Positions 1 to 64,000 of a stretch of 64,000 nt of DNA are shown here, piece after piece (the first letter of the stretch is position 1; each line of letters opens with the position of its first letter). The position numbers and the translations under genes are program-made. The notes under the pieces were generated by a model, which searched no databases, was not told where the DNA came from, and saw only the letters and a list, made by a program, of their open reading frames with translations. The stretch lies in sequence record OQ992562.1. One strand, written 5' to 3'.

Positions 1-38
1 AAAATAAATCTACATTCATTAACTAATAGGATATTATC

Positions 39-356
39 ATGCTTTCCATTATCGGTAATGTTGTAAAAACTGGTCTCATGCTGGCTGGTACCATCTATGT
101 GTTCGAAGTCAGTGTGACTGTTTATAATGAGATTAAATTAGAAAAGAATATCCGTGAAAAAGTAAAGGACTATTCCGATTATATCAAATCTAATTCAGAT
201 AATACCACCGTGGAAGTAATGACGGACTTTATTGAAGTAGAGCTTATATACGTTATTAATGATGGATTGGATATGTTTAACACCATCAGTGATAAACATC
301 GAATTAAATCAAAAATCCGTAACTGGATTAAGGATGCAATTAACAATGAACTCTAA
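39..356 (+). CDS. Hypothetical early protein with N-terminal hydrophobic anchor
   Basis: AGGA RBS; hydrophobic residues ~3-28 followed by charged helical body. Confidence 0.7.
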   Translation: MLSIIGNVVKTGLMLAGTIYVFEVSVTVYNEIKLEKNIREKVKDYSDYIKSNSDNTTVEVMTDFIEVELIYVINDGLDMFNTISDKHRIKSKIRNWIKDAINNEL

Positions 357-786
357 GCTATCTCTTACATTAGGGATGGTAAGTGGAGCCGTACTCGGTA
401 AGCTTGTTTGGGATTCTAGAGAAAAACTCTATGAATTCTATTATGGACGAATTATTATCCATAAACTGAAAGCTTATCAAAAGACCATGGATGTCGATAA
501 ACTACCGTTCCATCCAGCAACAGCAATGGCCCATTATCTTAAGGCTAGCATTAATGCATCCAAGGAGACACTTGTGTCACTGGATCTTCTTGAGAGCATT
601 AATGAAGTAGGGCTTAAATATATTGAATCAGTGCGATGCCGTTATGATACTGCATGGCAAATGAGTCTGCACAGGAGGCTTGTCAAACGGCAGAAAGAGA
701 TTGAAGAAGAGAATCGTCGTATCGAAGAAGAAGAACGACGTAATCGGAAACAACTTGATCTGTTCGATGATGTGTCAGATGTGTAA
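346..786 (+). CDS. Hypothetical protein, N-terminal anchor and C-terminal charged coiled coil
   Basis: Start moved to ATG 346 (AAGGA upstream, overlaps previous gene end); MNSKLSLTLGMVSGAVLGKLVW; EEENRRIEEEERR tail. Confidence 0.7.
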   Translation: MNSKLSLTLGMVSGAVLGKLVWDSREKLYEFYYGRIIIHKLKAYQKTMDVDKLPFHPATAMAHYLKASINASKETLVSLDLLESINEVGLKYIESVRCRYDTAWQMSLHRRLVKRQKEIEEENRRIEEEERRNRKQLDLFDDVSDV

Positions 787-794
787 CTGATAAT

Positions 795-812
795 GGGAGT
801 CTTCGGACTCCC
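795..812 (+). terminator. Intrinsic terminator
   Basis: GGGAGTC-TTCG-GACTCCC followed by TTTTATTTT. Confidence 0.85.
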
Positions 813-873
813 TTTTATTTTCTACATCGTATTATTTTTTAATCACTTCAATAAACGTAAATAGGTATACAAA

Positions 874-1230
874 ATGAATATTGATAAAGTATCACTCTGT
901 CTTGGTATTTTTGTTGGTTCAGTTACAATGTGTGCAGTTGGTAAAATCTATCATAAAACTGTTATTGATGTAAAAATCAATAAGTTGCGTAATGCTGCTT
1001 CAGTGTCTAATGAAATTCTTACAATGCTTTCTAAGCGTGCCTCTGTTATTCGCGCTGAGGTTATGCCAACCGCAGAAGACTTTATCGATTGTGAAGGTAA
1101 AGTACACAACAAACTCACTGAAGAGTTACAGGACATCGTCGCTGGTTTTAAAGTAGCGCCTGAACACGGGGCTAGTGTTAATACACGTATTAATGATTGG
1201 TTCCTACAAACGTTCCCAACTGTTTACTAA
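874..1230 (+). CDS. Hypothetical protein with N-terminal TM anchor
   Basis: AGGT RBS; VSLCLGIFVGSVTMCAVG segment. Confidence 0.7.
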   Translation: MNIDKVSLCLGIFVGSVTMCAVGKIYHKTVIDVKINKLRNAASVSNEILTMLSKRASVIRAEVMPTAEDFIDCEGKVHNKLTEELQDIVAGFKVAPEHGASVNTRINDWFLQTFPTVY

Positions 1231-1240
1231 TAGGTGATAT

Positions 1241-1663
1241 ATGTCAAAAGTAGTATTTCCTAATGGTCTACTAATAGCGCTCATGCAAAACTTCGATCAC
1301 ACTCTCGAATGTTTTGATCATGATGTTAGTGTTTTTAAAAAGGCACTCAGTGACCTAGATAATAAAATTAAAGGTGGTATTAAGTCACTTGATAATGATT
1401 ACCCTAATGCTAAAATTGCATTAGAACGCATTCTTGAAGAACTTTTTAAAAGAGGATTACATATCCCTGGGCCTTCTGGAAAAGCATTTGTCATTGAAAA
1501 AGTTCACATTGTAGATAGCACAGGTGTGGCTAAGGCATACCGTGTCAGTTACAATGATGAAAAAGCTATGCCTGAATATGTATCAGCCGATAATGTATGG
1601 GGTGCACTAATTTCATATCAAAAACGTAGTCGTAGTGCAAATCCATTCAAACCAACTGCGTGA
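1241..1663 (+). CDS. Hypothetical protein
   Basis: AGGTGA RBS, 140-aa ORF in co-directional cluster. Confidence 0.7.
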   Translation: MSKVVFPNGLLIALMQNFDHTLECFDHDVSVFKKALSDLDNKIKGGIKSLDNDYPNAKIALERILEELFKRGLHIPGPSGKAFVIEKVHIVDSTGVAKAYRVSYNDEKAMPEYVSADNVWGALISYQKRSRSANPFKPTA

Positions 1664-1734
1664 AAAGGATCTGATGGTTAAAGCCATAATCCATTATCGT
1701 ATTACATAATACCTGCAAAAGAAGGAATAAGTCA

Positions 1735-1986
1735 ATGAGCGAATCTAAAGAAGTTATCAACATGGTGGAATGTTTTATCAGTGAATCTTACATGGAGCCA
1801 GGTGTTGACCACAATCGTCGGATTTTGATGCGTGAATACGGGATCAACCCTAACAGCGGTATACCACTTCGGGGGAACTGGGTTCTGCGTAACATGCTCA
1901 CTGGGGAATTTATCGACAATGATAAATACCTCAACGATATTGTTGAACGTAATTCCATCCAATTCGAACGCAATACCTTCGTCTAG
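1735..1986 (+). CDS. Hypothetical protein, REYGINP paralog family (copy 1)
   Basis: AAGGA RBS; shares REYGINP-x4-P-x-RG-x-WV-x-R-x3-TG-x-FID with 2980..3255. Confidence 0.75.
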   Translation: MSESKEVINMVECFISESYMEPGVDHNRRILMREYGINPNSGIPLRGNWVLRNMLTGEFIDNDKYLNDIVERNSIQFERNTFV

Positions 1987-2021
1987 CTATAATTAATCCA
2001 AATCTGAAAATAGGTCAAACC

Positions 2022-2405
2022 ATGAACGAACACATTCAAAAGAAAATCAACCAGGGTACTGGCAGACTGGCTATGTGCAACTTCGACAAAATGAACTATG
2101 TTCAGGGTCGTGAGTACTATGCCATCTCAGATAGTGGTTTACTTGAACAAATCGTTGCTCTATGCGCAGTTCAGTGGCCTCAGGAAATGGCCAACTACCT
2201 GCATGATGAAAGCGCTCTGTTCTGGGCTCTTTTCGACCGTGGTATCGTAGCTGATGGTAAACCTCGCGCCGACCGTAAAGACTTCATCTACGAACGCCTT
2301 GGTTTCATCCACAAGAAGAAGTTCAAAAAATACGGCTTGTCTATTCTACAGCGTGCGCGCACCCGCTCGATGGCTAGTTTTGAGAAAGCTCAAGAGACTT
2401 GCTGA
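2022..2405 (+). CDS. Hypothetical basic protein
   Basis: AGGT RBS; 127 aa with C/T-ending codons as in well-expressed genes; basic C-terminus. Confidence 0.75.
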   Translation: MNEHIQKKINQGTGRLAMCNFDKMNYVQGREYYAISDSGLLEQIVALCAVQWPQEMANYLHDESALFWALFDRGIVADGKPRADRKDFIYERLGFIHKKKFKKYGLSILQRARTRSMASFEKAQETC

Positions 2406-2440
2406 GCTATGCTGCAACACCAATACGAGGATCGTTAATT

Positions 2441-2938
2441 ATGAACTGCATGATTCCTGCAAATGAGCGTGACAGTGAACTCAGTCTCTATGGCTATTTG
2501 ACCTCTGTTGTAACTGGTGGGGTTGCTTGGGATTATAACCCTATCGTTCTGCTGGAGAAGATGTGTAATCGTGATGATGAGGCCATCTGCATGGGTGAAC
2601 CCAATTACGATCAATTACGTTTGATCGGTGCAAGGGGTATGTTCGAACAGATCTCTGAAAACATCCTGTCTCGCAATGAACAAATCATGGATGGTGTTCG
2701 TGATTTCTTCAAAGATGGTCTCCAGTTGAAAACCAATGTAGATGACATGTTGGTGAGACTGAATTATCAAACTGTGCATAACGGGACTGATATGGATGAG
2801 GTGATCATGGTAAACTTGTTCAAAAAAATTGATGGTGATTATGTGGTTGCTCATAAGTGCACATATGACCCTCAAGATTGGAAACATGCGTTATATTACT
2901 TCACCAATGCCTCCATGATCAGTCAAAAACAAAAATAA
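2441..2938 (+). CDS. Hypothetical protein
   Basis: Start moved to ATG 2441 (GAGGA RBS). Confidence 0.7.
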   Translation: MNCMIPANERDSELSLYGYLTSVVTGGVAWDYNPIVLLEKMCNRDDEAICMGEPNYDQLRLIGARGMFEQISENILSRNEQIMDGVRDFFKDGLQLKTNVDDMLVRLNYQTVHNGTDMDEVIMVNLFKKIDGDYVVAHKCTYDPQDWKHALYYFTNASMISQKQK

Positions 2939-2979
2939 ATATCATGCATATCCCTTCAGGTAATTTTAGAGAGGTTATT

Positions 2980-3255
2980 ATGAGCAATAAAGATGTATCA
3001 ATGATCCCAGTTTATGAAAATCACTTTGTCACTACTGGTGCTACTCCACGACATGAAGCAATTGTGGTATGTCGTGAATATGGTATTAATCCATTAGATG
3101 ATGCACCATTTCGGGGTTCATGGGTGATGCGCTACCGAGAGACTGGCAAATTCATTGATTGTTCCAGGGATATTGATGATTTAGCTAAGAAATATAATCT
3201 GACCATTCATAAACCAACCATTGAATTATACACCAGCACGTATATTGGTCAATAG
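2980..3255 (+). CDS. Hypothetical protein, REYGINP paralog family (copy 2)
   Basis: Start moved to ATG 2980 (GAGGT RBS); motif shared with 1735..1986. Confidence 0.75.
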   Translation: MSNKDVSMIPVYENHFVTTGATPRHEAIVVCREYGINPLDDAPFRGSWVMRYRETGKFIDCSRDIDDLAKKYNLTIHKPTIELYTSTYIGQ

Positions 3256-3260
3256 AAAAA

Positions 3261-3285
3261 AAACCACCCTATATAAGGGTGGTTT
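3261..3285. terminator. Stem-loop, probable terminator
   Basis: AAACCACCCT-ATATA-AGGGTGGTTT. Confidence 0.6.
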
Positions 3286-3301
3286 ATAAAAGAGGTGAAA
3301 T

Positions 3302-3565
3302 ATGCATAAACTTAATCCTGGTTGTTATCCATTAACTATAAATCCTAATGGTAAGTTTCTGAATAAAGACGATTTACGGAATCTTCCCAATGGGATTTAT
3401 GTAACTTCTCCGTTACATGGTCCTAGGGTATATAGCCATGATCGACGCGTTATGGTTGATGGTGATTATTGTTATCTAATCACTGCACCGAACATAAAAT
3501 TCAAGGTAAGTGATTTCTTTAAATATAATGTAGTTTATTATCCGAGCATTTACCTCAAGAGGTAA
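3302..3565 (+). CDS. Hypothetical protein, NLPxGxY/HGP paralog (copy 1)
   Basis: GAGGTG RBS; NLPNGIYVTSPLHGPRVYSHDRR resembles NLPDGEYYTIPKHGPQNWRYDRK of 3921..4148. Confidence 0.7.
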   Translation: MHKLNPGCYPLTINPNGKFLNKDDLRNLPNGIYVTSPLHGPRVYSHDRRVMVDGDYCYLITAPNIKFKVSDFFKYNVVYYPSIYLKR

Positions 3566-3572
3566 TAAATAA

Positions 3573-3857
3573 ATGGCAAACGAATGCACTCCCGGTGTCT
3601 GGGATACACTAGTTGACTCGACAAAAGAAACTGAAAACCTACGTATCCGTTCCCAACTCATGCGGGCTCTCACCCGTACTATAAAGGGCTGGGATCTTCC
3701 GCAAAAAGACGCTGCTGCTCGCCTACATGTTACGCAACCGAGATTGAATGATCTTCTCAAAGGCAAGATTGACAAGTTCTCTCTGGACGCCCTGGTAAAC
3801 CTACTGGACGCGGCTGATCTGACTCTTGAGATATCAGTGATCCCACGTGCAGTATAA
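3573..3857 (+). CDS. XRE-family helix-turn-helix protein (HigA-antitoxin-like)
   Basis: GAGGT RBS; LPQKDAAARLHVTQPRLNDLLKGKIDKFSLDALVNLL is a classic XRE HTH; hand count ~49% GC. Confidence 0.85.
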   Translation: MANECTPGVWDTLVDSTKETENLRIRSQLMRALTRTIKGWDLPQKDAAARLHVTQPRLNDLLKGKIDKFSLDALVNLLDAADLTLEISVIPRAV

Positions 3858-3920
3858 ACCATGGGGACGCAGCTTGATACGGCCACCGGGTGGTTTCATG
3901 ACAGCAAGGAAATAAAGAAA

Positions 3921-4148
3921 ATGACAACTGATAAAAAGTTTAGTATTAAAGAACTCGGATGGGAAAAAGCCACTAATCTACCCGATGGTGAATACTACAC
4001 TATTCCTAAACATGGACCACAAAACTGGCGGTATGATCGCAAGATTATCAAAACCAAGAACAGTGTAAAACTGGTAAATGAACCAGATTATAGCTGGTCA
4101 GCCCCATTCTTTTTCGAGGCAAATAACTTGTTAATCGAAGAACCATGA
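3921..4148 (+). CDS. Hypothetical protein, NLPxGxY/HGP paralog (copy 2)
   Basis: Start moved to ATG 3921 (AAGGA upstream); motif shared with 3302..3565. Confidence 0.65.
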   Translation: MTTDKKFSIKELGWEKATNLPDGEYYTIPKHGPQNWRYDRKIIKTKNSVKLVNEPDYSWSAPFFFEANNLLIEEP

Positions 4149-4306
4149 CTATGAAACGATCACCAGGTTATTTTAAAAGAGTAGTAAAAGAACTAACTGA
4201 GCGAGAGAACATTATACATCAGAAAGTTCTTAAATACATCAATGATAATCCGAATATTTCTTATAAAGAAGCACGTCAGATAGTAACTAAGGAGATTATA
4301 AAGTGA
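4145..4306 (+). CDS. Small hypothetical protein (53 aa), not in ORF track
   Basis: ATGA overlap with upstream stop and GTGA overlap with downstream start; MTMKRSPGYFKRVVKELTERENIIHQKVLKYINDNPNISYKEARQIVTKEIIK. Confidence 0.65.
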   Translation: MTMKRSPGYFKRVVKELTERENIIHQKVLKYINDNPNISYKEARQIVTKEIIK

Positions 4307-4515
4307 CTATTTCAATTCCTGCATCAGTTCGTGGTGAGTTTGGAATTTATTACAAAAACAATAAGAATCTTCGCCTGGGTCAGGCATGGCATAATTACAT
4401 GCGTCTTGAAAATATCCAAAATGAAATGGATAAAGAATGGGCTGATAAACTCTGGAATGCTTCTGATAAAGAAGCAGCTGACATGGTTGATGAAGCCACT
4501 AATTGGACTATGTAA
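4303..4515 (+). CDS. Hypothetical protein
   Basis: GTG start with AAGGAG RBS; LRLGQAWHNY motif. Confidence 0.7.
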   Translation: MTISIPASVRGEFGIYYKNNKNLRLGQAWHNYMRLENIQNEMDKEWADKLWNASDKEAADMVDEATNWTM

Positions 4516-4554
4516 CTAAACAATATTCAATATAGTAAATAAGGAGAAATACAA

Positions 4555-4698
4555 ATGACCAATGAAGAAATTATCGCAGATGAAAGTAAATGGGCCGATG
4601 ACAGTGAGGCGGTCGGCTGTGAACCAGTTGATCTGTTTATTGATTTTTACTGGGTAGAGCCCGCTCATCATACCCAAGAAGGAAAAGAGGATAATTAA
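4555..4698 (+). CDS. Small acidic hypothetical protein (47 aa), not in ORF track
   Basis: AAGGAG RBS; MTNEEIIADESKWADDSEAVGCEPVDLFIDFYWVEPAHHTQEGKEDN; stop abuts next ATG. Confidence 0.6.
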   Translation: MTNEEIIADESKWADDSEAVGCEPVDLFIDFYWVEPAHHTQEGKEDN

Positions 4699-4699
4699 C

Positions 4700-4975
4700 A
4701 TGGGTGAATATACACAGAATGGTATTCGTTATTTTCGTCCGGATGATACCGAAGATACCTTTTATGTCTTGGGTGATTGTTATGTGGCCAATACTATCGC
4801 CGATATTATCAAGATGGCAACTAAGAAATGGGGTGATGGTATTACTCTTGATATGATTAATATCAGTACTGAATATATCCATACAAGTTGTCTAGGGTAT
4901 GATGAGTACGACCCTAGCGATTATAGTAATTATCTATGCATCTCTCGTATTAGGGAACCATCGCTGGTTAAATAA
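4700..4975 (+). CDS. Hypothetical protein
   Basis: GAGGA RBS; 91 aa, ends before terminator. Confidence 0.7.
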   Translation: MGEYTQNGIRYFRPDDTEDTFYVLGDCYVANTIADIIKMATKKWGDGITLDMINISTEYIHTSCLGYDEYDPSDYSNYLCISRIREPSLVK

Positions 4976-4988
4976 ATTAACGACATAA

Positions 4989-5010
4989 GCCCTCTCCTTC
5001 GGGAGAGGGC
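4989..5010 (+). terminator. Stem-loop terminator
   Basis: GCCCTCTCC-TTCG-GGAGAGGGC. Confidence 0.8.
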
Positions 5011-5044
5011 ATTTATTCAGTTAAACATTTAAGAATAAAAGAAT

Positions 5045-5117
5045 TAGCCCTACTGCTGCAACAGTAGGGCTATATGCCGTTGAGTAAAAAATACTCAACA
5101 TTTTCGCCCAAATGGGC
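5045..5117. repeat. Three tandem inverted repeats upstream of 5141 gene
   Basis: TAGCCCTACTG/CAGTAGGGCTA (5045-5072), GTTGAGTA/TACTCAAC (5079-5099), GCCCA/TGGGC (5106-5117). Confidence 0.75.
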
Positions 5118-5140
5118 TTGGATTAACAAGAGGAACCATC

Positions 5141-5446
5141 ATGTTAATTCCAGTTACCGCTAACAATGTTAGCCCTGACCTGCACAGAATGCAGGATGTG
5201 GGTTTCTTTTTCAAGAGACCCGATGGATCAACCCATAGCATGTCAGTTGCGAAAATACACGCTGATAATGTTATCCAATGTCGAGATCGTAAAGGTCACT
5301 TCATTGGTTATTGGGCTGGTCCTACGATAGGATACGTCAACAACGCAAGTTTAGCCGTATCCATCAACCCCTTCGACAATTTCATAGTAACGGACACTGA
5401 CATGGATCAGAAGAAGTTCTATGTAACCGAAAGGAGAAGCCTATGA
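5141..5446 (+). CDS. Hypothetical protein
   Basis: GAGGA RBS; 101 aa followed by hairpin. Confidence 0.65.
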   Translation: MLIPVTANNVSPDLHRMQDVGFFFKRPDGSTHSMSVAKIHADNVIQCRDRKGHFIGYWAGPTIGYVNNASLAVSINPFDNFIVTDTDMDQKKFYVTERRSL

Positions 5447-5454
5447 TAAACAAC

Positions 5455-5474
5455 CCCTCTCCTTCAGGAGAGGG
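5455..5474 (+). terminator. Stem-loop terminator
   Basis: CCCTCTCC-TTCA-GGAGAGGG. Confidence 0.7.
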
Positions 5475-5505
5475 ACTTATCTGAATTCTTTTTTTGTTTA
5501 AGTGA

Positions 5506-5980
5506 GAGCCGCCCGCTAAAGCGGCTCCCAAGTGGAGTTAAGTCTCCCGCTAAAGAGACACTCCAGTATACATGGGGTAGCGACTCCTCATGTAGATATC
5601 CTAATTAATCTCTTTAGCTAGTAATCAATACCAGTTATCACTCGTTGATAATTGATTTGTTTATTAACTAATTTGACTTAATCAGAATAATCAATACATA
5701 TTGTTAATAACCTAGTATATTATTACCAGTATCATTGAGTAATACTGGTAATCAAATATTACTCATGAATATTACCTAATGTGGAACTGATGAATCGGAT
5801 CGCCCCGTAGGGGCTTTTATTTCATAATAAACTATACCGAAGGTATATCCTTATTCTAATAATAAACAATATTAGCATTATTCTAATAGCGTTAGCTAAT
5901 ACATACTGTCTCCCTAAAAGGAGACACAGTGTAGATTATATTTTTTTTAATTAAAAAATAATAAGTCTAGAGATAGACTT
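5506..5980. other. Non-coding AT-rich region dense in inverted repeats (candidate origin or structured RNA)
   Basis: Lies between convergent genes; at least 7 inverted repeats; no ORF of 60 aa or more. Confidence 0.5.
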
Positions 5981-6062
5981 TCTTTATGCCTTTAATACCT
6001 TCTAATTTGCTCTATAATCGATTTTATTCATTATCTACTAGCATATTAGCCATACGACATAA

Positions 6063-6082
6063 AAGCCCTCCTATGAGGGCTT
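6063..6082 (-). terminator. Stem-loop terminator of minus-strand genes
   Basis: AAGCCCTC-CTAT-GAGGGCTT just past the stop at 6090. Confidence 0.75.
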
Positions 6083-6089
6083 AAATGCT

Positions 6090-6326
6090 TTATTTTTCAT
6101 TAGTCGGATATAGGAGTACAATAGACTCTGCGCATACTTTAATAACTTGGATATTTTCACTGTCATTATTTTTTGATTGTTTATTTTTAACGCAGTATTC
6201 AAATTGTTGGGATTTGAGTTTATATACGTTATTGTTCTCTTCTCCCAGTATTCCTCCAAATACCAATCCTAGGATAAATATTAATAAACCACCAATAAAG
6301 ATAATATAAACATTACCATAGTACAT
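6090..6326 (-). CDS. Small membrane protein
   Basis: AGGAG RBS; TM segment VYIIFIGGLLIFILGLVFGGILG; two Cys in soluble part. Confidence 0.75.
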   Translation of the reverse strand: MYYGNVYIIFIGGLLIFILGLVFGGILGEENNNVYKLKSQQFEYCVKNKQSKNNDSENIQVIKVCAESIVLLYPTNEK

Positions 6327-6327
6327 A

Positions 6328-6696
6328 TTACATTAACTCCTTTACATCATCTGGAATAGATTCACACCGATCTAAATCCCAGTAGATGTGTGTATAGTGA
6401 TCTTGGTTTACGATACTGATAAAATCCCCATTAGGATCGGGTAATGGTTTACGGATAATATCAACGTAAATAGTGTAATATAAATAAAGATCACTGATGA
6501 GTTCATCAATGTTTAAATTATTACCCTCTGCATATTTCCCATATTTAAAATAATGGGCTTCTTCTGCTACAGCATAACGGATTTTATCGTAATTTTGTGA
6601 TGCGGCATATACACGTGCAAATAGAGGGCGATTAAACTTTCTACATTCACTAATATTTTTTCTTAAAGTATTTACTAAATTATCAATTGCACTCAT
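6328..6696 (-). CDS. Hypothetical protein
   Basis: AGGT RBS; 122 aa abutting next gene. Confidence 0.7.
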   Translation of the reverse strand: MSAIDNLVNTLRKNISECRKFNRPLFARVYAASQNYDKIRYAVAEEAHYFKYGKYAEGNNLNIDELISDLYLYYTIYVDIIRKPLPDPNGDFISIVNQDHYTHIYWDLDRCESIPDDVKELM

Positions 6697-6721
6697 TTAG
6701 ATTACCTATTAAAATTATAGT

Positions 6722-6741
6722 GCTCTCCCCGAAGGGAGAGC
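6722..6741 (-). terminator. Terminator downstream of helicase
   Basis: GCTCTCCC-CGAA-GGGAGAGC (UUCG loop on minus strand). Confidence 0.8.
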
Positions 6742-6750
6742 TTTATGTTG

Positions 6751-8298
6751 TTAATATCCCCAGTCATCTCCACCAGTTGCTTGCATGTTACTAAGACTTG
6801 GTACGAAATCCATGTAATTGTTTTCTTCTTTATCGATATCCCATCTAATACCACCAATACGGTCTGGATCAAACGGCATAACAAAATAGTGATGCTTACT
6901 ATCACTTACAACGTTACGGTGTTTACCACGTTGTACAGTTAGATAATACTTACCACTTACTTTAACAATGTGGAAGAAGAATTCCAGATCAGGTTCTTGC
7001 CCAAGTCGACGACAACCATCATAGTAACCTTTGTTAGCAACTTGTTTAACAAAGTCTTCTGGTGGGATATTATCCCTGATTAGTTCTAGTGCCTGAGAAC
7101 TTAACTGGTGTGGACTAAAGAATGTAATACCACGTGGCGCAGTATAATTACGCATTCGCCTAAATAGGAGACGAACGTCATCACCTGCTACACTGGTTAC
7201 TAATCCAGTTTTAGGCAACATGTTTAGATAATCTACGCAGAGATATTGTAGTTCATAACCACGTGCTTGATATGTATCTAGATAGTTAACTAAACCAGCA
7301 ATCGTAAATTCAGTCGGGTCAAAACGGTACATTACTGGCTCGAAACCATTTTCACGAAGACGAGCTGATACATATTCAGCTGCTTCAGCTTTACTAATGG
7401 AACTACGATCTACCTTGATACCTGTTTCATTTTCGTAAATATACTCATAAATGAAAATAAGGTTATCCGGAATCTCATTCTCAAGAGTAATAAACATTAC
7501 TAATGGTTTCTTATTGATATCACGCATGTATGGTTTATTAAATAGACATACATGACAAAATAGACTCATAGAAACGCCAGATTTATATTGGTGTTGTAGG
7601 CCACCACCAATAATGAATTCACCACGTTTTAATGCACCTAGATCACCAAGCATACGGTTAAAGCCTTTCCATCCAGTTCGGAAAGCACCATTTGGTGAAA
7701 GAATGGTTTTAGCTTCTTCGAAGAATCCTTCAATAGAATCTAAATTACCAAAATCAAGTGCACCCATTTCAGCTGGGTGTTTCTCTTCAGCACGGGCGCG
7801 AATATATGGGTCAGCTCTGGTTGCCATTTCATTAATGATTGCCGGAATATCAGCAGAGCCTCTATTGAAAAGAATTTTTGATGAACATTCTTTTACAATA
7901 GCTTTTACCTTTTCATCAGCTAAGTAGCTATTTAGATCACGACGATATGATGTTACACGCATAGCTAATGCCATGCCATTTGGAAATTCTTCTTCTACCG
8001 CATTTTTAACAGCATCGTATAGATAACTTTCTTCACGACAACATACTTGTAGTGATTGTAATACCTGTTGGGTAGCTGGGAAATATGTTTTCTGTTTCTT
8101 ATTTAGATCCACTAGTAGATTACGAAGATCTAAAAATGTTTGCCGACCATGATCTACATCTAATGTACCACCCTTATCATTTAGAGTATCAAGAATCTCG
8201 GTAACCAATTCATTGGATGGTTCCACAGGAGAATCTTCTCGATTTTCTAAACATAATAGAGTGATACATGAAACGAGTAATTGTTTTGGACTTGACAT
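6751..8298 (-). CDS. dnaB: DnaB-like replicative helicase (phiKZ gp118-like)
   Basis: FRTGWKGFNRMLG, variant P-loop GGLQHQYKS, FITLE, Walker B LCVDYLNML, SPHQLS, GKHR motifs. Confidence 0.9.
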   Translation of the reverse strand: MSSPKQLLVSCITLLCLENREDSPVEPSNELVTEILDTLNDKGGTLDVDHGRQTFLDLRNLLVDLNKKQKTYFPATQQVLQSLQVCCREESYLYDAVKNAVEEEFPNGMALAMRVTSYRRDLNSYLADEKVKAIVKECSSKILFNRGSADIPAIINEMATRADPYIRARAEEKHPAEMGALDFGNLDSIEGFFEEAKTILSPNGAFRTGWKGFNRMLGDLGALKRGEFIIGGGLQHQYKSGVSMSLFCHVCLFNKPYMRDINKKPLVMFITLENEIPDNLIFIYEYIYENETGIKVDRSSISKAEAAEYVSARLRENGFEPVMYRFDPTEFTIAGLVNYLDTYQARGYELQYLCVDYLNMLPKTGLVTSVAGDDVRLLFRRMRNYTAPRGITFFSPHQLSSQALELIRDNIPPEDFVKQVANKGYYDGCRRLGQEPDLEFFFHIVKVSGKYYLTVQRGKHRNVVSDSKHHYFVMPFDPDRIGGIRWDIDKEENNYMDFVPSLSNMQATGGDDWGY

Positions 8299-8387
8299 TT
8301 TTATAGATTTCCAATTGTGAAATTAAGAGATGTACAGTGTATCATTTAGATAGCTAGTAATTTTAGTGAATGTATTTGCTATATTGC

Positions 8388-8391
8388 TATG
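8388..8391 (+). promoter_or_regulatory. Late promoter TATG motif (P119L-like)
   Basis: TATG 47 nt upstream of gp119-like start in divergent gap; TATG is the established phiKZ late consensus. Confidence 0.6.
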
Positions 8392-8437
8392 TAGACAGTT
8401 CCCAAAAGCCTAAAGTTACAATATAGGTACTTTCACA

Positions 8438-8971
8438 ATGACCCAAGTTCTGGTTATGCCAAAAGCTGTTTTTGAATCATATAAAACAGCAGGTGTACAA
8501 TTTAACAAATTGTTAGACACCAACTATATAGTTTCCGAAACCTCCGTAAATGATCTTGCGGAGATACATCAGGCTTTAACTGCTTTCCCCTTTCTATTAC
8601 CAGAAAAACTAGATATTAAGTTAGCAGTAAGCCCGATAATTAAAGTTGCTGAGCTAGGTGAAATAGACGGTCCTGAACAATTTAAGATGAAGGATTTACA
8701 CAATCGTTTAGAGAGCCGCCTAGCGACTAATGAACTTAGGGATGCAGGTAACCGTAATTTAGTGTACGATTATTACCTATATCCTGTAGATGAGAATCTG
8801 TGGGTTGCGGTGCAGCAGAGTGCGCACATTGCAAGTAGCGATCCTAGACGTGTCTCAATTCAACTTAACCATACTTTCTTTGATAGTATGATAAATGAAA
8901 TGTTGAACACCCGCCCACGTGAATCCGTGGCGTCAACACAAATTTTTACCTATTATTTGGAGAGCTGCTAG
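8438..8971 (+). CDS. Minor head protein (phiKZ gp119-like)
   Basis: 177 aa immediately upstream of the major capsid gene; synteny. Confidence 0.7.
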   Translation: MTQVLVMPKAVFESYKTAGVQFNKLLDTNYIVSETSVNDLAEIHQALTAFPFLLPEKLDIKLAVSPIIKVAELGEIDGPEQFKMKDLHNRLESRLATNELRDAGNRNLVYDYYLYPVDENLWVAVQQSAHIASSDPRRVSIQLNHTFFDSMINEMLNTRPRESVASTQIFTYYLESC

Positions 8972-9043
8972 GTTGATTCCGGAAAAGATGCTTAGTAGAC
9001 CCAAATTTTTAAACCAAAAACTCATCCTACGTAGGAATAAAAA

Positions 9044-11287
9044 ATGAGCGTACATGCCCTAAGAGAACTGTTTAAACACAAAGGCGAAAAGAAATACGAA
9101 GTCTTCTCAATGGAAGATTTCATTGGCCGCCTAGAAAGTGAAATTGGTCTAAATGACAGCATTGTTAGTCAAGGTCGTTCCCTTGTTAGCACCATTTCAC
9201 ATGAAAACTTCGGTACCGTACAAGCTACCGACGTTCAAGATGCTGCTGCAATTTATAACAAAATGCAAATGCTCGTTAACGACTATGGTTTCGAACGAGT
9301 AAGTTCCAGTGATCCTCAAGTACGTGCTCGTGAAGAACGTGTTCGTGAGAACCAGATCACTGCTGCTACCATGGCTGCTATCGCCTGTGCTGATGAAACT
9401 AAATATATCCGTGCACTACGTGGTATTACCAAAGCTAAAGCTTCTAACGAAGATCATGTTAAGGTTGTACAGCATCAGTTCAATGGCCCTGCTGGTGGCA
9501 TTCAAGTATTCGAAAATGGTGTTGGCCTAGAGAACTATAACGAGAAGTCACAGCGTGATTTCCGTGTTGTAACTATTGGTTATAACCTAGCTGCTAGCCG
9601 TCAGGATGAATTCGCTGAGCGTATCTATCCGACCACCGTTATCAACCCGATTGAAGGTGGTGTTGTTCAGGTTCTTCCTTACATCGCTGTAATGAAAGAC
9701 GTTTACCACGAAGTATCCGGCGTTAAGATGGATAACGAAGAAGTGAACATGGTAGAAGCCTATCGTGATCCTTCCATCCTCGACGACGAAAGCATTGCAC
9801 TAATTCCTGCCCTAGATCCGGCTGGTTCCAATGCTGACTTCTTCGTAGACCCGGCTCTTGTTCCTCCGTACACCATCAAGAACGAGCAGAACCTAACTAT
9901 CACTACTGCTCCGCTAAAAGCGAACGTACGTCTTGATCTAATGGGTAACTCCAATGCTAACCTACTCATCCAGCGTGGCATGCTTGAAGTTTCTGACACC
10001 ATTGATCCGGCTGGTCGTCTAAAGAACCTATTCGTTCTACTCGGTGGTAAAGTTGTTAAGTTCAAGGTTGACCGTCTACCTCGCGCTGTGTTCCAGCCCG
10101 ATCTAGTTGGTGATACCCGGAACGCTGTTATCCGTTTCGATAGCGACGATCTAGTTGTTAGTGGCGATACCACTTTCATCGATGGTTCAGCTGACGGTGT
10201 TATCAATGATCTTAAGACCGCTAAACTAAGCCTACGTCTAAGCGTTGGTTTTGGTGGTACAATCAGCCTATCCAAAGGCGATTCTAAGTTTGGTGCTACC
10301 GACACTTACGTCGATAAAGTTCTAAACGAAGATGGTCAGGTAATGGATAATGCTGACCCGGCTGTTAAAGCTATTCTAGATCAGCTAACTGACCTAGCGG
10401 TTATCGGTTTCGAACTAGACACTCGCTTCACCAACACTAACCGTCGTCAGCGTGGTCACCTACTACAGACCCGTGCGCTACAGTTCCGTCATCCGATCCC
10501 GATGCACGCTCCTGTAACTCTACCGATGGACACCATGACCGATGAAGGTCCGGGTGAGGTTGTTAAAGCTCTAACTGTTAACACCAACATCCGTAACAGC
10601 AACAACGCTGTTAAGCGCATGCTTAACTACCTTGCTCAACTACGTGAAGTTGTACACAATGGTTACAACCGTCCGAAGTTTGGTATCATCGAAGGTGCAC
10701 TATCCGCTGTAATGCGTCCGACCTATCGTTACAAAGAACTAGATCTTGAGAAAGTCATCGACACCATCAAGTCTAAAGATCGTTGGGACGACGTTTGCGC
10801 TGCGATCCTAAACTGTGTTAAAGCTGAGCTATTCCCGGCTCACCGTGATTCCAACATTGAAGCTGCCTTCCGTGTTATCTCCGGTAACCAGGATGAAACT
10901 CCGATGTATCTCTTCTGCTCCGACAAAGAGATTGCTAACTATCTAATGACTAAAGGTGACGACCGTACTCTAGGTGCTTATCTCAAGTACGATATCGTTT
11001 CCACCAACAACCAGCTATTCGATGGTAAGCTAGTTGTAATTCCGACCCGCGCAGTACAACAAGAAAACGACATCCTCTCCTGGGGTCAGTTCTTCTACGT
11101 ATCTACTGTTATCGCTGACCTACCGATCACCCGTGGTGGTCACCAGGTTACTCGCGAAATCGCGGCCATTCCGTTCAACCTACACGTCAACAACATTCCG
11201 TTCGCACTAGAGTTCAAGATCACTGGCTTCCAGAAAGTCATGGGCGAAACTCAGTTCAACGGTAAGCTTGCTGATCTTAAGCCGTGA
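9044..11287 (+). CDS. Major capsid protein precursor (phiKZ gp120-like)
   Basis: 747 aa, strong codon bias; S/A/G-X-E protease sites including GLE161-163; AGGA RBS; ends TGA. Confidence 0.95.
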   Translation: MSVHALRELFKHKGEKKYEVFSMEDFIGRLESEIGLNDSIVSQGRSLVSTISHENFGTVQATDVQDAAAIYNKMQMLVNDYGFERVSSSDPQVRAREERVRENQITAATMAAIACADETKYIRALRGITKAKASNEDHVKVVQHQFNGPAGGIQVFENGVGLENYNEKSQRDFRVVTIGYNLAASRQDEFAERIYPTTVINPIEGGVVQVLPYIAVMKDVYHEVSGVKMDNEEVNMVEAYRDPSILDDESIALIPALDPAGSNADFFVDPALVPPYTIKNEQNLTITTAPLKANVRLDLMGNSNANLLIQRGMLEVSDTIDPAGRLKNLFVLLGGKVVKFKVDRLPRAVFQPDLVGDTRNAVIRFDSDDLVVSGDTTFIDGSADGVINDLKTAKLSLRLSVGFGGTISLSKGDSKFGATDTYVDKVLNEDGQVMDNADPAVKAILDQLTDLAVIGFELDTRFTNTNRRQRGHLLQTRALQFRHPIPMHAPVTLPMDTMTDEGPGEVVKALTVNTNIRNSNNAVKRMLNYLAQLREVVHNGYNRPKFGIIEGALSAVMRPTYRYKELDLEKVIDTIKSKDRWDDVCAAILNCVKAELFPAHRDSNIEAAFRVISGNQDETPMYLFCSDKEIANYLMTKGDDRTLGAYLKYDIVSTNNQLFDGKLVVIPTRAVQQENDILSWGQFFYVSTVIADLPITRGGHQVTREIAAIPFNLHVNNIPFALEFKITGFQKVMGETQFNGKLADLKP

Positions 11288-11368
11288 GCTGGAAAGGGTT
11301 ACCGTTATCTAGAAAATGGGACTATCCGTTATTTGGAAGACGGTAATGCCCGGAAGTTAGAAGAGTAA
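11288..11368 (+). other. Putative stop-codon readthrough extension of the capsid protein (26 aa)
   Basis: In frame after TGA: AGKGYRYLENGTIRYLEDGNARKLEE-TAA, upstream of the terminator; matches C-terminus of 36464..36997. Confidence 0.65.
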
Positions 11369-11377
11369 CAGACATAG

Positions 11378-11397
11378 GCCCTCCCTTCGGGGAGGGC
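11378..11397 (+). terminator. Terminator of capsid operon
   Basis: GCCCTCCC-TTCG-GGGAGGGC-TTTATG. Confidence 0.85.
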
Positions 11398-11408
11398 TTT
11401 ATGTTGTA

Positions 11409-11442
11409 TTACATTAAAAAAAGTTTAAGATCTATATTACAG
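11409..11442 (+). promoter_or_regulatory. Early (virion RNAP) promoter
   Basis: A-tract plus TATATTAC core (11433-11440); 33/34 identical to 63117-63150. Confidence 0.85.
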
Positions 11443-11483
11443 TAATGATCATGATCTTCTAATTTAAAAATAGGTTAATCCAA

Positions 11484-11936
11484 ATGAACGTTCAATTATT
11501 TCCAGAAGTCATCGAAAGATGGCAAGATGCCCTAAGGGTATCTCTTATAGAAAAAAATACCATGGTAGATAATAAGATGTCTACCGTAGATGATGATAAA
11601 TACATTAATACTTTCTTTGAAGAATTCCATCCTGTTCAGGATGCCTTTATGCCCAAAGGGCTAGAGGACTTTATTACTGATTATGCCAAGAAAAACATTG
11701 AGGAGATCCTTCAAGAAAAACAGTTTAAGCGGGCCACCGAAAAGTTATATTGTTCGAGTGACCCGCATAAATGGCAGAAATCAAGTAATAAGGAAAAGAG
11801 TGAATCCTTTAAGGGAAGGTCCGTACATCAAACTAAAAAGAGGCTCCCCAACATTGTAGATTTGGAGGCCGTTGTGATTAAGGTAGATTTCAATGGTAAC
11901 ACTAAAAATTGCGGGGCTTACTCAAGTATCAGTTAA
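11484..11936 (+). CDS. Hypothetical early protein (gp121-like)
   Basis: AGGT RBS downstream of early promoter. Confidence 0.65.
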   Translation: MNVQLFPEVIERWQDALRVSLIEKNTMVDNKMSTVDDDKYINTFFEEFHPVQDAFMPKGLEDFITDYAKKNIEEILQEKQFKRATEKLYCSSDPHKWQKSSNKEKSESFKGRSVHQTKKRLPNIVDLEAVVIKVDFNGNTKNCGAYSSIS

Positions 11937-12975
11937 GCCTACTATCGATCACCCGTATGATAAGAAATCGGGAACTGCATACACTAAGGGTGATCCATAC
12001 GCTAATTGGAATCTCCCTGTCTCACGTTTTGTTGAGTATCGGAATGAATCATTTCATCGTATTACTGTAGTCGATTCATCTGGTCACGCTATCAATATTG
12101 GGACATCCCGTAAGTATGTAATGTCTAATAGACTAGTAGTTAAGGTCATTTACCGATGGAGTGGTGATGATAGTTTTAACTATGAAGTTATGGCTAAATC
12201 TATTCCAGGTTTTACACCTGAGGAAATGTTAGAATATATTCAGTCATTTAGTCGACAGACATTCGATCAGTTTAATAACCAGCTATCTGAGATTACTATT
12301 TGGTATTCAATTGACTTATCAAAACTAGTAGATCAGTATCATGGTGGTTGGATTCAGAGTTTAGGTATCCAAGTATTTAAAACTGAGTATAGTCAGTATT
12401 TTGAATTTTATCCAAATAGAAATATTAGTCCTCCTGGTTACAGCGGACTTAGTCCAGAAGAAGAAGCACTTTCTAATCAAGTATGGAATGAAACATATTC
12501 TTTAACGTATAATACTGACATCAATAAACCAGATAAATTGTTTTATGTAATGGCTGGCAGAATTATGGCCATTGAGTCAATCTATAATCCATCATTAGAT
12601 CCTGGTCTTATTGTTAATATCCGTGGTAAGCATGGATGTATTAGTCATAATGGCGAAAAGAGATATGTAATACCTCCTGAACAGTTCCATGAAAATGGTT
12701 TCTTTAGAACACATGAAGAAGCTGCTGCAATGGTTGGAATTAAAGATAAGAAAGTTATTGAACGTCTTAAGACTGCGCTCTTAACGGCGGCTGATATTAA
12801 GGAAAGGGAAGCCCAGGAAAAAGCAGCTGGTACGTTTGATAAAGAATTCAAACCAAAAGATGTTGTATTGATTCATGGTCTAAAATGGGGTGATCTAAAC
12901 TCCATTGCCTCTGATCTAGTATCATCCATTAAAATTGTAGGTTCACTGATGGATTTAATTTTGCCAAAAGTTTAG
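11893..12975 (+). CDS. Hypothetical conserved protein (gp122-like)
   Basis: 360 aa; AAGGT RBS; amphipathic-looking C-terminal helix. Confidence 0.75.
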   Translation: MVTLKIAGLTQVSVKPTIDHPYDKKSGTAYTKGDPYANWNLPVSRFVEYRNESFHRITVVDSSGHAINIGTSRKYVMSNRLVVKVIYRWSGDDSFNYEVMAKSIPGFTPEEMLEYIQSFSRQTFDQFNNQLSEITIWYSIDLSKLVDQYHGGWIQSLGIQVFKTEYSQYFEFYPNRNISPPGYSGLSPEEEALSNQVWNETYSLTYNTDINKPDKLFYVMAGRIMAIESIYNPSLDPGLIVNIRGKHGCISHNGEKRYVIPPEQFHENGFFRTHEEAAAMVGIKDKKVIERLKTALLTAADIKEREAQEKAAGTFDKEFKPKDVVLIHGLKWGDLNSIASDLVSSIKIVGSLMDLILPKV

Positions 12976-12984
12976 GAGTTTATA

Positions 12985-14616
12985 ATGCCGGATCCATTTC
13001 TAATTGAAAAGATTCGTGAAAATACGCCTTGCATGAATCCAACACTAGCAAATGGTATCACAGTCGAACACACCATGACTCGTGATCCAAATACTGGTGT
13101 TAATATGACCAGGCGTTATATTGATTCTTTATTTGATATCAGTTCAGTTCTATTTCCCGATGGCTTCAAATATGAAGGCAATCGTGCATGTACACCGCTT
13201 AAGCATTTTGAAGAGATTACTCGGGAATATAATGCTAAGCGTATTGCCAATATTGCTCCAACTGACATGTACATGATTGACCTAATGTTTAGTTATAAAG
13301 GGGAAATGCTTTATCCTCGTCCAATGTTGTTACCAGCTTTTAAGAGAGGCAATATGGTAACTATCAATGGTGCGAAATATATCGGTTCACCAGTATTAAC
13401 TGATGTTGGGTTCTCTGTACTTAATGATAGCATCTTCATCCCGTTTCGTCGTACTAAGCTAACCTTTAAACAAACTGACCACCATTACATGTGCAATGGT
13501 CAGCGTAAAATCATGTATGTGATCTGGTCACAGATTCACAATGAAATGGCTAAGCGTACTAAACGAGATCTGGATAATCGACCACATATTGAGTCATGTT
13601 TAGCTCATTATTTCTTCTGTCAGTTTGGAGTAACTCAAACTTTCAAACAATGGGCTAATGTAGATGTTAAGTGTGGACTGCTGTCTGATTTTCCTGAAGA
13701 AGAATATCCACGTGAAAAGTGGAATATTTATTCCAGTGCAACATTAAAAGGCAAACATCCCACCGGTGAAATGGTTCTTGTTATACCTCGTCATCAAGAA
13801 TCTATTTTTGCCACACGACTTATCGCTGGTTTCTGGTATGTGGTCGATGCATTTCCAATGCGGTTTACTCGACCTGAATATGTAGATAGTACCAACTTAT
13901 GGCGTGTTATCCTAGGTCACATGGTGTTTGGTGATTTTGAGCACCAAGGTAAAGTAGAGGAAAACATTGATTCACACCTACACAGTTTCTGTAATTCACT
14001 AGACGAAATGACTATTGAAGAACTTAAAACAGTTGGTGTCAATGTAAGTACTATTTGGGAACTTCTTTACGAGATCATGACTAGTTTGGCTCATCATCTT
14101 TATGCTACTGATATTGATGAAACTAGTATGTATGGTAAAAGGTTAACAGTACTGCATTACTTGATGTCAGAGTTTAACTATGCTGTAAGTATGTTTGGTT
14201 ATATGTTCCAGTCTAGGCGTGATCGTGAATGGACTGTACAAGAGCTAAACGAAGGTTTAAAACGTTCTTTTAAACTACAGACAGCTATTAAACGATTAAC
14301 AGTGGACCATGGTGAACTCGATACAATGAGTAATCCAAACTCCAGTATGTTGATTAAAGGGACATCTATCCTAGTTACACAGGATCGCGCTAAAACAGCT
14401 AAGGCTCATAATAAGTCTCTAATCAATGACTCATCTAGGATTATTCACGCATCTATTGCTGAGGTAGGTCAATATAAAAACCAACCTAAGAACAACCCGG
14501 ATGGTCGAGGTAGGCTTAATATGTATACCAAAGTGGGTCCAACTGGACTAGTTGAACGTCGTGAAGAAGTGCGTGAAATAATTGACAACGCTCAATTAAT
14601 GTTCCGTGCAAAATAA
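12985..14616 (+). CDS. Non-virion RNA polymerase subunit, beta N-terminal part (phiKZ gp123-like)
   Basis: 543 aa; recalled similarity to gp123; INGAKY segment; lies in early operon; AGGAG RBS. Confidence 0.85.
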   Translation: MPDPFLIEKIRENTPCMNPTLANGITVEHTMTRDPNTGVNMTRRYIDSLFDISSVLFPDGFKYEGNRACTPLKHFEEITREYNAKRIANIAPTDMYMIDLMFSYKGEMLYPRPMLLPAFKRGNMVTINGAKYIGSPVLTDVGFSVLNDSIFIPFRRTKLTFKQTDHHYMCNGQRKIMYVIWSQIHNEMAKRTKRDLDNRPHIESCLAHYFFCQFGVTQTFKQWANVDVKCGLLSDFPEEEYPREKWNIYSSATLKGKHPTGEMVLVIPRHQESIFATRLIAGFWYVVDAFPMRFTRPEYVDSTNLWRVILGHMVFGDFEHQGKVEENIDSHLHSFCNSLDEMTIEELKTVGVNVSTIWELLYEIMTSLAHHLYATDIDETSMYGKRLTVLHYLMSEFNYAVSMFGYMFQSRRDREWTVQELNEGLKRSFKLQTAIKRLTVDHGELDTMSNPNSSMLIKGTSILVTQDRAKTAKAHNKSLINDSSRIIHASIAEVGQYKNQPKNNPDGRGRLNMYTKVGPTGLVERREEVREIIDNAQLMFRAK

Positions 14617-14651
14617 ATTAAATCTTTAACTACTTAATAGGTATTATTCAC

Positions 14652-16817
14652 ATGAACTATGCACAGTACAATCTACCTGTCGATTTTGAGAGTGTAGATA
14701 CCAGTACTTTCGATCCTAACCTACCTAATGGGAATTATCTGTTTAGCCTACCGCTACAGTTATCACCACATCAACAACATCCTCAACTACAACCATATTT
14801 CAATGGTGTAATTGGGCTGTTCCGGCTGAATGCTCAAAATGCTGCTACTACCACCCAGCTTCATGCATTTGCGTATAATCTGCTATCTAGTAATGGTTTT
14901 CAGAATAACTATTATCAGCAGTGGGCTCAGAAAGTTATTGACTTTCTAGAGTTTCTATTTATTCATCGTCAAATGGTGAATAACCCACAGCAGGCAATGC
15001 AGCAAGCTGCATCTCTAGTATGGTCTGGTTTTGTTGGTAAATGTGCTCAAACCTTCCCGCAGCTACAAAGTCTAGTTCAACATCTAATGCCGAATATCCA
15101 ACAGGCACTTGGTGTAATCGGGCAGATTGAATCAGATATCCAAAAGATGCGTATGGGTGGTAACACCATGATGCAGGGTGGATATCAACAACCTGGTGTA
15201 CAGCCTGGAAGTTTCCCTGGGATGGGTGCAGCAATGGGTCGTCCTGGCATGAGTTCACAACTACCTCCAATTAACGCAGGTATCCAACAGACCTATGGTC
15301 AACCGGCTACCATGGCTAATCCGCAGCTGAACATTCCAGGGGCATATACACCAACAACTAATCATGACACTGGTCCATCAATTGCAAATGCTGCATATGA
15401 CGTACCTGGTTCTTCTCCTTTCCTGGAAAACAAACCAGTCATGCAACCTAAAGACTCTTGGGGTGCCACTGTTGAAGTATCTCCAAATAGTAGTTATGAT
15501 ACAATCCCTGGTGGAGGTGATGTAATGATTCTACCTGAACTACAACAAAATGCAAATACTGTAACTAATGATAATACGGATCTACCCATCCCTCAAGATG
15601 TGAAAGAACTCGTATTCGATCCGAACTATTATGTACCCAATGGATTTGTAATTAATAAAGATCGTCCGATGGATGTTATCTATAATCCAGGTGGCATTGA
15701 AATCCGACCTGCTCATCTAGTTGCAGATAAACCTGATTGGGTACGTACTGCTAGTTCAGCTAATCCATACAGCATCCTAATGGATCCGGCAGTATATTGT
15801 CGCTTCCTTGCTAAATGGCCTGATAACACTGTACATGAAGTATATCGTAAGTGGGAGAATCACATGGAAATGGATTATCTAAAGCATGAGCTTCAAGATG
15901 ATCTCCGTCGTCAAGCACATCGTGGTGGTGGTGCGCGTACTGCAACCAGTTATAAGCTATCTACCATTATGGGTGATGCCAAACCGGTTAAAGAAGTAGC
16001 CGAAGAGTTTTCACCAAATGATGCTGGGTTAACTGATAATCGTGAACATGATCCAGTTATCCTAGAAGGTTATATTGCTTGTGCAAATAATCTTGAAGCA
16101 GAAGCTGGTGCACTCAATGCAGTTCGTGAAGCACTTGAGCTAAGCGAAGATGATGTAGTTCCAGCACATGAGTATCGCGCAGCATCATCCCATCCATTTG
16201 ATGCTTCAACTGAAGTCATGTATGAGATCGAGGATATTCGAAAAGAACCCGATCCGCATCTAATTGCAAAGCGCCTTAAGCAACTAATGCTAGATGGTAA
16301 GCTGGCTCAACGCTACTATCGGTTCCTAGTTGAAAGGCTCACCAGTGCAGTTAATGAGTTCCTGGCTGATTCAATGAGTCAGAAGGTAACCATTGATGAC
16401 TTCTGTGAAGATATCGGTGACCTTATCGCATATCTGATCGGTAAGAAGGGTAAGTCAGTAGCTGATAAATTTACCGCTAGTATTCCGTTTATTGTTGGAC
16501 GGAGTATGTGTGTTAATATTGATCCAGAAGAAGGTAATTCTATTCTAGATCTATCAGTGCGTTTCCAAACTGGCTGGCGCCTTGAGGAACTATCCTGCCT
16601 AAATATTTATACCGAGAAAGCAGTGCTTATCAGTAAACTTACTGAACCTAAGATTACTCAAGTAATCATGGGAATGGCAAAGCGTCTAAATAGCTCTAAA
16701 GATTCAGATGATGCACGTACCCACAAAATGTACATTATCACTGCTGATGGATCTTATCTACAAGTTATTCGTGGCGCTCTTGTTGATAATGCTGTTCTAC
16801 TTAAGCTTATCAAATAA
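14652..16817 (+). CDS. Conserved hypothetical protein with Q/G/M/P-rich low-complexity linker (gp124-like)
   Basis: 721 aa; MGGNTMMQGGYQQPGVQPGSFPGMGAAMGRPGM region. Confidence 0.8.
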   Translation: MNYAQYNLPVDFESVDTSTFDPNLPNGNYLFSLPLQLSPHQQHPQLQPYFNGVIGLFRLNAQNAATTTQLHAFAYNLLSSNGFQNNYYQQWAQKVIDFLEFLFIHRQMVNNPQQAMQQAASLVWSGFVGKCAQTFPQLQSLVQHLMPNIQQALGVIGQIESDIQKMRMGGNTMMQGGYQQPGVQPGSFPGMGAAMGRPGMSSQLPPINAGIQQTYGQPATMANPQLNIPGAYTPTTNHDTGPSIANAAYDVPGSSPFLENKPVMQPKDSWGATVEVSPNSSYDTIPGGGDVMILPELQQNANTVTNDNTDLPIPQDVKELVFDPNYYVPNGFVINKDRPMDVIYNPGGIEIRPAHLVADKPDWVRTASSANPYSILMDPAVYCRFLAKWPDNTVHEVYRKWENHMEMDYLKHELQDDLRRQAHRGGGARTATSYKLSTIMGDAKPVKEVAEEFSPNDAGLTDNREHDPVILEGYIACANNLEAEAGALNAVREALELSEDDVVPAHEYRAASSHPFDASTEVMYEIEDIRKEPDPHLIAKRLKQLMLDGKLAQRYYRFLVERLTSAVNEFLADSMSQKVTIDDFCEDIGDLIAYLIGKKGKSVADKFTASIPFIVGRSMCVNIDPEEGNSILDLSVRFQTGWRLEELSCLNIYTEKAVLISKLTEPKITQVIMGMAKRLNSSKDSDDARTHKMYIITADGSYLQVIRGALVDNAVLLKLIK

Positions 16818-16825
16818 GCATGAAA

Positions 16826-16843
16826 GCCCCTCTTCGGAGGGGC
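16826..16843 (+). terminator. Terminator
   Basis: GCCCCTC-TTCG-GAGGGGC. Confidence 0.8.
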
Positions 16844-16897
16844 TTATTTATGAGTAATGTATAGTTTAATCAAATATTGTAAAAAAGGAGTAATACA

Positions 16898-17530
16898 ATG
16901 CTAGCTAAAATGAATAAATTCTTTAAAGAATTACTAAACAAAAATACGGTGAATATGGCAGGACTATTCGATGATGTGGTATTGATGAATAGTTATAGTA
17001 ACTATAAACCAGATTTTAATGACACTGTAGAAGTAAATACAAAATGTGATCTACCGGCAAATGGTAAAGTTCTAGTTCTATATGTCGTTCAAGATACAAT
17101 GGATATGTATATTTGGGATGGCCAACAATATCTTTCTTATAATCCATATTCCACTGAGCAATTAGCACCAATGATTGATGACCCATCAGCATTTATTCCA
17201 TCAACCAAAGCTAATACTTCTCTAAAAGTAACTTATGGTATCTGGGCGCTTAAGAAAGATCTAGAAACTATCCAGAAGTATTCAATTGGAATGCACACTC
17301 TTCTTGATAAACATTCACTAGCACGAGTTAATGATAAGAATCCTATTAATAAGGTATTCTTCGAAACATGTCATAAAGCCCTATATACTGCACTTCGTGA
17401 ATCATACAAAAACAATATGGTTAAACCACAAATCGCAGATGCAGTTACCAAGGAAGGATGTTGGTTTGGGCGAGATCATCTATCTAATAAACTGTCATTT
17501 AAATGCGGTGAATTTAAGGTTGAATGGTAA
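16898..17530 (+). CDS. Hypothetical protein (gp125-like)
   Basis: AAGGAG RBS; 210 aa. Confidence 0.75.
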   Translation: MLAKMNKFFKELLNKNTVNMAGLFDDVVLMNSYSNYKPDFNDTVEVNTKCDLPANGKVLVLYVVQDTMDMYIWDGQQYLSYNPYSTEQLAPMIDDPSAFIPSTKANTSLKVTYGIWALKKDLETIQKYSIGMHTLLDKHSLARVNDKNPINKVFFETCHKALYTALRESYKNNMVKPQIADAVTKEGCWFGRDHLSNKLSFKCGEFKVEW

Positions 17531-17550
17531 TAATTAAGTAATGGCATAAA

Positions 17551-17572
17551 CCCCTCTCCGCATGGAGAGGGG
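17551..17572. terminator. Bidirectional terminator between convergent genes
   Basis: CCCCTCTCC-GCAT-GGAGAGGGG, T-run at 3' side. Confidence 0.8.
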
Positions 17573-17595
17573 CTATGTCTTTATTTTTTTTTTAT

Positions 17596-18039
17596 TTAAC
17601 TACTTTCAAATTCAAGAGTTACTGGTATTGTTGGTATCCACGACAAGTTATTAAAGTATGGATGTATCGTAACCGTATTCCCAGTAATAGGTTGCGGTTG
17701 TATCTCATCTATAATAAATGGAATACCGTAAACATCTCTTAATTTTTCAGCTACTTCTAAATTATCAGTATAGTCAGTTGGTTTACCCGGTACTTTTATA
17801 CCAAGACAGTACTCTGGTAAAGAGCGTCTATTAAAGTAAATAACTGTCTCACCTTTAAAATAAAGTGAACTGGTCTTCGCTCTCATTGTTGTTTTGGCAT
17901 TTGTACCAGTTGCTAAGAATGTATCAGTCCCTATAAATTCAACATCATCAACAGTTAAATCCCTAGGCTTACCATTATTATCTTTAGGTTTATTAGCCAC
18001 ATTCCAAGCAGCTACTAATTCAGCTCTTGTATCAGCCAT
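17596..18039 (-). CDS. Virion structural protein, YxR(L/R)D-type family (gp126-like)
   Basis: GAGGTG RBS; TVIYFNRRSL motif shared with 18048, 36464 and 53239 genes. Confidence 0.7.
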   Translation of the reverse strand: MADTRAELVAAWNVANKPKDNNGKPRDLTVDDVEFIGTDTFLATGTNAKTTMRAKTSSLYFKGETVIYFNRRSLPEYCLGIKVPGKPTDYTDNLEVAEKLRDVYGIPFIIDEIQPQPITGNTVTIHPYFNNLSWIPTIPVTLEFESS

Positions 18040-18047
18040 TACACACC

Positions 18048-18923
<876 letters not shown>

Positions 18924-18930
18924 TCGCTCC

Positions 18931-21111
<2,181 letters not shown>

Positions 21112-21131
21112 TTACTCACTTTAAAATTTAG

Positions 21132-23822
<2,691 letters not shown>

Positions 23823-23842
23823 TAATTTCTAAACAACATAAT

Positions 23843-23863
23843 GCCCTCCCATTACGGGAGGGC
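23843..23863. terminator. Bidirectional terminator
   Basis: GCCCTCCC-ATTAC-GGGAGGGC between convergent stops. Confidence 0.8.
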
Positions 23864-23871
23864 TTATGACG

Positions 23872-25155
<1,284 letters not shown>

Positions 25156-25252
25156 CTATTAGTCTCCATGGAATGATTGGACAATCCTATGTGAATTTCA
25201 CATCATTACGCTAACAAATTGCGCAATAGCGTTTTATTAAAGGAGGGCAACC

Positions 25253-27568
25253 ATGGCCCACGGTGAAACTGGGTTATATCCATTCGACCCCAATGGAACA
25301 AATCCCCAGAACTTTATTAAAGGTGAGCGCCAAACTCTCCAGGTACCAGATGGTGATGATTATTATTTCATTATACCATTTGCTGCACCTTTCTTTGTAG
25401 ATTCATTACGACTATTTAACCCACTGACCAATCAGACTTATGTAGAAGGTGTTGATTACCTTATTGGGCATTGGTTTATTGAAGCTATGGAATCGATAGG
25501 TAGACCTATCGCTGGATCTATACGTATCATGAAGCGTTCGATAAACGCTATGATTGGTATGGATTATCGTACAATAGGTGGGCAATGGGGATTTAGTAAT
25601 CAGCAGATCCTGGCTGAGCTTGCACGCAAACAGTATAACCCCTTGATTCGGTCATGGGGTGCAATTGGTCCATTACCTGCTTCTTTCCCACCTTTAGAAC
25701 ACAATCAACCTATTGATTCATTAGTAGGTAGTAAAGAGATTCTTGAAGGTATCGAAGGGATTATAGAAGCTATCCGTGCTGCGGCTGCCGGTACAACTGA
25801 CCAACATATTCGTGATTATAATAACCCACACAGGGTAACTAAAGCACAAGTTGGCTTGTCACTAGTTCCAAACTACGCAATGGCAAGTGATCAACAGCAT
25901 TTAGATGCTAATCGTAATGATCTATTTACGAACCCACGTGGTACATTAGCATTAGTTAATAAGTTTGCCGTAAATCCGCTTAATGCCCACATAGCGGCTA
26001 GGGGTAACGTACACGGTCTAACAGCAGCTGATATTAATTTAGGTAATGTTCCTAACTACCCAGCTGCAACACCAACTACTGCGGTAGACGTAACTAATGA
26101 TTCGGTATTATTAACACCTTATACTGCATCTATTCTCTATAGTCAGATTGGTGATGCTTCTAGAATTAATGAACTAGAAGAGAAACTTAATCAACATATT
26201 AGTAATGAAAATAACCCACACGTTGTAACTGCCGACCAGGTTAATGCATATACTAAAACACAAGTTGATCAACTACTGGCAGGACTAGGTGGTGGTGATG
26301 CTTCTACCTTTGGTGGATTAACACCTGAGCAATGGAAAGATGAATTCCCATCATTCGGTGATATTGAAAGGATGGCAGCCGGCTATAACGCTAACTGGGA
26401 TGATGTACAATTAAAGATAGATACATTACCAGTTATTGTGGATGATACTAGTGAATATGACCGAATGGAATTAATTCAAGGTGTCACGGCAGGTTTCCAT
26501 GCTTATGCTGGATTTAATAGTTGGTGGGATTGTACAATTGTCAGAGATGACTGTGTAGTTCATCCTAAATCGCCAGCTAACCCTTATGCTGTTATACCAG
26601 AGCGTTTAGGATATGCTCAGGAATCCTGGGTATCTCACCGATATGGTCAGTATTGGGTAGAGAATGGTGTAGCCAAGTCAGCATGTATCGATGAAACTAA
26701 AGTCGATGAGATGATACCAATTCCAGTAGAATGGACTGCACCTATAGATGGAAATATTCCTTCAAGTATCTGGGCGAATAAAACATCTCTGTATATGTTA
26801 ACAGGTAAGTTCATCTTTAGTTCAACAGGTGAATCAGCAATCTTTGAGCACCAAGATCTTTATCGTTGTGTTAAAGGTGGCACATCTGAACTATTAGTAC
26901 CTGCTGCTAATAAACCATGGGCTTTATTTACCAATACTGAAGACACCTATCCTGGTGAAATGACAGTTGTTGTAAACATAGGTCCAGCTAGCAGTGCTGA
27001 CTATGTATATACAGCTTATGGTATCCCAAGCTTCATTAGTGCTTTTAATGATTTTGTTAACAACACAATTAAACCATTGAATCATGTTATTGAGTCAATG
27101 TCAATTGGTTGCACCCACATCATCATGCATTCAATAGATCCATTAGTTGCTCCTGAAGATTATACATCTGAATCTAGTAAAGTACATGTCATGGAAATCA
27201 TCCGCAATGGTAATGATACATCCTTTATGGTTATCTCGCCATTATGGTTTGATGGACGTGGTAACGATGTAACTGCTAATGTAAATAGTAACCCAATTGG
27301 TGGTGTATCAGGATTGTACACACATTACACAGTGATGTATGGTGATGGCCAAATCGCTTTCTTCGGAAATAACGATAATGGACAATGTGACGTAGATGAC
27401 CATGCTGGACCATATATTCAATTGGCAGCAGGGCATAATTTCACTGTGACAGTAAATACTTTGAATCAAGTCATGTTCTGGGGAGATTCACCTGATAACT
27501 CCTTATTATGGAATGGCAGGGGTACACGTGTGAAACATATTGAACCAACTCCACCCACTGGTCCATAA
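25253..27568 (+). CDS. Baseplate/tail fibre protein with C-terminal beta-propeller (gp131-like)
   Basis: AAGGAGG RBS; NPHxVTxxQVGL repeats; RCC1-like GDGQIAFFGNNDNGQC...LAAGHNFT. Confidence 0.85.
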   Translation: MAHGETGLYPFDPNGTNPQNFIKGERQTLQVPDGDDYYFIIPFAAPFFVDSLRLFNPLTNQTYVEGVDYLIGHWFIEAMESIGRPIAGSIRIMKRSINAMIGMDYRTIGGQWGFSNQQILAELARKQYNPLIRSWGAIGPLPASFPPLEHNQPIDSLVGSKEILEGIEGIIEAIRAAAAGTTDQHIRDYNNPHRVTKAQVGLSLVPNYAMASDQQHLDANRNDLFTNPRGTLALVNKFAVNPLNAHIAARGNVHGLTAADINLGNVPNYPAATPTTAVDVTNDSVLLTPYTASILYSQIGDASRINELEEKLNQHISNENNPHVVTADQVNAYTKTQVDQLLAGLGGGDASTFGGLTPEQWKDEFPSFGDIERMAAGYNANWDDVQLKIDTLPVIVDDTSEYDRMELIQGVTAGFHAYAGFNSWWDCTIVRDDCVVHPKSPANPYAVIPERLGYAQESWVSHRYGQYWVENGVAKSACIDETKVDEMIPIPVEWTAPIDGNIPSSIWANKTSLYMLTGKFIFSSTGESAIFEHQDLYRCVKGGTSELLVPAANKPWALFTNTEDTYPGEMTVVVNIGPASSADYVYTAYGIPSFISAFNDFVNNTIKPLNHVIESMSIGCTHIIMHSIDPLVAPEDYTSESSKVHVMEIIRNGNDTSFMVISPLWFDGRGNDVTANVNSNPIGGVSGLYTHYTVMYGDGQIAFFGNNDNGQCDVDDHAGPYIQLAAGHNFTVTVNTLNQVMFWGDSPDNSLLWNGRGTRVKHIEPTPPTGP

Positions 27569-27580
27569 GAGGATTTAAAA

Positions 27581-27913
27581 ATGGCAGAAGTTACACGTCA
27601 AGAGATGGATGCTCAAATAAATGCTTCTATTAGTAATCAAGGCTTATTTACTAAGGCAGTCCTTAATAAATTCATAGCCGTTATTAATAGGATCAATGGG
27701 CATATTGCAGCTAGAGGTAACCCACATAATCTGCAACCATCGGATATTGGTCTTGGTAATGTGGCTAACTATCGTCCAGCTACTAAGAAGCGTGCACAAG
27801 AAGGTTTCAATAACACTACGTACATGACTCCTAAACGGACAGATGATTATAATCGAGTGCACATATACGGTCCACTTGCGAAATTATTTAATGACGCAGC
27901 AGACCGTCTATAA
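27581..27913 (+). CDS. Short fibre-family protein (gp132-like)
   Basis: HIAARGNPHNLQPSDIGLGNVANY repeat. Confidence 0.8.
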   Translation: MAEVTRQEMDAQINASISNQGLFTKAVLNKFIAVINRINGHIAARGNPHNLQPSDIGLGNVANYRPATKKRAQEGFNNTTYMTPKRTDDYNRVHIYGPLAKLFNDAADRL

Positions 27914-27930
27914 ACATCTGACCCGGCATA

Positions 27931-27957
27931 AGAGACACAGCCAAAAGCTGTGTCTCT
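27931..27957 (+). terminator. Intrinsic terminator
   Basis: AGAGACACAGC-CAAAA-GCTGTGTCTCT then T-run. Confidence 0.8.
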
Positions 27958-27987
27958 TTTTGCTGTTTCAGTTAAAAGGTATTTCTT

Positions 27988-29376
27988 ATGTATAATCCTA
28001 TTTTACAATTACCATTTGATCCATTAGGTACAAATCCAGATTGTTTCATTGGTAGCGAGCCTCATACTCTAGTTCAGTATCAGGGATTCGACTATAGAAT
28101 CATCAAGTTATATCATGGTGGATTCTATACAAAAGGGTTAGAAGTTTATGATGGTAAATATAATCGTTTAGTTAAAGATATTGATTATATTGTTACTTAT
28201 TATCACAAAGATGCTAGTGCGTATGTCGGTCAAGAAATATGTTCAGCAATTGTTTTCTTAAAAACACCTAGTACACCAATAGTGTATACTTCAGCTCACA
28301 TGGTAGGCGGTGATCTAGCGTTTAGTTTCACAGTTATCGACGATTATATTAACTGGTGGAAAACAAATGGTAAGCCAAAGCCAAAAGATCTCGACTACAC
28401 TGGTAACGAACCATATTGGAAAGACGGTGAGTTAGTTGGCGAACGATGGCATCTTGATACGTATCAGCCTTATAATAACGAGATGGAGTGGATAACACAG
28501 GCACTCATGGCTGGTGATACAAGCGGTGAAGATGAATACCGTAGTAAAGTTAAAGAGATTTATGATGAGTTCTTAAAGAAATTTAATGATCGCCTAGAAA
28601 AACATATTCAAGATAAAGCTAATCCACACAAGATTACCCCAACTAATGTTGAACTAGGTTTAGTTAATAACTTTCCATTGGCTACTCCAGCCATTGCTCA
28701 ACTAGGTCAATCTAATGCACATTATCTAACACCGCAGTTAGCATATGGCGTATTAGATGAAATAGCTATAAAACCACTTAATGCCCACATAGCTCGCCGT
28801 GATAATCCACATAAAGTCAAAAATACGCATGTACAGTCGTATTTGAAAAGTGATTTTGATTCACGAATTACTGGTAAATATTTAAAGACTGATACAGTAG
28901 CTAATACTAATATGGTTTATTATAAACCTAAAGGGCAACCAACTGCTACTTTAATGGGTTATAGCGATCTTATTTGGTGGATGCGTAAGAACTTTGACAC
29001 AGACGTGAACTTTACAGCTGGCGATGGCCAGAGTAATGTCATCAATATAAATCGGATTGGTTCCGGGGCAATGGGACAATGGAAAGCACCACTCCGTGGG
29101 AATGGTATTTTTACACACTTTGATCAATTAGCCACAGAGTATTCATATCCGGTTAAGTTAAAGTTTTATGCACTAGGATTACAACCATCCGTGCAAGCAG
29201 CATTAGATTTCTGTAGAACTAACTTCACTAATCCAGATGCATGGCCTATTGGATCTACTGTATTCTTCACTATTAAAGAACAGAAAATCCAGGCAGCTGG
29301 TAACGGATTGATTTTCGTTGATTATACTCCTAACTACGTGTGTTTCCGTTCACAAGGTGGCTGGGTAATTCCATAA
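27988..29376 (+). CDS. Tail fibre paralog (gp133-like)
   Basis: LPFDPLGTNP N-terminus and NPH repeats as in gp131. Confidence 0.8.
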   Translation: MYNPILQLPFDPLGTNPDCFIGSEPHTLVQYQGFDYRIIKLYHGGFYTKGLEVYDGKYNRLVKDIDYIVTYYHKDASAYVGQEICSAIVFLKTPSTPIVYTSAHMVGGDLAFSFTVIDDYINWWKTNGKPKPKDLDYTGNEPYWKDGELVGERWHLDTYQPYNNEMEWITQALMAGDTSGEDEYRSKVKEIYDEFLKKFNDRLEKHIQDKANPHKITPTNVELGLVNNFPLATPAIAQLGQSNAHYLTPQLAYGVLDEIAIKPLNAHIARRDNPHKVKNTHVQSYLKSDFDSRITGKYLKTDTVANTNMVYYKPKGQPTATLMGYSDLIWWMRKNFDTDVNFTAGDGQSNVININRIGSGAMGQWKAPLRGNGIFTHFDQLATEYSYPVKLKFYALGLQPSVQAALDFCRTNFTNPDAWPIGSTVFFTIKEQKIQAAGNGLIFVDYTPNYVCFRSQGGWVIP

Positions 29377-29387
29377 GGATAGTTTAG

Positions 29388-30761
29388 ATGAATCCATTAC
29401 TTTTACCTCTTCCATTTGATGAAACTGGAGAGAGTTATAGTAACCGAACAAAGGGTGAATACCATTCACTAGCAAAACAGAAAGGATTCCCCTATCGCAT
29501 CATCGTGATGGATAAGGGTTACTTTTACACTAAAGGAATGGTTATCAGAGATGGTAGGCAGAATGAGTTAAATCCAGAAATGGATTATCAGTGTACTGGT
29601 ATTAATCCAGAAGTAATCGAGAAGACTGGACTTGAAGCGTGTTCAGTAATTGTTATTACAAAACAAGATGTCCACGAGGATATTTACATTGATGCTCAGA
29701 TGTGCGGTGGTATATACTGTAACCTTTCCCCTTCCATATCTGAGCATGCTAACGCTCTTTTAAATAATACCCGTAAACCACATTGGTCTAATATTTTAGA
29801 TATTCCTGACCAATTTAAACCTAATGGACATATGCATGCCTATTGGGAACTTTATGGTTTTACGCCTAGAGTTGTTAAGTTAAAAGAAATAACTGACTTA
29901 TTAAAGAAAAGCTCATCAGACTCATATGACTCCATTTTAGATGAGTTTAAATATCAGTTAAGTCTAATAGAAGCTGATCTTAATACAATTGAAGCACGAC
30001 TTACTACACACATCAATGATACCACCACTAACCCACACCAGACACGTAAAGGGCAAGTGGCATTAGGTAATGTTTATAATGCTGGCATTGCAACTGAAAC
30101 ACAAGCCAAACAGCCAAATGGCGCTATCATGAATGTCTATGCTACGCCATGGTCAATGAAGTTATCAGTTGATACCAATTATACAGTTCAATATCTGGCA
30201 CACGTTAATGATGTCACCACTAACCCACACAGGGTAACGGCTGAACAATTAAATACGTATACTGTTACTCAAGCTAATATTTTACTAAATCAAAAATTAG
30301 ATAAAGGTAAAACAGCCAATACGTCTAAACTTTTATTTGGTCAAGATGTTTATAGCATGGGTGAAACAGTACGTGCTAAAATGCCTTTAAGTGTATTGAC
30401 GACTGGTCGACTAGCACCTGGTAGGATTGGTAATTCAGCTACCTGGCCAGGCCGTGATTGGACATTGATGCCTAATGGTCAATGGACTCATTTCGGTTTT
30501 ATATTTAATCGCTTCCAAAAAACAGGAACGATGGTCCACTGGAATAACACCAACTTTAAGTCTATTCAAGAAGCAATTGCTTTCCATAACACATACTTCT
30601 CAGATCCTGAACAATGGTGGCCTGGTTCGTTAGCTATTTGCCATTACGATCAAGAATTCGTTATTGGACATGGCAATGGTACAACAGCTACTTCCTATAG
30701 GAATACTCTATTCCTACGTAAAGTTGGATCAACGTGGACTAATATAGGGGAACCGGCATAA
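29388..30761 (+). CDS. Tail fibre paralog (gp134-like)
   Basis: LPFDETG N-terminus; TNPHQTRKGQVALGNV and TNPHRVTAEQL repeats. Confidence 0.8.
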   Translation: MNPLLLPLPFDETGESYSNRTKGEYHSLAKQKGFPYRIIVMDKGYFYTKGMVIRDGRQNELNPEMDYQCTGINPEVIEKTGLEACSVIVITKQDVHEDIYIDAQMCGGIYCNLSPSISEHANALLNNTRKPHWSNILDIPDQFKPNGHMHAYWELYGFTPRVVKLKEITDLLKKSSSDSYDSILDEFKYQLSLIEADLNTIEARLTTHINDTTTNPHQTRKGQVALGNVYNAGIATETQAKQPNGAIMNVYATPWSMKLSVDTNYTVQYLAHVNDVTTNPHRVTAEQLNTYTVTQANILLNQKLDKGKTANTSKLLFGQDVYSMGETVRAKMPLSVLTTGRLAPGRIGNSATWPGRDWTLMPNGQWTHFGFIFNRFQKTGTMVHWNNTNFKSIQEAIAFHNTYFSDPEQWWPGSLAICHYDQEFVIGHGNGTTATSYRNTLFLRKVGSTWTNIGEPA

Positions 30762-32152
30762 TGATTACTTTTTTACCATTAGATCTAAAAGCTAAATTAG
30801 CATCTAATTACATTGTAGATGAGGATCACACACTTATTCAAGTCAATAATAAAACACATCGCGTACTTATGTGTACACATGGTGGTTTTTATACTAAGGA
30901 CTTTAATCTACGTGATAAGAAGACTGGTTTATCTTTAAACAAAGATCAATATAAAACAACCTATCTTTATTCACAGTTATCTGAAATGACTGGCTTAGAA
31001 GTAATGGGTATTGTTGTAGTAACTGATCCTAATGTTAGTCCTAATGTCCAAGTTACATATAGAGCAGTTGGTGGTTTCTTTAGTATTTCAGCATTAGAAC
31101 TTAAAGCTGTTTTTGATAAACTTGAATTAGATGAATTAAGTTTCACTTGGGATGATATTATTGGTAAACCCGATGCATATCCGCCTGCACCTCACGGCCA
31201 TGAATATTGGCAGATTTATGGCACAGATACAATGGTAACTGAATTAAACCGAATAGCACACGCTTATCGGGTCGGTAGAAGTGCCATGGATAATGCTGCC
31301 GATGATTATTATAAAGTTTATCTCACTGATGCAAAAACCGCTGTGGACGATTATAGAGATCGAGTTACAGCACACTTAACTGATTATAATAATCCGCATG
31401 CTGATGATCGATTCAAGTTAATTCCACCGCTTGATAAGATATCCAACTGGGGTTTTGCTACTGAAGCTGAGTCAGTTAATAGAAACGTAAATAATAAATA
31501 CATGCCAATTGGTGGTATTTATCGTATTCTTAATATTGATACGTTGGCTAAACTTGCAGCACATATTAAAAACTTTAATAACCCACATGCTGTCACAGCT
31601 GACCAAGTTGGATCATATACCAAACCAGTGATGGATTCTAAAATAACTCCATTATTAGGTATTAATGAACAAGCTGCTAATGCGACCACTATTGGTGCTA
31701 CTACTAATAGTCAGGGTTATCCAGTTACTGGAACAGGTAAGGTATATCAGAATTTCTGGAATGATGTTCGAAAAGATATTCCAGCTGAAGAAGTAACTAG
31801 TGGCGTATTTAAATGGAATGCATTAGGTAAAGGTAATGCATCAATATTAAATGACCCTGAGAGATATTATCTAGCGAGCGATGGTACTTGGCAAGACTGG
31901 GTTGAAGCTTTTAAAGAGTGGAACAAAGATAAGATTAAAGCCATTACCTTAGGTCAGGTAAATAGTGAAGCAGAAGCATTAAACACGTTAAATACGATGT
32001 TTACAGATAATACCAAATATCCTGAAGGCACTTACGCTGTTGTAGGTGTTAGAACTAATACCCCCTTTGAAGCCTATTATTACCAGCAATATGTAGCAGT
32101 TAGAAATAATGGTACATGGCGTTGGATGATTCGAGCTGGAGCACTTGTATAA
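30761..32152 (+). CDS. Tail fibre paralog (gp135-like)
   Basis: GGFYTKDF, NNPHAVTADQVG repeats; TAATG coupling on both sides. Confidence 0.8.
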   Translation: MITFLPLDLKAKLASNYIVDEDHTLIQVNNKTHRVLMCTHGGFYTKDFNLRDKKTGLSLNKDQYKTTYLYSQLSEMTGLEVMGIVVVTDPNVSPNVQVTYRAVGGFFSISALELKAVFDKLELDELSFTWDDIIGKPDAYPPAPHGHEYWQIYGTDTMVTELNRIAHAYRVGRSAMDNAADDYYKVYLTDAKTAVDDYRDRVTAHLTDYNNPHADDRFKLIPPLDKISNWGFATEAESVNRNVNNKYMPIGGIYRILNIDTLAKLAAHIKNFNNPHAVTADQVGSYTKPVMDSKITPLLGINEQAANATTIGATTNSQGYPVTGTGKVYQNFWNDVRKDIPAEEVTSGVFKWNALGKGNASILNDPERYYLASDGTWQDWVEAFKEWNKDKIKAITLGQVNSEAEALNTLNTMFTDNTKYPEGTYAVVGVRTNTPFEAYYYQQYVAVRNNGTWRWMIRAGALV

Positions 32153-32754
32153 TGAATAATCCGTTATCACTCCAAGAACTATCTTTAGCTACTGCGCCTA
32201 CTGAAGATAAAGTAAAAGTACTATTAATGTTTAACCGTACTTCTGAGGTATTCCTACAAAGCGTGGGCTATCTACCTTTAGATGCATTTGATGCTAAGTC
32301 ACGTGAGCACACCATTTTTGTTGAAGCAGAAATGGGTACTTATGATGTAGTCGTAAGTAATACACCTGGTAAACAACCTACCCTTTCTGATTGGAAGATT
32401 GTTCCTAAAGAAGAAGCGCCACAAGTGATTACTGAAGATCACTTAAATAGTAAAGTGGCCTACAAAATTACTGAACGCTATCCAGTGGCTGAGCAAATTA
32501 ATATCCTTGCACGTGCAATTAAACAGCTAGCTGAAAAATATGGTCAAGAGTTAGATGAACTAGAAGAAATGCTTGATTATATTGATCTTGTTAAACGAAC
32601 TAATCGCGCGCATAAGGAGGCCCTAATTGAGAGCCCAGACGTTATCTATAAATCCAGGGAAGATCTCGACGCTGAGAAAGCACATCGATATGCAGGTGGC
32701 CTGCATGAGCTTATCGGCCCACGAAAGATCGACCAGGGACGTGTTTTCAGCTGA
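32152..32754 (+). CDS. Putative fibre assembly chaperone (gp136-like)
   Basis: Start moved to ATG 32152 (TAATG overlap); KITERYPVAEQINIL helical segment; follows fibre genes. Confidence 0.55.
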   Translation: MNNPLSLQELSLATAPTEDKVKVLLMFNRTSEVFLQSVGYLPLDAFDAKSREHTIFVEAEMGTYDVVVSNTPGKQPTLSDWKIVPKEEAPQVITEDHLNSKVAYKITERYPVAEQINILARAIKQLAEKYGQELDELEEMLDYIDLVKRTNRAHKEALIESPDVIYKSREDLDAEKAHRYAGGLHELIGPRKIDQGRVFS

Positions 32755-33187
32755 ATTTGCAGCTGACCTTGTATCTTATCTGGATACACTGGGTGATTCC
32801 TGGTGGTTTAATCGGAAAAAAATTAATAGTATCCCAACCAAAGGTATCACTGAATGTGATTATTGGTTTTTAGGTCATAACCAAATGCCAGTGGAATTAC
32901 GGGAATTACTATTTCATATTGCACCTAAGGTAGAAGGTGCTTGGTTAGGCGAAGTTCTAATCAACCGATATGAAATTGGTACAGGTATGCCTGAACACAT
33001 CGACCAAGCTGTTTATCGTTACAACATGGTTATTGCATTAAATGACAATGGCGATGGTATAACGATCAATGGTGAGTTTTATCAGGATGTACCAGGTAGG
33101 GCTACTATTTTTCCAATCCGTTCAGAGCCACATGAAGTCCCTCCAGTTAAAAATAAAAGATACGTCCTTATATATCTCTACGAGTAG
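32741..33187 (+). CDS. 2OG-Fe(II) dioxygenase-fold protein
   Basis: Probable GTG start at 32741 (AGGGA RBS); INRYxxGxxMPEHID...PHEV...KRYVL = HxD..H..R signature. Confidence 0.75.
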   Translation: MFSAEFAADLVSYLDTLGDSWWFNRKKINSIPTKGITECDYWFLGHNQMPVELRELLFHIAPKVEGAWLGEVLINRYEIGTGMPEHIDQAVYRYNMVIALNDNGDGITINGEFYQDVPGRATIFPIRSEPHEVPPVKNKRYVLIYLYE

Positions 33188-33195
33188 GGTACAAC

Positions 33196-33684
33196 ATGGC
33201 AATTAAACTTAAGACTCTATCTAAGGCAGAACTAAAAACATTAACAAAGCTTAAAGGCGAAGTTTCATTTAGAGACTCATATGGCCACCGTATGCGAGTT
33301 GGCACTAATGGCCTTAAAGCATGTAGTGTTTATAATACTTCAAAATGGTTTAATTGGACTGCTAAACAGCGTAAAGAAATTAAGCCAATTTTAGGCGAAG
33401 AACTATTTAACAAAGCACTGCAAGTATGGTTTTTAGATTTCCCCAAAATAGATGGATTTCTAGATGAGATGAATTATTGGGTAGATAAACCCGAGTCCGG
33501 TACTATTCTTGCTTGGAATATTGGACCTGATGCTAAGTTCATTTTAGATGGTGAGGAACTATTAATTGGAAAAGGTGAAGGATTAGTATTCCATCTATCC
33601 CAATTACATGAAGTAAAACGTTCCCATAATGGACAATCATGGATCTGTGTAATGGTACGTGGTGCTCCTGAAAAATTTGCTTAA
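33196..33684 (+). CDS. Degenerate 2OG-Fe(II) dioxygenase-fold paralog
   Basis: Same jelly-roll spacing: FLDEM at the HxD site, GEGLVF, LHEV; lacks first His and terminal Arg. Confidence 0.55.
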   Translation: MAIKLKTLSKAELKTLTKLKGEVSFRDSYGHRMRVGTNGLKACSVYNTSKWFNWTAKQRKEIKPILGEELFNKALQVWFLDFPKIDGFLDEMNYWVDKPESGTILAWNIGPDAKFILDGEELLIGKGEGLVFHLSQLHEVKRSHNGQSWICVMVRGAPEKFA

Positions 33685-33694
33685 CAGCATAAAT

Positions 33695-33712
33695 CCCCTC
33701 CATGTGGAGGGG
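33695..33712 (+). terminator. Stem-loop terminator
   Basis: CCCCTCC-ATGT-GGAGGGG. Confidence 0.7.
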
Positions 33713-33749
33713 AACTCTTACAAATTTACTCAATAGTACAGTGTACTAA

Positions 33750-34676
<927 letters not shown>

Positions 34677-34678
34677 AT

Positions 34679-35242
34679 ATGCTTAAGCTTCCAGCGAGTG
34701 ATGAGCCATTTCGGGTACTAGCATTAGACCCTGGTTCACAAAACCTCGGCATAGCTATTCTGGAAGATAAGTTGGATGGAAGTAATAAGGTGGTACGTAA
34801 TGCATTTACCTGCCACCTTAAAGATACAAATCCGGCATATGCTGCCATCTCCGAGGTTCATGGTAGTAGATTTACTAGAATGCAGCAAATGAGTGATGTG
34901 GTACTAAATATACTACATACTGAAAAACCACATGCAGTTATTGTAGAGTCTAACTATCTTGGTAAGTTTGCCCAAAGCTTCGCTGTACTTGTAGAATGTG
35001 TGACCTATGTACATAGAGCATTATACGAGTATGATAGATTTATACCTTTATACATGATTGATCCTACTACAGTTAAAATCAATGCGGGTATGAAAAAAGT
35101 AAAGGGTACTACTAAAGATGATGTTAAAGAAGCAATGCGTTCTCGTACTGACATCACATGGAACATCGATATAGATAGTCTAGATGACCACTCTATGGAT
35201 GCTTGTGCGATAGCTTACTACTACCTTACTAGGATTGTTTAA
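34679..35242 (+). CDS. ruvC: RuvC-like Holliday junction resolvase
   Basis: VLALDPGSQNLGIA, VIVES, DPTTVK, DDHSMDACAIA catalytic motifs. Confidence 0.9.
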   Translation: MLKLPASDEPFRVLALDPGSQNLGIAILEDKLDGSNKVVRNAFTCHLKDTNPAYAAISEVHGSRFTRMQQMSDVVLNILHTEKPHAVIVESNYLGKFAQSFAVLVECVTYVHRALYEYDRFIPLYMIDPTTVKINAGMKKVKGTTKDDVKEAMRSRTDITWNIDIDSLDDHSMDACAIAYYYLTRIV

Positions 35243-35257
35243 CAATTCGAGGTAACA

Positions 35258-35764
35258 ATGTTCCTATTAGCAGGTATACGAAAAATAATTGGTAGCGTGC
35301 CATTGCATATATGGTTACTATTAGTTATTCTGATAGGTGCCTTAATTGGTATCATATATTACAAAAATAGTTATGAGACGGAACTTGTTCGCTCTACAGA
35401 TTTAATTGGAAAAATTAAATCTTATGAAGCGGCAGAAAAGGTTAGGATTGAATCAGATCGTATCTCCGATAAAATTCAAGCTGAACTAATTACTAAAAAG
35501 AAAGAGATACAAAAAGAGCAGGCGCAATCACGCACTGAGGTGATTGATGAGTACATTAGTTTATCAGGTCGTGGATATACTCCACCTGTATGGCCTGAGG
35601 TTAAAGCTAAAACAACTAATGGGGAAAGCACCACTACTGAGATTAAACATGAAACTGACACAAAAAAAGATAACATTAATAAGTCTATTAATGCTATTGC
35701 TAAACGGATGTACGAGCACTACTGTGCCGCCTCCCGTGAAAATACCAGTTGCAATCCCAAGTAG
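35258..35764 (+). CDS. Putative inner-membrane spanin (i-spanin)
   Basis: N-terminal TM (HIWLLLVILIGALIGIIYY), coiled coil, two C-terminal Cys; overlaps lipoprotein gene. Confidence 0.7.
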   Translation: MFLLAGIRKIIGSVPLHIWLLLVILIGALIGIIYYKNSYETELVRSTDLIGKIKSYEAAEKVRIESDRISDKIQAELITKKKEIQKEQAQSRTEVIDEYISLSGRGYTPPVWPEVKAKTTNGESTTTEIKHETDTKKDNINKSINAIAKRMYEHYCAASRENTSCNPK

Positions 35765-36011
35765 TTTACTTCTCCCTTGCGATGTGGAAGCCCCACCTAC
35801 AGCTAATGAGATCATCAATGCATTAGATAGATATAAAGCTGTTGGGGTTACTGATGAGAATGAAGCACGTTTCTTACTTATGACCGAACATTGGCTTTTA
35901 CAAACTGATGCACTTGGACTATGTAATATCCAAGTAGACAAATTGCGTGAATGGAACGAACGTCAACGTAATTTGGAGAATAGTCATGACCCTAGAGGAC
36001 GTTCTGATTGA
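35649..36011 (+). CDS. Putative outer-membrane spanin lipoprotein (o-spanin)
   Basis: Start moved to ATG 35649: MKLTQKKITLISLLMLLLNG-C lipobox; Pro-rich VPPPVKIP; LLLPC; overlaps i-spanin in +1 frame. Confidence 0.75.
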   Translation: MKLTQKKITLISLLMLLLNGCTSTTVPPPVKIPVAIPSSLLLPCDVEAPPTANEIINALDRYKAVGVTDENEARFLLMTEHWLLQTDALGLCNIQVDKLREWNERQRNLENSHDPRGRSD

Positions 36012-36381
36012 GATCGATGGTAATCCTTTATCTTCTTCTAAAGACTATGGAAAGAAGATACGTACCTATTTGAATAGTGTATTGGAAAAGGAACAACGTA
36101 TAAATCTAAGTATAACTGGTGAGGAAGTACTTAGTCTAATTTATGCTATTACCGATTCAGATCTTCAATATAAAATTCTCAGCCGGGAAATTGCTGAAGT
36201 GAAGGCTAAAGATTCTTACCGTAATGCGGTATTGGTATTAGCTGGTGGCGTTACTCTTATTGGGGCATCAGTATCTACTATGGTAGTTTTATCTGGTGCA
36301 CCTATGTCAGAAGAAAGTGCCAATGTGTTAAAGACTATTGTGCAAGGTACCTTTGAATTAATAAAGATGCTTATGCAATAA
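35986..36381 (+). CDS. Membrane protein, holin candidate
   Basis: Start moved to ATG 35986; C-terminal hydrophobic AVLVLAGGVTLIGASVSTMVVLSG plus amphipathic helix; inside lysis cassette. Confidence 0.45.
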   Translation: MTLEDVLIEIDGNPLSSSKDYGKKIRTYLNSVLEKEQRINLSITGEEVLSLIYAITDSDLQYKILSREIAEVKAKDSYRNAVLVLAGGVTLIGASVSTMVVLSGAPMSEESANVLKTIVQGTFELIKMLMQ

Positions 36382-36391
36382 AAACTATAAT

Positions 36392-36416
36392 AGCCTTCCT
36401 CTTGAAGAGGAAGGCT
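36392..36416 (+). terminator. Stem-loop terminator
   Basis: AGCCTTCCTCT-TGA-AGAGGAAGGCT. Confidence 0.75.
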
Positions 36417-36463
36417 TTATAATGCTATGTGGATTAAACATTTTACCACTATAGAGGTTTGAC

Positions 36464-36997
36464 ATGCAGGATATCTTTCCGTATGACATGGCATCGAGGA
36501 ATGCGCTAGTAAAACTTGCGCGGGATGATTTAAAAATAAACTTCAAACCAGAAACAGTTACATTTGAAGATATGTTTTTTAGTCCAACCACGATTGAGCC
36601 TGGACGTACATTTATTGAAATGATCGACATCACTACTGACATTAAGTACATGTTAACTTACCGTCGGTTAGATTTTGCTGATCCACGTGCTATTGGTGAA
36701 GGATCTATCCTTAAGATAGTTGGTACTTTAACACCTAAAGCAATTGCTGAAGAAATTAACCGTTCACGAGGTTGGAAGCTTGGTCCAGATGATGTTTCAT
36801 TTGATACAACACCAATCAATGCAACTACGGATGTTGTTCCATACACGATAGTAGCTATGTCGAGTAGCTATGCTTACTATGGTGAATGTAATATACTAAT
36901 CCAACGTATTGATGATACGTCAGATACTATCCGACTATTAGAGAATGGTGCAGCACGTTATCTAGAAAATGGTCAAATCCGTTATCTAGAAAGTTAA
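36464..36997 (+). CDS. Virion structural protein with C-terminal RYLENG repeats (gp143-like)
   Basis: GAGGT RBS; LTYRRLDF family motif; ends TIRLLENGAARYLENGQIRYLES. Confidence 0.75.
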   Translation: MQDIFPYDMASRNALVKLARDDLKINFKPETVTFEDMFFSPTTIEPGRTFIEMIDITTDIKYMLTYRRLDFADPRAIGEGSILKIVGTLTPKAIAEEINRSRGWKLGPDDVSFDTTPINATTDVVPYTIVAMSSSYAYYGECNILIQRIDDTSDTIRLLENGAARYLENGQIRYLES

Positions 36998-37009
36998 GTA
37001 ATACCCTCA

Positions 37010-37841
<832 letters not shown>

Positions 37842-37924
37842 GATGTAGCAATAGAATGGAGTCTATGGTATCATGTGAAACTTCCCCTCATGATAAACCA
37901 CATCTTGTGTCAATGTAACTTTTT

Positions 37925-37944
37925 GAGAGTCCTTCGGGACTCTC
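37925..37944 (+). terminator. Terminator
   Basis: GAGAGTCC-TTCG-GGACTCTC-TTATG. Confidence 0.8.
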
Positions 37945-38046
37945 TTATGTTGTTAAAATATTACTCATTAGCAATAGTACATTACTGTATGAGTCTTCTT
38001 CGAAAGACTAACATGTTAGTGTTTCTTATACAGCAAGGAAATAAAA

Positions 38047-40416
38047 ATGGCAAATGCTACAGACAAAGGCAAGATCAGTCAACTGCCGGATCTAGCTACT
38101 CTTAACGATAGCGAGTATATTGAATTAATTCATACCGATGCAGCTGGTCAAGTCGATAACTATAAGTTTCTGCTGTCAAAACTACAGACTGGGGCACCCG
38201 GTCTTAGTGCGTACGAGATTGCCGTTAAAAATGGTTTCCAGGGAACTGAAACCGAATGGCTTGATTCGCTTAAAGGTAAATCTTCTTATCAAATCGCAGT
38301 CGATCTAGGCTTCGTTGGTACTGAAGAAGAGTTTATAGCATCCCTTAAAGGTGATGCTGGTAAGAGTGCATATGAAGTAGCTGTGGAAAATGGTTTCCAA
38401 GGTACTGAACAGGAATGGTTAACATCACTGCATGCAACCATGACTGCTGAACTACTCCAGACACTCTTAAATCAACAAGGCTATACAGTTAAAGATGTAC
38501 TGCGTGTAACTGGTAAGAATGGTGGATTATCATCCAACGCTGCTTTCCATAACTTTGCTTTCCTGTTTGATAAGCGCCTAAATCAAGATGACTTAACCGC
38601 TGGTGATAAAGTACCACAGCGTATGATGGAACAAGGCCGTATGGAAGCAGAAGGTTATTCTTATCTAAAGAACGCCTCTGCACCCACTACGCAAGGTGCA
38701 TTACCCGAATTACCTGAGTCTGAAATTCGTATTTACGACAATGGTGAATTCCAGATTGGTAGTTTAACTGATTACATTGCATTCAAGAATGACGGCAATA
38801 TCCGTATTGTTGAAGGCGCTGATGAATCAACTGTTGATCTTAAGAACCTTCCTAAAAATGAAGGTATTAGTGGCGGTGTATTCGTCAAAGATGTACAAGC
38901 AACTGACCCCAGTCAGAACGTAGGTAGTATTGTGCGTACCCCCGATGGGCACAGCGTACAGTCATGCCTATCAACTACTAGTAATGTTCGAGTTATCGTT
39001 GATGCAATAACTGGACATTCTAGTTATGTACCTAGTGTTAAAATCAATAACATAGATGCAGTTGTAACTCCTGGCGTTAATCCACCTATGTGGATTGCTA
39101 CTGCCGATATTGATCTTGGTGCACCCACTACTGAAGGTTATGCTGATATTGTTGTAGAACACGCTGATGGGGCTAAATTCACTACTAAGGTATTAGCCGA
39201 TACTCCCGCTAATATTACTAGTGCTGTATTTACTGGCGGTTATCCGTTAGGTCAAACAGAACTTAAAGAAGATGACCTTGTTGCAATTAAAGTAGTTACT
39301 GATGAAAATATAGTAGCATACGAAATTGCTGACTTTGGTGCACTGAAAGAAAGTAGTGGTACTGTTGCACCTACTAAAGAACTAGAGGTTACTGGTCTTT
39401 ACGTAGCTGACCGTGGTAATACTACTAAGGCATATGGTTTCCGTGTACGTGTTCAGAAATCCACTGGTTCATGGTCAGAATGGTTTACTTCCAGTGATGC
39501 TGGTTCCGAAGATAAAATTAACACCATGCAGTTAAACGATCTTCGCCCAGTTGTTAATATTGGTCAAGTAACTTATCCGTCTGGTCAAAGTGCTATTAAA
39601 GTAGGTGAAACTGCTACTGTAGCCAATACAGTATCTAATGCTGATAGTGTGGTTTATTCCTCACCAAATGATCAGCTCACTATAACCAGTGCAAATGAAG
39701 CAGAAATTGCTAAGGTAGTTACTTATAAGTCTGGTACTTATAACGACAGCACTAATAACCTATTAATTACTGCTAAACGTGCAGCTAATGGTAGTGTAGC
39801 TACGGCTACTGCTGTTGTAGCTATTGCAAATGCGGCTCCTACTGCAACGGTTACCTATCCAGCAGCTCGCCTTCGCTCAGGTGGTAACTTTGGAACCCAA
39901 GTACAAAGTCATGTCATTACTTTAACCTCTACTCAGAAACTAAGTGCAGCTCCGGCCATGAATGCGCCTGGCGGTAAGTGGGCTACTGAGGATTGGAAAT
40001 CTGACGCCACTGGTAAGGTATGGACACGTGCGTTACTAGTACATGACGATGATCCTAAAGGAACCTACGATTTTAACAGTGTGGTTCTAAAAGGTTTAGC
40101 TGGTGTTGAAGCTAATAGTGTAAATGGTGGTACTTACGTACTAGGTGGATTTGTATTCCGCACTCTAAGTGTGGCTGCTTGGCCGAACCGTGAAACTGAT
40201 ATTGGTACTGAAGTAACCAATACTGGTAAACTACGTTGCAGTAACCTATCTAAAGGTTCTACTGGTAGCTTAAACTTCACTTATAAGGCGGATGATGCAA
40301 ATCAAGTTGACACCTACACCATCAAGGATGGCAATAAGTGGTATAACTGTGACTCAGCAAACGCTGTGTCCAACACCACTGGACTGATGAAAATCGAACT
40401 TGAGGAAGTAGTATAA
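38047..40416 (+). CDS. Fibre/structural protein (gp145-like)
   Basis: N-terminal KISQLP module; three G(L/K)S(A/S)Y(E/Q)xAVxxGFxGTExE(W/F)xxSL repeats; Ig-like beta-rich body. Confidence 0.8.
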   Translation: MANATDKGKISQLPDLATLNDSEYIELIHTDAAGQVDNYKFLLSKLQTGAPGLSAYEIAVKNGFQGTETEWLDSLKGKSSYQIAVDLGFVGTEEEFIASLKGDAGKSAYEVAVENGFQGTEQEWLTSLHATMTAELLQTLLNQQGYTVKDVLRVTGKNGGLSSNAAFHNFAFLFDKRLNQDDLTAGDKVPQRMMEQGRMEAEGYSYLKNASAPTTQGALPELPESEIRIYDNGEFQIGSLTDYIAFKNDGNIRIVEGADESTVDLKNLPKNEGISGGVFVKDVQATDPSQNVGSIVRTPDGHSVQSCLSTTSNVRVIVDAITGHSSYVPSVKINNIDAVVTPGVNPPMWIATADIDLGAPTTEGYADIVVEHADGAKFTTKVLADTPANITSAVFTGGYPLGQTELKEDDLVAIKVVTDENIVAYEIADFGALKESSGTVAPTKELEVTGLYVADRGNTTKAYGFRVRVQKSTGSWSEWFTSSDAGSEDKINTMQLNDLRPVVNIGQVTYPSGQSAIKVGETATVANTVSNADSVVYSSPNDQLTITSANEAEIAKVVTYKSGTYNDSTNNLLITAKRAANGSVATATAVVAIANAAPTATVTYPAARLRSGGNFGTQVQSHVITLTSTQKLSAAPAMNAPGGKWATEDWKSDATGKVWTRALLVHDDDPKGTYDFNSVVLKGLAGVEANSVNGGTYVLGGFVFRTLSVAAWPNRETDIGTEVTNTGKLRCSNLSKGSTGSLNFTYKADDANQVDTYTIKDGNKWYNCDSANAVSNTTGLMKIELEEVV

Positions 40417-43400
40417 TGGCTTCTGCATTTGAAGATTATGTAAACGGGGAACTCCCCAAACGGGTATCATCAATTGATGAACCCACTTCTGTAGTTAATG
40501 GACACATCCCGGTTTCTACCGGGGTGGGTCTTAATACCACTTTCGTTGATCCTGTTACTATACCTGGATTAAAGGGTGAAGATGGTCAGCCGGGTAAAGA
40601 TGGCGATCAAGGTCCCCCTGGCCCAGTTGGTCCGGCTATTAACATTATCGCTAATGTTGATCTAGCAACATTCGAACAAGATATTAAACCATTAGATACG
40701 CATAATGTCGGTGATGCTTGGTTCGTTGAAGATCGGCTATGGGTATGGGAATCACCGCTAGGTAATGAAGATCCCCCTGTAAAAGGTCGTTGGGTTGAAA
40801 CAGGTTCACTTCGTGGTCCAGATGGTACTGGTCTGGTTATCCGTGGTCGTTGGCCTAATAACTTAGAATTACCTAAGACTGAAAGTAATAAACCTGGAGA
40901 TGCTTACTCATGGAATAATCAACTCTGGGCGTGGATGCTTATCTCAGGTAATAATCCGCCAGAGAATCCAACTATTGATGACTATGATTGGTTCCCAGTT
41001 ACACCACAGGGTGAACGTGGACCTGAGGGCCCTGAAGGTCCGCAAGGTAAAGATGGTGAAATTGGTCCTGAAGGTCCTCAGGGTGAACCAGCAATGCCGT
41101 TTACCATTAAGGATTCACTACCATCACCAGCTGATTTACCTGATCCATCTGTAGCTAAAGAATCAGAAGCATACTTAGTTACTATGGAAGCTGGTAAACC
41201 AGAACATCTATTCATCTTTGTAAAAGGGGCATGGTCAGACCTAGGTACTTTCCAAGGCCCTGAGGGCCCACAAGGTAAACCAGGTAATACAGGTGATCCG
41301 GGTCCCGATGGTAAACAAGGTGAACCTGGTCCACAAGGTCGTAACTTAGAAGTAGTTAAAGCAGTTGAAACTGCTGATGATCTATTAACCACCACTGGTG
41401 TAGAACAATACCAAGGTGTTTCAGTACGTTCCACCAATACGGTTTATGTACTGACTGGCCAAGATCCGACTGTTGATATCTCATGGACAGCCATGGGTTC
41501 ATTCCGTGGCCCGCAGGGCCCTGAAGGTCCGCAAGGTGAAGATGGCGAACAAGGTCTACCTGGTGAACCAGGGGCACAAGGTAAATCGGCTTTCCAAGTA
41601 GCATTGGACAATGGCTTCACTGGTACTGAGGGTGAATGGTTAATCAGTCTACATGGTAAGAACGTAGTTATTACTGGTGCTGTTGCCAATGAGGCAGCCC
41701 TGCCGGCAGATGCTCCTGATCAGGCAGCGTACTTCACACAAGACACATCTACCTTATTTGTTAAGATAGATGGTAATTGGGTAAATAGTGGTACACATCG
41801 AGGTCCTAAAGGTGAAGATGGCGCACCTGGTAAAGACGGTGATCAGGGACCAGAAGGACCCGAGGGACCAGAAGGCCCACAAGGTCCCGCTGGTGAACCT
41901 ATCCAGATCATCGCAGCGATTGACACTCCTGAAGATACCCCACCAGAAGCACTTGCCGATAACCAATGGAAAGCATATACTGTTAAGTCCACGGGCGAAG
42001 TATTTGTTAACATGGACGGTAGTCGCTGGACTAGCATTGGTATTATGGCAGGTCCGCAAGGTAAACCGGGTGAAGGTTTAAACATTAAAGGTGTTTTAAC
42101 CGATGCTTCACAACTACCAAAGAAAGACACTGATCCTGACTTAGTAACTGGTGATTCATACTGGGTTGAAACTAACGAAGGTACAATGCTCTATACTTAC
42201 CAAGGTCAGGAAATTGATGGCTATATCGGCCCAATTAATCTAAATGGTGAGCAGGGTATCCAGGGTGTCGAAGGCCCACAAGGTCCTGAAGGTAAACAAG
42301 GTGGTGGTCTATTAATTATCTATGTTGGTGATGATGCTGGTAAACCAGTAGCATCTGCTGATAACGTAGGTAAAGGTATTGCCATTCGCACCAATACTGA
42401 AGGACAAGTAGAAGTATTTGTAAGTATCGATACTGAAGGTACATTTACTTGGGAAAGCCTAGGTGTCTTAGCCATGGGTCCGCAGGGTCCTGAAGGCCCT
42501 GAGGGCAAACAAGGTGTTCCAGGTATCCCTGGTAAAACCGGTCAGAAAGGTGAACGTGGATCCTCTTGGGTAATTCTACCTGAAGGTCAAACTGCACCCA
42601 CTTCTATCGATGGTAATCGTGGTGACTGGTGTATCGACAAAACTGGTACCGTTTGGTATAAAGATGCTAACTGGGTTGTATTCTACAAATTAATGTCAGT
42701 TCCAGTTAGTGAAGTCGATCCAGAAGATGTCGATAAGAAAATGGTTCGGTACAAACTCGGTTGGACTGAACTACCTGTTGATGAGGTGGTAGATGCTGAA
42801 GTAGGTGTCTTCTATGGTCGCCGTAAAGCAACCGCTGACGGGGCTGTTGAATGGACTGCTATTGAATTACCAACACCTGCCATTGATGCTGTACCTAGTC
42901 CAGTTGTTAATGCACAATACGTTCGTAAAGGTATTGCAGGGGGTGAAACTGAATGGGCTACCATTACATTCCCAGAAATTCCTTCAGATGTAGTACGCGA
43001 TACTGCACAAGCTACTAAGCCTCAAGGTCGTGTAGCTGGTAACTGGGTTGATGTAGCACCTCTGCAAACCGATGATACTCTAATGGGTATGCAAAATGGT
43101 GAATGGGTAGCTGTACCAGCCGCAGTTATTGGTGAAGTACCTAGTGAAGGTGCTAATGGCACTAACTATGTACGTGAGAAAACAGCTAGTGGTTCTAAAT
43201 GGACACCTGTAACTATTATAGTTGATCAAGCTGATGCTACTAGTGGACAACTATTCCTACGTAATGCTGTGGCTAAATCATGGACTCTATTCCAAGGGCC
43301 GAATAATGATGTAACCGCTGATGGTGATTGGCTACGTAGCCGTACTGGTACTAATATTACTTGGAAGAAGCTAGATAAATCATTCGATGCATATAGCCTA

Positions 43401-43697
43401 AAATCAAGTACATTCACTGGTACAGCTTTAACTCTAACACCAGCTAACCAACAGTGCTATAGGGTTCAAACTGCTGCTAACCAAACCATTACACTAGAGA
43501 ATGGACCTGTTGATCGTATGATCACAGCTGTTCTTGTATTGCTTGGTAAGGTAGCTATGCCAACACTTTCTAGTGCAGTGTTACAATGGAACAATGGTAC
43601 TCCAGTAATAGTAGATGACCTAGGTGATACTAAAACAGTTCTTACCCTCTTATGGGATGGTACTAACTGGATAGTTTCCAAAGGTGCTGTTATTTAA
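40416..43697 (+). CDS. Collagen-like fibre protein (gp146-like)
   Basis: Multiple Gly-X-Y tracts alternating with small globular repeats; foldon-like YxR..W repeats; C-terminal LLWDGTNW domain. Confidence 0.85.
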   Translation: MASAFEDYVNGELPKRVSSIDEPTSVVNGHIPVSTGVGLNTTFVDPVTIPGLKGEDGQPGKDGDQGPPGPVGPAINIIANVDLATFEQDIKPLDTHNVGDAWFVEDRLWVWESPLGNEDPPVKGRWVETGSLRGPDGTGLVIRGRWPNNLELPKTESNKPGDAYSWNNQLWAWMLISGNNPPENPTIDDYDWFPVTPQGERGPEGPEGPQGKDGEIGPEGPQGEPAMPFTIKDSLPSPADLPDPSVAKESEAYLVTMEAGKPEHLFIFVKGAWSDLGTFQGPEGPQGKPGNTGDPGPDGKQGEPGPQGRNLEVVKAVETADDLLTTTGVEQYQGVSVRSTNTVYVLTGQDPTVDISWTAMGSFRGPQGPEGPQGEDGEQGLPGEPGAQGKSAFQVALDNGFTGTEGEWLISLHGKNVVITGAVANEAALPADAPDQAAYFTQDTSTLFVKIDGNWVNSGTHRGPKGEDGAPGKDGDQGPEGPEGPEGPQGPAGEPIQIIAAIDTPEDTPPEALADNQWKAYTVKSTGEVFVNMDGSRWTSIGIMAGPQGKPGEGLNIKGVLTDASQLPKKDTDPDLVTGDSYWVETNEGTMLYTYQGQEIDGYIGPINLNGEQGIQGVEGPQGPEGKQGGGLLIIYVGDDAGKPVASADNVGKGIAIRTNTEGQVEVFVSIDTEGTFTWESLGVLAMGPQGPEGPEGKQGVPGIPGKTGQKGERGSSWVILPEGQTAPTSIDGNRGDWCIDKTGTVWYKDANWVVFYKLMSVPVSEVDPEDVDKKMVRYKLGWTELPVDEVVDAEVGVFYGRRKATADGAVEWTAIELPTPAIDAVPSPVVNAQYVRKGIAGGETEWATITFPEIPSDVVRDTAQATKPQGRVAGNWVDVAPLQTDDTLMGMQNGEWVAVPAAVIGEVPSEGANGTNYVREKTASGSKWTPVTIIVDQADATSGQLFLRNAVAKSWTLFQGPNNDVTADGDWLRSRTGTNITWKKLDKSFDAYSLKSSTFTGTALTLTPANQQCYRVQTAANQTITLENGPVDRMITAVLVLLGKVAMPTLSSAVLQWNNGTPVIVDDLGDTKTVLTLLWDGTNWIVSKGAVI

Positions 43698-43708
43698 AAC
43701 GACATATT

Positions 43709-43728
43709 GCCCTCCCTTCGGGGAGGGC
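43709..43728 (+). terminator. Terminator
   Basis: GCCCTCCC-TTCG-GGGAGGGC-TTTATTTT. Confidence 0.85.
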
Positions 43729-43796
43729 TTTATTTTGTCTTTTAAGGTTGATTCATTGTTAACCATGCCGTCATACCAGTTATATCTAAAAAAAGC

Positions 43797-43823
43797 ATAG
43801 AAAGCCCTAATAGGGCTTTCTAT
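43797..43823 (-). terminator. Terminator of minus-strand operon
   Basis: ATAGAAAGCCCT-AAT-AGGGCTTTCTAT. Confidence 0.7.
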
Positions 43824-43829
43824 TGGGTA

Positions 43830-44546
43830 TCATGGCTTAAACATGGAAAAGTATTCAGCATCGATGAAATCAAAGTCGATATTAAGTTTATGCTTTAACT
43901 GGAAATCCATGATAATAAACTGTTTATCTTCAACAGCTAATTCACTTACATCTTTCTCAAATAGCTTTGGACCAATAATAGTAAAGTCAGGCATCAACAC
44001 TTGTCCTAATTCAAGAACATGGGTTTTACACCATTCTCCAAAATTATACATAATCGCCATTGAATAGATAGAGTTTAATCTAGAACAAGTAAGGTCTGTT
44101 AATGGAGTATTAATCAGGGTGATCTGAATATGATCACCAATGTACTTATGTAAGCAGTATAGTAATTCATCTTGAGCATCTGGTGTTAATTCATATGGCC
44201 AGATATTGACTTCAAGACATGTTTCAAAATTAGCATTAACTATACCATCTAATCTATTCAAATCTGATTGGGCTATTAATTGAATAATAAATGGAATGAT
44301 ACCAGTGAATATAGAACTATTGATAGTGTCAGCAGTATTTTCACCACCACGTTTAGAATAAGCTTCGACAAATTGTTCATTAGTTACTAAACCATCTGTT
44401 AGTTTAGTCCAATCATCCATTTCCCTATGCCAGTAAATTTGACCATTGGTAACAAGCTTATTAGCTGCATCTTTATTTAGTAACCTAATGGTTCCTAACC
44501 GTGTATCTAATAGTGAGTCAAGATCAATTAAGATTTTACGAAACAT
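43830..44546 (-). CDS. HAD-like fold protein (gp147-like)
   Basis: N-terminal ILIDLDSLLDT resembles HAD motif I (DxDxxL). Confidence 0.55.
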   Translation of the reverse strand: MFRKILIDLDSLLDTRLGTIRLLNKDAANKLVTNGQIYWHREMDDWTKLTDGLVTNEQFVEAYSKRGGENTADTINSSIFTGIIPFIIQLIAQSDLNRLDGIVNANFETCLEVNIWPYELTPDAQDELLYCLHKYIGDHIQITLINTPLTDLTCSRLNSIYSMAIMYNFGEWCKTHVLELGQVLMPDFTIIGPKLFEKDVSELAVEDKQFIIMDFQLKHKLNIDFDFIDAEYFSMFKP

Positions 44547-45042
44547 TATTATTTACCGCCTTCTTTTTAGATGGCTTAGCTTGAACTGGGATAGATTCAA
44601 CCATATTAGTAATATAACGGATATTTAAACATTGGCAAATAATCCAAACTAACCAATCATTTTGGTATAAAATGTCAGTTAATTCTTTTCGTGGAATTAA
44701 TCGCGCTAACATTTCTTGGTCAACAATAGTTGAATTAGGCTGATAAGGATAAATAGAATCAGCTAGTAATTTCACCACACCATCCCAATCATTAACAGCC
44801 ATCTTAAATCGACTAACTAAACTTAAGATAGGTTGAAGACGATTACCTTTATTACGGAATAAATTCCAGATATCCCTAATAACTGTTTTATCAGCAATGT
44901 GATACCAATGAGTATTGGTACTCCAGTTATTTAGTAAATCCAAAATATCCGCAATGATTTCAGCACTGTATCCATTTACTAACTCAGTATTAGATACAAT
45001 TAAAGCTTCGCACATATCTTCATAAATCTGGCGATTATTCAT
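44536..45042 (-). CDS. Conserved hypothetical/virion protein (gp148-like)
   Basis: 168 aa in vRNAP-subunit operon. Confidence 0.7.
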   Translation of the reverse strand: MNNRQIYEDMCEALIVSNTELVNGYSAEIIADILDLLNNWSTNTHWYHIADKTVIRDIWNLFRNKGNRLQPILSLVSRFKMAVNDWDGVVKLLADSIYPYQPNSTIVDQEMLARLIPRKELTDILYQNDWLVWIICQCLNIRYITNMVESIPVQAKPSKKKAVNNNVS

Positions 45043-45044
45043 AA

Positions 45045-45719
45045 TTACACCAAGTTATTTTGTAGCATCATGCCTTTTAGATAACATGCAAATGTTTTAT
45101 TAGATTGCACAGTAGTATCATAAGTGGACATGATGGAATCAACAGAAGCACTACCAGTTTCGATAATAGAGCGGTTCATTGCATTATACGCCTTCTGGTC
45201 GCCACCACGCAGTTTCATGAATTCGATCATGGAATAACGGAGACCTTTTGAAGCGTTAACTTGAATCTCTGGTGCAGACATACGGGATCCTTTAGAATCA
45301 CCAGTTACCTGCCCTGACCTCTGGTCAATCACGTGACTAGAACCTGGAATACTTTTCTTTTTCTCAAGCATTTGTACTTGACGACGGATTGGTATTAAAC
45401 CAACTAAATGTTTATTAGCAGTTCGATATACCTGGCCAGTACCTGGATCAGTTAAAATGATGTGTTGGAATAAATTATGACCAATCGCTTTAGCAACTTT
45501 ATAATTTTGCTTAATAGTTAATTTAGGCTTAGTGCATAAGTTAGGAGCATATAATGCCAACATCTCTTCACCAGAATCTAACTTATTAATCCACTCCTCA
45601 AATTCCTCATCATTCATTCGTGCAAACATTTCTTTATAGATATCAACATTACTACTACCAGGTAGAAACATGTCAATAATCCATAGGCATTCTTTTTCTA
45701 CCAATTCTCGTTTAGTCAT
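45045..45719 (-). CDS. Virion RNA polymerase beta C-terminal fragment (phiKZ gp149-like)
   Basis: RSGQVTGDSKGSRMSAPE corresponds to RpoB P..G.A.FGGQRFGEME; EFMKLRGGD; AAGGA RBS. Confidence 0.85.
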   Translation of the reverse strand: MTKRELVEKECLWIIDMFLPGSSNVDIYKEMFARMNDEEFEEWINKLDSGEEMLALYAPNLCTKPKLTIKQNYKVAKAIGHNLFQHIILTDPGTGQVYRTANKHLVGLIPIRRQVQMLEKKKSIPGSSHVIDQRSGQVTGDSKGSRMSAPEIQVNASKGLRYSMIEFMKLRGGDQKAYNAMNRSIIETGSASVDSIMSTYDTTVQSNKTFACYLKGMMLQNNLV

Positions 45720-45751
45720 GGTAATTTCCTTTAAGGTTGTTTAACATACCA

Positions 45752-46072
45752 TTAGCTTGAGCGAGATACCCCTTGATAGACAGGTATTGAATTCTGGTCA
45801 GTACATGGAGGCAACCTATGCCTCTTAAGAATTGGTAATATGTTGGCTAGAAAATTAGCATACCATACTTCAAAGGTGACTGAATCATCAATGGTAGTTC
45901 TAGCTGTCAACGTCTGACTAGGGTATTGAGCTAATAGTTGTTGAAAGCAAGCTGATAAAGTGGGTACGTCTGTACACACTGGTAATCGACGTAATAGATC
46001 TTCTGATAGTTCAACATCAAACATTCGTAGACGTTGACAAAGTGTTAAACGATAATCTTCTGTAGTTTTCAT
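45752..46072 (-). CDS. Hypothetical protein (gp150-like)
   Basis: AAGGA RBS; 106 aa. Confidence 0.7.
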   Translation of the reverse strand: MKTTEDYRLTLCQRLRMFDVELSEDLLRRLPVCTDVPTLSACFQQLLAQYPSQTLTARTTIDDSVTFEVWYANFLANILPILKRHRLPPCTDQNSIPVYQGVSRSS

Positions 46073-46095
46073 TATAGTTCCTTAGGGTCTTTATT

Positions 46096-46446
46096 TTACT
46101 TTGATATCTCACCACAGTAAATGACCTCTGTTTTTGTTTCAAGCCATTCTACTAATAAATGCCGGTGACAGAAATTACCAGCGCGACAATAACAACCTAA
46201 TGCTACTTCCTCTAATTGGAAGAACCATTTAAAGAATTCTGGATTATCAATCAATGATTGCTCTAACATACTGAGATATGCTTCAGTGTATTCATCACTT
46301 GATATAATTCCTTTCTTATGTCCCATAACCATTAACCACGTAGGTGCGAGTTGATATGCACCTGATTTAACAGTTATGTCTAGCGGTTTTATTCCTTTCT
46401 CTATAACTAACTTATATTTAGCTATCTGATAAGTGTAAACATTCAT
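46096..46446 (-). CDS. DUF488-like protein
   Basis: LDITVKS, LAPTW, ALGCYCRAGNFCHRHLL resemble DUF488-family motifs. Confidence 0.6.
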   Translation of the reverse strand: MNVYTYQIAKYKLVIEKGIKPLDITVKSGAYQLAPTWLMVMGHKKGIISSDEYTEAYLSMLEQSLIDNPEFFKWFFQLEEVALGCYCRAGNFCHRHLLVEWLETKTEVIYCGEISK

Positions 46447-46460
46447 ATACCAAACCTGAC

Positions 46461-46491
46461 ATAACTAGGGATCTTATTGACCCCTAGTTAT
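46461..46491 (-). terminator. Stem-loop after recombinase gene
   Basis: ATAACTAGGG/CCCTAGTTAT, 11-nt loop. Confidence 0.55.
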
Positions 46492-46522
46492 TTTAAAACT
46501 GGCGATAACATCTATACTAACA

Positions 46523-47962
46523 TTAAGCTTTTGCTTTAGCTAGTTCAAGAGGTACAATTTTAGCTTTTTCTTCGTCAGTCATCCAGTATGGTTTATATTC
46601 ACTTTTACGCATGCGTAGTAGGTCATACGTGGATAGGAATTTTTTATCACTAAATTGTTCGTCTTCTTCGAACATCCAATAGCCACGGGTATTATTAAGA
46701 ATAATATTCCAATCATAACCCATTACTTTAAGATCAGCATATAGTTCGGCTGGAGTTACTACATAATCTCCAAGATTCCAACGTTGGAATTGAATTAATT
46801 GTAGCATTTCAGATTGGATTTCAACAGCTCGTTGTAGAGCAGGGTTATCCATCAATTTCTTACGAACAGTGGTTCGGCTTAGTTTGATATCAGGACATAG
46901 CTCAACGAAGTAGTTAATGTTATTACCACCAATCCCCCAATCATTTTCACGGCAATAATGGAATTCCGATAGTGATGGAAGAATACCTTCAGTCTGTGAA
47001 ACAATGAGATGGAATGGTAGACCAGTAATTCCACCTTTACCACGTAAGTTAATAACTTCTAGAATACGTAGATCTGTATCGCCTTCAATAGCAGTTGAAT
47101 TGTCAATTGGATATAAAGGCATTTTTTCTTTATTGACTAACGGTTTATTAGATTCAATAGAAAACACATTATTCGGCAGAGAGTAGAAACCACCTGATAC
47201 CCCTTTAAGAACCGTATCCTTCTTCATATGCGATAGATTACGTTTATCAGTAGGGTACATCTCAATTTGAATAATATCTCCAACGTGTGCAGTGAGAATC
47301 ATGTATGTACTGGTTTTAGCACAGATCTGCGGCAGTTGGTTAAATAACTGATTCTTGGCTTTACCATTAGTCATCGCATCAGTGTTTACTTTAGAATCAC
47401 CGATAGCATTTTTAGCATACATTTCAGACACAGCTGAGACAATGAACTTTGAGAAACTATCAATGAATCCACCAGTTGGGTACAGTGCTTTCTTATTATT
47501 ACCATTCACATCAAGAAATGGGGTAGTACGTAGATAATCTTTTTCAGCCTTTTCTTTTTCAGATAATGCATCGCGGAAGATTTTGAACCACTCATCCCCA
47601 GTATAACGAGATAAGTCAGTAAACATGTATTGCTCATCATTTTCCCAATCGATAGCAGCTAGCTCAGGATAAGCTTGTGCTAAAGATGTAAATCGAGCAC
47701 CTGGGTTTAATGTACCTTCTGTATCGTAAGTCATTGCATGTGCACCGGGGAAAGCACGGCGCATCATTGCCATGAGGTAGATACCTAATGCAGTTTTAAA
47801 ATTGTTAGGTCGTGAAGCAATACCAGTTAGTGATCCCATACCACCATTTAGAATCATTTCACCATGCTTACCTTGTTCATACTTACCAGTTGAAATGTCC
47901 ATAAGGCATCCGATGTTAAGAGCCGGTCGGAAAGCTGGACGTTCGAAATGTTTACCAAACAT
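46523..47962 (-). CDS. uvsX: UvsX/RecA-like recombinase (phiKZ gp152-like)
   Basis: GGAG RBS; variant P-loop SRPNNFKT, YDTEGT, Walker B FIDSFS, GGKGG-like LRGKGG. Confidence 0.85.
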   Translation of the reverse strand: MFGKHFERPAFRPALNIGCLMDISTGKYEQGKHGEMILNGGMGSLTGIASRPNNFKTALGIYLMAMMRRAFPGAHAMTYDTEGTLNPGARFTSLAQAYPELAAIDWENDEQYMFTDLSRYTGDEWFKIFRDALSEKEKAEKDYLRTTPFLDVNGNNKKALYPTGGFIDSFSKFIVSAVSEMYAKNAIGDSKVNTDAMTNGKAKNQLFNQLPQICAKTSTYMILTAHVGDIIQIEMYPTDKRNLSHMKKDTVLKGVSGGFYSLPNNVFSIESNKPLVNKEKMPLYPIDNSTAIEGDTDLRILEVINLRGKGGITGLPFHLIVSQTEGILPSLSEFHYCRENDWGIGGNNINYFVELCPDIKLSRTTVRKKLMDNPALQRAVEIQSEMLQLIQFQRWNLGDYVVTPAELYADLKVMGYDWNIILNNTRGYWMFEEDEQFSDKKFLSTYDLLRMRKSEYKPYWMTDEEKAKIVPLELAKAKA

Positions 47963-48059
47963 GTTGACTCCATTTTTTAAGTTAAACAGTCAATTAATTG
48001 ATTTGGAGAGTAATTTTATGTCTACATATTCAACAATCCTTGCGCAAGGAAATTAAGAC

Positions 48060-48974
48060 ATGTTTAACATCCATAAATACGCTAAAAGTATTTCACTAGA
48101 AAATGATTGTCAGGATCTAATTGAATCTGACAATATTGTTAATGATGATATTAGTTTAGTACAAGTTGATCCAAAACAACAGCTTGTAGATATTACTGAG
48201 ACTATTTCTCAAGAAGCTAATTTCGCAACAAACGCTATTAACATTATCAATAAACGCGGTGCTAATTTTGCTATCGCTGCTCGTAATGCATTTACGTCGA
48301 TGACTAACTGGAGTAATCAAATTATTCCTGAGTTCCATCCAGCGCAGATGCGCCATTTAGTTTCACACATTGATTATTTAGAAGTAGCAAATACAATCGT
48401 GCCACAACCAGTTGGTTTTAATGGTGAGATTCCAGACTATGTTGATTATCTATTAACAGAAGCTAAGGAAATGGCCACTATTATTCCAGCGGTATTAGAC
48501 CCGGTTAAAGCACAACTTGGATATTATTTACAACAGCGTGCTGATCGAATGGATAAGCGTGGCTTTGCTAATTCATTTGCAATGGCATCGATCAATGATC
48601 TTGCTAAAGATGCTTCTTTCTATGACAGTGACAACCGGTCAAGTACAGCTGAGTTTGGTAAGCTTTACCCATCATTAAATTCATTTGTTGACGCAACAAA
48701 GAAAATGAACGATATTCGTAGCATTTTATCACGGGTTCGTCCAAATGATGTAAAACGTGCTTCAGAAGCGCTTAGTCAATTAATTGATAGCTTTATGGAG
48801 GATGTTAAGGATAGTAACTCTGACACCTCTCCAGAGCTATTACAGACATTAATTGAAGGGGTTACATGGGCAGCAGACCATGTTGAACGTTATTCAACAC
48901 TCTTTACTAAGATTGTTGAGACTGCGAACACAATGAAAGCCACTGAAGATATTCTTCGTGAAATCATTGGATAA
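48060..48974 (+). CDS. Virion head protein (gp153-like)
   Basis: AAGGA RBS; N-terminal SISLE|ND protease-type site; helical body. Confidence 0.65.
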   Translation: MFNIHKYAKSISLENDCQDLIESDNIVNDDISLVQVDPKQQLVDITETISQEANFATNAINIINKRGANFAIAARNAFTSMTNWSNQIIPEFHPAQMRHLVSHIDYLEVANTIVPQPVGFNGEIPDYVDYLLTEAKEMATIIPAVLDPVKAQLGYYLQQRADRMDKRGFANSFAMASINDLAKDASFYDSDNRSSTAEFGKLYPSLNSFVDATKKMNDIRSILSRVRPNDVKRASEALSQLIDSFMEDVKDSNSDTSPELLQTLIEGVTWAADHVERYSTLFTKIVETANTMKATEDILREIIG

Positions 48975-48982
48975 CAGCATAA

Positions 48983-49005
48983 GCCCTCTCCCAAAAGGAG
49001 AGGGC
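48983..49005. terminator. Bidirectional terminator
   Basis: GCCCTCTCC-CAAAA-GGAGAGGGC. Confidence 0.8.
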
Positions 49006-49020
49006 ATTATGTCGTACCAA

Positions 49021-49440
49021 TCAATTTGGAATACACTTCTCATGTAAACTTAATTTAAAGAGAGTTTTCAAATCCTTTAAAAAAGTTGCATCATCAGCAT
49101 ATTTCATCCAACACGGAGTCTTACGAATAAGCCTCATGAAAAATTGATCAGTGGTTAGATCTGCTTTATCAATCTTATCGATTGCTATCACGCCTTTCCA
49201 TACGTACGGCCCATAATGAATAGGGAGTCGTAAGGCAGCTTCATCGCGTACTAGTTTCATGTTAGAATTCAAATGAGAGATCTTTTCACACTCATTTGTC
49301 TTACACTGTACTATAACGGAGTACAGTGACGCCATGACGCACATCCGCTTTAGTTCGGGATCAGCATAGTCCCAGAGCTTAATCCAAATTGCCCTGAAAC
49401 CATTCTTAACCGACTTTTTGAATCTGCTAATAAGGTTCAT
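49021..49440 (-). CDS. Hypothetical protein (gp154-like)
   Basis: Start moved to ATG 49440, 10 nt after RNase H stop. Confidence 0.65.
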   Translation of the reverse strand: MNLISRFKKSVKNGFRAIWIKLWDYADPELKRMCVMASLYSVIVQCKTNECEKISHLNSNMKLVRDEAALRLPIHYGPYVWKGVIAIDKIDKADLTTDQFFMRLIRKTPCWMKYADDATFLKDLKTLFKLSLHEKCIPN

Positions 49441-49450
49441 GGAATACCCA

Positions 49451-50899
49451 CTATTTTGGGAGAATAAATTGTGTATAGGGTGATTGATAAATAGCTGAAC
49501 CATCATCAGTCACGAACACAATTGAATATGAATAAGAATATGGGCCTTCAGCTACTACAAGAATTTCCATTTTAACTTTATTAGCTCCAATACGAGCTAA
49601 TTGGTTTCTACTTGGAATATCGATATTTAATACAAGCTTTAATTTTATCTTACGATCTTTAAATGTGATCGGAACTTCTACAAAGCCTGTATTAGATGTA
49701 ATCGTCTTAAGTAGTTGATAGCCAACTTTCTTACCCTTTGCGACTTCCTCGAAGAAGTGCTCGGTAATATCAATAATACCAACCGACTCTCCAAGTTTAC
49801 CAGCCAAGTAATCTTCAAGACGACTGCGCATAACATTAAATGTAGCTACAGCATCATTTGCCATACGTGGTGGATTAAGAGTCCGACTAATGAGTTCATC
49901 TGTTGGCGTCGACAAAACATTGATATCTTTCCATACGACTAGAGCAGGTAGTCCCATAGATTCAATTTTCTGTCGAATGGTTGCACGATATGCGTTTGCC
50001 AAATTGATGATACCCAGTTCTGGATTTTCAGTACCCAGTGCTTCTGTATGCATATTAATTAGTAACTGGAGATACTCATCTGGCTCATTTGCCTTATATA
50101 CACTGAAGGTTGCTTCAGAGATACGACGCCCTAAAATTAAATCAGCTTTAGCTAACTTATCTTTAGCAGTGTCTTTTGGCTTATGTCCATAGTTATGCAT
50201 ACGACCTAAGTTATAGGTGTAATAGAACCCATCTGGTTCTTCTCCAGAGTTAATGGCGAAGAGTAACCTACTTTCGAGGATAAGTGGATTAACAACTTGT
50301 TTTTTAAGTTTGTTAATTTCTTCGCCTTTAACCGAAACCATCACTGGCTTATCATTATTCTGTCCCGAACCAAGCTTAGCGTTAGCATCAGCTTTTTCAT
50401 TACCAATGTCTCCGTTATGACCACGGACCCATTGAATGCTTAATGGTTTATTAGTTTCTTCCCATTTAGCTTTTAGTTCGACCATCTGTTTCCATAGGTC
50501 CTGGTTTGCTACTGGTGTACCGTCTGATTTAATCCAATTGGATTTAATCCATTTGGGTAAATATGCGGTCATACCTTTTCTAACGTATTCACTATCCATG
50601 AGCATCGTTAGTCTAGGTGCATCTGCTTCATGGGCTATTTTGAAAGCCTCAATTGCAGCGGTTAGCTCACCTGTATTATTAGTAGGGTTATTAGTTACAC
50701 TACCAAATGCATCAATATAATTTAAAACAGTGCATGTCTCATCTGCACCTACATCTAAGTATCCCTTAGCTGTTGGTTGCTGTTTGGTGGCTGCTTTAGA
50801 TTTCATTGCAACATTTTCATAGGTATAACCATGAATGCCCCAACCAGCTTTACCCTGTCGGAATGATCCGTCAGTGTATAAAACCATACCGTCTGACAT
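49451..50899 (-). CDS. rnhA: RNase HI with large C-terminal domain (phiKZ gp155-like)
   Basis: LYTDGS, TNNTGEL, MDSEY, WVRGHNGDIGNEKADANA; GAGGA RBS. Confidence 0.92.
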   Translation of the reverse strand: MSDGMVLYTDGSFRQGKAGWGIHGYTYENVAMKSKAATKQQPTAKGYLDVGADETCTVLNYIDAFGSVTNNPTNNTGELTAAIEAFKIAHEADAPRLTMLMDSEYVRKGMTAYLPKWIKSNWIKSDGTPVANQDLWKQMVELKAKWEETNKPLSIQWVRGHNGDIGNEKADANAKLGSGQNNDKPVMVSVKGEEINKLKKQVVNPLILESRLLFAINSGEEPDGFYYTYNLGRMHNYGHKPKDTAKDKLAKADLILGRRISEATFSVYKANEPDEYLQLLINMHTEALGTENPELGIINLANAYRATIRQKIESMGLPALVVWKDINVLSTPTDELISRTLNPPRMANDAVATFNVMRSRLEDYLAGKLGESVGIIDITEHFFEEVAKGKKVGYQLLKTITSNTGFVEVPITFKDRKIKLKLVLNIDIPSRNQLARIGANKVKMEILVVAEGPYSYSYSIVFVTDDGSAIYQSPYTQFILPK

Positions 50900-50954
50900 T
50901 ATTGTTTCCTCATGTGATCGATTACTAAACTAGATAATAATTCTAGCAAGTAAA

Positions 50955-51356
50955 TTACTCATCACACTTTGCACGCCATTCTTCATATGCTTGCTCAATT
51001 TTAGCGCGCTCAGATACAATATGTGACTTTAATTCTTTTATATAGTCAGTCAACAAGATATCGATTTGTTCCGGAGTTTCTATAAACTCTGTAATAATCG
51101 GTGTTGGCGGTACCGGTTTCTTTCTTGGTAGTTCGAAAACCATACACTTCTTACTAGTATCCTTACTATATTTTTTAGGTGTAGGCAGAACTTTTTGTAT
51201 TACCTCTTCTTTAGTTGTAACAACAGATGTATGATCATCTGTAGAAGAGGAGTGTTCATATTGGACCACAGTCGTGTTGTGCGTGTGGTACTCATGTGGC
51301 GTATAAACACAGCCACTGATAAGTGGTAGGAGTATTAGAAAGAACTTTCTTGACAT
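50955..51356 (-). CDS. Putative lipoprotein (o-spanin-like)
   Basis: Start moved to ATG 51356: MSRKFFLILLPLISG-C lipobox; Pro-rich PRKKPVPPTP; C-terminal helix and Cys. Confidence 0.65.
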   Translation of the reverse strand: MSRKFFLILLPLISGCVYTPHEYHTHNTTVVQYEHSSSTDDHTSVVTTKEEVIQKVLPTPKKYSKDTSKKCMVFELPRKKPVPPTPIITEFIETPEQIDILLTDYIKELKSHIVSERAKIEQAYEEWRAKCDE

Positions 51357-51376
51357 GTGATCCACCAATTTGGTAC

Positions 51377-51667
51377 TTACTTTAGCAAGTCATTTAAACG
51401 ACGGCGGCGCTCAAGCATTTCAGCCTTTTCAGGCGTCATTTTCTTGAGTCGATCCATTTCGGCTTTAACGGCCCAGTTGCTTGCTTTAACTGACTTCAAC
51501 TCACTAGTCACTATGAATAAGGTACCTAGTAATATTACGACTAGGATCAACATCGCCGTGACGTGTTTGTTTTCCAGCAACACTTCCTTAATAGTTCTAT
51601 CACCAAAGATAGCCCTCTTAAGGAATGGCCAAACGAAGAGCAAGGCTTTAATAGTCAAACCGAGCAT
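51377..51667 (-). CDS. Membrane protein with TM and coiled coil
   Basis: GAGGT RBS; VTAMLILVVILLGTLFIV TM then helical tail. Confidence 0.7.
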   Translation of the reverse strand: MLGLTIKALLFVWPFLKRAIFGDRTIKEVLLENKHVTAMLILVVILLGTLFIVTSELKSVKASNWAVKAEMDRLKKMTPEKAEMLERRRRLNDLLK

Positions 51668-51842
51668 GATGACCTCTGTTAGTACTATGCCTACCCATAA
51701 AAGCCAGTATTGGCATTTCTATCAATAGACTGTTACAAGGGTATTACGTAAAGCTCATAATACCAGACTTTTTATTTTAACACAACTAGAACAGACTGAT
51801 TTTATAGATGGAAACCCATCGCGCTCTAATTATGAGGATTAA

Positions 51843-53183
<1,341 letters not shown>

Positions 53184-53193
53184 TGCATAAATG

Positions 53194-53215
53194 AGAGAGG
53201 GCAAAGGCCCTCTCT
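53194..53215 (+). terminator. Stem-loop terminator
   Basis: AGAGAGGGC-AAAG-GCCCTCTCT. Confidence 0.7.
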
Positions 53216-53238
53216 TATATTAATCTAAAGGTGGCGCA

Positions 53239-54189
53239 ATGCGTAGATTCACTCTTAATCTGGCGGATAACCCGCGTGGACAAGATCCACGAATAGGTTT
53301 CTTCAAAGCAGTTACAACAGCATATCCGGATTTAGGTTTATCTGAAGATAAGTCCATTATCGTAATGGTAATGGATAGTGCAACTATCGATGAGCCTAAT
53401 AGGGCATTTGTTCGTATTCAAAAAGATGCAACTAATAGTGCTGTTTATTACGACTTTCTTTATAATCGTTTTAATGTTAATGATTATATTAAAAATCCAT
53501 ATTGGACAGCATCGGAAGTAACGGTTGTTCAAGGATTAAAAAATAGCGAAGCTTTAGTTGCGTATGTTGCTAATAAAGCTAAATTAAATTTTACTGCTAG
53601 TGACATATGGTTAGAAATATCTAATATAATGTATACCGGTGGTAAGAAACAACCAAACTTTTTATTTAAAGCTATTGATTCATCACTATGGTGGAGAGGA
53701 TGGTTAAATCTATGGTTACATTCAGGTGGTGATGTTGACCCTGATCCGCCGGACCCAGATCCAGATCCTGATCCAGAACCAACAGATGGCTATCAGATAT
53801 TCCCGCAATTGCTTGTACCATTTACAATTACAGTTGATAATGAAACAGGTAAATTTGGTAATTGGATTTGTCCGCCTTATGATCAAGCTATAGGTAGGCT
53901 ATTGGTACTAATGCCTAAACCAGATGATGCTCAAATAGAAGAGTCACCTAAAGGTGTTATACTACCTTCTGGCAATAGCGAGAAACTTAAGGCTGGTGCT
54001 GAATATCGAATACTGAATTTAACTAATGAAGATGTTGATATAGCTACTGCTTATCAACAGAGTATCATTAGGCCAATGTATACAAGTACTGGTTTCTTAC
54101 CTAATAATGGCTATACTCGATTTATCTGTTATAATGAAACAACTAAAGCGATGTATACACTTGGTCTGTCATGGTGGATGCAATCATGA
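53239..54189 (+). CDS. Two-domain structural protein with Pro-Asp linker (gp158-like)
   Basis: AAGGTGG RBS; YDFLYNRFNV family motif; DVDPDPPDPDPDPDPEP linker; LP..G..Y.I.N.TN domain. Confidence 0.7.
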   Translation: MRRFTLNLADNPRGQDPRIGFFKAVTTAYPDLGLSEDKSIIVMVMDSATIDEPNRAFVRIQKDATNSAVYYDFLYNRFNVNDYIKNPYWTASEVTVVQGLKNSEALVAYVANKAKLNFTASDIWLEISNIMYTGGKKQPNFLFKAIDSSLWWRGWLNLWLHSGGDVDPDPPDPDPDPDPEPTDGYQIFPQLLVPFTITVDNETGKFGNWICPPYDQAIGRLLVLMPKPDDAQIEESPKGVILPSGNSEKLKAGAEYRILNLTNEDVDIATAYQQSIIRPMYTSTGFLPNNGYTRFICYNETTKAMYTLGLSWWMQS

Positions 54190-54590
54190 GCGAATTCTGT
54201 TATATCTACCCACCTATGAAAGTAATTGACACGTCTAAAGCAACTGGACGTAAGTTTGATATTGACTCAACTTATCTTAATGCGCACATTATCGTTGAAG
54301 ATCCTAATTATACTGATAATGATAATTCAGATAGTCCATTTATAGTAAATTTACCAGCTACTGCCTATGATACTAAAAAAGGTAAATATGTATTTACTAT
54401 TGCTAATAAGACAAATGGATTATTGGTGATTCGTGCTTATGGTAATCGTTTAGTTGGTAACCGTGTATTCAAAGTTGACTGTCAATTAAACAAAGGTGAG
54501 GCATGTGAATATAGAACGGTTTATGATTCATTAGAAAATGAATTATACTGGTCTATCGAAGGACGTGTAATGACGGATGTACAGGAGTAA
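54186..54590 (+). CDS. Hypothetical protein related to the C-domain of the upstream gene (gp159-like)
   Basis: ATGA overlap start 54186; VNLPATAYDTKKGKYVFTIANKTN. Confidence 0.65.
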   Translation: MSEFCYIYPPMKVIDTSKATGRKFDIDSTYLNAHIIVEDPNYTDNDNSDSPFIVNLPATAYDTKKGKYVFTIANKTNGLLVIRAYGNRLVGNRVFKVDCQLNKGEACEYRTVYDSLENELYWSIEGRVMTDVQE

Positions 54591-54593
54591 ATC

Positions 54594-55067
54594 ATGGCAG
54601 ATACATCAAAATGTGATAATTTCATTCCTGGTTCATTTTACACAACAATAAATAAATATCCATTAAAAATGAAACACCCTCTTTATGGAGATGATGTTAT
54701 TTATAATCTGTTAGATGTTAAAGATTATTTTGATACTAACATTATCTTTAAAGAAGAAGATGGATATGTATCATCACCAACAACACCTACATTTATTGGC
54801 ACTGTTATTAAATATAATACATCATTGCCAAATGGATTTACTTTCGTATTGAGTTTCTATGAAAAAGATCCTATTAATGGCAAAGAGACTAGGGACTCAT
54901 TAAGTTTTTGGGCACAAGACAAAGATGGTAAATTAGTTATACCTAGAGGTTTTCCATTTGAAGATGCTTCTGTGCGCGGTACGGTTGGACAACGATTTAT
55001 ATTAGTCAGACCTAATGGCCAAACAACTGGTGATTATATTTGGGTTTGTCCTGGTCAAGCATTTTAA
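54594..55067 (+). CDS. Hypothetical protein (gp160-like)
   Basis: AGGAG RBS; beta-rich 157 aa. Confidence 0.7.
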   Translation: MADTSKCDNFIPGSFYTTINKYPLKMKHPLYGDDVIYNLLDVKDYFDTNIIFKEEDGYVSSPTTPTFIGTVIKYNTSLPNGFTFVLSFYEKDPINGKETRDSLSFWAQDKDGKLVIPRGFPFEDASVRGTVGQRFILVRPNGQTTGDYIWVCPGQAF

Positions 55068-55072
55068 TTTAA

Positions 55073-55100
55073 AGCGGATCTGCTTTAAAGTGGATCCGCT
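55073..55100 (+). terminator. Stem-loop, possible terminator
   Basis: AGCGGATC/GATCCGCT. Confidence 0.5.
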
Positions 55101-55141
55101 ATTATTTCGTCTTAAAGTAACTATAGTGCTCAATTGAATGA

Positions 55142-55801
<660 letters not shown>

Positions 55802-55836
55802 CAACCTTATGAACTTTAATACTCCGGAGTTTTAAA

Positions 55837-57405
55837 ATGGCTAAGAAAAAAACAGTTCCCGCAATGGATTTCTTTGCAAGTCTTGAGCGCGTTTCTGATG
55901 CTGAAGATAAGAATGTCAATCTTGATGTTGGTAAAGAATTACCAGAACAATTAAAAGATGATGAAGATGGTAAAGTAAATCCATGTGATGAAGTTACCAA
56001 TGTCGTTACCAATACCCCAATTGACGTATGCAAAGGTCCAGATGTTGATGGAACTGCTGATAAGATCAATGATAAGAAGATTCATGTTAGTCAAGGGCTA
56101 AAAGAATTCCAAGTAGCTAAAGGTGATCGTGTTGAAAACGAAATCACTGAAACAGCTGATGAAATGATCACTAAAGTAAGTGATACTAAAGATCTTAATG
56201 TTAGTACCAAAAAACCACACCAAATTGCAGATGTCCCATCGAATGAAGACATTTCTATTATGGAAGCCAATGAGACTGAGCAGCTAGACCATGGCTATGA
56301 TGCCACCGCACTACTGGAAACTACTGAAGATATCATCACTGGTGAACTAGATGATCATCTAGAATCATTATCAGTTGAAATGTTTACAATTGTAAATGAA
56401 CTGACTAAAGTAGAATCTGTTCAAACTGCATTAGAAAACTATATTGGTTTAGTTAGTAACCGCCATCATCGCGGGCATGATGTCGATCATGATCTAGCTA
56501 AAGCTATTAGCATCGCGCTAGAGTCATTTGACTATAAATATTTTAATAACACTGTGCCATCAATGGAATCCTTTATATCACCGCTAACTCGGCCTAAAGC
56601 TTCTATTGAAGTATTAGATAATCTACAAGCTAAAGCAAAAGAAGTATCTACTGTTGCATTAGATTTCATTAAGAAGCTAATTCGCATTGTTGTAGAAACT
56701 TATCAACGTATTCGCCAGAATGTCAGTAATCAAATAGAACGCGTTAATAAGATCATGAAACGCGTTAAAGAGAATGAACTACCCGATGAAGTTCGTACTA
56801 TCGCAATTCCACGCGATCTGATTCTAGGCGACACTGGTGAGAGTTGGGTTGGTGTAGACCCTGTTCAGGGGGTTACTGTAATCCGTAATCTATTTGACAG
56901 CATTGAAAAGAATGGACTGCGTGCTCTTAAAGCAGCCTTAGCTGGAAAAACAACTGATGATAAAGCACTGGCTTTAGCTAAAGGTATGTTTGGAACAGCT
57001 ACCAAAATTAATGCTAATGGTGTCCGATATGCTAGCCCGGTTGTGCCCGGTAATCGTGTTTATACCTTTGGTAAAGACAAAGCTGCGGTAGACTTCTCCA
57101 TTCTTGATGCACCGGGTAAACCCAACTATGGAATTACTGTTGAACTATTAGTTGATAAGAATGTTGTTATGGCTCAGCTAAAAGCAGTTCATAACCTCCT
57201 AAATCATCTAAATAATATTCGCGGTATCTCTAAAGAGTCAACTGCTGAAATCATTGCACAGATGACTGATAAAGAAGCAACCAATGTTGGTAAGGCTTAT
57301 CTAACTGGCACCACTGAAGCTAGTAATGATCTGTTTAAATGTGTGATGATCTGGATCACCGTACTTGAGAAACTAGTTGATAGTGAAATCAAGGAAACTG
57401 AATAG
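55837..57405 (+). CDS. Internal head protein with acidic propeptide (gp162-like)
   Basis: GGAG RBS; acidic N-region with SLE, SVE, ALE|S, SME|S protease-type sites. Confidence 0.8.
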   Translation: MAKKKTVPAMDFFASLERVSDAEDKNVNLDVGKELPEQLKDDEDGKVNPCDEVTNVVTNTPIDVCKGPDVDGTADKINDKKIHVSQGLKEFQVAKGDRVENEITETADEMITKVSDTKDLNVSTKKPHQIADVPSNEDISIMEANETEQLDHGYDATALLETTEDIITGELDDHLESLSVEMFTIVNELTKVESVQTALENYIGLVSNRHHRGHDVDHDLAKAISIALESFDYKYFNNTVPSMESFISPLTRPKASIEVLDNLQAKAKEVSTVALDFIKKLIRIVVETYQRIRQNVSNQIERVNKIMKRVKENELPDEVRTIAIPRDLILGDTGESWVGVDPVQGVTVIRNLFDSIEKNGLRALKAALAGKTTDDKALALAKGMFGTATKINANGVRYASPVVPGNRVYTFGKDKAAVDFSILDAPGKPNYGITVELLVDKNVVMAQLKAVHNLLNHLNNIRGISKESTAEIIAQMTDKEATNVGKAYLTGTTEASNDLFKCVMIWITVLEKLVDSEIKETE

Positions 57406-57414
57406 GTAAACATA

Positions 57415-58602
57415 ATGTCCACATATGCAGAACTATTAATTACCAATAATGAACTCAAAGAGGCTATTGTTTCTGTTGAAGCATATCGCCATCGATTAGC
57501 TCGTTATCAAGATCTGCTAGATGGACGTGACGTAGCATCTGAAGACCTGTCTAAAGCGATGTCATTTGCTTTAGAAAGTATCGATCCCGCCTTCTCCATA
57601 AAAGAAGGCGGTATAATTACACTACGTGCTTTAAAAGATGCATTAGTTCGAGCTGCTAAGGCTGCACGAGATATTGTGCGGATGGTAATCGAAACACTCA
57701 CGGCATTCTACGTCAAGTTTACTGGCAGTATTTCACATGTGCGTAAAACACAGCAAAAATTATCTAGGCGACTTGCAAAACTAGGTAATCGTACGACTAA
57801 TACTCGATTGACTGTTTCTGGTTTACAGCGATTATCTATTAACGGTGAATTCATTGGTGATCGACCAGATAATCTTTTAGATATCAAAGAAGTCACTAAT
57901 TATATTTTAATGACTTATCCTAAAATGACTTCTAATATTGCTCGAAATATTAGTAGACAAGCATTGAATATCTTAGATAATCAAGGCGAAGATACCACTA
58001 CAGAAATCATTGATGAGTTATTACAATCTTTTGCCGATATAGTGCGTCGTGATTTTAAAGCGCCGCCAGGGGATGAGCCATTAAAGAAAGGTGAGACTAC
58101 TTCTACTGGTACCCATAGAAGTTATATTTTACCAGCTAATCGTGCATTTGTTTATACTGATGCTGACCATATAGCTACATCAGTTACTAATAAACAATCT
58201 GCACTAGAAATGGTTCGCAATACATTTACAATGGAATTTACAGAGTTACAAATCAATGCAATTGATAGCACTGAACGAGATATAGAAGTACCTTCTGTAA
58301 CTACGCTAAGTGATATTGTAACTGGTATTGCTAATATTTTAACGATCGCTGAACGTGCTAAACAAGGCGAAGTAGAATATAAAACAGTTAAGGTAGTTGT
58401 AGATGATTCAATTCGACAGCTAGCTGAACGTAGTGAGTTATTGGGAAGGGCAAATGGCGAGGCAATTAATATGCTCGCTGAGATATCCCGAAAATTAGCA
58501 GAACCTGTTGGTAACTACACCCATTGGTTAGCAGTAACTCTTAAAGTCTGGTTAACATTTGTTAGTCACTGCATTACTCATTATGAGAATGAAGGTATTT
58601 AA
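57415..58602 (+). CDS. Internal head protein paralog (gp163-like)
   Basis: SVE, ALE|S sites; helical domain similar to gp162. Confidence 0.8.
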   Translation: MSTYAELLITNNELKEAIVSVEAYRHRLARYQDLLDGRDVASEDLSKAMSFALESIDPAFSIKEGGIITLRALKDALVRAAKAARDIVRMVIETLTAFYVKFTGSISHVRKTQQKLSRRLAKLGNRTTNTRLTVSGLQRLSINGEFIGDRPDNLLDIKEVTNYILMTYPKMTSNIARNISRQALNILDNQGEDTTTEIIDELLQSFADIVRRDFKAPPGDEPLKKGETTSTGTHRSYILPANRAFVYTDADHIATSVTNKQSALEMVRNTFTMEFTELQINAIDSTERDIEVPSVTTLSDIVTGIANILTIAERAKQGEVEYKTVKVVVDDSIRQLAERSELLGRANGEAINMLAEISRKLAEPVGNYTHWLAVTLKVWLTFVSHCITHYENEGI

Positions 58603-58610
58603 CAGCATAA

Positions 58611-58631
58611 GCCCTCCCATAGTGGGAGGGC
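58611..58631. terminator. Bidirectional terminator
   Basis: GCCCTCCC-ATAGT-GGGAGGGC. Confidence 0.8.
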
Positions 58632-58641
58632 ATTATGTTCT

Positions 58642-59814
<1,173 letters not shown>

Positions 59815-59863
59815 TTACTAGGGTTATTAACTCTATAGAGTAAGACATTATTAAGGGTTAATC

Positions 59864-62356
59864 ATGCAGATCAAGCTACTTAAGCTAATTGGCTATACTA
59901 GGTTGATGGCCAATAATACACATTATTTTGAATGGACTCCAAGCAAACAGATGATGGTTATACTTGGTAGTAATGGTTCTGGCAAATCATCTATTATTAG
60001 TGAACTGACACCTGTTGTATCTAGCAGTTCAAACTTCAAGCAAGGTGGCGAGAAACATTTCCATTGTCATGCAAATGGTAAAGACTATAAATTAATTTCT
60101 AAATATAACCGTGGCACTGGACATCATTCCTTTTTATGTAATGATGAAGAATTAAATAGTGGTCATACCTTTAAAGAACAAGAAGAACTTGTAATGGCGC
60201 ATTTCGGGTTAAACCGAGAACTGCATGAAATGTTGACAGGTAAGATGCGTTTTACAAAGTTAAAACCTAATGAACGTAAAGCATGGTTAACTAGAATGTC
60301 TGTAGTTAACCTTGATTATGCATTTAATGTTTATAACAAAGTACGTAAAGAATTATCTAACCAGCAAGGTACTGTTAAAACAATTAATAAGCGATTGGTC
60401 ACAGAACACCATGGGGTATTGAATGATTCAGAAATGACACAGTTGAAAGAAGTGAAACAACGGTTAGTTAGTCGTATTGATTTACTTTATAAAACACGTG
60501 ATAAGAAAGGTGTCCTTCATTTTAGAGATGAAACCACTGCACGTAAAGAATTAGATTCTATCTTAGATGAAGCTCGTTCATTGTTAATGTCATTTCCAAT
60601 GTTACCTATTCAAGTTAAAGTAGATGGGTATGAATCTTTCTTAGAACTAAATAATAAGAAGATTGAAGAATATAAATCTATACAAGCAGTTATTGCACGT
60701 TTAGTTGAAGAATTAGAAGAATTAAAAAGCTCTAATCCGAATACAGCTGAACGTATGTCTCCAGAAGAAATACAAGAACTTAAGGACAGACATGAACATC
60801 ATACACGCATTGCTGAAGAAGCTATTAGTAAATATAAGAAGTATACCGGTAGATTTCCTTTGGTTGACATTTCTGTTAACGGTGATCCATCTGGTAAACT
60901 TACTGATCTCTCAGATCGTTGGATCAAACTTCTCACTACATTTCCTAATAATGAGAATGGTTACTTAAGTAAAGAAACTGCTATTAAAAATGCAGAAAGG
61001 CTAAAAGAATTAAAAAGTAAATACTCAACCATGGAAGGCATGTATTTACAAATTAATCAACGCCTAAATTCATTTAAGGAATGCGCATCTATTACTTGCC
61101 CATCATGCACTCATTCATTTAAACCTGGTGTTAGTGAACAAGATATCACAATAGCAGAAGAGCGCAAAGCTAAGTTAGATGAAGCGATGGATAGCTGTTC
61201 AAATGAGATCAAGGTTCTTGAACAGTACATGACTGACTTCAATGAATATGTAAGTTATGTACATGGCTACGTTCAATTAACGAAAGAGTATAATGAATTT
61301 GATACGCTATGGAACTATGTAGCTGAGCATATCGTAATGTATCGCACACCAGCAAAATATATAAATGATGCATTAGACTGGCGAGATGCAATGCAGCAAC
61401 TCATTGTCTCTAAGCAAGCTCATGCGGAAGCTACTTTATTAGCTCAACGACTACGTGTTATTGCTGAGATGGATCAAGATGCATTAGGATTCATTAAGGC
61501 ACGTACAACTGCACTAGAAACTGAAATTAATAATAAAACACATGTAGCAACTGACTTACAAAGAAAAGCAGCTCATTTCAATAAAGCTGGTAATGCTATT
61601 CGTGAATGGGAAGATAAGTATCATTCTTTTATTGAACGGTGGGAGCAGTTTATTAAAAAGATAGTGGATACAGCTGACAACTTTGTAGATAAGGCATACC
61701 AAGCGGAGATTGATGCTGTTAACTTAGAACTATCTAGTGTACATAGCCGTTTAAGTGAAATGGAACGTCATGAAGAACGTATTAAAGTTTTAGAATCAGA
61801 AGTTAACCATGCACAACAAATGGCTACTGATTTAGCTATTCTTGAAAAAGCATTATCACCAAAAAGTGGTATTCTTGGTCGCTATTTATTAGGTTTCTTA
61901 CAAGGAGTAGTTAAACTAGTAAATGCATACATCAATGAGATTTGGACTTATAGGTTAGAAGTATTACCTTCTAATGTTGACAAAGATGGCATGGATTATA
62001 AGTTCCCAATGCATATTGCAGGTGGTGACGTTCAGCCACCGGACATTGAATACGGGTCTGACTCACAATTAGAGATTGTTGATTTTGCTTTTAGAATGGC
62101 TATCTTGAAATTTTTACATCTAGATGACATGCCCCTTTTCTTAGATGAATTTAGCAGGACTTTTGATGAACAACATCGAGCCAATGCTATTCCATTCATT
62201 AACAGGTTAATTGAAAATGGCATTGTTAATCAAGTGTTCTTCATCAGCCACTTTGAATCAACACACGGTGCATTTAACCAAGCTGAATTTATTGTACTTG
62301 ATCCAGCTAATATTAGTACTCCAGAAGTATTTAATAAAAATCTAGTATTAAAATAA
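59864..62356 (+). CDS. sbcC: SbcC/Rad50-like SMC ATPase (gp165-like)
   Basis: Walker A GSNGSGKSS, coiled coils, zinc hook CPSC, Walker B LFLDE, signature variant YGSDSQ. Confidence 0.9.
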   Translation: MQIKLLKLIGYTRLMANNTHYFEWTPSKQMMVILGSNGSGKSSIISELTPVVSSSSNFKQGGEKHFHCHANGKDYKLISKYNRGTGHHSFLCNDEELNSGHTFKEQEELVMAHFGLNRELHEMLTGKMRFTKLKPNERKAWLTRMSVVNLDYAFNVYNKVRKELSNQQGTVKTINKRLVTEHHGVLNDSEMTQLKEVKQRLVSRIDLLYKTRDKKGVLHFRDETTARKELDSILDEARSLLMSFPMLPIQVKVDGYESFLELNNKKIEEYKSIQAVIARLVEELEELKSSNPNTAERMSPEEIQELKDRHEHHTRIAEEAISKYKKYTGRFPLVDISVNGDPSGKLTDLSDRWIKLLTTFPNNENGYLSKETAIKNAERLKELKSKYSTMEGMYLQINQRLNSFKECASITCPSCTHSFKPGVSEQDITIAEERKAKLDEAMDSCSNEIKVLEQYMTDFNEYVSYVHGYVQLTKEYNEFDTLWNYVAEHIVMYRTPAKYINDALDWRDAMQQLIVSKQAHAEATLLAQRLRVIAEMDQDALGFIKARTTALETEINNKTHVATDLQRKAAHFNKAGNAIREWEDKYHSFIERWEQFIKKIVDTADNFVDKAYQAEIDAVNLELSSVHSRLSEMERHEERIKVLESEVNHAQQMATDLAILEKALSPKSGILGRYLLGFLQGVVKLVNAYINEIWTYRLEVLPSNVDKDGMDYKFPMHIAGGDVQPPDIEYGSDSQLEIVDFAFRMAILKFLHLDDMPLFLDEFSRTFDEQHRANAIPFINRLIENGIVNQVFFISHFESTHGAFNQAEFIVLDPANISTPEVFNKNLVLK

Positions 62357-62371
62357 TTATAAGCAACATAA

Positions 62372-62392
62372 GCCCTCCCGCAATGGGAGGGC
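62372..62392. terminator. Bidirectional terminator
   Basis: GCCCTCCC-GCAAT-GGGAGGGC. Confidence 0.8.
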
Positions 62393-62398
62393 ATTATA

Positions 62399-62575
62399 TT
62401 AGTAACTATCTTTATAAGTGCTATTAAGTGAAACACTTTCAAAACTCTTTTTATTTTTATCAGCCTCAACAAAGTCTTTACCAACTGATTGTGGTACACC
62501 AACTTTCTTAGCAAACTTCTTATCATTGGCTACAGCAGCCATGAAGTTATGTTGTTTTTTACTTTTACTAGGCAT
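62399..62575 (-). CDS. Small basic protein (58 aa), not in ORF track
   Basis: AGAGGA RBS; MPSKSKKQHNFMAAVANDKKFAKKVGVPQSVGKDFVEADKNKKSFESVSLNSTYKDSY; stop abuts terminator. Confidence 0.75.
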   Translation of the reverse strand: MPSKSKKQHNFMAAVANDKKFAKKVGVPQSVGKDFVEADKNKKSFESVSLNSTYKDSY

Positions 62576-62600
62576 CGTATATTCCTCTAAGTTTTCACAA

Positions 62601-62632
62601 CTACACTAAAAAATAATTAAGATATATATTAC
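62601..62632 (+). promoter_or_regulatory. Early promoter
   Basis: CTACACTAAAAAA...TATATTAC (62625-62632), variant of the 11409 and 63117 elements. Confidence 0.75.
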
Positions 62633-62666
62633 TACTATGCATACAATATCTTAAGAGGTTAATGAC

Positions 62667-63062
62667 ATGTTTAATCAACAATATAATCCAAATAGTTCAG
62701 CTAAGGTAATGGAGACATTACATGCCTGTGCTAAACTTATTAAGGAAATGTTTTATTATAATGATCAATATGTTCAAGTAGAATCGGCTTATACAGATGA
62801 TCCAATCCAAGCATCCATTGAAACAGTAAATGATGGGTATTACAGATTAGTTATTCAAGACACCACACCAGATAGTACGTGGCCAGTGTGGGCAGTTGTT
62901 TTTATCAGACAACGTGGTGGAGATATTAAGTGTCTCCATATTATCAATCGTATTACTGGAGTATCTGCAAATATAGATACGCAATTCAACTGCGATTCTT
63001 TTTACTCTGTTATTGATTTACTATTAGATCATTATCGAGTATTAACTTCGATGGAATACTGA
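62667..63062 (+). CDS. Hypothetical early protein
   Basis: GAGGT RBS; between early promoter and terminator. Confidence 0.75.
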   Translation: MFNQQYNPNSSAKVMETLHACAKLIKEMFYYNDQYVQVESAYTDDPIQASIETVNDGYYRLVIQDTTPDSTWPVWAVVFIRQRGGDIKCLHIINRITGVSANIDTQFNCDSFYSVIDLLLDHYRVLTSMEY

Positions 63063-63072
63063 TATACATATT

Positions 63073-63094
63073 ACCCTCTCCTTCGGGAGGGGGT
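63073..63094 (+). terminator. Terminator
   Basis: ACCCTCTCC-TTCG-GGAGGGGGT. Confidence 0.75.
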
Positions 63095-63116
63095 TTATAT
63101 CGCATTAATTTTTTTA

Positions 63117-63150
63117 TTACACTAAAAAAAGTTTAAGATCTATATTACAG
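63117..63150 (+). promoter_or_regulatory. Early promoter
   Basis: TTACACTAAAAAAAGTTTAAGATCTATATTACAG. Confidence 0.85.
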
Positions 63151-63204
63151 ACATGTATCTATATTGGATACTTATTAAAACTTAATGATTAGGAAAAATA
63201 GAAA

Positions 63205-63411
63205 ATGAAAGTACTAAAGATCGCAGCTGCAATTATCTCAACTGGTGCCCTCGCTGTTGCCGCTATTAATCTATATAAGGCCGTTTCTAAATCAACCGTT
63301 ATTGATGACACCGTAGCTGATGATGATACGGTACTAGACAGTGAAGTAGATATTCTAACTGATGAGCTAGATAAAATCGATATTGATGATAGTGCTCAAC
63401 AAGTCGATTAA
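63205..63411 (+). CDS. Small early protein, N-terminal anchor and acidic tail
   Basis: AGGA RBS; IAAAIISTGALAVAAINLY then D-rich tail. Confidence 0.7.
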   Translation: MKVLKIAAAIISTGALAVAAINLYKAVSKSTVIDDTVADDDTVLDSEVDILTDELDKIDIDDSAQQVD

Positions 63412-63429
63412 ATAATAGGGTTATCGCTA

Positions 63430-63858
63430 ATGGCGGCATTCACTTTAGCAAACTTAATGGGTGAGCTAAAGAAGAGTTCCGTCATTGACTTATTCAACGA
63501 TGGAAAGGTCAAGGCAGAACTCTATCCAGCTCATATGACATATATGGGTAGTGTGGTTGACTTACATCGTGTAGGCGATACATTCAGCTTCTATGTTGCA
63601 GATGGACATGGAGGCGTCACACGCTATCCATGTAGTAATCAGATTCTTGAATCGATAACATTAGAACCAGATGTTTATTATAAGTTAACTGGTAAAAAAG
63701 TTATTGAGAAAAGAATTGAATTACCAGCTGTTACAGTACCAATTGAAGAACCCGCTAAGCGCATGCCGCTGGAAACAATCACATCAGTTGCTGTTATTGG
63801 CGGGTTTATTTTGTACGTTGGTACACGGTTTTATAAAGCATGTAAAAAATTAAAATAA
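63430..63858 (+). CDS. Early protein with C-terminal TM anchor
   Basis: AGGG RBS; ITSVAVIGGFILYVGTRFY near C-terminus. Confidence 0.7.
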   Translation: MAAFTLANLMGELKKSSVIDLFNDGKVKAELYPAHMTYMGSVVDLHRVGDTFSFYVADGHGGVTRYPCSNQILESITLEPDVYYKLTGKKVIEKRIELPAVTVPIEEPAKRMPLETITSVAVIGGFILYVGTRFYKACKKLK

Positions 63859-63907
63859 TACGGTCATGCAGTATACTTTAGGTACAATAACCCTAGAGGA
63901 AACTGCA

Positions 63908-64000
63908 ATGGCCGTATTAGACCGTCAATTTAATATTCGTTTAAATGGTGCTGATTTAGATAAACAAAAGCGAATTATTAAAGAAATTTATACCAGGATT
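63908..64000 (+). CDS. Hypothetical protein, 5' fragment (runs off window)
   Basis: AGAGGA RBS; MAVLDRQFNIRLNGADLDKQKRIIKEIYTRI open to end. Confidence 0.6.
   Translation, partial: MAVLDRQFNIRLNGADLDKQKRIIKEIYTRI

Follow-up and report, generated by a model that had tools for sequence, protein, structure and literature searches.

Known transcripts, terminator-like hairpins and a conserved module in the intergenic island beside the helicase operon of a phiKZ-type phage

The DNA analyzed here, a stretch of 64,000 nucleotides from sequence record OQ992562.1 that we refer to throughout as the window, contains between positions 5447 and 6089 an intergenic island that we read as a transcription-control and boundary region of a phiKZ-type phage, assembled from known kinds of parts; we put the probability of this reading at roughly 0.55. 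The main content of the island is already known, in that its promoter, its terminator and its abundant non-coding RNA (ncRNA) were published between 2020 and 2024. To this inventory we add a short module, shared with two other genera of jumbo phages, that has not been described before, and a dense array of hairpins that carry the signature of phage terminators.

An intergenic island and its mapped transcripts

The window is from a Phikzvirus genome that is 98% identical to phiKZ across the island region. Positions 5300-6300 share 98.1% identity with phiKZ 114525-115524, with the same flanking genes, and 100% identity with several Phikzvirus isolates (vB_PA32_GUMS, PhiPizzaParty and others); for positions below 5953, the window coordinate equals the phiKZ coordinate minus 109225. 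A first-pass annotation made from the letters of the window had described the island as the largest gap of the window and as containing very AT-rich tracts, and both descriptions are accurate: at 624 bp it is the longest ORF-free gap, the runner-up being 196 bp, and the lowest-GC 400-bp stretch of the window lies inside it (5651-6050, 27% GC as compared to 38% overall). Every repeat and hairpin listed in that annotation is present where it was placed, and a direct repeat, TAATCAATAC, has copies at 5622 and 5688. Searches for familiar elements of other kinds were negative. ARAGORN found no tRNA or tmRNA in the window, the best cmscan scores against Rfam families were 22 bits or less for gathering thresholds of 36-134, and sigma-70 promoters were not above chance (8 found, 11 expected). 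A role as an RsmA sponge was considered and rejected, the GGA motifs being too few when the sequence was inspected by eye. Papers on phiKZ Tn-seq and antisense oligomers make no mention of this intergenic region. The features discussed below, with the evidence for each, are as follows.

5141-5446, plus strand: left neighbor, a 101-aa ORF (old gp117, PHROG 25431); PHROG match and 12-genome comparison
5452-5477, no strand assigned: terminator hairpin (5455-5474) after the plus-strand ORF, with a TTAT tract on both sides, of bidirectional type; hairpin scan
5499-5697, minus strand: structured ncRNA of 197 nt, TU089 or "5'UTR-p40"; Putzeys map, Northern blot, Grad-seq and RNA contigs
5506-5528, minus strand: hairpin of terminator T053, part of the ncRNA; phiKZ map and fold
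5698-5747, minus strand: middle promoter P060; Putzeys 2024 supplement and Wicke 2021
5713-5761, no strand assigned: imperfect palindrome with 20-nt arms and an 11-bp perfect core, centered at 5737; repeat scan
5756-5776, plus strand: two AAnnTTAC words, a candidate middle promoter with a predicted start at about 5781-5796; motif match
5802-5857, no strand assigned: conserved module, consisting of a GC hairpin (5802-5814), TTTTATTT, two variable bases, TAATAAAC, a second hairpin (5833-5847) and TCCTTATTCT; cross-genus comparison
5846-5888, no strand assigned: two-copy direct repeats (TATCCTTATTCTAATA / TAGCATTATTCTAATA; ATAATAAAC twice) and small AT hairpins followed by TTAT; repeat and terminator scans
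5900-5948, no strand assigned: hairpin 5906-5930, followed by a T8 run on the plus strand and by GTATG on the minus strand, with an RNA contig end at 5948; hairpin scan
5943-5980, no strand assigned: 16-bp AT palindrome (5943-5958) and a hairpin (5963-5969 / 5974-5980) followed by TTAT on both strands; repeat and terminator scans
6056-6085, minus strand: helicase-operon terminator (hairpin 6063-6082), a perfect match to the consensus tail TTATGTCGT; scan and RNA 3' end at 6056
6090-6326, minus strand: right neighbor gp117.3, 78 aa, last gene of the DnaB-like helicase operon; annotation

The left third of the island is a transcription unit. The minus-strand promoter P060 fires at 5697 and most of its transcripts halt at T053 near 5499, which gives rise to an abundant, structured ncRNA of 197 nt, and the remaining transcripts read through to about 4982. 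In phiKZ, ONT-cappable-seq places the P060 start at 114922 on the minus strand (window 5697) and T053 at 114725 (window 5500), and defines both a gene-less 197-nt unit, TU089, and a 715-nt read-through unit, TU088, that ends at T051 (114207, window 4982) (Putzeys et al. 2024, PMC10914365). The promoter was also mapped by Wicke et al. 2021. In the window its +1 position is the G at 5697 inside a TATG, with a TACT motif at -20 to -17. The first-pass annotation had supposed that neither neighbor needs a promoter here, a premise that is wrong, since a mapped middle promoter lies inside the island. The ncRNA itself is known from Grad-seq and Northern blots as the "5'UTR of p40", a structured RNA of ~180 nt that is thought to arise by premature termination (Gerovac et al. 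2021, PMC8545117), and its recovery is stated in the later map (Putzeys et al. 2024, PMC10914365). The copy in the window corresponds to TU089/5'UTR-p40 in locus, strand, ends and length class: it lies on the minus strand between gp117.2 (p40) and gp117.3 (p41) and ends in the stem-loops described by Gerovac et al., with a premature stop ahead of the downstream ORFs, and it differs from the phiKZ sequence at a few positions (5559, 5567, 5633 and 5689). Minus-strand RNA from 5697 to 5495 folds with a minimum free energy of -67.9 kcal/mol (z = -6.35), and the last two hairpins of the ncRNA (5506-5528 and 5543-5560) have a common apex, CUUUAGCGGG, on lower stems that differ. Three hairpins on this side that the first-pass annotation had missed (5506-5528, 5543-5560 and 5569-5594) are parts of the known RNA. 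Its suggestion of a structured ncRNA locus therefore holds for the left third, where the RNA is published for phiKZ and confirmed by Northern blot, and extends to that third only.

Additional evidence comes from RNA contigs from public runs of four studies, which give neither strand nor level. One contig covers 4974-5692, and adaptor-tagged RNA 3' ends are found at 4982, 5499 and 6056, so that the ends of the ncRNA appear in these data as the contig end at 5692 and the adaptor-tagged end at 5499 (strand is not shown by contigs). Summed contig depth, which takes one mean value per contig and is not a local measure, peaks in the bins from 5523 to 5735. Coverage of the island by RNA, which had been put forward in the first-pass annotation as a check on its proposals, is thus seen over the left ncRNA but is interrupted to its right in two runs, a nanopore run and a 2018 run, each with zero contigs from 5736 to about 6019-6044. 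Two other runs have low-depth contigs across this middle zone (4982-5948 and 5665-6700), the second of which has about 1% of the summed contig depth of the highest ncRNA bins. Contig starts at 6045-6077 lie near the helicase-operon terminator.

The island was originally described as lying between convergent genes, which is correct only if the plus-strand ORF to its left is a real gene. The phiKZ RefSeq record has minus-strand ORFs at this place, 117.1 (p39) and 117.2 (p40), and most other records have instead the 101-aa plus-strand ORF at 5141-5446. The plus-strand ORF is intact in all 12 of the Phikzvirus genomes compared; it is preceded by a GAGGA Shine-Dalgarno sequence and by a hairpin followed by TATATG, an arrangement of late-promoter type, and it has its own terminator of the hairpin and TTAT kind. 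In two lineages, by contrast, p39 is cut short by a premature stop, which falls at codon 3 in the window and at codon 16 of the copy in phage 124.01. Since third-codon positions coincide in the two frames, the pattern of substitutions cannot discriminate between the plus-strand ORF and p39. Judged from these sequence features, the plus-strand ORF (old gp117) is probably a real gene and the annotated 117.1 and 117.2 are probably not genes, so that the neighbors of the island would indeed be convergent, as the 12-genome comparison favors, and the read-through product of P060 would run antisense to gp117 and would not be an mRNA. In this respect the "5'UTR" label would be misleading; 117.1 and 117.2 would represent a probable annotation error and the RNA would be a free-standing ncRNA. 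The ORF found at the same place in PA1C showed no homology to the plus-strand ORF of the window. A hairpin resembling the one at 5452-5477 follows that non-homologous ORF of PA1C as well. On the other side of the island, gp117.3 is absent in SL2, OMKO1 and T2P, and the island in these phages abuts gp117.4.

Hairpins followed by TTAT

Terminators of phiKZ have as their consensus a stem-loop followed by TTAT (Putzeys et al. 2024, PMC10914365), and we scanned for stem-loops with TTAT within 4 nt on the transcribed strand. The island holds 10 such signals, as compared to 0.85 +/- 1.0 (maximum 5) in 300 dinucleotide shuffles, which corresponds to 15 per kb in the island against 1.1 per kb across the window; in the interval 4500-7000 there are 12 terminator-like sites for 1.4 expected. 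The "hairpin-packed" character ascribed to the island is hence not a matter of chance, terminator-like hairpins being present at about ten times their frequency in shuffled sequence. On the plus strand the signals lie at 5455, 5802, 5833, 5856, 5860 and 5963, and on the minus strand at 6082, 5980, 5888 and 5847. The scan is validated by its behavior in related genomes, since hairpins with TTAT also mark the ends of genes in PA1C and PhiPA3. RNA 3' ends lie downstream of two hairpins, the one at 6063-6082 (end at 6056) and that of T053 (end at 5499). The inward-facing terminators noted at the two borders of the island were both found, as the hairpins 5455-5474 on the plus strand and 6063-6082 on the minus strand, and the second of these is where the helicase operon ends: transcripts stop at 6056, behind a terminator whose tail matches the consensus exactly and coincides with the RNA 3' end.

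The other hairpins of the right-hand part resemble phiKZ-type terminators in having TTAT 0-4 nt downstream on the transcribed strand. Published phiKZ maps have no transcription start site (TSS) or terminator between 114923 and 115313. From the hairpin signatures, the right ~360 bp of the island is best regarded as a stack of phage-type intrinsic terminators that face both ways and that would separate convergent transcription units.

A module kept in three genera

In the middle of the island lies the module at 5802-5857, which is part of a wider stretch (5795-5880) that is 100% identical in most Phikzvirus genomes. In a BLAST search of the island against phage genomes, window positions 5810-5867 match Pawinskivirus with 89.7% identity over 58 bp (the carriers are PA1C, PS119XW, phiHQ, HPP-Temi and others), and in the same phages the helicase gene has 65.6% DNA identity and gp117.4 has 27% amino-acid identity, within a range of 27-32% for this protein. 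The module is syntenic in Phikzvirus, Pawinskivirus and Miltoncavirus, where it lies downstream of the gp117.4-helicase operon. HPP-Temi retains it despite the insertion of a 338-aa gene between operon and module, and the corresponding gap of the Miltoncavirus PhiPA3, which is 808 bp long, contains it as well. When two whole genomes were scanned with a pattern, PA7 (Phikzvirus) and PA1C each proved to have one copy, and BLAST gave a single place per record. With the PhiPA3 copy as query, BLAST returned Pawinskivirus only, and exact and gapped patterns searched against IMG/VR and JGI metagenomes yielded only PhiPA3 itself or chance matches within AT-rich ORFs; 201phi2-1 and Phabio at the syntenic place were outside this survey.

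Both hairpins of the module change in sequence across the genera with their pairing maintained, and the three tracts that flank them are invariant. The first hairpin is GCCCC-GTA-GGGGC in the window and CCTCC-GGA-GGAGG in the other two genera. The second, TATACC-GAA-GGTATA in the window, has its outer pair swapped in PA1C (AATACC-GAA-GGTATT) and is replaced in PhiPA3 by a wholly different sequence, GAGTTAC-GTTA-GTAACTC. These comparisons were made by eye and with single-sequence folds, as MAFFT mis-registers the first hairpin, and with three independent lineages only the evidence for covariation is thin. Each invariant tract coincides exactly with the 10 nt downstream of a hairpin, read on the plus or the minus strand, and contains TTAT. 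Because the tracts match the terminator consensus in this way, the module is in our reading a compact insulator or a terminator that works in both directions, and it might also form the end of a plus-strand RNA of ~45 nt. According to this sequence-based reading, the central 56 bp would consist of two hairpins with terminator tails for one or other strand, a unit that has been retained in three genera of the nucleus-forming phages of P. aeruginosa. The mini-ORFs of the module are not conserved, ATG AAA TAA being present in the window only, and they were discarded as candidates.

The module differs from phiKZ-type terminators in its short hairpins (5-6 bp) with 3-nt loops, in their back-to-back packing, with one AT spacer serving both strands, and in a cross-genus sequence conservation that is far higher than that of ordinary terminators. 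No RNA 3' end at 5802-5857 is present on either strand in the published phiKZ maps or in the public RNA data, which were available as contigs. Several observations sit uneasily with a terminator. The stem of the first hairpin, at just 5 bp, is below those of typical phiKZ terminators. The zone is silent in two runs, and back-up terminators placed there would see little traffic, which fits poorly with a conservation that exceeds that of the helicase gene. A pure terminator model also leaves unexplained why PA1C and PhiPA3 are 83% identical in the ~45 nt that precede the first hairpin, among them a TTACT word and a T(A/T)ATG.

It is this upstream identity, together with a middle-promoter motif in the window, that makes a divergent small RNA on the plus strand a serious rival, albeit one that we consider unlikely on balance. 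The conserved core would in this case be a small RNA gene with a middle-type promoter, a start at about 5781-5796 and an end at about 5822, giving an RNA of ~30-45 nt. The ATATTAC words at 5756-5762 and 5769-5775 overlap matches to the phiKZ middle-promoter motif (AAanTTACc / TACT) at 5756-5764 and 5768-5776, a motif that is positioned about 20-24 nt upstream of the start; the promoter might use the TTACT at 5759-5763 or, alternatively, the second such word, at 5772-5776, and the RNA would end with the GC hairpin and a U-tract. The AAnnTTAC/TACT motif is correctly spaced from a T(A/T)ATG, and PA1C, HPP-Temi and PhiPA3 each have a TTACT word in the equivalent position, but TACT and ATG are 13 nt apart in PA1C and PhiPA3 as compared to 17-18 nt in the window. 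The whole unit of TTACT, ~25-nt leader, hairpin and U-tract is 83% conserved between PA1C and PhiPA3 and aligns with the window, and the hairpin with TTTTATTT after it does not vary among the three genera, yet the leader shows little conservation when phiKZ is compared to the other genera. Folding is likewise divided. A 90-nt core folds no better than shuffled sequence in the window (z = -1.0) or in PA1C (z = -0.85), whereas plus-strand RNA from 5781 to 5950 folds with z = -3.3. The longer figure is relevant to a read-through form of ~165 nt that would extend to the T8 run at 5948, which is exactly where one RNA contig ends; pairing of its purine-rich leader with UCCUUAUUCU, which is conserved, could close a four-way junction, and folds of the PA1C and PhiPA3 sequences pair the leader with CCUUAUUC in a stem that encloses three hairpins.

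The transcript data bear on this small RNA from both sides. The phiKZ ONT-cappable-seq table has no plus-strand TSS between 114163 and 117303, a search in which RNAs shorter than ~80 nt are missed (Putzeys et al. 2024, PMC10914365), so that a short form would have gone unseen; still, the phiKZ maps list neither a plus-strand TSS nor a plus-strand terminator here and two RNA runs are without a contig over 5736-6019. The conserved tract also lacks a convincing target in the phage genome. When TCCTTATTCT was tried as an sRNA seed, its complements in the phage genome amounted to one perfect match, which is not at a start codon, and the candidate was rejected. A conserved jumbo-phage sRNA, sRNA005 of 201phi2-1, has been described upstream of the gp182 tail gene (Poppeliers et al. 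2024, PMC11512511). The proposed RNA would be like it in being a short promoter-to-terminator unit, conserved in position in several genera of Chimalliviridae. Unlike the proposed RNA, sRNA005 has another locus and sequence, lies within a 5'UTR and was seen in ONT-cappable-seq; the plus-strand unit has no downstream gene and is a putative transcript known from sequence.

Palindromes, DNA sites and replication

The 11-bp inverted repeat at 5722-5732 / 5742-5752 widens to arms at 5713-5732 and 5742-5761 that are 85% complementary. It lies 25-55 bp upstream of the P060 start and overlaps the upstream region of this promoter, and the full palindrome has TACT motifs on both strands. The long inverted repeat may thus be the P060 upstream region mirrored by a possible divergent promoter on the plus strand, and a role for the palindrome as an operator or as a divergent promoter pair would be in keeping with its position. 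Alternatively, the palindromes and the invariant AT-rich tracts might be sites for a phage DNA-binding protein, such as a regulator of divergent promoters, a packaging-initiation factor or a nucleus-associated factor. The palindrome has its center ~40 bp from the start of P060 and ~44 bp from the start predicted on the plus strand, invariant sequence stands between covarying hairpins, and a gene for an HTH protein (gp114) lies 2 kb upstream, all of which would suit such sites. However, conservation of the 11-bp core repeat does not extend to PA1C, in which a terminator lies immediately before the module, and positions 5733-5741, the loop of the palindrome, vary freely within Phikzvirus. Pairing that is kept with covariation suggests single-strand structure rather than recognition of the duplex, and we consider protein sites of this kind very improbable.

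The first-pass annotation had also proposed a replication origin, or a site for packaging or nucleus tethering, for which the support is circumstantial (AT-richness, a promoter and a helicase neighbor) and which is countered by the terminator signature of most of the hairpins. In its most specific form, the island or module would be an origin at which a transcript from a phage promoter, either P060 or the putative one on the plus strand, forms an R-loop in AT-rich DNA next to the DnaB-like helicase gene and primes synthesis. The T4 origins ori(uvsY) and ori(34) are R-loop origins that consist of a middle promoter and an AT-rich unwinding element. The island resembles them in having a middle-class promoter beside very AT-rich DNA near replication genes, a likeness that is architectural only. 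Several features would fit: the island has the lowest-GC stretch of the window and a mapped middle promoter, it adjoins the helicase operon in three genera, and the module is single-copy and conserved above the surrounding coding DNA. Moreover, the loops of all the plus-strand hairpins of the module are of the C-GNA-G or C-GNNA-G type; motifs of the C-GNA-G type form very stable DNA mini-hairpins in single-stranded DNA. An origin of this kind would suit phages without a primase, and Chimalliviridae are described as lacking one in a 2026 preprint that speculates on RNA-DNA hybrids as initiation sites. A 2026 jumbo-phage review mentions no origin, and we found no reported origin for these phages.

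The evidence on the other side is of several kinds. In the near-identical 267-kb genome of PA7, cumulative GC skew and cumulative AT skew both climb monotonically, without a change of direction at 74.7 kb, where the island lies; this is a weak test, as skew in this genome tracks gene orientation. The island has no iteron array, its direct repeats being two-copy only, and the terminator consensus accounts for the invariant tracts. PA1C lacks the ncRNA unit, which therefore cannot be the conserved part of an origin. We regard an origin in the island or module as quite improbable, and assign no better a chance to the broader proposal that the module and its flanking middle promoters constitute an R-loop origin common to the nucleus-forming jumbo phages of P. 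aeruginosa.

A transcription-control and boundary region remains our preferred reading of the island. Transcription in nucleus-forming phages is uncoupled from translation. The dense hairpin and TTAT signals suggest that such phages insulate convergent transcription units with several stacked terminators, which could possibly also be useful as parts for phage engineering. Finally, a module that is more conserved across three genera of jumbo phages than the helicase gene beside it marks a sequence-specific signal, for which the candidates are a tiny RNA, a site in the DNA and a terminator that serves the phage RNA polymerases in both directions.

Variation around the island and the helicase genes

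In the long palindrome that lies upstream of the P060 middle-promoter start site, the 9-nt loop (5733-5741) exists in two alternative versions among Phikzvirus isolates, distinguished by every second base, five in all (5733, 5735, 5737, 5739 and 5741), while the arms are unchanged among these isolates. On the right, the island is bordered by the following gene:

6090-6326, gene 117.3 (p41), 78 aa, the final gene of the helicase operon

SL2, OMKO1, T2P and related isolates are without this gene, which is therefore dispensable, and in these phages gp117.4 directly adjoins the island. HPP-Temi has a 338-aa "virion structural protein" gene, not present in PA1C, inserted so that it separates the conserved two-hairpin module from the gp117.4 homologue (locus L016, 2459-3475). 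In PhiPA3 (locus L015, 1-2445) the DnaB-like helicase annotation is split into two pieces separated by ~1.8 kb that carries a putative endonuclease gene, and this interruption may be an intron or homing element.

Short cross-genus matches left of the island

4989-5010, bidirectional terminator T051/T052
5037-5119, ~80-bp block made up of a hairpin, TATATG and a leader that contains a GCCCAAATGGGC hairpin

This block and its PA1C counterpart (locus L003, 3501-3576) share 78% identity, with compensatory changes in the first hairpin, and the ORFs downstream have no homology between the two phages. The block appears to be a conserved cassette of promoter and 5'UTR that precedes exchangeable small genes. 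BLAST matches to T051/T052 (~90% over 36-41 nt) occur at non-syntenic sites in PhiPA3, 201phi2-1 and Phabio; consensus-type terminators can therefore by themselves yield short DNA matches across genera.

Coding strand left of the island

5095-5403, minus strand, RefSeq genes PHIKZ117.1 (p39) and 117.2 (p40)
5141-5446, plus strand, 101-aa ORF (gp117), overlapping p39
about 5231, minus strand, late promoter P059

In both the window and phage 124.01, premature stops interrupt p39, and the plus-strand ORF is unbroken in all 12 genomes compared. PHIKZ117.1 and 117.2 are probably shadow ORFs, and the 715-nt read-through transcript from P060, like the transcript from P059, would in that case be antisense RNA to gp117.

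Follow-up and report, generated by a model that had tools for sequence, protein, structure and literature searches.

Extended minor forms of capsid proteins are known from several phages. In Q-beta (Allolevivirus), the coat gene ends in a leaky UGA, which is conserved; minority readthrough of this stop yields the A1 protein, and a few extended coat copies are present in the virion. Some dsDNA phages make minor capsid isoforms with an extended C-terminus, namely gp10B in T7 and Cps-L in the Listeria phages PSA and A118, by −1 or +1 frameshifting at slippery sites. Fraser et al. in 2006 reportedly described Ig-like domains that are added to phage structural proteins by recoding. PhiKZ is the model nucleus-forming jumbo phage, for which a near-atomic capsid structure and repeated studies of the virion proteome are available. 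In phages that encode their own suppressor tRNAs, such as crAss-like phages with code 15, stop-codon reassignment is genome-wide (PMC9523058).

Here, we analyzed a stretch of 64,000 nucleotides from sequence record OQ992562.1, referred to as the window, in which a phiKZ-type major capsid gene ends in TGA and is followed by a short open stretch in the same frame. Based on the comparison of this gene end with those of its relatives, we consider it likely that programmed low-frequency UGA readthrough yields a minor extended capsid isoform. No description of a readthrough form of gp120 was found in the literature on phiKZ, and to that extent the extended isoform would be new for this phage.

Anatomy of the capsid gene end

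The features of the locus, and of the second gene that carries the same module, are as follows.

9044..11287, + strand: major capsid protein gene (gp120-type, 747 aa), TGA included (ORF list; PF25620, E=5e-228; phrog_3231; PDB chain 8y6v gp120, 747 aa)
11285..11287, + strand: conserved, putatively leaky stop UGA, with G as the next base here and A in most relatives (TGA in 23/23 extension-bearing distinct lineages)
11288..11368, + strand: putative readthrough extension, 26 sense codons plus TAA (translation; in-frame conservation in 22 distinct relatives; dN/dS)
11303..11326, + strand: module unit 1, R-Y-L-E-N-G-x-x (translation; holds the 17-nt stretch identical to gp143 unit 2)
11327..11350, + strand: module unit 2, R-Y-L-E-D-G-x-x (translation; comparison with gp143)
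11351..11365, + strand: module unit 3, truncated, R-K-L-E-E (translation; same truncated ending in relatives and the gp143 family)
11376..11403, + strand: intrinsic-terminator-like hairpin with T-run, 3' of the extension's stop (predicted; equivalent in every relative)
36464..36997, + strand: gp143-type gene, 177 aa, sole other module carrier in the genome (phrog_2935, E=5e-46; 5' of the endolysin gene)
36932..36994, + strand: gp143 C-terminal three-unit R-x-L-E-x-G module (sequence comparison; 45 family members)

The capsid ORF matches the profile PF25620 PhiKZ_MCP over its full length (positions 1–635 of 635), and its product is 99–100% identical across 47 phiKZ-like phages. Its last codons are CCG TGA, with the TGA at 11285–11287, after which frame 0 stays open for 26 codons (11288–11365, + strand) up to a TAA at 11366–11368. 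The peptide encoded there consists of three 8-residue R-x-L-E-x-G units with Arg at extension residues 6, 14, and 22, and its C-terminus falls one residue past the third L-E. A GC-rich hairpin of 10 bp with a T-run was located at 11376–11399, 3' of this TAA. Since an equivalent hairpin lies 3' of the extension in every relative, the 3' end of the capsid mRNA is predicted to be placed beyond the TAA. An earlier note on this DNA had claimed the CCG TGA with its 26-codon open frame, a terminator beyond the TAA, and an 8-residue Arg spacing with a gp143-like ending; the re-derived coordinates and sequence agree with all three, and both proteins end one residue past the third L-E. The Pfam scan of the phiKZ extension returned no match, hence no Big_2 or other Ig-like domain, and the PHROG search with the extension alone returned a single weak match (E=0.083), which was the C-terminus of the gp143 family (phrog_2935, positions 157–179).

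At least 26 codons remain open after the stop in 19% of the 191 long phiKZ ORFs. The open frame was therefore rejected as evidence by itself, and support for the extension must come from comparison with relatives. The module is rarer: a six-frame scan of the window and the rest of the reference phiKZ, carried out piece by piece over ~563,000 codons, found it in tandem at only two places, the capsid extension and gp143, while two further loose matches were judged to be chance. Unit 1 of the extension and unit 2 of gp143 share 17 nt of exact DNA identity, with no further copy in the window and a chance expectation of 0.02. The claim that the extension uses capsid-type codons proved wrong. Its codons include TTA, TTG, GGA, GGG, and CGG, which the capsid body shuns (a single occurrence among 154 codons for Arg, Leu, and Gly), as expected if the stretch is rarely translated.

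Conservation of the stop codon and the downstream frame

We compared 23 distinct TGA-terminated capsid genes, taken from the window, six named genera, and IMG/VR contigs, with capsid C-termini 59–100% identical in amino acid sequence. All 23 have an in-frame open extension. In 22 of them it spans 24–30 codons and carries the three-unit module; the remaining lineage (L026) has a 203-codon Ig-like (Big_2) extension. A Big_2 domain in frame right after the capsid stop was also found in L031, whose module-bearing extension is preceded by TAA, not TGA. Frames +1 and +2 of the extension region are interrupted by stops in all relatives, and indels keep the frame; because the extension lies in frame 0, a frameshift-generated isoform was considered and rejected. 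TAA ends the capsid gene in all seven in-clade lineages without an extension, as well as in five of five distant relatives (capsid identity ≤31%). The association of TGA with the extension is strong when phylogeny is ignored (Fisher p=1e-8), and the capsid tree places TAA lineages among TGA lineages at two or more points. At the level of these gene ends, UGA and the extension are coupled across lineages.

The substitution patterns show purifying selection on the extension peptide. The module columns R, E, G, R, E, and G are conserved in 21–22 of the 22 extensions, each being encoded by 2–5 synonymous codons, and Arg by both CGN and AGR. Within-clade dN/dS of the extension was 0.40, 0.33, 0.48, and 0.29 in four clades, and pooled pN/pS was 0.61 in frame versus 0.86 and 1.07 in the shifted frames. 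All 47 phiKZ-like records are ungapped here, and they differ by synonymous changes or by a tail that is one codon shorter. The earlier note had proposed to look for stops or frameshifts in close relatives and for selection across more distant ones. No stop or frameshift turned up in the former, and across the latter the frame is kept, with dN/dS of 0.29–0.48.

The base 3' of UGA is A in 17 lineages, G in 5, C in 1, and T in none. A or C thus follows UGA in 18/23 and U never, and A or C at this position was reportedly found by Poole et al. in 1995 to be a weak termination context in E. coli. The last capsid residue before UGA is Pro in 10 lineages, Ala in 8, Gly in 4, and Val in 1, a possibly weak termination context in Pseudomonas; Pro is also frequent as the last capsid residue in TAA lineages.

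Proposed readthrough and its alternatives

In the proposed mechanism, most ribosomes would stop at UGA and release the 747-residue capsid protein. An occasional ribosome, on which a host near-cognate tRNA decodes UGA, would add 26 more codons up to the TAA, and the product would be a minor long isoform with the three-unit R-x-L-E-x-G module at its C-terminus. The anatomy, the conservation, the selection on the peptide, and the coupling of UGA with the extension are observed, whereas the translation of the extension, its frequency, and the residue inserted at UGA are inferred from sequence. RNAalifold on the aligned extensions gave −1.76 kcal/mol and 0 compensatory pairs, with no supported structure or SECIS-like hairpin, and the Rfam search gave no family at or near threshold. 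As no readthrough-stimulating RNA element was found, the readthrough frequency may be just basal.

The capsid structure places the C-terminal arm (residues 728–747) at the capsomer centre, and the pentamer arm extends to the outer-surface protein gp244 (PMC11297242). Given this position of the arm, the module would be displayed at capsomer centres, probably on the capsid exterior, by a few subunits per ~1600-subunit shell. Residue 747 is the last one in both the 3.x-angstrom model of the capsid and the PDB entry, and no extension was reported with either. This is weak evidence against the extended isoform and weighs little, because a sparse flexible tail would be averaged out. Three other observations sit uneasily with readthrough: the L031 extension follows TAA, which does not fit simple UGA leakiness; the L026 extension could be a separate gene, given the ATG at its codon 3; and pooled dN/dS values of 0.3–0.6 are moderate, not very low.

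The module might instead be made as a separate small peptide, not fused to the capsid, with ribosomes either initiating at a non-canonical start codon or reinitiating once they have terminated at the capsid stop. The unrelated phage L130 offers an example, with a 53-aa gene that has its own GGAGGA ribosome-binding site, lies 3' of an HK97-type capsid gene, and carries the same terminal module. The early ATG of L026 is in line with this, as is GGAAAGGG, a Shine-Dalgarno-like sequence that directly follows the stop in phiKZ as well as in four other genera. However, GGAAAGGG is missing from the Psa21-like and Noxifer-like clades, which retain the module, no start position is conserved among 22 aligned extensions, and in phiKZ the first possible in-frame start (ATG, GTG, or TTG) comes no earlier than the middle of unit 2. 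We regard separate initiation as improbable, since it leaves the constant capsid frame and the preceding TGA unexplained. At the other extreme, UGA might be recoded efficiently or fully, through selenocysteine or a suppressor tRNA, and the tail would then be present on most or even all capsid subunits. The strict conservation of UGA agrees with this, and the host has selenocysteine machinery. But the conserved SECIS hairpin that selenocysteine would call for is absent downstream of UGA (0 compensatory pairs), and among the tRNAs detected by ARAGORN in all phiKZ pieces and the window (Thr, two Asn, Asp, Met, Pro, and Leu) there is no UGA suppressor; both routes were rejected. TGA also terminates 39 of the 191 long phiKZ ORFs (20%), the extension contains rare codons, and in the cryo-EM model, which ends at 747, the arms pack into a six-helix bundle. 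Efficient recoding is accordingly given hardly any weight.

The remaining alternatives deny that the stretch is a translated sequence. It might be an untranslated relic, either of a longer ancestral capsid C-terminus or of a duplicated gp143 3' end, that is open by chance. Such openness follows the stop in 19% of the long ORFs of phiKZ, a recent copy could explain the 17 nt shared with gp143, and L038 shows what a decayed extension remnant looks like. A relic would gather stops and frameshifts, whereas none occurs in the 22 module-bearing extensions; the frame and six columns were kept over four deep clades with synonymous turnover and dN/dS of 0.29–0.48, and TGA became TAA in every lineage that lost the extension, all of which makes a relic very improbable. 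Conservation might also act on the nucleic acid, as a structured 3'-UTR RNA element or as three protein-bound 24-nt DNA repeats, and the stretch does contain three direct 24-nt repeats and lies between a highly expressed capsid gene and its terminator. However, neither the folding of the aligned extensions (−1.76 kcal/mol, no compensatory pairs) nor Rfam, with no match near threshold, points to such an RNA. The bases that never vary are at codon positions 1–2 (CG., GA., GG.), variation is at position 3, and both CGN and AGR codons serve for Arg. Such a pattern marks a coding sequence, and conservation at the nucleic-acid level is extremely improbable.

Programmed readthrough accounts for the co-retention of UGA, frame, and module, for the purifying selection, and for TAA where the extension is absent. 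These observations support what the earlier note had inferred, namely that a minority of capsid subunits carry a C-terminal extension sharing the gp143 module. Should the long isoform exist, we know of no earlier case of conserved programmed stop-codon readthrough in a dsDNA phage capsid gene, and the virion would gain an unannotated component. Its existence would also mean that proteomic and structural pipelines based on annotated ORFs miss such products, and it would draw attention to a short repeat module that ends many phage tail and head proteins. Existing mass-spectrometry runs on virions and cryo-EM particle sets of the capsid allow a direct test of the claim.

The shared module and the comparison with known systems

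The 177-aa ORF at 36464–36997 lies directly 5' of the endolysin gene, and because it adjoins that gene on the upstream side it was assigned as gp143. Its C-terminus has the same three-unit module and likewise ends one residue past the third L-E. In 45 gp143 family members, R157, E160, R165, E168, and R173 never vary and G170 hardly does, and the module was seen in all seven genera examined. The capsid extension follows the family pattern of three 8-residue units, in which the places of R, E, and G are fixed and the third unit is truncated at the protein end. The earlier note had called gp143 a tail-type structural protein, which holds in part: the 201phi2-1 homologue is annotated as a virion protein by mass spectrometry, and the predicted fold of gp143 resembles a phiKZ baseplate protein, but gp143 is reported to be a cytoplasmic, holin-specific lysis regulator (PMC12894885).

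The same module terminates many other phage virion proteins, of both tail and head, and by motif it is a widespread terminal element of such proteins. Pfam gave no family for the terminal module in the ten carrier proteins scanned, a full-text literature search with the motif strings gave no relevant match, a word-based search of proteins for the gp143 tail (region 135–177) recovered nothing but the query, and the PDB sequence search matched neither gp143 nor the extension. The most likely role of the module is that of a small element for docking or association. Tails of the capsid and of gp143 showed no obvious pattern of covariation across seven genera, and two genomes (L100 and L129) keep the gp143 module although their capsid genes have no extension, so an obligate pairing of the two tails is not supported. 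A broader scheme, which we think unlikely, would have an undescribed, widespread R-x-x-E-x-G docking module of which readthrough puts a few copies on the capsid surface; the capsid tag and gp143 may then bind each other or compete for one partner, tethering gp143 to heads and coupling lysis timing to capsid number. Such tethering would explain the detection of gp143 in virions.

Within the genome, the closest counterpart of the extension is the end of gp143 itself (201phi2-1 gp228; phrog_2935), a virion-associated holin regulator with the same terminal three-unit module and truncated third unit, and with 17 nt identical in phiKZ. There, however, the module follows an ordinary folded protein made by conventional translation, and the bodies of gp143 and the capsid protein are unrelated. 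As in code 15 phages, a stop within the frame of a structural gene would be decoded as sense, but phiKZ encodes no suppressor tRNA and uses TGA as the stop in 20% of its long ORFs. The recoded Ig-like domains find a likeness only in the relatives L026 and L031, whereas the phiKZ extension is the short repeat module alone. With T7 gp10B and Cps-L, the putative phiKZ product shares the minor extended capsid isoform made by recoding at the capsid gene end; it differs in that the extension lies in frame 0 straight after UGA and no frameshift is needed. In Q-beta, a small ssRNA phage, the extension is a folded domain of ~200 residues, whereas phiKZ is a 280-kb dsDNA jumbo phage, the tail in phiKZ-like phages has 24–30 residues in three 8-residue units, and its virion product is putative. 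Nevertheless, A1 shares its layout: a capsid-gene UGA is followed by an in-frame open stretch on the same mRNA, as predicted for phiKZ by the terminator past the second stop, and the stop codon is conserved, in the phiKZ relatives together with the downstream frame and purifying selection on it.

Anatomy of the capsid gene 3′ end and of the matching gp143 site

The window belongs to a phiKZ-type Pseudomonas jumbo phage and showed at least 99% identity to 47 GenBank phages over 10800-11900. The ORF of the major capsid protein ended in CCG TGA, and frame 0 stayed open for 26 further codons until the TAA at 11366-11368. The features of this region, together with the matching site, were as follows:

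9044-11287, + strand: major capsid protein ORF, 747 residues (PF25620, E=5e-228)
11288-11365, + strand: extension peptide, a 5-residue linker followed by three 8-residue units
11376-11399, 3′ of the extension TAA: 10-bp GC-rich hairpin with a T-run
11303-11319 and 36956-36972: 17-nt identity of extension unit 1 with unit 2 in the gp143 tail

In the units, R, L-E, and G occupied fixed positions, and the third unit was cut one residue past L-E. Behind the extension stop (window 11369-11410), nearly all of the relatives L001-L038 carried a CATA, a GC-rich hairpin, and TTTATG. The TATG downstream of the hairpin may be part of the promoter of the next gene.

Scanning the window for the motif in six frames revealed the three-unit ending at one other site only, the C-terminus of a 177-aa ORF (36464-36997), which is located directly upstream of the endolysin gene and is gp143. 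No additional true copy of the module was found by a piecewise scan of the rest of the reference phiKZ genome (~563,000 codons in total). The 17-nt exact match between the two sites occurred nowhere else in the window, and may have arisen by gene conversion between both modules in the phiKZ lineage. Translation, the six-frame scan, and this match agreed with the earlier note, which had correctly described the anatomy of the extension and its likeness to the gp143 ending.

The codon bias of the capsid body (9044-11284) was extreme, with CTA accounting for 70% of Leu codons and CGT for 79% of Arg codons; TTA/TTG were absent from 63 Leu codons, GGA/GGG were absent from 49 Gly codons, and CGG was used once among 42 Arg codons. 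This bias ended abruptly at the stop codon, and the extension used TTA, TTG, GGA, GGG, and CGG. The suggestion in the earlier note that the extension uses capsid-type codons is therefore contradicted, and its codon use fits a rarely translated stretch. As 36 of 191 long phiKZ ORFs (19%) were likewise open for at least 26 codons past the stop, an open frame alone in one genome means little, and the weight comes from the relatives.

Conservation of the stop codon, frame, and peptide

The capsid 3′ regions of six other genera (PhiPA3, PS119XW, Phabio, 201phi2-1, Psa21, and Noxifer), whose capsid C-termini were 61-84% identical to that of the window, were compared together with 32 IMG/VR loci, which extended the C-terminus identity down to 59%. 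All 23 distinct lineages with a capsid gene ending in TGA had an open in-frame extension, which in 22 of them comprised 24-30 codons with three units followed by a hairpin, and the other two frames after the TGA were interrupted by stops. The capsid gene ended in TAA in all seven extension-less lineages within the clade, where the next stop followed after 1-8 codons. The distant relatives LucasX, Deimos-Minion, DT01, RSL2, and SA002 (≤31% identity) also had TAA and lacked the motif (5/5). With phylogeny ignored, the association between TGA and extension gave Fisher p=1e-8. A neighbour-joining tree of the capsid placed the TAA lineages inside the TGA lineages at two or more positions, indicating that tail loss went together with UGA replacement more than once.

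In a codon alignment of 22 module-bearing extensions, the columns R, E, G, R, E, and G were conserved in 22, 22, 22, 21, 21, and 22 sequences, respectively. Each of these columns was encoded by 2-5 different codons, including both CGN and AGR for Arg. The dN/dS values of the extension within four clades were 0.40, 0.33, 0.48, and 0.29. The pooled pN/pS was 0.61 in frame, 0.86 and 1.07 when the same alignment was read in the shifted frames, and 0.47 over the final 30 codons of the capsid gene. The 96-nt region was ungapped in all 47 phiKZ strains and identical in 36. The differences in four variant strains comprised two synonymous substitutions, located in the penultimate codon of the capsid gene and within the extension, respectively; in two of the strains the tail was one codon shorter, with the usual L-E ending of the module intact. 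The check proposed earlier, conservation of frame and dN/dS after the capsid stop, thus came out in favour of the extension, which is a real, conserved feature.

Three IMG/VR loci carried other arrangements. In contig 3300043122_000192 (L026:2431-3039), the remaining one of the 23 TGA lineages, the capsid TGA was followed by 203 in-frame codons opening with a Big_2 Ig-like domain (E=4e-9); because an ATG is present at codon 3, this stretch is either a decoration domain made by readthrough or a distinct gene in tight coupling. In contig 3300037502_002993 (L031:2446-2730), a capsid TAA was followed by 95 in-frame codons that encode Big_2 upstream of the three-unit module and do not open with a start codon, an exception at odds with simple UGA leakiness. 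At L038:2386-2412, just 8 codons followed the capsid TAA, and their last residues, R-L-E-P, look like a decayed remnant of the last unit of the module.

Probable origin of the extension and its predicted position on the capsid

Several routes to the extension, or functions of its DNA other than coding, were considered. No conserved start codon was found in the extension; in phiKZ, none occurred before the middle of unit 2. RNAalifold predicted no structure for the extension (-1.76 kcal/mol, no compensatory pairs), leaving both a 3′-UTR element and a SECIS-like hairpin unsupported, and Rfam gave no family near threshold. The tRNAs encoded by phiKZ (Thr, Asn (x2), Asp, Met, Pro, and Leu) included no UGA suppressor. 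TGA was the stop of 39 of 191 long phiKZ ORFs, indicating the standard genetic code. Frameshifting was ruled out, as the extension lies in frame 0.

Leaky termination at the UGA is the best-supported model, and the extension is most likely the product of programmed readthrough, in which the UGA would occasionally be decoded by a near-cognate host tRNA. Of the 23 lineages, 17 had A directly 3′ of the UGA, 5 had G, 1 had C, and none had U, and the final capsid residue was Pro, Ala, or Gly in 22. Such stop contexts reportedly terminate poorly according to work in E. coli by Poole et al. 1995 and Bjornsson et al. 1996; the host here is Pseudomonas.

With ~1600 capsid subunits per shell, even readthrough of 0.1-1% would yield from a few up to some tens of subunits with the tail. 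In the solved capsid, residues 728-747 form a C-terminal arm; in hexamers, six arms join into a helix bundle at the centre that leaves a ~9-angstrom pore, and in pentamers the arms are shifted outward and bind gp244 at the outer surface (PMC11297242). A tail continuing from residue 747 would exit at the capsomer centres, probably outside, and, if rare and flexible, would vanish under icosahedral averaging. The capsid chain in the PDB is 747 residues long, and a PDB sequence search with the extension gave no match; in all searches, the capsid protein and the extension served as separate queries.

The module in other virion proteins and comparison with known systems

The module was the most conserved part of the sequence among gp143 relatives and was present in all seven genera, with R157, E160, R165, E168, and R173 invariant in 45 family members. 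It was retained in gp143 of two loci with tail-less capsid genes (L100 and L129), indicating that the two phiKZ copies are not an obligate pair. gp143 has been described as a regulator located in the cytoplasm, with the holin gp142 as its binding partner (PMC12894885), and is non-essential by transposon sequencing. Its homologue in 201phi2-1 carries a virion-protein annotation based on mass spectrometry. The AlphaFold2 model of gp143 (36464-36994) had a mean pLDDT of 89.9, with 74-84 and short beta-bridges in the C-terminal region including the module. Its best match was chain 0 of 9xqd, from the phiKZ baseplate's outer peripheral region (TM 0.60/0.69, 18% identity), and on this structural match the predicted fold of the reported lysis regulator resembles that of a baseplate protein.

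A degenerate DNA pattern identified at least 120 IMG/VR loci with the three-unit module (L056-L175). After removal of low-complexity repeats, it was nearly always terminal, lying at the C-terminus of 53 ORFs and the N-terminus of 17, with 8 internal cases. The carriers were often gpJ-like tail proteins (phrog_1101, PF13550); a tail-spike-like protein and further structural proteins of the virion were also among them. When ten carriers were scanned against Pfam, the sole match was Phage-tail_3 in the protein body, with none on the module. The module resembles a discrete element placed at the ends of virion proteins, and attachment is a plausible role for it. The gene following a carrier often had a conserved fibre-like N-terminus. 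In contig 3300048893_000042 (L130), an HK97-type capsid gene (phrog_29; L130:5696-6733:-), unrelated to the phiKZ-type one, was followed downstream by a gene of 53 aa that has a GGAGGA ribosome-binding site of its own and ends in the three-unit module. In a library protein of 239 aa (P0031), R-L-L-E-x-G units were arranged in four consecutive blocks of exactly three, a repeat pattern which suggests that three units may form one structural module.

Full-text literature searches found no description of readthrough for gp120, the major capsid protein of phiKZ, or its homologues, and it is absent from both phiKZ structure papers. Existing proteomic and cryo-EM data would allow the readthrough claim to be tested directly. 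In the way it would work, the proposed arrangement resembles the A1 readthrough coat protein of Q-beta, and it is analogous to the long capsid forms that T7 and Listeria phages make by frameshifting. The stretches after the capsid stop in the relatives L026 and L031 are reminiscent of the Ig-like domains that recoding adds to phage structural proteins. Unlike these systems, the present arrangement would involve in-frame UGA readthrough in a dsDNA jumbo phage and add just a 24-30-residue repeat module, a predicted product known here from sequence.
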